Origin: Trichosphaerium sp. ATCC 40318
Taxonomy: Eukaryota; Protista; Tubulinea
NCBI GenBank assembly: GCA_038496445.1
Contig: JALMLS010000500.1
Location: 18,972-82,971, forward strand
Direction of reading: 5' to 3'
Length of the DNA stretch: 64,000 nucleotides
Under the pieces are notes generated by a model. It did not search any database. It had not been told where the DNA came from and was given only the letters and a program-made list of their open reading frames with translations. Positions 1 through 64,000 of this stretch are shown in pieces. The translations under genes and the position numbers were made by a program. Each line of letters starts with the position of its first letter. The first letter of the stretch is position 1.

Positions 1-21
1 ATTGACAAAACTACATTTTAG

Positions 22-2101
22 GCTTGGTAGCTGCCTGTTACCTCGCGAAACAAGGGAAAAAAGTGGCAGTTGTAGAGAAACGGCATGTGGTAAGCGCGCA
101 AATCTCAAATAGAAGTTGACCTTAATTCAACAGCTTGGTGGCGCTGCTGTGACGGAGGAAATAGTCACTGACTTCAAGTTTTCGCGATGCTCTTATGTAC
201 TTTCCCTTTTTCGACCTGAGATCATCAAAACCTTAAAACTACACGACTATGGCCTCAAATTACTCCCAAGGTAAGGTAATTTTTATATTTGTGTTTCGTG
301 GTACTTTCTCAAACACGTGTTTTTTATTTTTTCCATTCTAACGTTCGAAAAGAGATCCTTCATCATTTACTCCGACGCGTGAAGCATCAGGTGATTATCT
401 TCTGCTTGGCAGTGACCCTAAGTTTAATCACGATCAAATCGCAAAGTTCTCAACACAAGGTACTGAATAGTAACATGTTTTCTTCTTTTGTAACAAGCTT
501 AGATGCTAAAAACTTTCCCAAATACGAATCTCTTCTTGAACGTGTTGTGGACGTCATTGAACCAATACTTGATGAGCCACCCATAGATATGAGTCGAAAA
601 AAACTAAAAGCAAGCATAAAAATCCAGGAAGATTCCTAACTTACAGTAGGACGTACTCTCTCAAGCAGCTTCAGCAATGCAACTCGTAAAGAGAATGAAA
701 AAATCGGATGCCAGTGTATCAGATGTTTACGAGATAATGTCCGCCCCTGCGTCAACAATACTGGACAGGTGGTTTGGTATGTTCAATTCTGCACAGTAAA
801 AGCTCATTTTAGTTTAGAGTCGGATATTCTAAAAGCAACACTTGCAACGGATTCTGTTATTGGGGCTATGACAAGTCCTTATTCTGAAGGCTCAGCTTAT
901 GTGTTACTACACCATTGTACGTTACAGAAAATATCTGAATTATGCCTACAAGCTGATAGTTATTAGTAATGGGTGAAACTAATGGAAAAAGAGGTGTTTG
1001 GTGCAACGTTCAAGGAGGAATGGGTGGAGTTAGGTACGAATTTTTGTACATCTTATGACTTTCTCACAACCCACAGCCAAGCCTTATCAAGGGCAGCAAC
1101 TGACTTGGGCGTCGAGATGTTTACAAACACTAATGTAAAGGAGATACTTTGCAATAATGGCAACGCAAGCGGTATTCTCTTAGATGATGATACTGTGGTT
1201 GATTCCAAGATTGTGTATCCTTCCAAATGATCACTGTAGTTGCTGTGTCTCATATTAGAATTTCTTAATAATCTAGACTATCCAATGCAACACCAGAAGT
1301 TACTTTTAATAAGTTATGTCGCCCTGAAGATCTACCAGATTCTTTTAAGAAGCATGTTAAAGGAATAGATTACAGCTCAGCAACGCTGAAAATGAACGTA
1401 GCACTAGATAAGATCCCTGATTTTCTATGTTGTGTACGTTAATCGAAGAAAAACAGCTTACTCATGGCACCTTAACTAGAATACTCACGGCAAGGTTGGT
1501 CCACAACATCATGGCACAATTCACCTTGAAGGATCTATGGAGGAAATACATCAATCTTATGTAGATGCAGTAACAGGCATACCATCTAAAAACCCAGTTG
1601 TTGAGATGACGTATGTCGAGTTTTATTTTTCAAAGAAAGTGTACTCAAACTGTTTTTTTTAGAATACCTTCTGCTCTAGATAACACCCTTGCGCCTGAAG
1701 GGAAACATGTGGCTTTATTTTTTGTCCAATATGCTCCGTATAAGTTGAAGCAAGGCCTGACTTGGGAAGATCCTAGTCTAAAAGAGAAGTTCGCTGATAC
1801 TGTGTTTGATAAAGTGGAACAGTTTGCTCCTGGCTTCAAATCATCTGTAATAGGACGTGATATTCTGTCCCCTCTTGATCTGGAGCGTGAATTCTCATTG
1901 ACAGGCGGTAATATATTCCATGGTAGCATGTCTTTGAACCAGCTGTATTTTATGAGACCTGCACCAAAGTTCTCTCGTTACCATACACCCATTGATGGGT
2001 TATACTTGTGTGGTGCAGGTGCTCACCCTGGTGGCGGTGTGATGGGTGCATGTGGAAGAAATGCAGCACTGGCAGCACTAGCAAGCCAAAGTAGTTGGTA
2101 A
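22..2101 (+). CDS. PYROXD2: Pyridine nucleotide-disulfide oxidoreductase domain protein 2 (phytoene dehydrogenase-like); 5'-partial, multi-exon
   Basis: Spliced exons give [23 protein letters not shown]|[39 protein letters not shown] and the C-terminal GGNIFHGSM...[23 protein letters not shown]. Confidence 0.92.
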
Positions 2102-2450
2102 TAAACTATTAATCTACCTATCTAAAAAGTGATTGCGTGTTACTGTTGTATAAAACAGTGAGTAATTAACAATAGGACTTGTTAGTGTCAAACAAGATAC
2201 AATGCCTTCAACGTGATATCAAAAGGACTACTAAAATCAGCTAAAATGCGACTTCTTGGACATTTGAACAACTCTTTGCAATGCTGCTGAACTTAGTGTA
2301 TCAGGTTGATTTCTTAATTCTTTTTATTGACTAAAATGTGTTGTGTTTGTAAGCTAGTGGTGGAAAACATATACTCATACTTGCCCAGAAAGGGTGTTTA
2401 AACCTCTAGTACTACAAAGATCAAAACTGACAGTGTGCCCGTGGGTAATA

Positions 2451-3363
2451 TTAATGTTTAGACATGTTCGTTTTGATTTGGCCATTCACCAAGGAAGTAA
2501 ATACACCCACCAAAGGCTCATGTTCTCTGGCTTTTCCATCAATATATTCACAATGATAACCTACAGTACTGTCTTCTTTAAATATCAGATGGTGTCCGTC
2601 TAAACATCCATCTATATAGAACATGTAGCAATGAAGTGCCCCAGACTTGTACCACCAACGATGCTCACCTACTCTTTTGTCATCCTTGTACCATCCAAGG
2701 TGATAACGCTTTTTATTACTATGCCAGAACTCTGCCTTCCCATCTAACTTACCTTGTTTGTAGTAACATACAATGCTGGGTTGACAAACAGGGTACACCC
2801 ACCACTTTGTGAATGCACCATGTTTCTTACCATTAACATAAGTTGTATGCTTATACAACTTACCTGCAACAGACCACTCTTTGTAATCTCCATCAAGCAT
2901 CCCATCTTTATAAAAGCATAACACTCCAAGCACAACTCTAAGCGTATCATCAAGGGAGAGTTTTCTGGGTCTGTGCCATTCTCGATATTCACCATGTAGC
3001 TTGTCATCCTTGTAATTACAAAAAACTCTAGGACTTCCTTTTGGGTACCACGTTTTGCTCTCGCCTACTTTTAAACCATGTTCAAAAGTACAGTGTCCAT
3101 CGAATCCCCGTTTGATAAACAGTCCATGCTTATTTAATTCAGTATCAAATCGTGAAGTGCATGCTGCTTGGAAGGAGAGAAGCGGCCATTGATAATACAC
3201 GCGATTAATCCAAAACGCAACGTCTGTCTCAGCATCTAGTCGGAAAATCATGTGCTGAAGCTCCAAAGGTAATGACAGTAAATGCAGGCCTTCAGGAGGA
3301 TATCTTAAAGACTAGGTGAGTTAAATGCACTACTTTTTGTACCATACAATCGCAGATCGGCAT
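2451..3363 (-). CDS. F-box plus MORN-variant (YwqK-like) repeat protein
   Basis: Repeats of the form YKDDKLHGEYREW, YKDGMLDGDYKEW, YVNGKKHGAFTKW. The same frame extends upstream to LHLLSLPLELQHMIF (F-box start). A putative 31-nt intron joins a short first exon MPICDCM; the start is uncertain. Confidence 0.75.
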
Positions 3364-3637
3364 GGTCGACGTCCATGTTAAATAAGGCCCACTAGCAAGC
3401 CGTCGTGAAGTTTATGTTGTTTTTGAATAGGTTTGACATACAGTTGAATAAAAAAGGTGACAGGGCATTTTTGGCACTAATTCAAAAACAAGTCTAATTT
3501 AAACAAGCCTAAATCAGAATACCATTTTTCCAAAATCATAGGTTAGACGGACTCCATATACGTCAAGGACAACAAGCCAGAAATGTAGAAAATACAATTA
3601 TTACAAACTTGATACAAGTATTTTTTTTTCATTTAAA

Positions 3638-6373
3638 TTACACACCCACTTCACTTTCGTCGCTTTGTTCAGATTCTTCATCATCATCTTCATCATCTGG
3701 ATACTCGTCTTCCTCAACATCGAATATCATTACACGTCGTGGATCGCAGTAAACAGCTGCAAGACCATTACTTGCACGCACACAAGCTGAACGAGGAAGC
3801 TCTCGTTTTTTGGTTTCCACCATTTCAAAATTCATAGTCGCCTGTAGCTTTGTGACTAAACGACATAATATAGTCATTGCGTACCTTGGCACACTGCCGC
3901 TTATATATATCCACTAATGATTTTATTTCAGTAGGCATTGTATCTTCTGTAGACAGCCATGATAGCAATGAATTTGATGAGTCTAAAATCATGTGATTTA
4001 GTAACCTTACAAAAACTAAATGACCAATAACGCACCATCCTTGCTTTCCAATACGAGCAGGGAGTTTGTATCGAATACAGCAAAATCGACAAGTTTATGG
4101 TCATCGTTAGGTTTTAGACAAACTGTGGAACAGTCATCACAGTTTATAATACAAAGACCATCTTTAGAGTTCAAAGCAGCAAAATACAGAACCAACTTAT
4201 CTGGTGCTACATAAAAAGATGCCTTGAAAGGTGATTCTGCATCTGTAGTGATAAGCCTTACAGTCCTCGATACTTGAATCCGTTTTTTAATAACACTTGC
4301 AGGACGCTTAAGAATAGGTTGTAAGGCAGAATATAGTTCTTTGGATGACAATTTTTGCTCATTGTCGTCTACAACTCAGATTAAGGGAATGACACTTGTA
4401 CGTCATAAAAGGTGCACCTTTGAAACATTCGCCTATAGGATCTGTTCTAATACCAAGTATGAACATGGCAATATCTTCTTCTTTATACGACGCTGTCAAT
4501 TGAGGTGGTTGCTTTTCAGGGTCATTCGTAAGTTGGTGACGAGCTAATTTGTTGTCAATACAGGAGTGGGAACTTTTAAAAAGAAAACACGTGCCTATAG
4601 CTAACCAAGAAAAGAATGAAGTAAACTCATGTTTTCTCTTACTTACAACACTGATACTATGCTCGATATTATGTAAAAACTTTTTGGCAACATTAAAAAA
4701 CCAGTCAATGTCCTTTGCAAAAAACGAGAATGTCAGCCAAACCAAGATAAAAACAAGAAAGGATTCGTACATTAATCCGTAACCCAATGGCAGAGAACCT
4801 CTCTGTCCTAAGAAGCTCAGTAAATATACAACATTTGTATTAATCACTTACCAAGATGCAAATGATTTGAGCTTGCTTACACGATATAGTAGCTGCTCAG
4901 CAGCGCATCTTAGATGCGTCAATGCGAGCACTTCAATTTCTTGACATGTCACTTGTATTAAGGTTTGCAATTTGCTGAGATGCTATCAAACAAAGTCAGC
5001 AATTGAACGGTATAACGCAAACAACAAGAATATTATTAAGAACAAGAAATACGTACTTGTTCATTGAGCACGTGTAGTAGAAAGTCAGCAATTGCGTCAC
5101 CAGCAGAACCACAAGTAAGTAACTTAAGCATCTGTTCTTCCAAGGAAATAGGAACATCTTCATTAGCTGGCCTATCTTGCTCCTCTACAAAGCAACATGT
5201 AAGCAGTTATTACGTATGCACGGGACGTGCCTTGAACAAACGTTTGAAGTTTCTTTATCTTTTCGTTGAACTGACTTATTGGCTCCTTCCACGTTTCTTT
5301 AACTTTAGCTATCCCTTCATCTATCTCAACAAGTAACTTCGAAATTTGCCCACATTGCCATGCTAGCTCTCTAATTTCGCTTTCTTGCTCTGATACAGCT
5401 GTAGTGTTGAATGTAACCAAGTGATACTCAACAACATTTCCACTTTGTACCCTAGATAAAGAGTGTAATCGCTGTAATGATGCTTCCATGTTGAATGCAC
5501 TCATAGACAAAGACTAAACCTCAAAATGAGTGCGAACTACCTTTGGTATAAGTGTACCACTCCTGCTGATGCAGGTATCTTCATAGCAGTTCTTACAAGA
5601 TCAGGGGAAACTTGTGCAATAAGAAAAGTTCCAAATGCACTGGGAAAGAAAGTAAGAGAGTGCCAGCAAGTACAGTAATATGTCGTACGATAAGGAAATA
5701 ATCTCTTCTTGATTACACGACAACATAATAGAAAGCGAAGAAGGTTTAGCTTCTGGAGCTCCAACGTTTTCACAGTACTGTAACGGTTCCCTGCAACCGT
5801 TAGAATTGATAAAATCTTGATGGTGCCAGTATGGTACCTGTTCTGTGCGCTGAGACCAAGAACAGGAGGATAGAATGTCGCCAGCGCGTCATCATAATTT
5901 CGAGATGGGTTTGTGCCTGGACGGTTCTTAATCCATGAAATCGCCTTTGTACCTTCTGCGTGGTTGTTAAAAAGCAGAAAGGAAATGAGTATAAGTACGC
6001 TGATGTTCCGAATGTAAACGACCACTTTGTACATCCTCGTTTTTTTCAATATCGTATAATTTGATAGAGTCGTCACTTTGAGCAATAGAAATGACCTTCC
6101 CTGTAGAAATGTTTAAATGACGCGCCAAAAAAAATCAAAAGTACCATCAGGCCGCCAGGCAAACGCAGTAATTGCGTCATCCGCGTTTATATTTACAACT
6201 TTTTGCCACCCAGTACGATGTACAGTTATAACGTCCTCAGTGCTCACTGTTGCCAATAAATCCATCGTAGGACTCCATTCTAACGCTTTCAGATCGCAAG
6301 AAAGCCCAGTGTCCTTTATCAGCTCAAAAAACTTTATTGGCTCATCCTCCTCCGTATTGGAGTCTGTATCCAT
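3638..6373 (-). CDS. APC4: Anaphase-promoting complex subunit 4, multi-exon
   Basis: N-terminal ALEWSPTMDLLA...HRTGWQKV...FAWRPDG is the APC4 WD40 start. The middle has FTSFFSWL. The C-terminus is VRASNGLAAV...RRVMIFDVEEDE plus an acidic tail. Confidence 0.88.
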
Positions 6374-6667
6374 TTTTCAACCTTTCGCAAACGCAAATGA
6401 AGTGTCAACACTGACTTTGCTTGACAAACAATGAAAAAATTAACGTCAATTCGAGAATTCTGCAAAATAACAACTTAAAGTCGCAACCATCAAGGCACAA
6501 CGACGTGGACGATTTGCGGCAAGAACTGTATTTTTCTGCAACGCACAAACAAATATTACAAAGATCAGGTGCAACCACCTGATCGAAAGCGCGTTCCAAC
6601 AAACAACACTCGGGTTTTTCAGGTTTTTTTTTTTGACATCATGTCAAAAATATTGGGTGTTCTATAT

Positions 6668-9600
6668 TCAAGGTCCGTCATTGGTAGTACCCTTATTCTT
6701 GCCTTTTTTCTTCTTAGATTTTGAAGTATCAAGTGCTGGTTCTGATATAGCTTGCACGAGTTCATTAAGAAGCGTTTTGTAAGTGCTACGGAATTGTTGC
6801 CTGAATAGCTTGCTGTGATATGCCGCCAATTCTGCATTGACCATCTTCTCCAACAACCAGTTTCGTAGTTGATCATCATGAGAGAAAACAGGTGGGTAAG
6901 GTACAGGTGGTCCAAAACGTGGTACATCAGCCTGAGATGCCACACTTACTGTGTAGTACACTTTTGAGTTTCTACAAAATAATTAATGAAATTTTCAAAA
7001 CAACCAATTTATTGATCACAAAGAAAATTACGTACGCAGTTGCATTGGCCTCCTTTAGTACACGAACAACAATAATTATTTGAATATAATTGGATTTGAC
7101 AGTAGTAGGATCAAAAGGATCAGATCCTTCCTCTTGAAAAACGACCAATATGATGTCGTTTCCTATGTGTCGTTTTTTTGCCCACTAAAAAAAATTGTCA
7201 GTCAAATACTGTTATTCTGTCTCGTTTACCTGTTGATTATTATCCTGTGTAGGTAACATAGTAGCAACATGATACATAATCTCATTATTTCGGAACTTTG
7301 TAGTGATAGCGTGTGTTCCAGTAGTATTGGCTATTAAATCATTTAGTACAATCAGAAGTTAAAAGTCCTACGAAACGTACACTTAGCATCCAATCCACCC
7401 AAAAAGCCTGTGTAGCCCTGCATTACAACGCGACTACCAAGCAACGTCAAGAATTTCTCGTAGTCAGCACTTCCAGCGGAATTACAGAACATTTCCTCTT
7501 CCTTACTCTGACCTACTTTACAAAGCATGACACCAAACTTAAATTTATGCGTCACGCGCATATCACGCTGCTCGTAAGCCAAAAATCCCTATTCATGTTG
7601 CGTAAGTATTTATCGCTCAAAGTAATTAATTTAAAAAAAGCCAACCTGTTGAAGACCATGTTTCTTCTCACAAATCTTGAATTCCTTGTTTTCAAATGTG
7701 GGGAAAATTTTTTTAAGTCCTTCCAAACTTCTTTCAGGCCAACTGTCATACTGCTCCTTTGAAATAGGAAGACAACCCTTCTTAATACCCTTTACATACT
7801 CGTAAGCCATCCAGTAATATTACAACTAAACGTACATCTTTCGATCGAATAATAGCCCTATAACTGTACACACCATTATCATTCTAAACAATACGATAAG
7901 TATAACTTCTCCATGACGTATAATAACGCACTTCAGCCTTAATGGAGGCTATTACCACTTCATTGGAGTCCTGAGGCGTTATAAAATTTCTATGCTCTAA
8001 GGAAATACGAAGTGAGAAACACAAAAAGAAAAGATCAGTTCGCTACCTTGACCCAAAAAATACTCTTGATACCAGTGAGAGTTATGTGGAAGATAATCTT
8101 TCCACGTCTCGGGTGAGACATCAGTAGTACCTCCTTCCACAATGAACCCAGTGGAACCAGTTACAACATTTATGGACGCAAAAATCTCTTCAACTCTCTC
8201 AACGACAGCTGTTGCTTCATTGAACACACCGACATCAGTTTGTGCAGTAAGTTTTGCAAGCACACTTTCCAATTTTGATACCAAGAATGCTATAGTAGGA
8301 ATTATCCTCTTAATAATACGTTGGAGTTTTGGATCAGTGATCATATCTTCTTCCTCTTGCGTAAGCACTGGAGGCTCAAAGTCTTTATCTGCTTCTATTG
8401 AATCCAATTGTTTTCCAAGCATCACAACCAATTTAGAGAACTGAGACACCCGAACAAAACTACTGGTGCTCCTCACTGTGTAAAAGGCAGCTGATATAGC
8501 ATTCAGTTTTTCAATATGCTCATGTAGGAGCTTCTGAATGGGGTCTAGCTTGTATGGAGGCATGCTTGGTTGCTTGCGTTGATTCTGATATTGTTGGCGG
8601 GCCTTGGCATGGGCACGCAATGGTACTTTTGCTTGAGTAATCGTTGTACTTTGTTTAGGTCTAGTCGTTTTGGCCTGTTTACTATGTCGCGCGCCAGCTC
8701 CAGCTTTGGACTAATGGTGTCAAAAAAATCTACTTTTAAAAATACAGCCATAAAAAATAATATTACCCCAGATCCAGAATCTCCTGCGCCGCTATTAATA
8801 CTTGACACTGACTGAGAAGCAGTTTTAGTTGGAATGGCTGGTGGGTTATATCCTAGCAAACAAACGATTAGTCGCGGCACAAAAGCGCACAGAATTGGGT
8901 TAAAAAAAAAAAGCGAAGACGAAAAAAACCTTGTTGCTCAAATTCTAATTCAAGTGGTACCTGGGAATCTGTAGAAGAAAAACGCATCCTTGAATGGGTG
9001 TGACTTGCTAACGTGTTCTATGAGGTTACGCTTTCGTAGTGCTTCGCCAAAGGCAGTGGCTTGCTTACGCGTCCAGCCAAATTCTTTGCATAACCACAAA
9101 ATTGCTTCTGATCCAATAAACGAGCATTTGTATGTTTTGAAATGATAAACACGATCACGAATGTCAACACCCTGACGAAATTGTATAAATTTTAATTGGA
9201 AATCGCTCTCATTTAGCTCAGTAGTCGAAGATATGAATCGGTAAAAGTAGAATCCATCACGGAAAAAAGGTATTCGTGATACGTGCTCCATCATTCCTCT
9301 ATCAACGAGCATTTGGCAGAAATACACAGACTCCTCGCGGTCCCATTCCATCTCACTTACTAGCCAATCAACTGCTTCGAGAGCTAAATTGGGATTATTT
9401 AGTGTTGTGTTAAAAAAATATTGCGTGCAGTCATTTGCAACTGCAATCAATACTGTGGCTATAGCCTTCTTTGCCAAAGTAGCCAAAAGTAATAATAAAT
9501 AAAACCGCTTAAAATCAACGCGTTGCTTACTATTTGCAAACGTGACGACGTTGTAGCGTGGGGAGGTTACATAACGGCGTAGTGTTGCAAAAAGAGTAAA

Positions 9601-10001
9601 ATAAAAAAAGATTTTTTTTGTAGAACGGGTTAAAACGCTCTCACGAATTCTATTTGAGCAATAAGATTCGCGAGGCATGCTTTGTAAACGAAAATAAAGA
9701 AACTACGAGATCTGACTTCGATTGTTTCTTTTTTGAGCTTTTTTTTTGTCACCAATTGTATCAATTGTATATCTATTCGGCAGAAAAACACTAAAATACT
9801 CGTATCTGAACGCGCACCAATGAAACAGTCGTCATACAGCTTGTCGTTGTACTTGTTCGCCTTGATCTCAATGCCATTAGGTCCAGAAGCCATCTTATCG
9901 ACAACAGCTTGAATACCAAAATCGATCAGGGCAGCATAGACACGCTTCTTGTCTACCTCCCTCCCGTTTGCCTTAGGAGGATCACTTGGTAGTTCACTCA
10001 T
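6668..10001 (-). CDS. Rap GTPase-activating protein with two N-terminal DEP domains, multi-exon
   Basis: RapGAP motifs HKFKFGVMLCK, EEEMFCN, GFLGGLD, EIMYHVATM and KKRHIGNDII (Asn thumb). DEP motifs CFIALEAVDWL...EHVSR...FYFYRF and SFIGSEAILWL...EHVSKSHPFKDAFFFYRF. Exons join in frame through GT-AG introns. Confidence 0.85.
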
Positions 10002-10239
10002 TTTTTTGTAAGATTGCAGGCCTTTTTGTATTGCATGTAGTAAATAGTCAGGCCAAAAGCGTTTTTGGAACTTCAACGACCGTTGCCAAAAAAAACGCTA
10101 ACGCTGTTGTTTTTACCATAAAACCCCCTTGTGCTCTTTCGCAAAAAGCTTGACTGTGTGATAGTAATCAAATTGGTCACACGTGAAAAGACATCAAAGA
10201 TCTAATTCTCAAACTCACACTACCAATAGTATAAACATA

Positions 10240-11273
10240 ATGGTAATTTAACTAATCATAATTTTTTTTTCTCTTTCATCATGTTTTGATCGCTATTCAC
10301 GCTGCCGATTGCTTGCGCTTACTACACGCGGTTCCTCCTGTCTAATAATTTTTTTGTAGACTGACCACAAACTGAGTACTCTAATTCTCGTTGTTGGTGA
10401 CATACACATCCCACACAGAGCCTCTAGCATCCCAGCAGAGTTTAAAAAGCTACTAGTACGTTGTAGCTAAAATTTAAGCGCTATTACAACCAAAAAAATA
10501 CAAAAAAAAAATTAACTCTACTTTTCCGACACGAGCTTGTGGCTTTTAGCCTTCTATGTTACTAACTCGCGCCAGGTACCTAACAAAATTCAACACATTC
10601 TCTGTACTGGTAATCTCTGCTCTAAAGAAACATACGACTATTTACGAACACTTGGTAGTGACGTTCATGTCGCAAAGGGCGATTTCGATGAGGTGAGACT
10701 TAGTTTTTTAGAAACAGCTGTAACTTCTATTAATCTGACACGTACTTGCCTAGAACTCCACCTATCCAGAAAATAAGATCGTCACTATTGGAGAATTTAA
10801 GATAGGTCTTGTACACGGCCATCAAATCATACCTTGGGGTGATCAAGAAGTATGTGATTTCTAAGCGTTGCGCCAAATCTATAATATCTGTCTTAATCCT
10901 CTACTAGGCCTTGGCCATGCTACAACGTAAGCTAGATGTCGATATTCTCAGTACGTTAATAGTTTTTTATTCTTTTATTTTAATTCTAATATTTCTGAAC
11001 AGTACACGGTCACACACATGAGTTTAAAACGTTCCAAGCGAACGGTAAATTTTTTCTTAATCCAGGCTCTATCACAGGCTCCTACAATGGCTTTACAACG
11101 TACTACTGGACATTTTATTATTGGGTTTTTTTATTAACATGTTATTTAGCGATGTAACGCCAAGTTTTGCTTTGATTGACATTCAAGGCAACAGAGTTAT
11201 CACGTACCACTACCAGCTCAAAGATGGCGCTGTTAAAGTAGCAAAGATCGACTATGTCAAAGAACAACAATAA
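10240..11273 (+). CDS. VPS29: Retromer subunit VPS29
   Basis: ATG-only first exon, then [25 protein letters not shown]|[30 protein letters not shown] and FLNPGSITG. Confidence 0.96.
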
Positions 11274-11388
11274 ACACCTTGATTTTACTATAGCAAAAGT
11301 GTCAAGTTCAACACTGCAACAGTTAAAACAAACACGACGACAAAGAAATCAAGGCACTTATTACTTTATACAAAAGCCAAACTTTACT

Positions 11389-12700
11389 TTAACTTATCAG
11401 TTTCTTTGCGTATTCATACGCAGCGAATGCAAGTGCATTTGCCGGCACTGCTCTAATGACACATACTGAGTATCCTTTCCAAAACCCCATCCATCCTTCT
11501 GTCTTTAATATGTGCCTTGCACAACTTATCATCGAATCATATTTATTTTGCGAAGGATGTGCTGCGCCAGCTTGCATGTGAGATTTTATAGTATCCAAAG
11601 GATAAACTGAACTCCAGAAACCGAAACCTTTACTAAATGTTAGATAGGAATTATCACATCGTATTGTACGCACCTGCTGCGCCACCAGCACACAGAATAG
11701 ATGCGAAAGGACTAAGACCTGTTGCACCAAGTGACAACTTTACTATCTGCTTCTATGTAAGTACAGAAACGATGAAAGTGTAAGGAACCTCATATGTTGT
11801 CAAGTATACACCATCACCAATGGAGTTTCTCATCAAGGTAGGATAGCCACCTTGAAACAAGCCTAGTGATTGTGTTATAAAATGTTACTCGAGGATATTA
11901 AGTGTACCATTTATACCGGACGTTTTTATTGTCTGTGTTAGGCAATGAATAGAGTTTTTGTATTTTGGATTAACAGTCGCATGTGTTTGTGACTACAAAC
12001 CAGTTAAGGGAATGAACACGTGATGATATTAGGCAGAATGTCTTACCTGCATTTTGTTCTTTATTACTTCTATTGGACAATTAATAAGTGTGCAAACAGC
12101 GCCTACAAATCATTAACTGAACAATATCGCCGATTGAAGGCTACCTGTAGTAAGTCCAGCAGCTACCAACAGATGCAAAGGTGGCATTTTGCTATGCACG
12201 CCATCCAGGTTGTCTCCAAGCACGACACGCTTTACCAAACCGTACACCTTGGAATTTGTGATTCTCGGTTATCAATCGTGACAAATGGCGTACATAAAAA
12301 TACCACGTGCTATTTAATATGCTTCCATACAAAGGAGATGCAGCGCCTTTGTACAGGGCAAGTACGCCTTCTTTTTTAACTGTGGTGCGCATACAGTCAA
12401 GTACTCCTTGGTGGCTATCGTTAGCGAGCGTGGTGATGCAAACTAATGGTTCTTTATCCTACCTCGATACAAAGGCGCTGTCGGATTTTGTATCTGTAAT
12501 CTAACCTGTTTTTTGTAAGTACGGAGGCATATTGTACGCGTAATACCTTTACCTGAGTACTGTTAGCGAAATAGTGGAAAGGATGTGTATACACGTACAG
12601 TATCGAGAGGGTGCCCTACTGCTATGATCATTACGCCTCTAAACGCTCCGCCAAAGATATCCTTAAACACATTGTGTGTATTTGATACTGTGTCACTCAT
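11389..12700 (-). CDS. Mitochondrial carrier (SLC25, carnitine/ornithine carrier-like)
   Basis: Three PxD/ExxK carrier motifs (HPLDT|VK|VRLQ; PIEVIK; YPLDTIKSHMQ), plus EGVLALYKG and EGWMGFWKG...RAVPANA. Confidence 0.9.
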
Positions 12701-12907
12701 TTCGCTATGTTATGTAGTTACAGGGTTTCTCATACACGCCATTGTTCCAGAAAGTCATATTTGACCAATACTTGACTAAATGACCATTTTTATAAATGTC
12801 AAAATTGTTCGAGCCAAAAATTTAGTTCACTAAAATAAAAGTTGTACCAAGCCACTTTACTTTGAAGTATTGTAGACAGTGAACCGTGTGGGTGCTCCAG
12901 ATTGCCA

Positions 12908-15900
12908 ATGGCTTCATCTAAAGTGTTTTCTGTGCATTTTGCCGATGGCTACGTGAGTCGTATGACATTGAAGCCCCATTTGAAGCTACGACATGTATTA
13001 CACACAAAGGCGGGCAAACGGGGCATAAATCCCGATGCCTTCCTTGCAAAGGATAAAAACGGAAATGTTTTAAACGTCAATGATACTCTGGGTAGTTTAC
13101 AACACTTGGAAGTTTTCTTTACGCAACCGAAATTTACTAGAGGTAAAAACACTTGCAAAAGTAATGAAAACAATTATTTAAATGTTTTCTAGGCGTATTT
13201 AAGGGTGATGGAATACCTGACAGCGTGTTCAGTGGTGAGCAAGAATCGTTCAAAATTACCACCCCAGCCAGTACCCAATTGAGCGACATCACTGTATTAA
13301 TACGAATGAAGAAGTCTAAAACGGAGGCATCAATAAGTCGAACTTCAAACGGCAATTTTTCTGTATTCTGGTGCGTTTTGATTGTCACTGCACGCACGTA
13401 AAACTGCGATCCTTTTGTTTTACGCGGTTTTAATTATAGTTGGAGTAATTCGAGCTAACAATAACCAAGGACTCCACCCCAAGCCGGTGTATATACGATC
13501 ACAGTGTTCGTTGGTGGCGTTATGATGCAAGGTACTTAGCGCGACAAGTTTTATTTATAATTCTATTTGTTTGCTAATCGATCTATCTAGATTGTCCTAT
13601 GCGTGTAGAGATAAAGCGTGCGTTTGTTTATAACTAAATATCTTCACTACGATCTGTTTTTTTTCCAAAAGGCAAAACAAGTACTAATTGGGCATTAGCT
13701 CCACCTGCCACACGCAAACTTGTAAAATGTTGGGCTCCATTCGAAGCACTTGAGAAAGGAGAAATACCTCTTGATGTTAGCGACATATGTGAGGTTTATT
13801 GCGAGCAAGGTGATTGGTGGGAAGGTAAAAACTTGCGTACACTTGATACTGGATGGTTTCCAAAGGATTTTTGTGCATCTGTCGAGTCTGATGAAATTAC
13901 TGAAAACCAGATTTCTTCAAAGTTGTCAAAAGCAACGATAAATGCTCTCATTTCATCTCCAAGAAAACCAAACAAGTATGGGCGCTATGGCATAAGAAAT
14001 GCCGAAGACTCAGTGCTACTACAGAGCTTTATAAGTTGTTTTAATTTTACAACTGAATCGACATCAAATGTTGATTATCATTATAAAACAATCACAAAGA
14101 GGCGTACATTACCACTTGAGAGGACTGGATGTAAAATAGACGCATCGCAAACAAAAGAACTACATAATTTATTAATCAAGCTCGAAATACCTTTCTTGGT
14201 TCCAGAGTTTGTACCAATACCAACTCCTAAGCGTAATATAAGCTACACAACTGAAGAAAGTGACTCAGATGAGGGCGTAAGTGTGAAGAAAAGAGGATGT
14301 CTTTTTTGAGAAAAAGGTCGTTCCTCATGTTGATTTTTTAGGAAGTACCAGAAGAGCTTATAAGATCAAGAAGAACTCCCACAAAAAAGAAATCAAAGAA
14401 AAAATTCTATCGCCTAGTCAAACAGAAATTAGGTACGTCACGTGGACTTATTTTTCCAGTTTTGTAAGGAAACTAAACTTGTAACAGGAGACAAATTGAA
14501 AAAAACAAGCACTAAAGATCTTCCACCAGAAGATGCTCCTAGAGTACAGTACTTATCAGGATCTGTTCGAACAGCTGTTACCTTGATGGGTGATACCAAT
14601 CCTTCACGTGGCTTAGCACATGTGGAACCTCCACAAGGGTTTGAACGCTTAGTAGTACGGCACAACAATCTTGTATTTTTTTTTGCAAAGCCCGAACCTC
14701 TGCTGTAGTTTGCATTTTTCTAACAGTTTATGTAGACACGCAAGGAGACTGTTACGAGAGTGAGACTATCACCTCGACAACCAATGTCAAGCCGTAATCG
14801 CGTGTTTGACGCAGTGGACGATGTTGACGCTGATACACGTGATAATGTTACAATTACTAGACCTTCATTGCTAATTCCAAATTCTACTGGTGGTACAAGC
14901 GCACTTACAGATTCAAAAAATTCTGGACTAGTAAAAAATAGTTCCACTGACGCTATTGTCGATGATGGTAACGCTGAACATTCTAAAAAGAGTGCACGAC
15001 AGTATATAAGCGAGCAAAGTGATTTTGAAGACTCCACTATACAAGACGTAACAAGTGATGAAGAAAAAAGTAAAGACAGCACTTCTTCTCGAATCAGTTT
15101 TCAGTCAGAGAATACAGAAGAACAACTAGATGAAGATGAAGAAGAATTAAGTTTATCAACACCAAGTGAAAGCGAAGAAGAAAGCCAGAAGAGACCAGTT
15201 GATCAAGCTGTTAAACGAAAAGAAACCGAACAAGAATCTACTGATGAAAGTGAAGTTGATGATTCTTTTAATCCTATAACAAGAGTGTTATCTCACTACT
15301 CACAGATATCAGAGAGTTCTACAGAGCCAGAAAAGAAGTTTAAAAAGCCACCAATGGTTAAATCAGCTACAACTGTACCAATCAGAAATAGTTTTACAAG
15401 AGAGATAAGCACTATTCCAGAAGAACCAGCGAATACTTTTCATGGAAAAGCTCTAAACTCTGATGCCAGTAGTAGATCTGTCTTTCAAAGAGCATTAGAT
15501 AAGGCTAGACTTGCTGCTAGACAAAGTGTTCATGTAGCTCCTTCAGATGCTGATAGTGCTGTTTCTTCATCTTTGAGAGAATCTGGTTCTGGTGTAAGTT
15601 TTTTTTTTCAAGCTCTTTGTTGTTGCTGTTCTTTAGTCGTTTTTTTTGACAAAGTATTAACTTGATAATAGGCTCAAGGGACTGCTGCCGATACTGCTAC
15701 AAGTGATGATGATGGTGATAACTCTGAAGACGATATTAAACTTCCTAGCTGGGCAGTGGAGATTGACTATCCAATACAAAAGTATAAAGAAGAACGTAAT
15801 GTAAAGGGGTGGCCTGATATCTTTATTGCTACTTCTTATGTTGTTTCAAAAGATCCTCTTTCTTTGTATGTTGTACGTAGGATGCTTAAAGAGTATCCAG

Positions 15901-16250
15901 ACTGTGTCAACGATGCTAATCAACAGGTACAATAACCAAGAAGAATCATCACTTATTTTCTCTTTTTTTTTAAGGGTTCTACAGCACTACATATAGCTGC
16001 AAACTATGGCAATGAAGACATGGTTCAGATTCTTCTTGCGTCATCAGCTGATCCAACATTATCAAACAATTGGGGTATGTTATTCTGCAGTACATGCCAA
16101 CAAGTGTTCTTGTCTTAACTTTTTTTTTTTCATCAGGTGATACGCCTATAACTATTGCACATAACCTTAACCATAAGAATATAATTAAAATTTTTGTAAA
16201 GAGAGGGTTTAAAGAAGCTAAAAAACTCAAGAAAGCTAAAAAGCGATGAT
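12908..16250 (+). CDS. Multidomain scaffold: Ras-binding/ubiquitin-like, filamin-like Ig, SH3, acidic linker, C-terminal ankyrin repeats
   Basis: VFSVHFADG..RGINP (RBD-like); FKGDGI...YTITVFVGG...CPMRV (filamin-like); APFEALEKGEI...GDWWEGKNLRTLDTGWFPKDF (SH3); GSTALHIAANYG...GDTPITIAH (ankyrin). The middle exon junctions I checked stay in frame. Confidence 0.75.
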
Positions 16251-16489
16251 CATGTGATCACATTGCTACTGTACAATAGATATTCTATGCTTTTAGTCTT
16301 GTTTATTTTTTGCTTATTCAATTGCTACAAAACTATTGTAAACCAACGACGTGTTTGGAAACAGACCTTGCAAGGACCAAGCGATAGTCAAAAAAAATTA
16401 GCAAAAAGTGTGAAGTGTCCATTGATTGTCTGTTTCAGGTACTATTACTATGTCAATCTTATATTATGGTTGTTGCAATTTCAGTTATT

Positions 16490-17871
16490 TTAGTGACTCA
16501 GTATAAACGTAGCGTACTTGTACGATATTTGTTTATCATCTGGTAATCTCCAATATGGCGTTTTGTGCTGTTTAAAACCCATAACAATAAAGTGATGAAA
16601 AGGACATAGAAAATACGTTGAATTGGCAGAACGAGGGTAAGCGTTAGCATACCTTTCATTGTCAAAATCGCCAATAGTTTCATCATTTACAGCATTATGT
16701 AAATAGCCATACAAAGTATCCTGTGTATCATTAACGGTTGTTTTAGGCATCATGTCAATTGGTAAATGATTATTGAAGTATCTTATTATTTTTTCAAATG
16801 ATGTTGTTACTATAAACTTTTCTGGTTTCTTTCCAAGATAATAATCATACTGATCAATAAAAGTTCTTTTGTAAGGAATTATTGATTGATCTATCTTTAT
16901 AATGAACTCTTCAACAGACCTTGAAAAATAGTGTAATATCTTCATTGAATTAACACTATTAACCATCTTTGCAGTTCCTTTATTATCATAGCCACAAAGA
17001 ACGTCTTCTTCGTGCTTCCATCCAGCACATTGAATATCATGTATACCAACTCTTGTTGTACTTTCGGGACGAAAAATCGTTTTACCACAGCCAAACACAT
17101 TCCTTTCTCTAGGTGCGTCTATTAACCCATTGGAGCGTGCATGAAGCATCCCGCAGGTATTGACTACTGACCATTTTATAGATAAACCACATGCTGTATT
17201 ATCATAAGGTAGATGTGGGTCCTCACGTTCTTGTTGTGGATCCTTTGTTCTTCTATTTTCATGTTCTTCCAAGAAGTTGTATGCTGCATTAATATCTGAC
17301 CCGTCTTCTTCAGGGTTTTTGAGGTAATGAAGATACTCATCAGTATGAAGAACAATCATCCAATCTGAAGTATTACCATAGAAAAGATTGCAACTACAAG
17401 AGTATGTGAGTGTAACTAAAAGTGAACTTGTATATTATCATACTTGTTGTGTATAACTGTTAGCTTGTCATTAGTGACTTTCTCTTTAGAATTGCCATAT
17501 AATGTTACTAGACCATGGTCAATAAAGTCTTTTAATTGTTCTGGTAGCTTAGATGAATCATGGTTATTATCAAACAGAAAGATATGATCAACACCAGCCA
17601 AGATGTTCCAAACAACCCATTGCCTTATTCTGTATTCGTTTTTTGTTGGTGCACATGCACCGAATCTGTATGTTTTGTTTTTCAAGCTGGCATCTACTGT
17701 ATCTGTTAAGAGGTTCCAGTTGATTTTGTTGTATGCAAATTCGCCTCTTTTTGTTTGCAACGTTCTTAGTGTTGTACTTGATCTTGAAGCACATAAGTAG
17801 TATACAGTACTCGCTAATAGCACTAGCATCCAAAGTAACAGTACTTTACGCCTATTGCTCATTGTGTGCAT
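16490..17871 (-). CDS. Type II membrane glycosyltransferase, GT92/DUF23-like, one intron
   Basis: N-terminal signal anchor (RRKVLLLWMLVLLASTVYYL), then CAPTKNEYRIRQWVVWNILAGVDHIFLFDNN, DWMIVLHTDEY, GKTIFRP and ILHYFSRS. Confidence 0.75.
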
Positions 17872-18133
17872 TCAAGATGATGAATTGACGTAGATTGTAT
17901 TCAAATCACTTCACAACACACTTCTGAGTTAGGTTACGCATTTAGAACACCTTTTATCGTAACAGGACGTGCAATCAAATACTTGTTTCAAACTCGAGAT
18001 TCTGTCCATGACTTGCTTTGATTTTAGTGTATAAAAACAAAGCCAGTTCATATTACAAAATTTCCGTTAGAAATTCTTCAAATAAGTGCGCTACAGTTCT
18101 AACAAAACAAGTGCCTTTTGGAATTTTATTTCG

Positions 18134-19566
18134 TTATTGAGATTTCTTATCAGATATTGCTTCGAGTGTTTCAGGATCTTCTACGTACTTACGTATGAGT
18201 TTTCCAAGCTTTGCTGCCTATGTAAATAATTTAGTAATCAATACAGGCCAACAAACTGACCTGAAAGCCGTCCAAGTATCTGTGGTCAAGGGTGACATTG
18301 AGGTTCATACGTGGCCTAAGTTATATGATCAGTAACTGGAACAACATAATCTTAGTACCTTATTACTATTTCTCCTTCATGTGCAACTACTTTATCAGAA
18401 ATAGCACCAACAAGAATGACACAAGGTGTATGAAAAAATGGGGAAAATGGAGCATACTACAAAGCTAGTTAGTTCTCTTGTGGAAAACAGCATTTCCAGC
18501 GAAGTTCGCTTGTGCATACCGCTTCATCAATACCCATAGAGCCCATATTAGTTACTACAACAGTTCCAAAAGGGAATCTTTTGATACCAACGGCCTTTAA
18601 TCAACAAAGTAAATAAAAACGATTCATAACAATTCTTGAGATGATTTTTTTTTGGACGTACAGACAAATCTAAGCCAACCGCACTCGCCAAGAAACCTCC
18701 CATATGGACTACTGGTCGTAATAAAAATGTAGGCAAGAGTCTAAAAAATCACGTGAGCGAGTCCGTTCTAGATATTCGAAAAACACAAAAAAGGGTTTAC
18801 CTGGCGAGGTTGACGCTCTTGTTAAAGTCCTTGTCTTTTCCAGCACGTAGTTTGGTTACGTGAGCTGTCATTTCATCTATAAACGCATCCATAGATTTAC
18901 TAGAAAAGCAATTAAAGCAAGAGGAAAATGAAGAAAAAACAAATGGATCCTCACTTGTCAAGGTCTGAAATTGTGACTCCTACAAGGTTATCACCACCTT
19001 CTACTGTAGCCAATATAGATATATCTGCCGTCTAGAGCAAAACTGAGACACGTTCTCAAAGTAAAGCCTTTGAAAATGTGATGGTTTTTTCTGACTGAGA
19101 AAGCCGACACGTACTTTTTTAGGCAAGTATCGGCCCCATAAGATACGCCCGTTGAATCTTGGCATGGTTTTTATTGTGTGGGCGACCGCTTTGCCTTTTG
19201 GGTAATGTTAGTATTTTTGTTGTTGTGTACGTTGCGTACTTATGACGTGCGTGGCGGTAACTTTTTTGCCTGTGGTGTCTCTGTACTTTTTTATGTACTT
19301 GAGTAAATTGGTACAGTCGATTTCTAGCTTAGTGTAGATATTCGAATCTGATTGTGCTGACCATGTTGATATGGCTATTTTTTGTCTGAGTTCGTTAGTG
19401 TCAATGAGAAAAAGCTTTAAATCGAAAATAAATACCTCACGCTCATTCCAGTAGATGTAAAACGCCATAAGAACGCAATGAACGCAATAATCACTGGCCA
19501 GAATATTATCGCGGGTAGAATAGAGTATAGAGCGTAGGTAACAATCGCAGCTGTTAACCAACCCAT
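18134..19566 (-). CDS. 2-oxo-acid dehydrogenase E2-type acyltransferase, catalytic domain only, with an N-terminal hydrophobic anchor
   Basis: KVTATHVI, PRFNGRILWG, FGTVVVTNMGSMGID and the catalytic VTLDHRYLDG. First exon MGWLTAAIVTYALYSILPAIIFWPVIIAFIAFLW. Confidence 0.85.
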
Positions 19567-20188
19567 AACGAACTCTTACAGACTGTCTCAAAATGAAAGG
19601 TGATTGATTCGAATGAACGATTTTATAAAGTCAATGTCATTCAGCTGTGAAGCCAATGGGCGAATTCAAAGGCCTCTAAACAAATGTGGATTGTCAAAAC
19701 GTTGTGTGGGTTTCGAAGTAGTACACATACTTTGACCTAAGTGTACAACTTTACTCACGTGATATTCCTCTTTAATGTTTTTGCTAATGGGGTTGAATTT
19801 GAAATGCTGATGCATGTGTTTGGTTGCAGGCAGCTTAGAAGGAGTTGTGAAGGACGTAGTGGATCGCGTGGGGAAATGTTAAAACTTAGTGAAGAAACGC
19901 TGCTCGACCTTTTGCATAAACTAGTGTTAAAATTGTCTTTCTCTTCTAGTGAAGAAATTAAATCAATAGCACTTTCCTGTAAGTTTGTACTTTAGCTGAG
20001 CGCTACTATGCAGAGTATCCTAACTTTAGATTTTGTGTTGCATTGAATTGTTAAAGGAAGATCACGTGATAGTTAGCCGAGCTGTCCAAGTACCAAGATG
20101 CTTGCTGGTACCTGCCACTGTAAATAGCACTTGGCTATGTACTGTTTTGACCAATGTCGACCATTTAACTGATTGTATTTCTACAGTG

Positions 20189-22854
20189 ATGCTGCAATCA
20201 AAGGTACATGCTTACTTGGGATGTAACGAACCCAAATATAGATTAAAATCGAGTAATAGATCCTTAAGGATGCAAAGGAGCACTTGAAAATCGATAATGT
20301 AGTCGTTAGCCAAACGAAGTCACTAACAGACTCTAAAACATTTTCTGGGTACTTGGCGGTTCTAGAAACAGTACGTTATTGGCTTCTAATAGTAATCCCA
20401 TCAATTCGCGAACAATTTGTTGAAAATAAACAATTGGAGTGTTAAAAACTTATAAGGACGGACAATACGTTATTGCTTGGACGTCATACTACAGAAATTC
20501 CAATCTCAGTGATCAAACTGAATGGCTTGACGTTGGCACGGGTGAAGACGTAACTGCGAGTACGTTCCAATTGCTTACAGCCTTTTGGGCGTTACCCGAT
20601 TTATTTTCTGTGCCATTTGTCATTTACTCGGTATTAGCTGATGCAAAACGCGCAAATGCACAAAACAAAGGTGATTGCAATCAAACCCAAGTCGCCAAAG
20701 GTAACAAAAATCACCTGTCACTTTCTCGAGCTTACTATTAATTCTCAGATTATGAGATACGATTACCACTATCAACAATCAAGTAACCATTTACAGCTTG
20801 TACGGTTTTACTTACTACTGTACAGGACAGTTAGGACTTCAATACCACCTCTTGGATCAGGTTATGCACGTCTCATCTTCATGACAAATGATCAAGTGCC
20901 ACATCAGTTCTTTTTCAAAAATAGAACGTCGGTAAAGCAATTCATGGACGAATTACGAAACTACACATATGTCACAAGGTAATAATGAAAGCCTATAATA
21001 GCTTAATGATAATATTAAGTATTAAACTAGGTCTCATGATGATTCACACTTGTATTACTTGAATGACTCCTCAGATCCTTTTCGTCGTAGTGTTCTCACT
21101 CTACTCAACAATCCAAATAATATGGATTACGGTTCTAGACATGGTGATAATTCTTGGGATGTATTTGGAGTTAAGATGCTGTCAAAGTTTTCTAAGGTCA
21201 CCGGATTCTCTAAAGGTAAGTATTAGTTTACATACGATTTTATTAATTAAGTTAGATTTATGGATAGATAAGATGTCATTGACTCCTACTCAACCATCAA
21301 CCAGTAGCAATACAGTTCCTGTATCAAGCAGTTTAGGATCTTTTGAGTTACTTCAAGATGAACTGACTGATTCAGCAGCTGTTAAAGTGCGATTACATAT
21401 GTTACATTTAATCTTTCTTATTTCGGTTAGACTGCGATGAAGATTTCCAACACTGTTCCAAGAGGCAAACCTCTCACTGCAACTCAATGGAAAAAGAGTT
21501 TTGACAAAGAGGGTAGGTTAACCAACCCTACTAGCATTCGTGCGACTATAGCTTTAGGAGTACGAAAAAGCACATGCATAATTCCAGGTTAACTTTTCTG
21601 TAAGGGAATGGATCCTTCAATTCGTGAGGAAGTCTGGAAGTACTTATTGAAGTACTATCCTTGGGACTCAACAAAAGCCCAGAGAACCGAATTACGTATA
21701 AAGAAGGCGTATGCAATGTATGTAACCGTATGTAGTGTTAAATGTTATGTAGGAAAGAATATGAAGCATACAAGGGTCAGTGGACGACAATCACTGCTGA
21801 GCAAGAAACACATCACTCCAAATTTAGACAAAAGCGTCACCGTATAGGTATGTAACCACTGGTACTATTTTATTCTTACTTTGAGTATAGAAAAGGATGT
21901 TTGGAGAACAGACAGGGAACATCCACTTTATAAGGACAAAGAAGGAGAAGGCTTAAAAACCCTCTATGATATTCTCATGACTTATTGTTTCTTCAACTGG
22001 GATTTAGGTATAACTATCTGACACCCTTTTAAAGTACTAAGTCAATATCCAGGATATGTACAAGGCATGAATGACTTGCTGTCGCCTCTTTTGATATTAA
22101 TGAAGAATCCTACGGATACTTTTTGGTGCTTTAAGGGATTGATGGACGAGATGGTAGTACAGTTTATCTATTTTCTGTGAACTAACGACTGTAGGCCAAA
22201 AATTTCGATAAAGATCAAATTGGTATGCGTACACAGCTCATGCAATTGTCAAGACTTGTGCGTGTATTGGATAGGCAACTATACGATTACCTAGGTACGA
22301 CGCATTTGAAATAGAACTTGTGGGTTTTTTTTGGTCTTTTCTCACTTTTTTATGTTTCTAGAGAAAGTTGAATGTTTAAATATGTTCTACTGCTTCCGTT
22401 GGATACTCATTGCTTTTAAACGTGAATTTGCAAGTTCTCAAGTTGCTATCATTTGGGAGGTAGCTGACTTTTGTGATTTTTATTCTTTGGTAAAGTTAAC
22501 ACTTCTGTTAGAGTTGTTGGGCTCATACTTGCCCTCACATGCATTTATTTGTAGCAGCTGCTATTCTAATTAAATTTCGTGGTGTTATAATGACCCAAGA
22601 GATGAAATTTGATAACTTACTTCAAGTACGAGTGCTTGTTTTATATCAATGCTCGTTTTAACTTATTTTTGATAGTTCACAAATGGTTTGGCACGTAAGT
22701 TGGATCATATTGGTCTCCTTGAATCCGCTGAAGGTCTCTACCTGTCGTTTTTGAAGGAAGACGATGCAATAAAGGTAACAACAGCATAAATCAAAAAAGT
22801 ATCAAAAGTTAATGGGTTTTTAAGGAACGTGTCTTCGACGTAGATAAGCAGTGA
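20189..22854 (+). CDS. TBC-domain Rab GAP, TBC1D15/17 (Gyp7)-like
   Basis: GMDPSIREEVWKYLLKYYPWDST, IEKDVWRTDR (R finger), GYVQGMNDLLSP (Q finger) and MFYCFRWILIAFKREF. The start codon is inferred. Confidence 0.9.
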
Positions 22855-23137
22855 GTACAATGCTGCTACAACCCTCTAGCCACTGTAATCACTATAAACA
22901 CTTTTTTATTTTCCCACAATTACCAAATCATGTGAGCACTTGTACTTGGTTAATTGGTTGTTATGACATTTGTCTAACTGTGACCAACTAATGTAATTAT
23001 CTGTCGCAAATAACGACGCTAAAAGCTTGACCTGTACTAGTATTAGGCGATCCATTAGCGACATTCAAGGTTTAACGGCTCGTCTGAGGAGACTAATCAA
23101 TAGCCGGGTAAAACAATCATACATAACCCTCGAAGTT

Positions 23138-26100
23138 ATGTCTAGTCTATTGGTATGTGGTTTTGTGCTGTTGGAAGCAAATGAGACATGTTAAGTTTTT
23201 TTTCGCTTATTTCAAATTAGCACAGATTTGCCGCGCAACGTACAACGAACGAATTAATCATAGCGTATTTATTAACGTATATAGATGTCGAAGACGCGTT
23301 CTGGGCGAACAATTAATGAGAAACGCCATAAATCGGCGTTAGAAGACCTAGCCGCTGTCAGAAGTGGTGGTGCAAGCCGTCTGGATACTTTGGAGGTAAT
23401 TTACATGTTAACATAACGGTTACTAACACAAAACAAGCTTGATGATACTTCAGTACTCGTAGAACTCAACGACGATGAGTTCCAGAAACACGTTCAAAAG
23501 CGGCGCACGGATAACTTCAGAACAGTCGTTGATGACGTTGGTACGTTAAACCATGTGCTGAATACGCGACAGGATGACCTGACGCCTATTGTAGAGGGAG
23601 AATATACGGATATTGGCGGGGAAGATATATACTACACAGAAGGAGATGAGTACTCCGACGACGAGGATGTAGCGCCAACAAAACGCGGGAAGCGCAAACG
23701 TAAGTTTCCCCTTTATAAAACATTGAACGCTATTCAAACCTTACCACAACGATAGGGAATACTGCCAAACTCACAGCAGAGCAGCTTAAAAAGAAGCGTA
23801 GGCTTGAGAAGAAAAGAGAGGCAAACCGTACGCCTAGTAAACAATTGGAACAGATGTGGTATAAACAAGTTCAACATAAGACCACTAAGAAGGTACGTTG
23901 GCGCCTTTTTCTTGTTCCAAAATCAGAGATTTAACAAAAACCGGTTGAACGTCCTTGTTTCGTTAGTCGTATTCACTTCGCTTGTAGGTAATTAAACCAG
24001 AGCCTCCTTCATACTCGTCAGCTTTCTCAAACGAAAACACCGATCTCAATGCTATGTACAGCCAAATGTACAGTAATCCACACGGTACCAAGAAGTCTAC
24101 AAAAGGCAAGAAAGGCAAAACGAAACGTGGTAAAAAACCAAAACGGATGGGCGTATACGCTTCACAAGATAGCCTCAATAGTTCAATATCAAACTTGTCT
24201 GTAAGTGGCGATAGCGTATCTAGCAGTAAAGCAATGGACATAGAGCCAAAGACACAAGCATCTCCTAAACCGCAACAAGCAAAAAAGCCAGTGAAACAAC
24301 CAGTAAAACAGGTACAGTATTCACTAAACGTGATTTGGATCAAAACTTACATTTTTTTTTTAAATAGGTTGTACGCGTTGATAAGAAACCTGTTCTGGTC
24401 GCTAAGAAGCCTGCCTCGAAACCTAGTGCTCCTAAATCAGCTTACGATGTTTCTGCAAAGCCTGTTGCTGCATCAAGCGCCGGTGCCTTTGCTGCAGAAG
24501 ATGATAAATTCGAACAAACTGGCGAAGATTTCTTCCAAGTCGCTGGTTCAATATCTAATACTCCAACTCAAAAGAGTAAGTTTTTGTCTCTCACAAAAAA
24601 AACCGTCACGCTCATTTCCTCGTTTCTAGGCAAAGCTAGCTTCCGTTCTTTACCTGCTCCATTGAATGAGCAAGGATTAATGCACATGTACTGGATAGAT
24701 ATGCAACAAGATAAAAGACAAAGAGGTTTGTGGACTTTTCTTTTTTCTTGTTTTTTTTTTAAATAGGGTCATTCAAGTATGATTATTTACGACTTTATTA
24801 GATACTGTCCACATTTTTGGTAAAGTGTACAGTGATACTACACGCCAATGGGTATCATGCTGTGTTCACGTTACAAACATTGAACGTACACTCCTAATAG
24901 CTCCAAGAAAGTTTCCAGAACAAATTAATGAAGAAAAGTCTGCAGATTCTAGGGAATGCTACTTTGGTACTTTTTTAGCGAATTGTTTTAGTGAAATTGC
25001 TTGCAGTGACTTACATTTTTATGCTATAGATAAGCTAAACTTGGCCGCTGATAGGCCTGTGGATATAAATAAAGATGTTTTGGGTGAATTTAACCTCATC
25101 AGACAAAAGCACAGAATTGGAAATGTCATGTCAAAAATTGTAAAGAGAAAGTATGCTTTTGAAATAGAGGGTACGCAATACTCTTCGGGGTTTTTTACCA
25201 GCCTTTTTTTTGCCTCTTTATTGCGATTCTTAGAAACCTCGTAATTTTGTTTCTCTATTCTTTTTTGCTATTCTAGTTCTCACAGCTAGCCTAGATGTTG
25301 AGCAAGGAGAATCAGAATATGTCAAAGTTATTTACTCTGGAAAAGACGCTCAAATTGACCAAAAATACCTTACTGGTAACACATACTCTCGTATCTTTGG
25401 TTCCCAGACAAGCGCGCTTGAATCATTGATTGTAAAGCGTAAGATTAAGGGACCAAGCTGGCTTGTTCTACGCAAACCAAAAAGAGCTACATCGCTTGTT
25501 TCATGGTGTAAGATGGAACTTACACTTGATGATCCTAGAGCTATAGCTGTATCTGAAGAACAACCAAAGCCTCCACCACTTGTTGTCATGTCACTAAAGG
25601 TCACACCAGCCTTCAACCGAGATAAAAACCAAAACGAAGTGTGCTGCGTCACTGGATTATATCACACTGCAGGTTCGTTTTATTACCATTTTTTTTATTG
25701 CTAGTCAGCCTTTCTTTGTCTTCTGACAAGCATCTAGTGAACCCTGATGAGATTCTTTCGAATCCTAAACGTGGTATTCGCTATTTCACAGCAGTAAGGC
25801 GCCTACCTAAGGTCAGCTTTCCACATGACTTTGAATCAAATGTGAAACGTCAAAAGAAAAATATTGAAGTTCACAGAAACGAGGCTAGTATGCTCAATTC
25901 TCTAATGGGTGCGTTGCTCTTTTGAGAAAATTTTTTGTTCTTTGGACATTTTCTTCTGTGCCTATTTTGCTTTCTTATAGTTTTCCCTAGCATCCATCAT
26001 TACTGTAGACCCTGATGTAGTAGTTGGACACAATTTTATTGGTTTTGATTTAGATGTACTCTTGCATCGTATGAGACACTGTAAAGTAGCCAATTGGGAT

Positions 26101-29100
26101 CAACTAGGTCGCTTACGTCGTTCTACAATGCCACGTCTTCAAAAAGGTAAGAAATATTCAACACTTTTTGGTCCCTTTGTCAAAGAAGTGGTGCCGTGAC
26201 AGCTGTGTTGGTGAACCTTTTTATGCTTATATTTTATGCTTTAGGTGCTGGTGGAACATCAGACTCAAACGCATCTGAGAAAGAAGTAATGGCAGGTCGT
26301 TTGATTTGTGATACTTGGGTATCTTCAAAAGAATTCGCACCAAAGTCCTCCAACTACAAACTCGCCACACTTGCTAGAAGCCAGCTTGGTATCAAAAGGT
26401 ACTTACTACTCAACATTCTCTCGATGGGTTCTTTCTGTTTTCTTGCTGTATCTCTTCTTATAGCTGTTCTAGGAGAGAAATCGAGAACGATAAGATTGTC
26501 AACTACTACCAAACATCAAAATCTCTCATGTTCCTTTGCGAGCACAACTCAAATGATGCTTACTTATCTTTCCTTCTAATGAACAAACTCAATGTCTTGC
26601 CTCTCACAAAACAACTCACAACACTCTGTGGTAATAGATGGAATAGATCTCTTAGCTCAGTAGGTTCAGAGCGTGTTGAGTACCTATTGCTTCATGAATT
26701 CCATGCCTTGAAATACGTTGTTCCTGATAAGGAGTACTTATCCAGAAAAGGTACCCTTCATCTCTCCTTGTTTGCATTTCTTTGCTTCATTTTTAAACCA
26801 TGTAATGTCTTACACGTTGTTTGTAGAATGGGCAAAGAGAAAGGGCGCCAAATTGGTCGGTGGTAAAGTCCTAGAGCCAAAGAGCGGTCTATATGATAAA
26901 TGTGTTCTCTTGCTTGATTTCAACAGTTTGTATCCAAGTATCATTCTGGAGTACAACATTTGCTTTACAACTGTTGAGCGTATATCATGTGCTTCTGATA
27001 AGCATGATACAACAACATGGGAAGCTGCTGAACCTGGTCCAACAGTAGAAACTGGTATACTGCCTCGTGTAATTGGAAACTTGGTGCGTTTTTTTCTTCA
27101 ATTTCTCTTTTTTTTCTTATGTTGGACTATCTCTGACGTTCTTCCTTTAGTTGAAGTCTCGTGGTGTAGCAAAGAAGATGCTTAAATCTGCAACAGAACC
27201 ATCTAAAAAGCAACAATACAACACACAACAATTGGCGCTTAAACTCGTAGCAAATAGCATCTACGGTTGTCTCGGTTTTACCAACTCAAGGTAAGCTATT
27301 TGTTTGCTAAGGAAAAAATAGCAAGATCTCATCTTCTCTTAGGTTCTACGCAAAGCCTTTGGCTTCCCTCATTACTGGCAAAGGTCGTGCAGCCCTAGAC
27401 AAATGTAAAACGGTCGCAGAAGAGCAACTAGGTCTTAACGTATGTATTTTTCTTTACTTAAAGCCTTCCAATGTTCTACATAAACTTAACTCGGTCATTA
27501 GGTAATTTATGGTGATACTGATTCCATTATGGTTTACACAGGTCTAACAGACCTTGTCGAAGTCAAAAAACTTGCCCGTGTTGTCATTGACGCAATCAAC
27601 GAGTCATACAAGCACATTGAACTTGACATGGATGGTATCTTTAAACGCATGCTTCTTCTAAAGAAAAAGGTACCTCGACTTTACCTCTTACCTCACATCA
27701 CTCAGCTTTGCTTGTACTCACCTATTCGTTAGAAATATGCATCTCTTATGATTACTGAACATCCTGGTAACAAAATTACAACGTATCGCGAATGTAAAGG
27801 TTTGGATTTGGTCCGTCGTGATTGGTGTGTTCTAAGTAAAGAAATGGGTTCTAAGATTCTTGATGATATCCTTTCTGACAAAAATGGTGATGAAGTTGTT
27901 GAAAGCATTCACACCTACCTTACTGATATTGTACACCTTTTACTCAATAGTAGTTTTTCTGTCGCACACGCAAAGTACTGACCACTATTTTTAGGGCGAA
28001 AAAATCCGCACGGCAAAATTCCATTGTCTAAATATGTTGTAACAAAGAGTCTCACTAAAGCTCCAAAAGACTATGCTCACCCAGAACAACATCCCCATGT
28101 TGTTGTCGCTCAGCGTGCACAAAAAAATGGCAAACCTGTTCGTGTAGGTGATCATATTGAATATGTCATTATTGAAGACAAAGACACGAGTCATATAGCC
28201 CAAAGGTACACCTTTTCGACTTTGTTTAATGTTTCAGTTTGTTGATATTTATGATAGGGCTCGTTCACCGGAAGAGGTTGCAAAATCTCAAGGTAAAATG
28301 GGTATTGATATTAACTGGTATATTACCTCCCAACTATTGCCTCCAAGTACGATTTTGACTTCGAGAAAAAACCTAAAAGCTTCGAAAAAGCTAACTCTTG
28401 CTCCCTAGCTTCTCGTCTATGTGAGTACCTTGAGGGAACTTCTCATAGACAACTCGCTATTGCTCTTGGTGTTGATCCTGCTAAATACACAGCAAACACT
28501 TCAAGCACATCAGGTACTTCATTGCTCTCCAGTCTAAAGACTTTTTTTTTTTTGGCTTTGTAAAATGTTGTTTGTCTTCTTGTTTGACGTTATTCTAGAG
28601 TATCTTCCTAGAGGCAATGTTAACGACACAATTAAATACAGAAATTGTGAGAAAGTTGTTCTTGTTAATCCAAAAACACGTGAAGAGCATGAGTTCAAAG
28701 GTGTTATGGATCCTCGATTTTTCTCTGATCCTAGTGGCACTTTGCTTTTCTCTGGTAACCCCTTTTGACTTCTTACTCTAAAGCACTTATTAACTCTCTT
28801 CCAAATAGATGGTACTCCAATATCTGCTGGACGATTACTTAATGCGTTACAGATGCTTGCAAGAAAGCACTTGTACGTTATATTTTTTTGATACTATTTT
28901 TTTTTGGAGTACAAGTGTGTTTGAGGCGCTAACTTTATTCTTCTTTAAGGAAAATGTACTATGACTACAACATGGTTTCTACAGAGCCTACAATGAGGGT
29001 AAATACGCCTAACTTTATCTGGAAGAATGGTACTGCACAAAATTTTTGTTTCAAGGAAACAATACTAACCGAAAACGTTTAGATCGACCAAAAGTCATTG

Positions 29101-29524
29101 TTGATGGCACCCCAGTCATTGTCACCAAAGAGTACCCTGCAGTAAAGCTCCACTTACAACTTGAGTACATGTATAATATGTTCAATATTGAGCGCAAGCG
29201 ACAACGTGAAACTAACGCGGGTACGCATAATATTTTTTTTCATTTTTTTCCTTCTTGGAGAGTTACTTGCTTTTTTGGATACTGATTGCTCTCTTCTTTA
29301 GGTGCTTGGTCTAATTTCGAAAAAAGACTCGATGTTACTACAAAACACATCTTCGCTCAATGTGGCAAGGCTGTCAATGCGTATGCTTTGATTTTTTGTG
29401 TTTTTTTTACCTTCCTGTTGTGAAATTCTTAATTTATTCTTGCTTTAGGCATTTGAGCAAGAATGCTTTCCACTGGGTATCTTTGGGTAAACTATTTGGA
29501 GATATTTACCCTTCCGATATGTAA
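23138..29524 (+). CDS. POLA1: DNA polymerase alpha catalytic subunit, multi-exon
   Basis: Family B motifs [35 protein letters not shown] and [10 protein letters not shown]. Pol alpha-specific [36 protein letters not shown] and [11 protein letters not shown]. Confidence 0.96.
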
Positions 29525-29633
29525 AAAAGAAGAATTTTAAAGAATGAGTTGTCTAAATGCGTCGAAAGGTTAAGTTGAAATGTATAATGTAATGTAGCAT
29601 ATAAAGCAATCCTTAAATGATCTTTGTCCCTTT

Positions 29634-29914
29634 CTAAATATTTGATATATTAAACATATCTGGCGTGGAGAACTCAGAGTTGTGGTTTCCTGACATTTTG
29701 TGGCTGTACAAATCGAGTTTTACGGACGGTGCATAGTCAACCTAGAGGCGTAACAGCTAGAGGCAGCGCACTGTGAGGTTTATGTTCAAAATCCTTGTCA
29801 GCTGCTGGGTACTTTGATGATTTTCACTCCCTTTGTTTGAGAGGAGTGCCTTCTTTTGCTCTTTTGTAGCTTCTGCACTGATGCTTCAGGAACAGGTTCC
29901 TTAGCTTTATCCAT
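29634..29914 (-). CDS. Possible small two-exon hypothetical protein (~75 aa)
   Basis: MDKAKEPVPEASV...KIIK splices in frame via GT..AG to VDYAPSVKLDLYSHK...NI*. No homology recognised. Confidence 0.3.
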
Positions 29915-30057
29915 CCATGTCGGCAACCACCAAGGTCAATAGCATAGATACAGAAAGTGTTCGAAAGCAGAAGTTCAGTAACCACTAATATCAATCTTTA
30001 TTATTGTATTTACAGAAAATTTTGTGCTAAAACATGAACGTGCATACCCGTCATACA

Positions 30058-30576
30058 TTAGTACTTACGTTGTATTATGTAGCTAGGGGTTGAAACCTTA
30101 GGCTTGGGTTTAAATGAAGGTTCTATTGGAAGTAGCCCATAGTAATCCACTACAAGAGCGAGTTTGTTGTCTTTACAGCATGCTTCTCTTAAAGAAGAGA
30201 TAGGAGGGGTTGTTGTCAGCGCACATGCTCGAAGATGGTCCAAAATAATGTCAAACCTTTTTGGATTTAAATCCAAAAAGAATCGGTTTTGTTTATCTCT
30301 TGCAAGGCTTTTATTCCATCTACCACTGAACATTGCTGCTAGTAACGAACCCTCTACTTGACAAAGAGTACGTCTAGTAGTAGAAATGTTCGTCCCGCCA
30401 ACATTAAGGTCTATAATATCATTTGGACTACAACTCTTGTAGTCAGCCATTAATTCCTTTTCTCGTTTGAGTTGCTTTTTGTCTTGTTCTAATTTACATC
30501 TTTCCTTTGAAATATCTTGCTTATGCGCTTCTAATTGTTCATCTACAAACTTAAATACTTTATCTAAGCTCTGCAT
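30058..30576 (-). CDS. KCTD-type BTB/POZ domain protein with an N-terminal coiled coil
   Basis: IIDLNVGGTNISTTRRTL...SLLAAMFSGRW...RFFLDLNPKRFDIILDHLR. Appears intronless; a further 3' exon is possible. Confidence 0.88.
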   Translation of the reverse strand: MQSLDKVFKFVDEQLEAHKQDISKERCKLEQDKKQLKREKELMADYKSCSPNDIIDLNVGGTNISTTRRTLCQVEGSLLAAMFSGRWNKSLARDKQNRFFLDLNPKRFDIILDHLRACALTTTPPISSLREACCKDNKLALVVDYYGLLPIEPSFKPKPKVSTPSYIIQRKY

Positions 30577-30879
30577 GCAGCTGTGCGGTGTTATTAGTAA
30601 TTGTGCTTTAAATAGACTTGACTAAATTGGACCGTCGTCTGGCTCTTCATCGTGCTTAAAAGGGCTATGCTTGTAAGTCTTTGCACATCGCTAGTGTTCA
30701 ACCTTCATTAACAAGAGCTTTTGTTACAGATAACTGCATTCTTAATTACATTCTCGTGAAATCATAGTTCGAGTTAGCGATTAGTGCACAACCGAATAAA
30801 TGTGATAGTCTAGCGTTGGTTATAATTAATCTATATGTACAGATCCTGTGCATAGTTTATGATGGCGTTCATGCTCCAT

Positions 30880-31464
30880 TCACTTATTGTTTCTGTGTCC
30901 TCTAAGCTGTGGGCAACCATATAGTGTATGAGAACTATAAGCTTCACAAAGTATACATGTTTCTTCCACAGGACAGTTAAGGGCAAACCGTATATCTGAC
31001 TCTATGCTAACCAAAAATTCTCGAGCATCTCGGGTACTAGTGAATGTCACAGTATAAGTCATAGATCTTTGTCCTTTCAGTCTTCTTGTTCTAGAGTAGG
31101 TAAAGTGCAGAGTGTTACAGAAATGCAATGGATATCGTGCTGCCTCTAAAATCAAGGTTGACATCTTCTCAGCTATCTGTTCTGAGCTTTTAAGCAAGGT
31201 TAACGACTGAGTATTCTCCACATCTTTAGGAGGCTTTGATATATCCATTTTAACACCTGTGAACCAGAAAGCATCACTAGCAACCCAGTTTCGGAGAAAT
31301 ACTTCAATTGTATCTATTTCACTATATATACTTGCAATATGATACCTCCAAGCTTTACTAACGTGTCTGAATACATGAAGGTTCAATACAGGCAAATAAG
31401 TAATAATTTTCCTTTGTATTTCTTGAGGCAGTATCTCTTCCACTACTGAGACACAAGTGTCCAT
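30880..31464 (-). CDS. Intronless F-box protein with a C-terminal Cys/His motif
   Basis: LPQEIQRKIITYL...FRHVSKAW (F-box) and C-terminal CILC...H...CP. Confidence 0.75.
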   Translation of the reverse strand: MDTCVSVVEEILPQEIQRKIITYLPVLNLHVFRHVSKAWRYHIASIYSEIDTIEVFLRNWVASDAFWFTGVKMDISKPPKDVENTQSLTLLKSSEQIAEKMSTLILEAARYPLHFCNTLHFTYSRTRRLKGQRSMTYTVTFTSTRDAREFLVSIESDIRFALNCPVEETCILCEAYSSHTLYGCPQLRGHRNNK

Positions 31465-31624
31465 AATGTTCGAGTAACTTCGATGACGTTAACTATTACA
31501 ATCACGTATAATTGCATTGACTGTTGTCAACGATTATTTGATCACGTGACTTGGGGGTTTTTTAACACAAAAAGAAGGCCATTTTTTGAAACGAAAGTTC
31601 GTAAGACTTGGTTTGCACACAATA

Positions 31625-33138
31625 ATGGTGCATTGGCCTACCGAAACGAACCATACGCTCGCAAATTGTGACTTTTTCACTGTTCTTCTATTCAAAAAGG
31701 TGCCATTGTACGATGTAGTAATAGGTGCGTAGAGTAATGCGTTCTCGAGCGTAAACTTGATCTAACAGATTTATAGCGCTACCAGTCGTTGTATTATTCT
31801 TCTGGCTTATCGTAAAGCTCCGAGGGCACTTGATAGTACGTAGTATATCCATAATAATACAAACAAAAAACGATATTAGAGAATGAGCGTTAAAAACCAG
31901 TTAACGGACTGATGTTCATTTTAGGTGTTGTCTCTTACAAAAAACAAAGGCATGAAAGCAGCACTAATGTAAACAAAACTCAAAAACACGTGACTTGTAA
32001 CTTATTCACGTTTTTAGATTTTTATGGGTTGTTGGTATCCTCAATGTTGGAAAGGCATTAGTATTAATAGTAGGGCGCACGCCTGGTACGTTATGATCGC
32101 ATATAATTGTGATATACGTTACATTTATTGTTGCAACTGTCTTACATCCTTAAGGGAGAGCGACACAGTCGCCCTACTTCAAAATTGCGTGGGCTGTAAC
32201 CCATAGCGCAGCAGTGAGTCTAGAAGTATACATTGATTTATTGGTAATTGTTCTCATGTACATTGTTGTCTTACCGGTAAACAAACAGTATCCTTACCAA
32301 GAAATATTGTAGCTTTGGAGTAAAATGGACAGGTCTTAAGATTAGGTTATACTCAACTGTATTGAAAATTATGGCCATTGCTGCGATAATAGCTGCCTGT
32401 CTTGATTGTTCAATCAAACTTTTCATCTTGTTCGAGGTAGGTGAAGAAGTAGACCAAATTAAAAGTGGCAGAGTCAGGTAAATGTTTGCCTTTTGTTGAC
32501 TATCTTGCTCATATCTTTACGTATAGCACTATATACTGGTTACTCAGAGAATCGATTGGTGTGATCCTATATATAGTCATGTTTTTGGTTGTTGCATTCA
32601 GCTTGAAAAGGTTCGCTCGAGTGTCTGTGTTTAACAATACTAATAGTTTTTGATGTTAAGTGAAAACTCGAACTTTGGGTTGCATGGTCTTCGTATGAGA
32701 GTTATGCCAGGTATCGTGCATTCATATGATAAGTTATCCTAATATCTATTCAATAGTAAAATGGAATCATCTACTCGTGTTATCAGTGCTGTTAAGCCAG
32801 TACGCCTTGTCAACTTCAGGTACAAAAAAAAAAGATGTGTTTGCATTCTCATTTGATCTAGGTTGGGTTATGGTATTTTATTCTATTGATGCAGCGACAT
32901 GGTAAGTATTTATGAAGTGATGTACTGCTATGAAACTCTGATTTCTTTCTTTAGTGTTGTGGATTCCAGTAATCTTGTTTTTTTGTTCGTATTTCCACCA
33001 ATGGTTTACATGACGTTAATGAGTAAATTTTTCCAAAAAGCAGAACATTGGCCATTGATGAAACAACAACACAAAGCAAAACGAGTTCAAGTGGGTACTA
33101 AGAGCGAACGTGCTCCTTTTTTGGATCCTGAGAACTGA
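31625..33138 (+). CDS. Seven-TM TPRA1/GPR175 (Tmemb_40, CAND2)-like protein
   Basis: YDVVI|ALPVVVLFFWLIVKL and CVVDSSNLVFLFVFPPMVYMTLMSKFF resemble the TPRA1 family termini; several hydrophobic exons lie between. Confidence 0.7.
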
Positions 33139-33404
33139 AGTATCCATGTAAAAAAAAATTTGAAACCAAAACATTTGTAAACTTCGATATACTTTATTCC
33201 AAACATTGAGATAGCCCTAAAATAAGCAATGTTACTGCAACTTGTAATGAAGATTGTTCTCGCAATAAACCAGTACAGTTTTCACATATTCATGGAATAA
33301 TGCTCGTAGAAAAATACGAGTAAGTTTCATAACCCCAAAAAAACATGGTGTGGCGAAGTAAGCATTAAGCACTTACTCTGGTTTAAGTAACAGCTTGTCA
33401 AAGG

Positions 33405-34281
33405 ATGACTACAACTAACGACTACGCAACCGTTACGCAAATTACATTTGAATCAACCGCTCCTGAATCATCTCTTATTTCACGTCATAACGCCAATCGT
33501 AATGTAGGAGATGACGTAGAAGATAACAATGAAGTCGCTCTCGTTACTCCAGGTTCAATACGAAACGTTTAACCCAAGTTTATTCATTTAACAAGCTGTC
33601 CAACATGTTTTTTTGACTCCCTTGCGCAGATACTGATAAAGAACACGTGATAATTCCGGAAATGACTATTTCGCCACCTACGGTTCTCTTTTATACCCTA
33701 AAACATAGTACATCATCTAATTGATAAGGCTGTTGCACGTAGGACAAGTATTGGTGTAAATGGAATTAGAATGAGAAATACACGTGTTGTTTTGCTTCTC
33801 ATTGGTGTCACGAACTTAGTAAGTACAGAAATACCTTTCAAATGACGATGTTAGGCTGTGGCGCTTGTATCTGCATTTTTCGATAGGCTATGGATGCTAT
33901 CTGGTGTTGTAGTTCTTCCACTTGCGCTATTGGCAATCTGGCGCAAGAACACATTATTTTGCTTGCTGGTACCCGGTTTGTGGAGTGTGGATTGTGATTC
34001 TAACCCTAAGTATTAGCTGGCTTGTGGTATATTAATAGACATTGTTGTACAAGTTATTTTTGCAATGAGGAATGACGGGCGGGTACTTGTGTTTACAGTT
34101 GATGCACTTCTTGCATTACTTAAGGTAATTTCAATTTCAACCGTCTATCCAGTTTACTGACAGCTTTAAGCTACTTTCTTTGTACTACACATATCGCTTT
34201 TGGAAGGTAGTACAAGTACGCAATAAATATAAAAAGCGTGAGAACTCGTTGCGTGAAATGGACGATGATATGTACTTGTAG
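33405..34281 (+). CDS. Hypothetical four-TM membrane protein, multi-exon
   Basis: Exons join in frame: polar N-terminus, then RVVLLLIGVTNL|AVALVSAFF..., LACGILIDIVVQVIF and ALLALLK|LLSLYYTYRFWK...MYL*. Confidence 0.6.
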
Positions 34282-34372
34282 CAAAATATTTGGACACTGT
34301 CCAAAATCAGTGCTGAAAATAAAATGATTGATAAAACACTTAAACTAAATGATGATTTAACCAAGCAACAAC

Positions 34373-35151
34373 ATGAATAAGAACTCTACGAACAACTTTG
34401 ACGCTTTTCTAGAAAGTACAATTATAACAGGCGATGATATGAGGGCTACATTACTCAAACACTCTGAAAGCAGCATGATAGAATTGTACAAAACAGCAAC
34501 TAAAAAGCAGTGGGCTAACCTCCAGGCTATGCTTAATCGTAGTAGTTCAGTTGATAATGAACTGGCAAAGTCGTTGGTGCTCATAAATCTATTGCAGCTA
34601 TTACGCGACATGGAGTAGGTAAACAAGTCGCAAAATATGGTTTATATCTAGACGTATTCAATCAATCACTAATTTCTTAGCGACTTTCCTGGACGTCAAA
34701 ATTTTATCCTACGTATGCGAGGGCAACTAAAAGTACACAGGAAACTATTTGTAGGAGAAATGGAAACCAAGAATGCATTCAATAGGTCAGAGAAAAAAAC
34801 TAGTACAAGTTTTATACTGTAGCTCTCAATCTTCCATTTATGGATCGTAAAAAGAGAAAAAAATCGGATACACAAGTTAACAGGCAAACAAAACGCAGAC
34901 GATTGATAAAGGAAGATAAGGAAGTTAACGACGAATGTTTAAATAACTCTGAAGAGAATGTCATTAATAGTGATGAAGAAAATGACGAAGAGGAAGACAA
35001 GAAAGTTGAAGCAAATGACGAAGAGGAAGACGAGAAAGTTGAAGCTAATGAACAGTGTTTAAATAACTCAAAAGTAGGTACGAGCACTACCTACTCAAAG
35101 AAGCAAGAAGAGCAATGGATGGGCAGAAGAAATGTCGAGAAGCATTTGTAG
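34373..35151 (+). CDS. Hypothetical protein with a basic NLS-like segment and acidic repeats (3 exons)
   Basis: Three exons join in frame via GT-AG; contains RKKRKK and RRR plus E/D-rich repeats. Confidence 0.6.
34981..35050 (+). repeat. 33-bp tandem coding repeat (NDEEEDKKVEA, two copies)
   Basis: aatgacgaagaggaagac(a/g)agaaagttgaagc is duplicated head to tail. Confidence 0.85.
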
Positions 35152-35408
35152 ATATCCATTTCTGAACAAAGTTTTATTTTTTGTGGATCGAGTTTGTTTT
35201 TGTATGAGATTGGTTTAGGATTTTCTTCAATTTCAAACCCATGTTCTCCTTCTCCAAGCTTTTTGCTACTTTGAATGATGTTGTGGTGTATGTTTATGCA
35301 TGTAACAAATAGCTGGGCAGATTGTCTACAACGATTTCCTAACTTATCCAAATCCAAATTGCTTCAAGGTGTACTCTCACTGTGGATGTAAGGCATCTTC
35401 TCTACAAG

Positions 35409-37023
35409 CTACAGTAGCATAATTTGAACACTATCAGCATGCCCCACAATCTTTTTGAAAAAAAAGGGTTAATTAAACCATCACACGTGATTTGTTTTGT
35501 ACCAGGAACTCGGGTGGGATACTATTAAGTAATTTTATTGGCTTATTTAAGAATATAGTCTTCTTGCACCTAGAACGTGATAGCTCAATAACTTCTACAA
35601 TACAACATCAGAAACTCAGCTATAATATTCTTTTATAACGTACTATCTTGGCCTATATATACATGCGCCAATAAAATCTTTGAAGCTGAGAACAAGTACA
35701 ACGTGTGACCAAAATGCTCTTGTGATTTTTCTATGTGAAAGAAATAAACACAGTGAGAAAATTAGTTTCAAATACCGTCACGTGGTGCTATAGCAAGGTA
35801 TTGGTTATCTGAGGGCAACATTTCTTCATTATCTACAAGAAGAGACCACAAACCAATCTGTGTATGAACCGTAAACAAGTGAAAAAAGTGTAAAAAACAA
35901 AAACAAATTTATAGCCACCAGCTTTTAACTTACTTCAAAAGGTAATATGATAGGTGCTATTGCTGTCAACGCCAGCGTTTGTCTTATTTGTAATAAGAAA
36001 AGATGATGCGTTTCATCCTTTGTCACGTGTTAGTATGATCTAATACTCGTGTGGCGTACTTCACAAACAACAAGTGATTTTGACAGGAGTTCCAACTTTA
36101 TAAATGAACCTTTGCCTGCACGGAGAAGCAAACCACCTGGTATCACAGATTTTACATCACTTTATAATGTGAGTGAACATGTGGCGTACAGAGATTGAAC
36201 GTACGGCAAACGAGGCTTTTCTCTGGTATCAGTTGCACGTGTTCCAAAAATAATTTCTTCCTCATCGTAGCTCTCTGTTAAGGGCATACTATCATTCCCA
36301 TGTAACAACAGAACACGTATACCTTCATCGTTGCCGATAATTAAGTGCGTTTTTGTAAGCAGAGATGTAGTTGGAACCTTGTAAAAACAATAAGAAAGCA
36401 AAGACCAAAACTCCTATTCAAACCTTCGCCAACTTGAAGATTCTGAACCACTTGATTAGAATTTCGTTCTTTTGAGGCTCTTTCGTTACTTTACCTATGT
36501 GCATTACTGGTGGGTCATGCGTGGTGACTCCCAAAATATTGTCTAAGATTGGTAAGTGTCATTCGCGTTTTGAAATGTGTTAACCATGTGAGAATACGTT
36601 ACAGCCAGTGGCCATTGTCAACGTTAGAGTGTTTTTCGTTTTGCTGTTTGTTTGAGGTAAAACGTCTTGTGATTGGCTAATACCAAGTTGTATAACGTGA
36701 GCATCTAGGCTGTACGCTTCTAGTCCTTCTGAAACGCTACATACGGCTATTGTATCTTTTCCAGCTACCAACCAGCAAATTGAGCTGCAGTTAGATACCA
36801 ACAGCTATGTTTAGTTAAATACGCGGTTTGAACCATCAAGGCTAACTTTTGGCTTATTTTCTTCTGTGTGTTGTACTATGGCGTCACCTGCTCAAATTAA
36901 CTTCCAGCGCATGGTTGGTGCATCTGCGTACCTTTTTCAGAGACAAACGCAACACATTTCGTTAGATTGTCTACATGAATTCTACTGTTGTTTGGTAGGT
37001 CAACAGACTCTACTACGGACATT
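35409..37023 (-). CDS. Hypothetical multi-exon protein, possibly beta-propeller-like
   Basis: First exon MSVVESVDLPNNSRIHVDNLTKCVAFVSEK; last exons ...PPEFL|IVGHADSVQIMLL*. GT-AG introns; no family recognised. Confidence 0.55.
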
Positions 37024-37091
37024 ATGACGATTTTAACACCAAAATGACATCTGTAGCAATTAATAAAAGTCAACAGTCATCTCCCAGTACG

Positions 37092-37876
37092 ATGCTGCGC
37101 CTAACAAGGCGCCCACTGTGGCTAGCGAAGACTATGACAGCGTTAACTACACCAAAACGTTTTGTACGTGTTTTTGCTGACTGTAGACTTACAAGTGTTA
37201 AAAGAACCTCACACATGTTGATTCCACTGGCACACCAACAATGGTAGATGTTTCAACAAAATCAGTCACGAAACGCACAGCAACCGCGAGATCATCAGTT
37301 TTACTGCCCAGTACGCCATTTAATGGCTAAAACACCTTACAAATACAGAGGAAATTTCTGACAATATCAAGCTGGAAAAAGGTGATGTTTATGCAAAGAA
37401 AGGTACATAGCCACATCAACATAGTTAATACAAAGTGGTGAATCACGTGCTTACACTTCAAAAACAAGGTCCCGTGTTTGCAACAGCTATAGTAGCAGGA
37501 ACCATGGCAGCAAAGAAAACATCTGACATAATCCCCTTTTGTCATCCCGTGGGTGTAGAAAGTTGTAAGATAAACATCAACATGAGTAATGATGCAGTAC
37601 GTTATGCAAAACCTCCCAATATTGACATACACTAGCAAAAGGTATTAATCGAAAGTACAGTAACCTGTACCCACAAGACTGGTGTTGAGATGGAGGTACA
37701 TACCAAATCATTTTCTGATTCTTCAGCATTAACTTTTTTAGGCACTTACAAGTGCCTCTGTTGCTGCCTTGACGGTGTATGACATGCTCAAGGCGCTCTC
37801 CCATAATATTAAGATAACTCAAACAGAGCTGATAGAAAAGACTGGGGGTAAATCCGACCTAAAAATAAAATCTTAG
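37092..37876 (+). CDS. moaC: Cyclic pyranopterin monophosphate synthase (MoaC/MOCS1B/Cnx3) with a probable mitochondrial presequence
   Basis: [15 protein letters not shown]...[24 protein letters not shown]|[16 protein letters not shown] and KTGGKS. N-terminus [10 protein letters not shown] is Arg-rich. Confidence 0.95.
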
Positions 37877-38033
37877 GTAGTAAGAAACTTGTTTGAAAGT
37901 CGGTTGCTTGCCAAAATAATGAGTTTTCATCAACACTTAAAACCTGAACTTGGCACATTCCTGAAATACAACACGCACTCGTAGCTACAGTAAGGTTTTA
38001 AATATAACGTTCGTAAATACTGTATAAGTCTCC

Positions 38034-40169
38034 ATGTTGGCTAGAACATGCTGCCGCCGATATCAAACGCGTCACTACGCACAGACAAGACAGCGTAGGG
38101 CGATAGCCTGTCAAAAGTGGTTTCACACAACACCAAAGGCTAAAAATGCCAGTAGAGACGTGTTTAGTTCGTTGATAGCTCAGGCAAAGCAAAGAGTACC
38201 AAATGTACCTAGTGAGCATGAGTCTACAGGTCCCAAGGAAATACCGCTAGAGAAGCACGTCTTTCCAACAGGGAAGGATGTAAAGTACGTGATTTTAGTA
38301 AATTGCTTTATGTAACTGTCAAACAATTAAACTTAGGCGTTAATTCGCTAACCAGATTAGTTTGGCGTCGATGGAGTGGATTGGATTTGATTATGGTACA
38401 ATTCTCACAACTCTGACCATAATATCCTCTAACATCGCTATATTGTAGACTTTACGCTTGCTCCTTACAAACCCAACATTCAAAATCTAATTTATGACAT
38501 GGCTCTCGAATATTTAATCACAAAACTTCGCTATCCTGAAGAACTGCGCGAACGTGGATACGAGCCTAATTTTGCAATTCGTGGGTTGCACTATGATTCA
38601 AACAAAGGCATGTCAAAAAGAGCAAAAAAAAAACAACAAAAAAGCCCAAGCGCATTTTCCTCAGCTTGTCTAATCTCGTTTTACAGGTAATCTAGTAAAA
38701 ATAGATTACCTACATAATATTCAGCCTGGTGCAGTGTTCCGTGGACGTCACAGGCTGTCAGGTGATGAAATATTGGATCAGTATGGTGGCTTACATGTAC
38801 TGTCTATTTCTCAACGAACATTCGCTGATTTCTTTTTTGTAGCTTTCAAACAAATACATGGACCTCAATATGAAGCCTATGCTCGATGAGTTTGCCAAAC
38901 CAGAATCATGTACGTATTTTTTAACCAAAAATTATTGCCTGACCTAAGTTAGGTCTCATTGCGAATGTCATTGATTTCGTGTCAAAAGAAAATGTACCAT
39001 TTAATTACAAATATCTTGTTGATGACGTAACAAATGCTATTGAATATGTACATACATCGAACTTGATCCATGATCGTATTATGGCTGATATACCTACATA
39101 CTTGGATGAGAACCAACCGCTACGAGAATTACTCACTGGGTTGCAAGACAGAGGCGTAAAGGTAATTCGACATCTAAAGTTCCATCAAAGTTTATATTTC
39201 TTGTTTAGCTGTTCCTTCTTACAAATAGTCACTTTTCTTTTGTAAATGCTGGCATGACGTATATGCTTGATAAAAATTGGACAGAGTTGTTTGATGTTGT
39301 TATGTGTTCAGCAAGAAAACCTGCTTTTTTCAAGTACGCATTTGTACCAGTAGTTTTGTTGACATCCTTTTCTAGACACAATAGGCCGTTCCGTTTACTT
39401 GACTACAAAGGAAGATTACGATGGGAACCAGTAACACATTTTGAGAAAGGTAGAGTGTACTTGGAAGGTTCGATAAAGGTACAAGGAGCTTAAAATAGAT
39501 GATAATGTTCGATTAACATGAAATAGCAATGGCGTGAGATTACCAAAGCACCATACTCTAAAGTGTTATACATTGGAGACCACCTTTACGCAGATTTAAG
39601 AGAGCCTAGCAGGCAAACGTACGAAGATAAAGTCAACACTCAAAGTAGTAATATTAAATCACGTGACGCTATTTTAGTGGTTGGAAAACAGCAGCACTTG
39701 TACATGAACTTGAAGAGGAGATTTCAAAGCAAAACGCTCCAGAGTTTAAAGTCCGCTTGAAAGAGAAACTGACCCTTGAAAAATATTGTATGATACTTGC
39801 CGCAGATCACAAAGAAGACAGAATACTCATAAAAGCTATGCGTAAAGAGATCTCAGACAGAGAACAAGGCAAGGTTTTTTTTGAAAAACCTAACGAAAAG
39901 TTTTTTATTTTTCTTGCTTGGACAACGCACAACTAACCCATTTCTTAGAGCTCAAAGATATATTCAACCCTTACTTTGGTAGTGTTTTCAGAACACCCCA
40001 AGGTCCTACTCTTTTCGCGTATTATGTACAGCGCTACGCCGATGTCTACACATCTAGCATCACCAATTTTGCCAATTACCCATTTGATTACGTCTATACT
40101 CCAGGACGTAACTACTTGCCACATGAAACACATCATTACAACCCAGATCTTAGCGCAATTTTAAACTGA
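38034..40169 (+). CDS. HAD-family 5'-nucleotidase domain protein (NT5DC2/3-like)
   Basis: GFDY|DFTLAPY, FAIRGLHYD, FLLTNSHF, ARKPAFF, VLYIGDHLYADL and FNPYFGSVFRT. Confidence 0.92.
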
Positions 40170-40489
40170 CTCACGAAAATAAGTACGAGAAGAAAATAAT
40201 AAAAAAAATTTAAGGCACAAAGTACTATCGCGTTTATTTTCAGCATATTGTTTGATCACAATCTGGAACGCACGGGTAGAACCACTCCTCTCTCTGTCCG
40301 TCACTGGTACTACTAAATAAACGTATTTTTGGGCCACAGTTTGCCTAAATACATAATAGGATTCTGATAGCATACTCCAATGCTAACAACAGCGTCTGGA
40401 ACAATTATTGATTATTAACAGCAAAATAAACGAAAAAACAACCACAAAAGGATATCAATTTGCCTCAGCGCACTACCACAGCTGTACAA

Positions 40490-43400
40490 ATGAGCTATGG
40501 CAGCGATGAGGACGAATATGCAGAATACCCAGGCATGAACCTAAATAGCCTCAGTATGGACAGATCGGTAGCTGCTGCGTCTCTAATACGCAACCATAAA
40601 CAAACAGAGCGAGGTACGATTTTAGTAATAACCAAATGACGCCAATTATGTTCACGCTAATGTTTCGCGCAGACTGGAACAAGGAGTTTCAAGAACTACT
40701 TCATTCTTCCCGAATTGCCGAATTACCTGTAGGGTACGCAAAAACCGCTGAAGTTTATCGACAGCAATGAAAACAAGCTTTAATAGTACTAACAGACACC
40801 TTTTTTTCCGTCGCAATTAGTACTTTGTCAACGTCACACGTTTTAACTATTCCATAGTGGCTTACAAGCTGAGTTGACGCGTACAGTTGATCTAAAAAAA
40901 CTAGCTCTTGAATTTGCGCACCTTGCGAGTGAAATAGGTGTAAAAATCATTTCAGAGTTGTACCTTCCAAATCAAGACAAGACAATACAACCTGTACCTG
41001 TTGGTGGTATGGCAGGAGGAGAAAAATTCTTACACCATGGTATTATGTTCAAGTTATCTCGTGACTGGAAAAACATTTACAATTGTGACTCGTATGCTAT
41101 AAAGGCTGCTGAGGTGCGTATAACCAAATACAACTTTTACACAAACCAGAAAAAAAGGATCTTCCCAAATGATGACAAAAGTTGACACTGCAGTTTTTTG
41201 AGCCGTTAGTAGTTTTTTTATTTTAGCTAAAGTTTTGTTAGCACGAACTACGTGCAGCTATGGCGTTCTCAGACTGTAGGATATCACGTTTAGCTACACC
41301 TCTAATGGCACTTGTTCGGTTCGTGAAAACTGTTAACTTAAACTTAGTGAAGTTTTTTTTTTGTTTACTTTGCGTGCAGATATCGTGGGCACTGTCTCTT
41401 GGCTCAGTCATTGGTACCAATAGATGAGAACAGTTTATGTTATGGAAGCCATGATGCTGGAACAACGATACATAATAGTAACAGAGAACTTGAAGAGAAG
41501 ATAGCTAGAGCAGCTAACGCTTTATACCTGAAGGTAAGCAATCACGTGATATTACTACAAAAAAAGACACTCGTTTTTGTGATTCTCATAATATTAATAG
41601 TATCACCGTGTTTGGGATAAAGGTCGTGAGGACTCTACAATGTTATTCACTGCTGTTGACCTTGAGGGCCACGTAGGCAGCGACAATAATTTTTACTTGA
41701 GTGCGTTACTAACTTTTAGTTTTTTTCGAAAAAAATAAAAAAGGTACACTAAATTGTATTGTAGTTGATTTAGCACGCACCTTCCCACCTACCGACCCTA
41801 ACGGTAAAAAATGTGTACACATGTATCGCCTATTCCGACCAGAGTTTTTAAAAGCCAATGGTGTACCTTTATCGTCGGACGCTTTCAGCAAGTTTGGCCG
41901 AGATGACGACCAAGAGATTCACAACAAAGAAGTACGTTACTTTTACCCGTTTCTCCTCCACTTACCTTTCATCGCGCTACAGGTCAAGGAAGCAACAAGA
42001 AAGTTGGTACAACTAGCACCCATTACGTTAACGAAACGATTAACTTTTTTTTTAATAGCTCTATGAGCACGTGCCTCAGTTTGCAGAGTTTTTAGAGGGA
42101 AGATTCAGGCCAGGTAAAACTGTTATCTTTTTAAAGAGATTCAAATTGTTTTTTTAAGTGAATAAGTTTCTGTGCATTGCTAACGTAATTTAGTACCCCA
42201 ACACCACGCGTTAAAGAGAGAGCTTGGAGAATCTGTTAGCTCTAGCATAAGTGTTAGCCTTAATAGCAGTTTCAGTTCAACTTCCAGCAGCGGAAGGGCT
42301 ACGGTAAGAAAAACTGTCTAAACCGACTAAAATCTCATTGATTACTGCTAGTACTACATAAAAGGTAACGACATACCTGTAAGTGACGAACTTCCACAAT
42401 TGTGTGCAGAGTACGGCATAGAGATTGTAGCAATCTTTTTTCTAAACAACAACGATAGGTTACATCTGCGCGGGTTGAACCTTAGGTATCTCGCATGGCT
42501 ATACTGTCACTTAGTAAGCCCTAAAATCAAACGATTGGTACTTACAGAAACTGCTGCTCGAACTGCCAAGCATCTATTGGAAGCAAGGTACATTTCTCCA
42601 CCGAGGCTAGCGGTTTTCAAAGAAATCACGTGATAAATGTTACGAGAAAAAAACCTCTTTTGGCATTGTGAATCCATTGTAATCTCTTTTGTAGATGGAG
42701 AACATTAGAGATCCCTGATCAAAAGCCGTTTCTCGAAACGGCAGTTGTTTTCTTTAATCAACTGTTTGGAAATGAAGCACAAAGATTTTGGAGAACTACT
42801 GTAAAACCAGAACTACTGGAAAGGTACACTTCTGCCAAGTTATGTTTTTACCTTACTCACCTACTATCGTCAAGATTTCCAATAGACGACCCACAGTCCT
42901 CTACTCTACCAGAACCACCCGCAATTCTTTGGGATGATTTTGACTGGAAGTCAGCAGTAGATCAAAGTTTGCTTTTTAGACGTATATGTGAGCTATCTGG
43001 TGTTACTTTCAATAAGTATTGTAATCTAAAGCAACACAATAACCACGCTACACTGACACGTGAGGATTTGAAGTTTCTTCGTGCCAGAAAGGACCCTTTT
43101 GCCATTACCGATATACGCGGTATTTTTCCTCGTGTAAAACATATGCACAGGATATCTTTTGAAGAGGGTACTGCACTGGCTAGATTAGCAGCTACTGAGA
43201 CTGGCATGGCAGCGTGGCAGTTATACGAAAAGGTACTTGCGCTTAAATTGAAATGTCGTCATTAAAACAAATGACAGGCATGTAAATTATTTGATCAATG
43301 TTTGGCTATAAAACCAGATGACCACAGAGCATTAAGGTACGAAAAGTTTCAACGAGTCCACTAGTTAATAAATAGAAATCTTAATCTAACATTTCGTAGA

Positions 43401-46036
43401 AACTGGGCTTTTTGCCTTGGTAAGCAAGCAGAATCTACTAAAGGAGCTCTAGCCAAAAAACTTTGGGTACACGTTTCGGATAAATATGAAAAAGCTTTAG
43501 TTCTAAGACCGAATGACTGGAAAGCTTTATGGAAATGGGGCACGTCTACTGTTGTTGATACTTTTAATTTACAATATTCATAGGTACAGCACTTTGTACA
43601 AGAGCAAAGAAAGCATCACGGAGGGACTTACAAGTATTGTTAAGTAGTGCTTGTAAGAAACTACAACGTGCTACTGATATTGTATTTGAAGAAAAGTTAG
43701 AAGTTGATAATGTATGTTTGTATAATCTACTGTATAATACTGGCAACGCACACCTGCGGTACGAATATTGTTATTTAAGTGCTTTGTTTTGGGGTATCAC
43801 TCACATCAACTAAGGTATGCTCGCTTTCTAATGGGCCTGGACTCGTCCCGCTCTAGGGTCGTAGTACCTAGACCTAAGCTCAATATCAAGGTTAACAAAC
43901 TTTTATCCGATGGTATGTGATTGTGTTAACTATTGCTGCTAACTTGTTTGTCCAGCTGCCAAGGCGTTTCAAAAGGCGTTGGAAGTTAATGAAAATGCTG
44001 CTGATGTGTACCATAATCTAGCAGCAACACTGGTATGTCATGAAATAACAATCACTTATTATTTATTATTATCATAGGCAACGTCAGCTCGTGTTGCTGC
44101 AACTGATGCTGACACAAATGTTCTTTTTGGAAAAGCTTTTTTAACTTTTGGAAAAGCACTAGACATGGATCCCAATAATACTGATATTTTGGTATGCCTT
44201 TTCACGTGATAGCTGTTATTTACGTTTAATAGAGTAATTGGGGCACAGCACATTTTAGACAAGGTCAAATGCAATACATTGAAGACAAAGAAAAGTCACA
44301 TAAGACTTTTGTTAGCGCAGCACAAAAATATGCAGATGCATTTAAAAGTTCTTTTGGATTCAACAAGGTAACCTCTCACACATTCAAGTACCAACTCAAT
44401 TTATGCTTTTATAGGATGCGTTTAGTAATCTTGGGTACGCACTGCTTATGTGCTCAAAAACAACACCACAACAGGTACTTAACTTTCTTTTCTTATTTCA
44501 TTCTTAACTTGTGTCCTGTTACTAAAAAAATACTTGTAGGTTGATGGTGATGTTCACGCAGGCTTAACGCGATGTTTTGAATGTTACATTGAAGCGATCA
44601 AGTCAAAAGTTGGGAAAAAAGGTAACGAGAAAAATACTCGTGGTTTTTTTTCTACTAGGTAACGGAGTTGACTTTTGATTCCCTAGAATTTTCTCGCGAA
44701 GCCAAATATGTCGTCAAAGAATACGTTTCCAAAGGAACATCGTTAGACCTTGTTCAAGAAGCTCGTGAGGTTCTTCTATTACTAGACAGGCTCAATCCAA
44801 GATCAAAGACAAATGATACTGAAGAAGAGTACAATTTAGATTTGAATAGCCTTGGAGGTGTTGTGGGTACTGAAACTGAAAGCACAGAGAATATAGTGCA
44901 CACACCAACAAAAGAAAAGAAAGCAAATAGAAAACCACCACATAACGTAAAGAAGATCAGCAGTAGGAGAAAGAAGAAAAGGGACAGAGGCAGTTCTAAA
45001 CGCCGCACAAACACTGACTTGGGCGATACTTTAGATCACCAGACCCTTGATATACATGCCCGCCGCGTCGCTGCTCGGCATCGCTCTGATCCTCAATACA
45101 GACGCCGAAAACGAGCACAAAAGTCTTCTTCGCTCGCTAAAAAGCCGGTTACATCACGGAAGCCAAGTAAACGGCCTCCAAGGCCGAAATCACCTAGGCT
45201 TACCCGCGTAGCATCTGATAGAAGTGTTGAATCTAACTCTTCAACTTCAGAGTCATCAGGCAATGTAAGGCTTTTTATACGCCTTTCATGTTACCCACGA
45301 TTGATTTTCTTGCATTAGGTAACATATGGCTCTGATAAACCAACAAGGTCAACTAGAGCCGTTAGGCGTAGTATATCATTTTCGTTTGACCGCCACAGAA
45401 AGAAGACCGGTTCTAATTCGCGACCAGGATCTCCACGTGGAAAAAGGAGTCCCAGAGGCAATTCACCTCAACGCGAAGAGCGGTACGTTTAACTAAGTCC
45501 CAGAACCGTATTTTGACCCTTACATTAGCCGTCAAGCCAAATCCGCTCGTCAAGAAGCCATAGATTCTGAATATATCATTACAGATAAGAATGCAACACG
45601 ACGACATCGTTCTTCTTCGTTCAAACATAAAATGGCTCATTTCTTCAGAGGTACTTTTATTCCTCCCTAACTACCACTTACCTATGATGTATAGCGGATA
45701 GTAAGCGACGATCTAAACCATCAACGTACGGACACCGTCCAATCAGTAGCAGGAATGTCATTAACAAGGATATATAGGAAGATGAAGAGAAAAAAGAAAG
45801 CTCCACCAGTTGATATAATAGATGTTCCACCAAATAATGAATCTACTTCAAAACCTTCACCACTTTCATGTACGATATCTCTTACACTTCTATAGCCCTC
45901 TTTTGAATTAAAAGATACCTGAGAACTAATACTACTAGCTTCACGAACGTTTATATCACTGAACGAACCAAGAACATTAATGCAAGATGAAATACCAAAT
46001 GATCTTTTGAATGGTGATACATTTTTTCAGGAGTAA
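40490..46036 (+). CDS. Clu (clustered mitochondria)-domain protein with TPR repeats and a basic, low-complexity tail
   Basis: DWNKEFQELL, GGMAGGEKFLHHGIMFK, YGSHDAGTTIH, DLEGHVGSDNNFYL..DLARTFPP, LFRPEFL and LHLRGLNLRYL. TPR-like units IKPDDHRAL.NWAFCL and LRPNDWKALWKWG. Confidence 0.85.
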
Positions 46037-46328
46037 ATAGATCCTATCAGTATTGAAAAAAATCTCTCTTTTGCTTTGAGTTTTGGCAATAACAAACCTG
46101 TTAGATTATGCCATCTTGTAACACTAATAATAAAAAACAAATGTGCAGTAGTATAAATACAAAGACTTGTGATTTTTTAGTTTTATTAGTATATGTTAAC
46201 ACCAACAGACTCCAATTAACTCCATAAAAGAACCTACCACGTGGTCATACAAAGACTTAAGTCTATTACTTCAGAGATGGGGCATGCGGCGCAGCTAAAA
46301 CTTTACATTCGTAGAATGGTATAACATG

Positions 46329-47675
46329 CTAAAACTCAGGATACAGTTTCAAGCTATTGACCATTTTACATCCTAGATACTCAATCATTTTCACTGTGAT
46401 TTGGGTACCTACATGTCTAATTCTATCCAGGTCGGTCAAATTAACAACCCCATTGTCAGTGATTTGTGTGCAGTTTGCTAGATCAATTCCCTTAGTAGCA
46501 ACAAGACTGTTATTACCTTTGTCAGCTATGTAGTCACAACATCTAAGAGATATGAACTTAACACCAACTAAGTATCTGAGACCTTCGTTTGTTACAGATG
46601 TATCATCAAGAATAATCGTATGAACTCCAACAAGAGATTGCAGGGTACTGTCATCAACACAAGAAATACTTGAAATGTCAATCACTTTCACACCTGCCAA
46701 TAGTTTTGCTATCACTAGATACAAATCTACAACTACCCAAGTCAATGTGTTGTACACCTGCTAAACGTGATAGAGTATCACCACTTAGTTGCTTGCAACT
46801 ATAAATCTCTATAGATGGTATACCGGCCAACAGCTTCAATACGTCATCTGATATCTGAGAGCACCAGTCTAGTGATATTTTTTTTATTTTCTTTGTTGTT
46901 TGGTTTTTTGTTAACAAATACTTTACTCCTTTGTCAGTAATATTTGCGCACAAACTTAAAAAGATATCATACTTGCATTTGTCAGTGTTTTTAGACACTT
47001 ATCCGTAATATTACATTCACTGAGTTCTATTTTATATATACTACTTGCAATAGCAATAACACCAATGTCGGTGATTTGTTTGCAATCTGCTATGTCGATA
47101 GTATGAACTCCAGAGAGCGCTGCTAGTCCTTTGTCTGTTACTTTTGTTCCTTAAATATCAATATTATCCTTAGTGTATGAATACCATGGAGTGCTTTAAA
47201 ACCAAAAGAAGTAAGCTTGCAATCTTTTTCTGCTGACTTTACTTCCAGATGATGTACTCCTGAAATATGCTCTAACATAGAATCTGTTAATGAAATATCA
47301 TTCAGTACTTCTAGGTGATGTACACCAGAAATATTTTTAAAGTCATCCTCGGTCATTAAAATATTATCTCCAATAACCAACTTTGTGTTTTTTAGCAAAG
47401 GTTCCATTTTAGTTTTGATAAATCTCGCCTTACTTCCACAGTCACTGTTAAATACCCCAAATAGTTTAAAATGATTGTAGAAAAGAGTTTACAAACAAAT
47501 GTTGCGGTTATACGAGCGTTCTTGCCTAATAACGCTAGAATACAAAATACAATTTCTGTTGGTAGACAAAGCAAAGTGCATGGCCTTGGAATAGTATCAG
47601 TACAATAAACACATGAGATTGGAGCTACAAACAGCGATTTATGGCAAAGAACGTACTCCGAAGAATGAAGCATGT
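46329..47675 (-). pseudogene. Intronless F-box/LRR (GVHTI-type) gene disrupted by several frameshifts
   Basis: F-box LLCLPTEIVFCIL...VCKLF. LRR units (GVHHLEV, GVHTIDI, ITDKGV) switch frame mid-repeat near 47400, 47150, 46985 and 46710 with no GT-AG introns. Confidence 0.75.
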
Positions 47676-47768
47676 ATGCCAGTAAGTAGTGATACGCAGT
47701 AGTTACTAAAACTATTGACTTTGCCCGAAATAACTTGTTGATATTTTTTAGGAAGCCTATCAAGGATA

Positions 47769-48522
47769 ATTTGAAAAGTAACAAGATTTATTTACATTTA
47801 CAAGTGAAGAAGTTACTACATTTGTGGTCTTATCTGAATTTGCTTGTACAAACATTCAATACAGACTCGTTTGTGACATCACATTTCCTACCAGCTTGCA
47901 TGCTTACTGAGATACCCTATAAACAAAGAGTTGGTAAAACGTTTTCATTTAAATAAGAAAGGAAGTTTGTAAAAACGCACATGAAAGAGGGACTTCAAGT
48001 ACATCCTGGTGCATGTGTACAACATTCTGTTTTTTACACCGGACTTCATTGGACACCAATAAAGAAATACAGTCTTTGTTCTTTTTCCATCTGATCCAAG
48101 ATCGTAATTGTATGAGAATAAGACATATCTTGGTTCATTTTCAGGAAGCTGTTCAACAAGTGTTTGCCAATCATCTCCTTGTCTTCCCTTTGTTTCAATG
48201 ACAACACGTGAATGATTATCAGTAAGCTTGTATACAATGTAAGGACTTCCCTTTCCCATCTCGAATCTATTGAAGAAGACGGTGAGGAAGAAAAGAAATG
48301 AGGGTGAAGAAAAAAGAAAAAAAGACGCACTTATCAAATGCTGGGATGCAGTCGTCATCTAGTTTTGTTTGGACTTGTAGTACGCTCATGATGTATTGTT
48401 TGTTGTTGTTGTAGAATATGATATGATGTTGGATAACTTCCTCAACAAAGTGGAAGTACATTTCAGTAATTTTTTCGTTGCAAAACAAGGTCATTGACCA
48501 AAAAATATGAAGAAAATCCTAC
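47769..48522 (-). repeat. Left arm of an inverted segmental duplication (partner 61395-62157)
   Basis: Reverse complement is near-identical to 61395-62157, including the promoter, both introns and the 3' UTR. Confidence 0.95.
47830..48389 (-). CDS. ADF/cofilin family protein, copy A (3 exons)
   Basis: DDDCIPAFDK|FEMGKGSPYIVYKL...LPENEPRYVLFSYNY...FLYWCP..SGVKNRMLY..|GISVSMQA. Confidence 0.92.
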
Positions 48523-48950
48523 TTTTCGCTGAAAACAAGTTTGAAGAATTTCAAAATGAGACATTCAACACGTCCAAAAGAGTCTGATACAAGCTGTAAG
48601 TTTATACCTTCTCAGGTACATAGATCAAGGACACGCCAAACATAGTGGCAGGAACTCTTCGAGTCATCCTAGAAGTTGTTTAAGATCTTAATTATCTCGA
48701 GTAGCAGAATAAAATAAAACCCTTTAACATCGCGTACATTTCAAGGACAAACTGCAAAACCTTACTTGCTCAACGTAGTTTTGGTGACATTGTATGAAAG
48801 TGAGTGTTCGATATGAGGCAATCTGTGAAGTTTCATGTTTAGCCGTTGTTACAGAGATATCTAGGTGAAAGAATGGTTTTTACTATTTTACACGTGTACA
48901 AAGAGGTATTATCTCCTTTTTTTTTTCTTTTTTTTTTGCACTATGTGACA

Positions 48951-51856
48951 TTACTTATTGTCCTCCTTACTTTTAGTCCCTTTTAATGTAAGCATTTGCT
49001 TAACAAGAAGGACACGCTTAAGTTGTTGTAAATCTTTAATATTGCACTCAGCTTTATAGTGCTTATTGTCCATATCACGTTGTGCTGAAAATAGATTATA
49101 CAATTGTTCCTTAAAAGAAAAAATCAGTTAAGCTTGCGAAAAAGCAGATAGAAAAAAGAAAACAAACCTTATTCTTTATCCATTCGGGGGATTCTAAAAG
49201 TAGGTCATTATGATCAAGAACCGACACCATTTTTAAGGTAGCTGCTTCAATAGCAAGGTTAAGTTTAATTAACTTTGTCTTGTAAGCAAGTAACTCAAGC
49301 TCATGTTGCTCTATGAGCATTGCAGCTTCTTGTACTGTCTTTGGAGCATTTGCTTTCTTATCTTTCTTAACTCTTTAATCAAAACGTCAGCATTGCTTAT
49401 AAAATCTACAAATACGTACTCTACAACACCTTCAACAACATCTTGCGGGTCTATAATCAACTTATCAGCATTTCTAGGCAAAGTCTTCGTTCGAGGTGAT
49501 CTCGACTTTCTAGACTTTGTTTTCCGTCCTAAACCCTTACGTTACAACAAGTAATATACTTCTCAAAGCTACATACGTTCTATTTTTGATGATCCAGGCG
49601 CTGCCAGACTAGGTCTAGTAATTGATGGTGTAGATTTAGACAACTTAGAATCCTTTGTGACACTCAACAGCGTCTTTTCTTTTAAAGCAGTAGGTGCACT
49701 AGAGTATTCCTTTGGAATGTGCCATACATGTATTGCACGGTCCCAACCGGTAGTAAAAACGTCCCAAGCATCACTTTAAAGCGAAATAAGCATAAACGAT
49801 ACTAATAAGCATCAAAGCACGTACGCTTCTGGTTTCCAAACCGGAAATATCATTGATATAGCGTCAGTGTGCTTTGTAGGGATATTCGTTATAAATTTAT
49901 AAGTAAAAGGATCCCAAGCGGATATGGTCTTATCCCAAGAGCAAGTCCAAACCCATTTACCTACTAAAGTAGACCAATAAACAGTAGAATTATAATGATG
50001 CCTCAATTCTTTTTTAAAAGCCAGAGAAACCTTGTCATATATCTAAAACAGATATTGTTAGAGCACTGTAATTCATGTAGTAAACTCTTTGAGTGTACCA
50101 TAATGAGGCCATCGTCTTGGCCTACCCAAATATCGTCGTTTACTTCAGAAAAATACGATACTTTTGCACTATCATGTTCAACGCATATCTCGCATGTAGT
50201 ACTATCCCAAACTTCTATTTTCTTTCCTCTGTAACACCATACCTTTCCATCAATATGTGAAGCCCTCAAATACATTGTAGGACCTGCTTCAACAAGCTCG
50301 TTTGTGATTTGTCTTGACTTTAAACGAAAATTAATACAAAAACATCATATAATCATTTTCTACCTCTACATCTACTACAACTAAGCTCTCTCCAAGTACC
50401 CACACAGTTTCTGGTGCTACTTGAACAACAACTGCCGTAAAACATCCAACTTCTATAGATTTTGTGGCAGGTTCTTCGTCACCAGAAAAGTCCTTAAAGG
50501 TAATTAAATAATAAGTTTTTGAGCAGGCTTCTTACTTTGACATCAAAAATTGTTACACTGGTTCCAGCTGCCACCTACAATCACGTCAGCACGATAAACA
50601 AATATATAGGAATTACATACCCAAATACTACCAGAGATAACAATTGGGAGCGAAGCAAGCTGCCTGAAGTGAAATTAATTACAAAAAAAAAACAATAATG
50701 ATTTCATCATACCCAACCTTTGTTTTAAGGCGATACAGTTCTCTGAGTGTCTATAAAAGAATTAAACCACTAAACCGAACTACAATCAAACATACCTTGA
50801 TGTTGCGCACAGCTAATACGCCAATAGAATCAAAAGAATACAAATAGTCATCTACACGTACTACACCAAGAAGTGACTTTCGATGGCTATAAAAAGGTCA
50901 GTAATGTGCAACAAAAATATCCATTTGATGAAACAAATACCTAAATAGTCTATAACGAAAATAACCAGCCTAAAAAAGCAAGAAGAATCAGTAAGATAAT
51001 CTATAAGCTCATTCAGTAAAGAACGTACAGACTTGCAAGTAGTCAATTCTTGTGCCTCAAAAATGCTTGAGTAAGAATCAATAATCCAGCAAACAAACTG
51101 TTCGCTTTTAGACACCTCAGGGCTAACGAAAACGCCACCCATATGCCCAAATATGGTTGATAGGTTTATAATATGCATCATGTTTACACCAGCGTTTAAG
51201 CTTACGTTGTGTAATAAATAGAGGACACTTGTAATTGTAGCACGATTGACTAGAGGTAATTTTTGAAAAAGGTCCAAAAATGTTTTTATACGCTTTTCGG
51301 GCTCTTCTTCTACAAAAAAAGCATGAGAAATCGCTTAGATACGCGTTCATGTACCATGTTCGGTGAAAGTCTGAACAAACGCGTTTTGAAGTTCTGAGGA
51401 GAAAAGTGGAGCTGGGAGTTGCCGAAGGTACTTTTTAAGCGTGCTAGCAAAATCTTCTGTACTGTACGTTGTTTTGGATAGAACGATTTTATCTCCTCGA
51501 CCTTGTAGTGTTACAAACAGCGCTGGATGTACTGAATACCTTTGTCAAATTCTGCTTGTAGCTCAGCCATTACATCAGCTGCTCCTGGCACGCGAAATAT
51601 GCCCTCAGTAGCCAACCCCTTCATTAACAGCGCTGATACGCACTTGTCAATAATTATAGGCACATCAAGGGTAGAAGCCAACTTTTCCTTCTCCCAAGCA
51701 TGTAATACGCCTATTGGTGTACCAAAGGTTGCTACAGGAACCTCGTTTGGTCCTACACCATTTTAGTAAAGGTGATGCTAAATTACCGTTACCTGTACTG
51801 CGACGCTTCTTCTTACTGTCTTTGCGCTTGGACTTCTTGCGGCCGATAATGCTCAT
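48951..51856 (-). CDS. RhoGAP with a central WD40/beta-propeller-like region and a C-terminal coiled coil
   Basis: TFGTPI...VPIIIDKCV...EGIFRVPG (Arg finger), ASTLKKYLRQLPAPL, KLPLVNR and NMMHIINLSTIFG. WD-like VWTCSWDKTISAWD and TGWDRAIHVW. Confidence 0.88.
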
Positions 51857-51951
51857 GTAAAACGCAGTATTTAGGCAGTGATCACTGTAAAATCCTGTTT
51901 TTAAATATTAGGCTGTCAAATCCGAGACAGCAAAAGCAAGTCAATAAAACG

Positions 51952-53031
51952 ATGCAAGGTTGTCCTACGTGGAAGCTAGTCCTAGTTGGTGATGGTGGTG
52001 TTGGTAAGAGTGCTATCTAATAGCAGTATTTGATTTTTTTGACGTCTGTAAGGTAAAACCACTTTTGTAAAGCGCCACCGGACTGGCGAGTTCGAAAAAG
52101 AGTATAAACCAACAATGGGAGTAGAGGTTGGTTTTTTCAAAAAATTAGCAGTTAAAACTGACTGCGAGCGCTAGGTTCACCCTTTAAAGTTCACCACAAA
52201 CTACGGTGACATTTGTTTTAATGTCTGGGACACGGCAAGTCTTATTTTTTTATCATTTCGCTTAAAACTTACACTTACGTAGGCAGGGCAAGGTATCTAC
52301 AACTTCTTTTTGTTTTTTTTATTAAAATCGCGTTAATTGTTTCAAACAGAAAAACTTGGCGGCCTCCGCGATGGTTACTACATTGGAGGTACTGCACATG
52401 CATAATTAACGCAAAAAACTTATCAGTAATCAAGGCCAATGCGCTATTCTAATGTTTGACGTTACTTCCCGTATGACGTACAAACATGTACCAAATTGGC
52501 ATAAGGATGTAGCTCGTATTTGCCATGGGGCACCAATCGTAGTTTGCGGCAATAAGGTTGACGTAAAGATTGAACAAAGAAAGGTCAAGGGAAAACACAT
52601 CTCCTACCACAAGAAAAAGAAATTGGAGTATTTCGACATCTCTGCGCGTAGTAATTACAACTTCGAGAAAGTACGTTGTAAACAAAACCCCGCGTAATTA
52701 TTTTAAGCTCTTCACATTGTAACTATTTATTGCAATAGCCTTTCCTTGTATTAGCACGTAAGCTTGTTGAGAGAGAGAACTTGGAATTTGCTGAGGTAGA
52801 AGCACTTGAGGTATGTAGCACAGCAACTATTTAAGGCGCAAAAAATGTCTGTCAATTTTGTTTTGAAAATACTATTTTGGGTTTTTCGGGCTTATACTAA
52901 CTCCCTCACAGCCACCAGAGATTCCTGTAGACCACGCTAAGATGAGCCGCTATGAGCGAGAATTAGAGAGTGGTACTCTGACCAATGCCAAAAAAGTGCC
53001 TCTTCCCGATGAGTCAGGATCAAATATTTAA
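51952..53031 (+). CDS. RAN: Ran GTPase, divergent
   Basis: [22 protein letters not shown]|AGQ|[35 protein letters not shown] and [10 protein letters not shown]|PFL. Confidence 0.92.
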
Positions 53032-53225
53032 ATGGTTCAAAAAGCTTTTTATTAATAAAGCGCGCACTGTACTCTTTTTTTCTTTACTGGAGGTTAATTA
53101 TGAGTCATAACTAATTTAGCACGTAATCAGCTTTTTTTTACATACATTGATGACGTTGCAACCAAAAAAAAAAAAAAAAAGCATTGGACAATGAAGCTTA
53201 TTGGTATATTATTACGTTTTGTACT

Positions 53226-55449
53226 TTACAACTCGATACCCAATTCATCTAAGCCTAATTCATCCAATTTCATGTCATCTCCTTTGGCTCTATACAAATC
53301 CAAGCATGTAGAAAATACTTCTTCAGCAATCGGTTTATCCAAGCCAAGTTTCTTTAACGTCCGTTTTCTTTCATTTACAGGATCTTTACGTTTATCAAAA
53401 TCAAAGAAATGAGGGTAAAATGAATCTTTTGTGTTTTGATCAAATCCCTCAACTAATGTCTTCTCTTTACAATTCGTATTGTCTCTTACCAAAATATCAA
53501 TATCATCATCATTTTCCTAAAGTAAAACAGTCAGAAATAATGTCTCAATCGGCTTGTGAGTTGAAAAAGAAAGAAAGAAAAAAAACGGAAAAAAAAAAGT
53601 TTTTCTCTACTGTCTACGTACATCGTCTTTTATCTTTAGCCTACTAACCAAAGAGTAGAGTTCTGGACCTGCAAGAGATTGAGATATCGATATTCTTCCC
53701 AAAACATTTGGTATTGAGTAATAATCAGTTATCTGAAGTGGAACTTCATCCTCGTCTGATTTTTCTTTTTGTTGTTCTTCCAGATTAGCATTTTCCTGAT
53801 TTTCATCCTTAATCTTATCCTGCTCATCTGCGAGCGTTGACATCTTGTTTCCATCCTTGTCGGAATCTCTCAACGTCTCTCCATTAACATCATTTTTTTT
53901 ACGATTATTTTCAACATCATTTCTTTCACTCTTTGAAGCAGAGCCTTCTGTCCGATTATCATCTTTTCTATGAGTATAAGATCTTTTGTAATTATAATGA
54001 TTACTGAATTTCCTATCATTCCTATTACTTGCATATCTACCACGAGAAGGCGTTCTACTATTAGGTCGATCATCTCTAACATTAGTAGCACGTTCAGGTA
54101 ACCGCTGTCTACTAGGTTCTCTTCTTGAGTCTCTTATATCTCTAGGATGATCTCTGCCAGGTAATCTATTGATATCATCATAGTCACTAGCACTTCTCCG
54201 CCTTATATCACGGACATCACGACCACGATGATCATCACGTAATCTTTCATTGCGCATGTCATCACGGCGTATATCTCTACCTATAGACGCTGGTGGTTCT
54301 CTATGATCTCTTATAGGTTCCCTAGGAGGTTCTCTAAATACTCTATGATCTCTTGGATCTCTTGGATATGCATGAGTTCGCGGCCTATCTCTAAAATCTT
54401 GTCGTTCTCTTTCAGGTGGTGGACGATCAAAACCATGATAATTGTATCCTCCCACTGCACGTTCTTGATATCTAGGAAACTGAGGCGGAGGTGGTCTGTA
54501 AAAGGTATCTGTATGTACGTTAACAATGTATTTTAAACACGGCAATATCGAGGAACGAGGTTGTTAACAACAACCAAAAAACAACTAAAGCTTTGGTTTT
54601 TTCCAACTTTTTTTTAAATCGTACTTCTGCCCTGAATGGGTCCTCCTCTGATTGGTGGATTATCTATTATTGATAAGCTACTGCTTAATAGCTGTGTATT
54701 AAACATACTGTCATATCCTGGACCTCTTGGTTGGTGAGGTGGGGGCGCCCTATCATCATAGAATGTATCAGCTTTAAATCGCTTATTGCTTCCTTCAAAG
54801 CGACTAGTCCTCCCTATGAAATACAATTATTATTAAATCTTTCCGCACATCAAACATTCACATACCTGGCGACATTCGTCGTTTCCTGGGCATAGTTTCA
54901 GGAGGTGGATAAAACCCAAGTTTAGATTCAAAATCTCGCCTTAAGCTAGTGAGCAAATAAATTATTTTGAGGATTTGTTTTTTCAATGTACCCTCGTCCA
55001 GAACCATAACTGTGTCTTCTTGGTGATACAGGCCGTGGAACGTGGTGTATAGGCTGTCTAGGACGTGCAGGTGAGACAACTGGAGGTCTTAGAGGTCTAC
55101 GGTCTCTTATCGAGGAGCCATGATCTCTCGGACCAGAAGTGCGCCTTGGTGATATTGGAGGCCTACGGTCATTGTGTCTTGGTTTTGGTGCACCCCGTGG
55201 CTCAACAGGAAATCCCCATTGTGACTTTTTTGTTATTGTATTATAGTAGTAAGGTTTGCCAGTTTCTGTACTATGGCGTAACTGCCATCCATGTGGTAGA
55301 GTACGAGCATCTTTCTCCGAATGCGCCATGTGATTGCGTGTATCTTTTGAAACATCAGGACCTGGACGTCTACGTAAGCATATATACATCATAATGTGTT
55401 ACTTTTGGTTGCGAATCCTGACATTGCGCGCATAGAGTAAATTGTACAT
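53226..55449 (-). CDS. WW-domain, Arg/Asp/Pro-rich protein; may be the 3' part of the adjacent CCCH gene
   Basis: LPHGWQLRHSTETGKPYYYNTITKKSQW.FP (WW domain) and a long RD/RE-rich region. Confidence 0.75.
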
Positions 55450-55618
55450 GAGAAATCCAGCACAATTTTTTGAAAGCCAATTTTTTTTTTACGGCTGAGG
55501 AACTGTTTTTCCACAGGAGGTTTTTTATGAACGTTTGTGTGGTTATTTTTAAATATTAAGTATTTTTAAAGGCAAGTCATTTGTCCCAACACACCCAAAT
55601 CCCCTTCCAAGTTTGTAA

Positions 55619-56546
55619 TTACTTGTCCAGAGAATTGATACTGTCTGTGACGAGAATTCTATCATCAACAAAACCTAAAAGTACTAACCTTCTTTGTTTC
55701 CACCACGAACCATTGCGTCTCTACCTCCATCTCTGTCCTTTTCCTTACGAAGATTATCTCTGTTATCCACAATCCTTGCAGGTCTTTGATCATGTACTCT
55801 TCTATCTCTGTCCGAATCGCGCTTGTAATGAGGCGAAGCAGCCTGTGGGTTGCCACCACTTATTCTGCGTGGTTTTACATCTCGAGCTGGTAAATGAGAG
55901 GATGAAGCAGGAAGCGGATGAGAACGTCGGTCAGAATCAACATGAGGACGTCGGTAGTTGTTTGTATTGAAAGGGCGTCGATCTCTAACATCACTTGCGT
56001 TGTGTCTTACACGGTCTTTGTCACTGTTGTACCGCGGCCTATCGTCCCTTCTCTTATAATCTCCTCCATTGCGCAGGTGTGGGTGGTGATTTAAAGGTGC
56101 TACTGGCCTAGTATTACCACGACCTGTCATTGTTAACAGGACAATTCCAAAGATCGCAAAAAAGGCAGAGATACGTACTGTTAGGGTTACGATAGCCAGC
56201 ACGGTGGCCATTATCAAGGGGGCCAGGGTTATTGTGGGTTGGTCTATCCATTGTTAATAGCCGAAAAGGCCAATGTTCATTTTGGTTATGCGTAAACTGT
56301 ACCTCTGTGCCATTTTCTTTTTGAGCACTATGCGGTGGTTACAATTCGCAGCGCCCTTTTCACAAGGTTCTCCTTTAAAGAAGCTTAAGCAGTCAACCCC
56401 TTCGTGGTAAAACGAACAAGTGTTATCAGCGAGACGTGCGCACTTGCTACCTCTATGGCAGCGTTTAATCTCAATGTGCTCTGACAAAGTGTTAATTTCT
56501 ATTGAAGAAAAGTGGCGTGACGCGTGTGAGTTGTGATAATACCCAT
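55619..56546 (-). CDS. CCCH zinc-finger, Arg/Asp-rich protein
   Basis: CHRGSKC......CSFYH and CLSFFKGEPC......CNH. Either stops at 55619 or splices in phase to the WW gene. Confidence 0.6.
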
Positions 56547-56897
56547 TGAATAGTGATAAAAAATTACAAACAATTGGCTAACGATTTTACATTGCCGGCG
56601 ATAAATATCCAAACAACGCGTTTTTTAGCGCTACTACTACGTACTAACACCTATGCGGTACGGGGCAGCGATTTTTGAGCCAGTTGTGGTTGTTCGGTTG
56701 GTACGAGAATGCTCGAGCATACAAACCGTGTGGGGCTTGTTGCTTGCGCGTTCAGAAGCCAGAAGGCTTAATATATGCCTTAATTACACCAAAGCACTAA
56801 ACTGTTTTTTTCACCGCATTGCAACGCACAGTGGAATTGCCGTCAAAGTTGCCTATCAAAAACCTCAAACCCTTGACTCAATATTGTACTGCAGCTC

Positions 56898-58518
56898 ATG
56901 TTTTTCAAGAAGAAAATAAAGCCGGCAGAGTTGGTGAAAGGATTGAAAGATAATTTGAGCATTGTGGCGAGGGAGAAAAACCAAAAGTCTAAAATCGACA
57001 AGGTGAGGCTCACAGTTTGAATTAATTGCTTTCCGCCTCGACGCCGATTAATAACGGCTGTCTGCATTTATTTTTGGTCACTTTATGGTTATCCTCAACG
57101 ATCAGGCCAGTAAAACTATACTTCTTTTAAAATACACGCAAATTAGCGCTTTTCAACACTCAAACTAAATCATACACAGGCAAGAGAAGAAAGCTCTAAA
57201 AACCTTGATGCTATGAAACAAGTGCTATACGGTACAGCGGAGCACGCAGCGAACCCCGACCTCGTGTCTCCTCTTGCCAATGAAGTTTATGTTACAAATC
57301 TCATCCCTCTCTTAATCACCAACCTCCACAGGATCGAATTTGAGGTCAGGACGCTCTTTTTTTTTCAATTTGTGATTTTTTTTTCGTATTGACACTCTCA
57401 GGCCAAAAAAGACGCTGCGTTAGTTTTCAATAGCTTACTACGCAGACAAGTGGGTGTACGATCGCCTACCGTGGAATACATTACACGTCACCCCGAAGTG
57501 CTAGACCATCTTGTAGCGGGGTACATTAGCCGCATTAGTGCTCTTAGTTTTTATTAATTGGATTCAGTTGTGAGAACCTTGAAATTGCCTTAAACTGTGG
57601 TAATATGTTGCGTGAGTGTGTTAGGCACGAACCTCTCGCTAATATCATCTTGTCTGGCGAAAATTTTTACAAGTTTTTCAAATTTGTTGAAATGCCAAAT
57701 TTTGATGTTGCTTCTGATGGTTTCGCTACGTTCAAGGTATATAGTGCTAGTAATATAATGTAAAAATTAATGATTATTTTTTTAGGACCTTCTCACAAAG
57801 CATAAACAATTGTGCGCCGAGTTTTTGGAGAAGAATTACACACGTGTACGCTTTTTTTTTTTTTTTTTTCCGTTCAACTCCTGTTTTGGGTTATTTTTTG
57901 ACACTCCTTAAAGGTATTCACGGAGTATACTACACTTCTGCACTCTGATAATTACGTTACTAAACGACAATCGTTGAAGGTATTTTTATCATCATTTGTT
58001 AAAAAAACGTGTTTGTAACCGGGATTATAGCTACTTGGTGAATTGCTTCTGGATCGTGCTAATTTCAACGTGATGACAAAGTACATTAGTCAACAAGCTA
58101 ATCTCAAGTTAATGATGAATTTACTCCGAGATAAGAGTCGTAGCATTCAATTCGAGGTGAGGAAACATTATCTCTTAAAGGTGTCAATCTTCTAAATTTT
58201 TGTAAAGGCGTTCCATGTTTTCAAAGTATTCGTAGCGAATCCTAACAAACCACAACCTATCCTCGAGATCCTAGTAAGAAACAAGGCCAAGTTGATAAAA
58301 TTCTTGACAAATTTCCACAAGGATAGAGGTAAGTCATTTTTATTATTATTTTGTGTTAAAAAATCAACTTTCCGAAAAAATAATCAGAAAGAAAATTCTA
58401 TTAAAAGCCATTTGCATTTGGTTCCCTACCTCGTTATTTAATACTTTTTGTAGTGCTAGATGATGAACAATTTGCAGATGAGAAGGCGTTCCTATTGAAG
58501 CAAATTGAGCAACTTTAG
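56898..58518 (+). CDS. CAB39: MO25/CAB39 kinase scaffold
   Basis: FE|[42 protein letters not shown]|[13 protein letters not shown]|[12 protein letters not shown] and DEQFADEK. Confidence 0.97.
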
Positions 58519-58791
58519 CTTGATGTAAATTATTTTCATGCGCCGGATCATCGTACTTGTAATACTGCCATTTGTACAAAAAAATCACCAAAAAACTTGT
58601 TTTCAACGAATAAATTCAGAACAAACAACTTATATGGGTTCTCTGTCTTGTATTTGCTTTGATTTGGGTGTTGAGATGTGCATTATTACACGTGCTGCTT
58701 ATGTAGTTAAGCTCGTGATTTTTATTAGACGATTTCGTAGTCCCCTAGGAACAACCCTACAAACTCCCTCCCTATTTAATATTTGGCTTGC

Positions 58792-60373
58792 ATGATGCCC
58801 CGGCGTAGATCCCAGAGCCTAGCACCTGATATTGACGTGATCAGCTTCAAACACTTCAATGACCTTACTCAAAGCGACACAGACGTCACCGAAGTTAACG
58901 GAAAGCGTCAGTTTGCTACTACGGATAAATTACCGATCCTAACAAATTCACGGTTCGCGTAAGTTTTTAAATTTACCGGAAATCAGCACTGAGCGTATAG
59001 CATGCGCGCATGCTTTAATTTCCCGCCCTTACTCGTTTCCACAGAAAAGATTATCCAGCGCGAATGGCGCGCAGCCACGAGCCTCCCAAAGGGACGTGGA
59101 TGCCAAACTCGCCTGACAAACCTTCTGCAATGAAGCAACTACAAAGCCTTTCAATATTCGATCAATTCCCTTCGTGGGAAGTACAGACAAAGTAAGGACA
59201 TATTTTGTGAACTTACAAAGTAATATTCTAAAAGGGCACCAAAAAAAGCCTCTCTTGTATGCAAGGACCTTGTTCAGTTCAATTTTGAATGGGGCACATC
59301 ACCACTACGCTTAATAGAGCAATTTACAATGAAGCCTAAATGTACAGATTTACAACAAAGAAATGTATCCACCAACATTGGTTTTAACCAATAGAAAAAC
59401 CCCTAAACATCACGCTTTGTGTGTTCAGATGGGTTTTCAAATTATTTTTATTTTTTATCAAGAAACGTTTAAAAAATCCCTTGACGATCAAGTTTACACA
59501 TGCTCTATTAAATGGCGCTGAGATAACCCAGCTGTTTGATAATATAACTTCTGTAGAAGAGTTTATATCTGCAATGGAGGTAAGTAAACTAGGTTTTTTT
59601 TGTAAAAAGCCCGTATTATTCGAAAATTTAATTTAATTTGTAAAATCTCGCCTCTATGTATTCATCGTTATTAATTGTTGTACTGTGAAGGATGCTACAA
59701 AGCTTGTGAATAGTGTACTAGACCTTATAGATGAAGTGGCGCTTCTAGAAACAGAATATGACGTTTTTGCTAAAGGCAGAGGTGGTCCTTCAAAGGCTAT
59801 GCTAAAGGTACGCTAACTCGGCTTTCTCCAACCAAATTACCTTCACGTGTTAAAATTTCAAATGAGTTCCATGAGGTTTACCTTATGATTTTTTTTTCTT
59901 CGTCTACTCGAGTACATAACACTTACTGTTTTAAGAAGTGTGTGCTTTCGCTTCTCTTTTTTGTGAAATATTTTTTCGCTTTAATTTTTCTTGTTGAAAA
60001 AACGTTGCTGTTTTGCTTACAAATTTTGTTCAATACAGGTCTGCTTCAAGTCTAAAACAAAGCTAAATAATACCTTTGTAATCGTTTTCAACATTGTTCA
60101 TAATTACCCGGAAACGCCTATGGAGGTTCTTGTTATGACTCGTTGGGATTGTGAGGTATGCTTAATTATTACGTCAACAAACGTGTTTTTTCACAAATTG
60201 CGGACTTCTACCACCTCCTTTGCTGTTTAATACTACTTTCTATCGTACCCTTACACTCTTTGTAGATCCCACAAGACACAATAAGCGCTACAATACGTGA
60301 TGTGAATAGAGAGCGTGGTAGATTAAGCCGGATATGCCAATCTCTCAATGACTTGTGCCAAAACGCTGTTTAG
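58792..60373 (+). CDS. Short protein with a Knl1/Zwint-like C-terminal RWD domain
   Basis: Exons join in frame. C-terminus LIDEVALL...LK|VCFKS....FVIVFNIVHNYPETPM...PQDTISATI....GRLSRICQSL matches the Knl1 C-terminal RWD pattern as I recall it. Confidence 0.55.
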
Positions 60374-61029
60374 AGGGGTGTTGTTCTTGGTTTAAACTTA
60401 TATATCTCCGCGTAACTTTGTACATGTAAAAACTGCCATTATGAGGGCGGTTGCGTTTTTTTTCCTCTACGCCTATGCCAGATCTATAATAAATAAACTT
60501 TTGTAAATCGTTTTGACTTACACGTTTTTGTCACATGGAACTGATAATGGTGTTGAACTCCTAAAAAGCGACGTTTGGTTGTAACCAGTAAACGTCGTTT
60601 AGAGTATCTAGAAGCATATGAAAGAGGTGTCAACACTTTGCTGAAATTGTTTAAAAAACACACAGTAGCTAAGGATACACGTTCTTCATTCGATTTTTTT
60701 GTCGGTACCAATATTGGACGACTGCGTTTCCTTATACTCACACGCAAATGCGCATAATATAAATAAAAAAAAACCATGGTTGTTGTGAAATAAACGAGGT
60801 AGGTTTATTTTTTTTTCAGGAAATTCCACCAATTTTCAGTCAAACTTGAATCGAACTTACTACACTACTTCACAATACAGAACCACACTCGAAATTCGCA
60901 TGTATAATCCCCAATTGCACCAAACTAGTCTAAAAATGTCGTGGCTATTGCATGAGAGGGTTGTAGAAGAATTGCGCAAAAACCACAATTAAATTTCGAT
61001 GCAAATGATGATCAATAAAAGGATCTTTT

Positions 61030-61287
61030 TTCCGTTTAGCTAGTAGAATACGTCTACTCAGGTTCCGAGCGGCTCCACAGGTCCTCTCAAGAGTACCCTG
61101 TTTCACCAAGGGGTAGCAGGGCATACGGAACGGAACGCCCGCAAGTATAGTAACAATCTGCTTGCAATGCGAGGCTGACGATATTCCCAGCAAGGCTATG
61201 GTTGTCTTGTCAGAGTTGTTGGTGGTGATGAGAAAGGCTCTGGTCGAAAGACAATTTTTGCTATTGTTAGGAATAAACGGGCTTTTT
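61030..61287 (+). ncRNA. Candidate structured non-coding RNA, family unassigned
   Basis: GC-rich island with several helices containing G-U pairs that form only on the + strand, paired 5' and 3' ends, and a terminal T5 run. Confidence 0.45.
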
Positions 61288-61394
61288 GTATTTTTCCTTC
61301 ATTTTGCCATGTTAAAACTCCGTTATGGCACTTGAATGCAATAATATTGTACGGTGAAATATTTGGAAACGGCTATTTGTGGTTCAGTGAACTG

Positions 61395-62157
61395 TAGAAT
61401 TTTCTTCATATTTTTTGGTCAATGACCATGTTTTGCAACGAAAAAATTATCGAAACGTACTTCCACTTTGTTGAGGAAGTTATCCAACATCATATCATAT
61501 TCTAGAACAACAACAAACAATACATCATGAGCGTACTACAAGTCCAAACACAACTAGATGACGACTGCATCCCAGCATTTGATAAGTGCGTCAAATTTTT
61601 TTCTTTTTTCTTCACCACTCATTCCTTGTCTTCTTTTCTTCCTCACCGTCTCTTCAATAGATTCAAGATGGGAAAAGGAAGTCCTTACATTGTATACAAG
61701 CTTACTGATAATCATTCACGTGTTGTCATTGAAACAAAGGGAAGACAAGGAGATGATTGGCAAACACTTGTTGAAGAGCTACCAGAAAATGAACCAAGAT
61801 ATGTCTTATTCTCATACAATTACGATCTTGGATCAGATGGAAAAAGAACAAAGACTGTATTTCTTTATTGGTGTCCTATGAAGTCCGGTGTAAAAAACAG
61901 AATGTTGTACACATGCACCAGGATGTACTTGAAGTCTCTCTTTCATGTGCGTTCTTACAAACTTTCCTTTATTTAAACGAAAACGTTTTACCAACTCTTT
62001 GTTTGTAGGGTATCTCAGTAAGTATGCAAGCTGGTAGGAAATGTGATGTCACAAACGAGTCTGTATTGAATGTTTGTACAAGCAAATTCAGATAAAGACC
62101 ACAAATGTAGTAACTTCTTCACTTGTAAATGTAAATAAATCTTGTTCCTTTTCAAAT
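61395..62157 (+). repeat. Right arm of the inverted segmental duplication (partner 47769-48522)
   Basis: Near-identical reverse complement of 47769-48522. Confidence 0.95.
61527..62095 (+). CDS. ADF/cofilin family protein, copy B (3 exons)
   Basis: Same structure as copy A. Differs at K/Q (TKL vs TQL), E/K (FEM vs FKM) and Q/E (EQL vs EEL). Confidence 0.92.
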
Positions 62158-62363
62158 CCACAAAATCTTTTTGTGCACAGTCATCTTGTCGACTGTTTCT
62201 GTTCTTTTCAAAGGTGGCATCTGGTATACAAACTCAAGATCACTGAAACCTACAGGAAAAATTCTTTCATATATCTCTAATAACGATCTGAAGTCCAAAC
62301 CATGAACATCTTCAAGCGGACTTGTTAATTTTTATTTCTGTTTTTTTTTAAATGGCTCTGATT

Positions 62364-64000
62364 TTACATGAACTTTGCGCTCTTTAAAATGTACATGATG
62401 CGTTCCCGACGAATCTTTAGTCCTTGTTGAGATAACAAACCTTTTAAACATCTCAAAGAATCCAATTCTCGCATAAGCACAGTGATTAATGCAGGGCTAC
62501 TTCTATGATCTAAATAATAAATTAACAAAAAAAGCAAGAAAGAAAAAACAAAACAACAGTCTACTGCGCACTTAGTTTTTCAAACTTTTAAAAAATATGT
62601 TGTCTGTAGGTTCGCTAAAAAGTTTTTTGAAAGAAAAATGATAAAACAGTTTTTGCTGAACTGTTCTCGAAGAGAATTTTTACAAAACTTTCTTTTTTGT
62701 AAGTGACCTGCAATTTGATATCATTAACAATTACGTACGTAAAAATAGGACAAGTGCCCACAATGCTGTCTCTACAAAGCTACTACCATTCTCACTCTCT
62801 TCAGATGACTTTTCCTTCTTTTTAGCGGCTTCAGAACGCTTATATTCCTCAAACCGAGTAATACTTTTTAAACCTCTCAAAAATACTTTTTTGATAAGAT
62901 CCTCAGTCACTAAAAAAAAAAATCGTATTAACTTCTTTGAACCCTTACAAAGAGACAATAAAAAGAACATACTGAAATGTGTAATATTGCCAAAGAATGC
63001 CATTAAATCTGTCAATATTGTAAACTCCAAAGGGTAACGATCAAACCCACTAAGGAGGAGTTCTGGAACATCATTTTCTTTTAAAACATCCCAGGATGAT
63101 TCTATAATTAAGTTCGTTAGTTTTTTTTTTTTGAAGAATTTTCAAATGAAGGTCTCAAAAAATCACGTGCCATAGCTTGCAATATTTCTTAAAAGAGCTA
63201 CATCTTGTTGCCAGTATATCTTATTACCTTCGTCAACCTTCAAATAGCCAACAAGAATAGAAACAATATTTGTCTTCATCATTTCGTTAAAACAATGAAC
63301 TAAAGCAAAAAACTATTAACACAAAATAATATTCGATCTATACTTACCATCAAGTGCAATATTTATCAGAGCACCGTGCATATCAGAATGATAAGGTTCT
63401 ATTTATGATTAGGTTAGCTTCATATTAACCATCGATAAAAAACTGGTTCACATCCAACAAAAGCGTTGGAAATATCCGCAAAAATCATGGTACCAGCTAG
63501 AGGAATAAAATTTTTTGTTCGTAAGTACCTCTGAATTTGTCAATAGAGTTTACAACCAAAGAAATGGCATCAAGTTCAAGAAGTCTTCCCCAAATCTCGG
63601 CATGATATGTGAAATCTCTTAACAACATACCAATCTCACGATGCACGTCTGGCTTATCTGGAAAACTTCTAAGACCAGCTACAACGTGTTCTATTAACCC
63701 ACGTTCAACAAAAACCTGAGAAAGTTGTTCTAAGCAGAAATAAGTAAACCAAAAGCGTGTAAACAAAAAAAAACACTTTGCTATGAATACACAACAAAAA
63801 GATGACTAAATCACTAGTGAGATCCACATTGCGATTCAAGAATAACTTGGGAAAGGGTACAGTGCACTTGGTGCATAGGTACGAAGGGAGAAGGTAATTA
63901 ATCGTACCATCTCTGTAACACAAATTCATCAATGCAAAACAAGCATTTAGGAAAAAGTCACTATGTTTTTGAGCTTTGAGTTGCTCAAATACCAAATCTG
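62364..64000 (-). CDS. Armadillo-repeat-like helical protein, 5'-partial
   Basis: NACFALMNL, GLIEHVVAGL..F, LELDAISLVVNSI, MHGALINI and VETALWALVLF. The last exon ends ...SAKFM*. Confidence 0.6.

What the first reader, a model, noticed from the sequence alone, without database searches (positions are those of the whole stretch)
28601..29524. DNA polymerase alpha C-terminal domain has lost all eight metal-binding cysteines
Seen in sequence: the spliced CTD reads [20 protein letters not shown]...TLLFSDG...[19 protein letters not shown]...KVIVDG...[19 protein letters not shown]. Established: the eukaryotic Pol alpha CTD has two four-Cys sites (CysA and CysB; human CPTC..CSNIDC and CEEPTC..CPAC, recalled from memory) that bind metal and support B-subunit and primase assembly. 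The flanking residues align well (YRxCE, YYD, EPT, EY..L..QL), but the ligand positions read NPKT, approximately LFSD, STEPTM and IVDG. Inference: a metal-free CTD, possibly with co-evolved Pol12 and primase, in an otherwise intact replicase.
Basis: partly seen in the sequence, partly recalled or inferred. Interest (0 to 1): 0.8.

Follow-up and report, generated by a model that had tools for sequence, protein, structure and literature searches.

The report
Cysteine-free DNA polymerase alpha tail
An intact, intron-rich gene for the replicative DNA polymerase alpha encodes a C-terminal docking domain in which none of the eight normally invariant zinc-holding cysteines remains. The same kind of loss turns out to have happened several times in other eukaryotes, apparently without being described.

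Summary
A 27-exon gene on the + strand (23285-29524) encodes a Pol alpha catalytic subunit of about 1425 aa with intact polymerase motifs A, B and C.

Its spliced C-terminal domain (CTD, six exons, 28599-29524) aligns colinearly with Pol alpha CTDs. It scores 73 bits against a profile of cysteine-intact CTDs. At the eight ligand columns it has N, T, (F/S/D), (gap/T), S, M, V and T. Of 219 aligned Pol alpha CTDs, 168 have all eight cysteines.

No other CTD-like piece lies in 28300-31500 on either strand. The helix that binds the B subunit and the C-terminal primase-tether motif are kept.

The loss is not unique:
- CysB is gone in Porphyridium, Rhodosorus and Palpitomonas.
- CysA is gone in one metagenomic lineage.
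- Both motifs are gone or nearly gone in a large clade of marine picoalga-like genes and in one further lineage.
- I found no paper describing any of this.

The nearest named relatives, Clastostelium, Cavostelium and Physarum (Amoebozoa), are all cysteine-intact.

Two things stay open. A cysteine-intact paralogue elsewhere in the genome could not be excluded.

Best reading: a working, metal-free CTD, a new variant of a known domain.

The parts
23285..29524 (+). POLA1-type gene: 27 exons in my model, about 1425 aa. Exons upstream of about 25000 are less certain. An exon probably lies in 24576-24801 and is missing from the model.
   Evidence: Splice-aware dynamic-programming model guided by homologue matches. 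Pfam DNA_pol_B and DNA_pol_B_exo1 hit single exons. All best database hits are Pol alpha.
26916..26945 (+). Polymerase motif A ([10 protein letters not shown])
27241..27276 (+). Polymerase motif B ([12 protein letters not shown])
27502..27525 (+). Polymerase motif C (VIYGDTDS)
28599..29524 (+). C-terminal domain in six exons: 28599-28754, 28809-28872, 28950-29029, 29083-29220, 29302-29380, 29449-29524
   Evidence: Scores 73 bits against a profile of Cys-intact CTDs. Pfam PF08996 hits exons 1 and 4 colinearly at E 0.03-0.04.
28655..28825 (+). Zn-1 (CysA)-equivalent module without cysteines (VVLVNPKT ... LLFSDGTPIS). It spans intron 28755-28808. Its length is similar to the canonical module.
28969..29135 (+). 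Zn-2 (CysB)-equivalent module without cysteines (NMVSTEPTM ... [15 protein letters not shown]). It spans intron 29030-29082.
29148..29186 (+). Conserved helix [13 protein letters not shown], matching the L-Y-x-Q-L-x-Y-x-x-x-L-F-D helix of other CTDs that contacts the B subunit
   Evidence: Alignments. Role taken from Klinge 2009, PMC2693882.
29462..29500 (+). C-terminal [13 protein letters not shown] motif, equivalent to the NAY-x-x-V-x-L-x-x-LF tail that includes the primase-binding peptide
   Evidence: Alignments. Role taken from PMC5333051.

Best explanation
This is a functional replicative DNA polymerase alpha catalytic subunit whose C-terminal docking domain no longer uses structural zinc. 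Both zinc modules are still present as segments of about normal length. The four ligands of each have been replaced (N/T/F-S-D/T and S/M/V/T), and the flanks are rich in beta-branched and hydrophobic residues (VVLV, LLF, MV, VIV, VIVT). The likely mechanism, which is inferred, is that the two beta-ribbon 'handshakes' are held by hydrophobic packing and backbone hydrogen bonds instead of a metal. This is what happened in cysteine-less forms of other zinc-ribbon proteins. The three-helix backbone, the B-subunit-binding helix and the primase-tether tail are retained. The domain should therefore still anchor the B subunit and primase, presumably with a matching change in the B subunit's OB-domain docking site for Zn-2. 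Shown: the gene is intact, it belongs to Pol alpha, all eight cysteines are absent, and the non-ligand landmarks are retained. Inferred: absence of metal, retained partner binding, and that this is the organism's working (and only) POLA1.
For: - Gene integrity: the reading frame stays open through 27 exons with canonical splice signals, and motifs A, B and C are intact. Pfam DNA_pol_B and exo1 hit single exons.
- Identity: every strong hit is Pol alpha. The protein groups with the amoebozoan Pol alphas (SH-aLRT 88 with 38 rows; 98 with 15 rows).
- No ligands: no Cys at any of eight columns where 168 of 219 CTDs have all eight. The CTD has two Cys in total, both outside the ligand columns, and its six His are scattered.
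- No hidden exon: no alternative CTD-like coding piece in 28300-31500 on either strand.
- Landmarks kept: N-x-x-x-x-x-x-R-x-x-x-x-x-YY, LHLQLEY...[13 protein letters not shown].
- Precedent: independent natural Pol alphas lack CysB, CysA or both, in red algae, Palpitomonas and abundant picoalga-like lineages. This shows that such CTDs persist in living organisms.
- Expression hint: a run labelled as probable RNA holds 31% of the sampled 31-mers of 26800-29540. A fully covered mature mRNA could hold at most 53% and genomic DNA about 100%. This is consistent with transcription but does not prove it.
Against:
- The protein sits on a long branch (1.27-1.44 against a median of 0.75-0.82). It is only 36-41% identical overall to any Pol alpha, while Physarum and Clastostelium share 52%. 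That would also fit a divergent second copy.
- It keeps only 14 of 30 strongly conserved non-Cys CTD positions (median for intact CTDs 24). Some of the losses flank CysB, for example T-R becoming T-P.
- In yeast and human, Zn-2 is a major part of the B-subunit interface (PMC2693882, PMC5333051), so loss of its ligands could mean loss of that contact.
- The B subunit, primase and the rest of the genome could not be examined.
Confidence: 0.6

Rival explanations
1. It is a divergent paralogue. The genome also carries a canonical, cysteine-containing POLA1 that does the replicative work. This copy evolves under relaxed or altered constraint on its CTD, perhaps acting without the B subunit or with other partners.
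For: - The branch is long and the protein is about equally distant (44-48% in the core) from amoebozoan, fungal and animal Pol alphas.
- CTD conservation is lower than in most sequences (14 of 30 positions).
- If the earlier notes on insertional mitochondrial editing in this genome mean it is a myxomycete, an orthologue should sit next to Physarum. The AU test rejects that clade, p = 0.005.
Against: - No second copy is known. Only 2 earlier notes on this genome mention a DNA polymerase, and neither is another Pol alpha.
- The gene keeps everything a replicative Pol alpha needs: the N-terminal region, motifs A-C, the B-subunit helix and the primase tether.
- Other lineages with cysteine loss are also fast-evolving Pol alphas.
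- The organism's proteome is absent from the databases, so its position is simply unknown. The AU test shares the model's long-branch pull.
Confidence: 0.2
2. The CTD still binds metal through non-cysteine ligands (Asp, His, Glu, Met or Ser) recruited near the old sites.
For: An Asp (D1281 or D1336) lies in or next to the second half of each module. Some cnidarian Pol alphas have Asp at one CysA column, pattern CCDC.
Against: No module has more than one plausible ligand. The replacements are N, T, S, M, V and T, and the six His of the CTD lie elsewhere.
Confidence: 0.05
3. It is an artefact: wrong splicing, assembly error or a decaying pseudogene.
For: There is no read-level RNA support. Earlier notes on this genome describe single-base 'missing' positions, which could reflect homopolymer errors in the assembly.
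Against: - Eight independent substitutions cannot arise from indel errors.
- The frame is open through all 27 exons, and the CTD exons align colinearly to Pfam and to a custom profile.
- No alternative coding piece exists nearby.
Confidence: 0.05

Closest known systems
Canonical eukaryotic Pol alpha CTD (Pfam PF08996 zf-DNA_Pol; yeast Pol1 CTD-Pol12 and human p180C-p70 structures)
   Same: Same position after the thumb and linker, same order of elements (module 1, helices, module 2, helix, tail), conserved YY, L-x-x-QL-x-Y-x-x-x-F and NA-x-x-x-V-x-L-x-x-LF landmarks, and similar module lengths.
   Different: None of the eight cysteine ligands of Zn-1 and Zn-2 is present. Single exons stay below Pfam's cut-off, and the spliced CTD scores 73 bits where intact CTDs have a median of 149.
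Cysteine-poor Pol alpha CTDs of other lineages found here: Porphyridium purpureum KAA8490764.1, Rhodosorus marinus, Palpitomonas bilix (CysB lost); P0158 (CysA lost); P0165/P0298-P0307, P0387-type and P0155 (both lost or nearly lost)
   Same: They are natural Pol alphas with otherwise recognisable CTDs that lack one or both C4 motifs, and most sit on long branches.
   Different: The events are independent, in different supergroups. In the picoalga-like clade the Zn-1 module is replaced by an Ala/Pro-rich insert and 0-2 CysB cysteines remain. Here both modules keep about their length and all eight ligands are substituted.
Cysteine-less ('C-minus') forms of zinc-ribbon proteins, for example bacterial ribosomal protein S4 and topoisomerase IA Topo_C_Rpt versus Topo_C_ZnRpt
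   Same: A small ribbon module that ancestrally held a structural zinc survives after its ligands are lost (abstracts of PMC3087516 and PMC9369019, listed).
   Different: These are unrelated proteins. The analogy concerns mechanism only and was not tested here.
CTDs of Pol epsilon, delta and zeta
   Same: Homologous docking domains for B subunits with CysA and CysB motifs (PMC7544198).
   Different: In Pol delta and zeta CysB holds an Fe-S cluster. The window's protein is clearly Pol alpha by its core and its tree position.

Membership tests
Eukaryotic DNA polymerase alpha catalytic subunit (POLA1/Pol1, family B) | Family-B palm motifs A (D-x-x-SLYPS), B (K-x-x-x-NS-x-YG) and C (YGDTDS) | tested here: met
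   [22 protein letters not shown] and VIYGDTDS are in the spliced product. Pfam DNA_pol_B hits exons with E down to 2.5e-21.
Eukaryotic DNA polymerase alpha catalytic subunit (POLA1/Pol1, family B) | Best matches and tree position are among Pol alpha, not delta, epsilon or zeta | tested here: met
   All top hits are Pol alpha. Every named protein in the tree set is a Pol alpha. The protein groups with the amoebozoan Pol alphas.
Eukaryotic DNA polymerase alpha catalytic subunit (POLA1/Pol1, family B) | Pol alpha-type N-terminal region and exonuclease-like domain | tested here: met
   DNA_pol_B_exo1 hits an exon. The N-terminal exons align to Clastostelium residues 2-140.
Pol alpha CTD (PF08996 zf-DNA_Pol) | Sequence homology to the CTD profile | tested here: met
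   The spliced CTD scores 73 bits against a profile built from 19 Cys-intact CTDs. Pfam hits exons 1 and 4 colinearly at E 0.03-0.04, below the gathering score because only single exons could be submitted.
Pol alpha CTD (PF08996 zf-DNA_Pol) | Two C4 metal-binding motifs (CysA/Zn-1 and CysB/Zn-2) | tested here: not met
   0 of 8 ligand columns hold Cys, while 168 of 219 aligned CTDs have 8 of 8.
Pol alpha CTD (PF08996 zf-DNA_Pol) | B-subunit-binding helix and C-terminal primase-binding peptide | tested here: met
   [13 protein letters not shown] and [13 protein letters not shown] align with the conserved helix and tail. Actual binding was not tested.
Pol alpha CTD (PF08996 zf-DNA_Pol) | Binds zinc and binds Pol12/p70 and PriL/p58 | not testable with these tools
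   The partners are not in the window. The spliced CTD has no single reference, so it could not be sent for structure prediction.

The most novel reading that the evidence does not exclude
The two zinc modules of the Pol alpha CTD are textbook-invariant and, in yeast and human, part of the B-subunit interface. In nature they may be dispensable. This organism would run its primosome with a completely metal-free p180C-type platform. Eukaryotes would have made the same transition repeatedly: here, in red algae, in Palpitomonas, in stramenopile-like lineages and in abundant marine picoalgae. That implies repeated co-evolution of the B-subunit docking site.
Probability: 0.5. Interest if true: 0.65.

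Novelty: new variant of a known kind. Interest (0 to 1): 0.55.

Why it matters
Reviews and structural papers describe the Pol alpha CTD as carrying two conserved four-cysteine zinc modules. Zn-2 docks snugly on the B subunit's OB domain and also takes part in auto-inhibition of the primosome (PMC2693882, PMC5333051, PMC7544198).

A natural, otherwise intact Pol alpha with no ligand left, together with the other lineages found here, provides ready-made test cases for three questions:
- What is the zinc actually for: folding, partner recognition, or redox and metal sensing?
- How is the catalytic-subunit to B-subunit interface rebuilt without it?
- Has the long-disputed Fe-S versus Zn question for CysB any functional weight in Pol alpha?

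It also cautions against using the cysteine pattern as a diagnostic when annotating family-B polymerases of protists.

Tried and rejected
After that, no letters of 24729-24772 went to any external search tool. Local scripts did read the whole window file. One local tblastn printout and the gene-model script touched that stretch. My model leaves it inside an 'intron', so an exon is probably missing there.
- Profile trick. I aligned Clastostelium Pol alpha with 24 exon translations to pull out close relatives. MAFFT scattered the fragments, so I dropped it.
- Close relatives. None exist in the databases. The best match to the thumb exon among 1.84 billion representatives is 59%. A cofilin exon from the window shares no words with any of 5.8 billion clusters. 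A complete 172-aa BTB ORF is not on record. The organism could therefore not be named and selection on the CTD could not be measured.
- Organism identity. Physarum polycephalum was considered because of the earlier notes on mitochondrial editing. Its Pol alpha (P0166) is cysteine-intact and only 40% identical.
- Trees. The AU test on the 38-row tree did not finish. A 15-row test did.
- Other searches. Rfam found nothing in the window. A PDB search with a 26-aa CTD exon found nothing.
- Structure prediction. The spliced CTD was left out because a spliced product has no reference and long sequences may not be typed.
- First gene model. The minimum-intron model skipped real exons. It was replaced by a model scored on codon usage plus homology anchors.
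Full report
**What is there**

The window is eukaryotic nuclear DNA, 38% G+C, with many short spliceosomal introns. On the + strand, 23285-29524 holds one long gene. Single exons hit Pfam DNA_pol_B_exo1 and DNA_pol_B, and the first CTD exon hits zf-DNA_Pol weakly.

I built the gene model in two rounds. A minimum-intron path skipped real exons. A second model scored exons by codon usage plus anchors from local tblastn matches to fetched homologues, and scored introns by donor, branch and acceptor signals. It gives 27 exons and about 1425 aa. Motifs A ([10 protein letters not shown]), B ([12 protein letters not shown]) and C (VIYGDTDS) are intact, and the N-terminus aligns to the N-terminus of Clastostelium Pol alpha. 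The 5' third of the model is less certain. An exon is probably missing in 24576-24801.

**The observation**

The CTD is encoded by six exons: 28599-28754, 28809-28872, 28950-29029, 29083-29220, 29302-29380 and 29449-29524. Its six introns are 53-85 nt, begin with GTA, and end in TAG or AAG.

I fetched Pol alpha proteins two ways:
- a search with the thumb exon against 1.84 billion representatives;
- a word-indexed search seeded with the best full-length hit.

In alignments of their CTDs, the eight ligand columns are all Cys in 168 of 219 sequences. The window's protein has N, T, (F/S/D), (gap/T), S, M, V and T. The whole 189-aa CTD has two cysteines, both outside the ligand columns.

Against a profile built from 19 cysteine-intact CTDs, the spliced CTD scores 73 bits. 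The median for the set is 149, and other cysteine-poor CTDs score 58-71.

I tested every stop-to-stop piece of 28300-31500 on both strands against that profile. Only the model's own exons match (E 1.7e-6, 3.9e-4 and 0.01). Nothing downstream or in another frame does, so no hidden cysteine-bearing exon exists nearby. Pfam PF08996 matches exon 1 at profile positions 3-34 and exon 4 at 111-141, which is colinear.

**What is kept**

Both modules keep roughly canonical length, and their flanks are hydrophobic or beta-branched ([34 protein letters not shown]). Three landmarks remain:
- the N-x6-R-x5-YY helix;
- the helix [13 protein letters not shown], where the consensus is L-Y-x-Q-L-x-Y-x-x-x-L-F-D;
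- the tail [13 protein letters not shown].

[quoted passage not shown] A short C-terminal peptide tethers primase. Zn-1 points into solvent (PMC2693882; PMC5333051).

The CTD is more diverged than most, keeping 14 of 30 strongly conserved non-Cys positions against a median of 24. CTD identity to other Pol alphas is 18-24%, against 44-48% to the cysteine-intact homologues in the core (39% to two cysteine-poor ones). That core-to-CTD ratio is only a little lower than between cysteine-intact pairs.

**Relatives and the paralogue question**

No close relative exists in the databases. The best match to the thumb exon is 59%. Overall identity to any Pol alpha is 36-41%.

The nearest named proteins are from the amoebozoans Clastostelium recurvatum, Cavostelium apophysatum and Physarum polycephalum (EukProt). 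All three have the eight cysteines.

Trees place the window's protein with these three on a long branch:
- SH-aLRT 88 with 38 rows under the mixture model;
- SH-aLRT 98 with 15 rows under LG+G4.

An AU test rejects a clade of the window's protein plus Physarum, p = 0.005. That test shares the model's long-branch pull.

Earlier first-stage notes on this genome describe insertional mitochondrial RNA editing (unchecked), which would suggest a myxomycete. If that is right, the tree position is odd for an orthologue and leaves room for an old, divergent paralogue. If it is wrong, the protein is simply the Pol alpha of an unsampled amoebozoan-like lineage.

The species itself is not in the protein collections. 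A cofilin exon of the window shares no words with any cluster, and a complete BTB ORF is not on record. Among earlier notes on this genome, only two mention a DNA polymerase, and neither is another Pol alpha. I could not search the rest of the genome, so the paralogue question remains the main open point.

**RNA evidence**

The look-up of sequencing runs found two runs, labelled as probable RNA, that hold 31% and 7% of the sampled words of 26800-29540. Purely exonic 31-mers make up 53% of that stretch. So 31% fits partial coverage of a mature mRNA and does not fit fully covered genomic DNA.

Local scripts that read the whole window did touch them.

**The loss is recurrent**

The same alignments show other natural Pol alphas without one or both motifs:
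- CysB is replaced in Porphyridium purpureum (KAA8490764.1), Rhodosorus marinus and Palpitomonas bilix. It is also replaced in several unnamed proteins, some of which (P0049, P0159/P0117) fall within the stramenopile clade of the tree; the others are P0048, P0021, P0118, P0121 and P0138.
- CysA is replaced in P0158/P0066.
- Both are gone in P0155/P0020 (a JGI metagenome) and in P0165.

A search seeded with P0165 found a large clade of intron-less genes from marine metagenomes: P0298-P0307, and a 1603-aa type seen on dozens of contigs. In these the Zn-1 module is replaced by an Ala/Pro-rich insert, and only 0-2 of the four CysB cysteines remain. One of them, P0298, still matches PF08996 at 3e-25 over its CTD.

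P0165, the representative of this clade in the tree, is sister to land plants. Their loci have 69% and 49% G+C. Prasinophyte (Mamiellophyceae-like) picoalgae are a reasonable guess, but this is an inference because no names were available.

In the tree, most cysteine-poor proteins sit on long terminal branches (0.66-2.34, most above 1.0), against a median of 0.82 for all rows.

I found no paper describing any of these losses. Current reviews state that each eukaryotic family-B CTD carries a pair of C4 motifs (PMC7544198; PMC5333051).

**Mechanism**

The best-supported reading is a working Pol alpha whose CTD folds and docks without metal. The two ribbon pairs would be held by hydrophobic packing, as in cysteine-less versions of other zinc ribbons (ribosomal protein S4 and topoisomerase IA repeats; abstracts listed). 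The helical backbone and tail would still carry B-subunit and primase binding. This is inferred. Metal content, folding and partner binding were not and could not be tested here.

Rivals:
- a divergent paralogue beside a canonical copy (0.2);
- residual metal binding through other ligands (0.05), unlikely because no module has more than one candidate ligand;
- an artefact or pseudogene (0.05), unlikely given the open frame through 27 exons and eight independent substitutions.

**Verdict**

The interpretation as a metal-free CTD is reasonable. The feature is a new variant of a known domain rather than a new kind of system. It is one instance of a wider, apparently undescribed pattern of zinc-module loss in Pol alpha. 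Interest is moderate to fairly high for replication biochemists. It is limited by the untested paralogue question and the lack of RNA and structural evidence.

Noticed in passing
L001:501-5006; L002-L004:501-5312 (proteins P0303, P0387; also P0165, P0298-P0308): A large clade of intron-less Pol alpha genes from marine metagenomes, probably prasinophyte-like picoalgae (sister to land plants in the tree; loci at 69% and 49% G+C). The CysA module is replaced by an Ala/Pro-rich insert and only 0-2 of the four CysB cysteines remain.
   Followed up: partly
P0131 (Porphyridium purpureum KAA8490764.1), P0276/P0277 (Rhodosorus marinus), P0088 (Palpitomonas bilix): Named species whose Pol alpha CTD keeps CysA but has lost all four CysB cysteines.
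   Followed up: partly
window 61527-61976 (+): ADF/cofilin (actophorin-like) gene. The best PDB matches are actophorins and yeast cofilins. No word-sharing protein was found in the 5.8-billion-cluster collection, so the organism's proteome is not in the databases.
   Followed up: partly
window 61030-61287: Another first-stage note flags a structured ncRNA candidate of about 255 nt here. Rfam at gathering thresholds finds nothing anywhere in the window.
   Followed up: no
window 30058-30576 (-), 30880-31464 (-), 8950-9678 (-), 54946-55392 (-), 1613-2101 (+): Neighbouring ORFs with BTB_2, F-box, tandem DEP and WW domains, and a phytoene-dehydrogenase-like exon. They look like ordinary eukaryotic genes in the same intron and G+C style as the polymerase gene.
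   Followed up: no
window 24576-24801 (+): My gene model treats this as a 226-nt intron, but an exon of the Pol alpha N-terminal domain probably lies in it.
   Followed up: no
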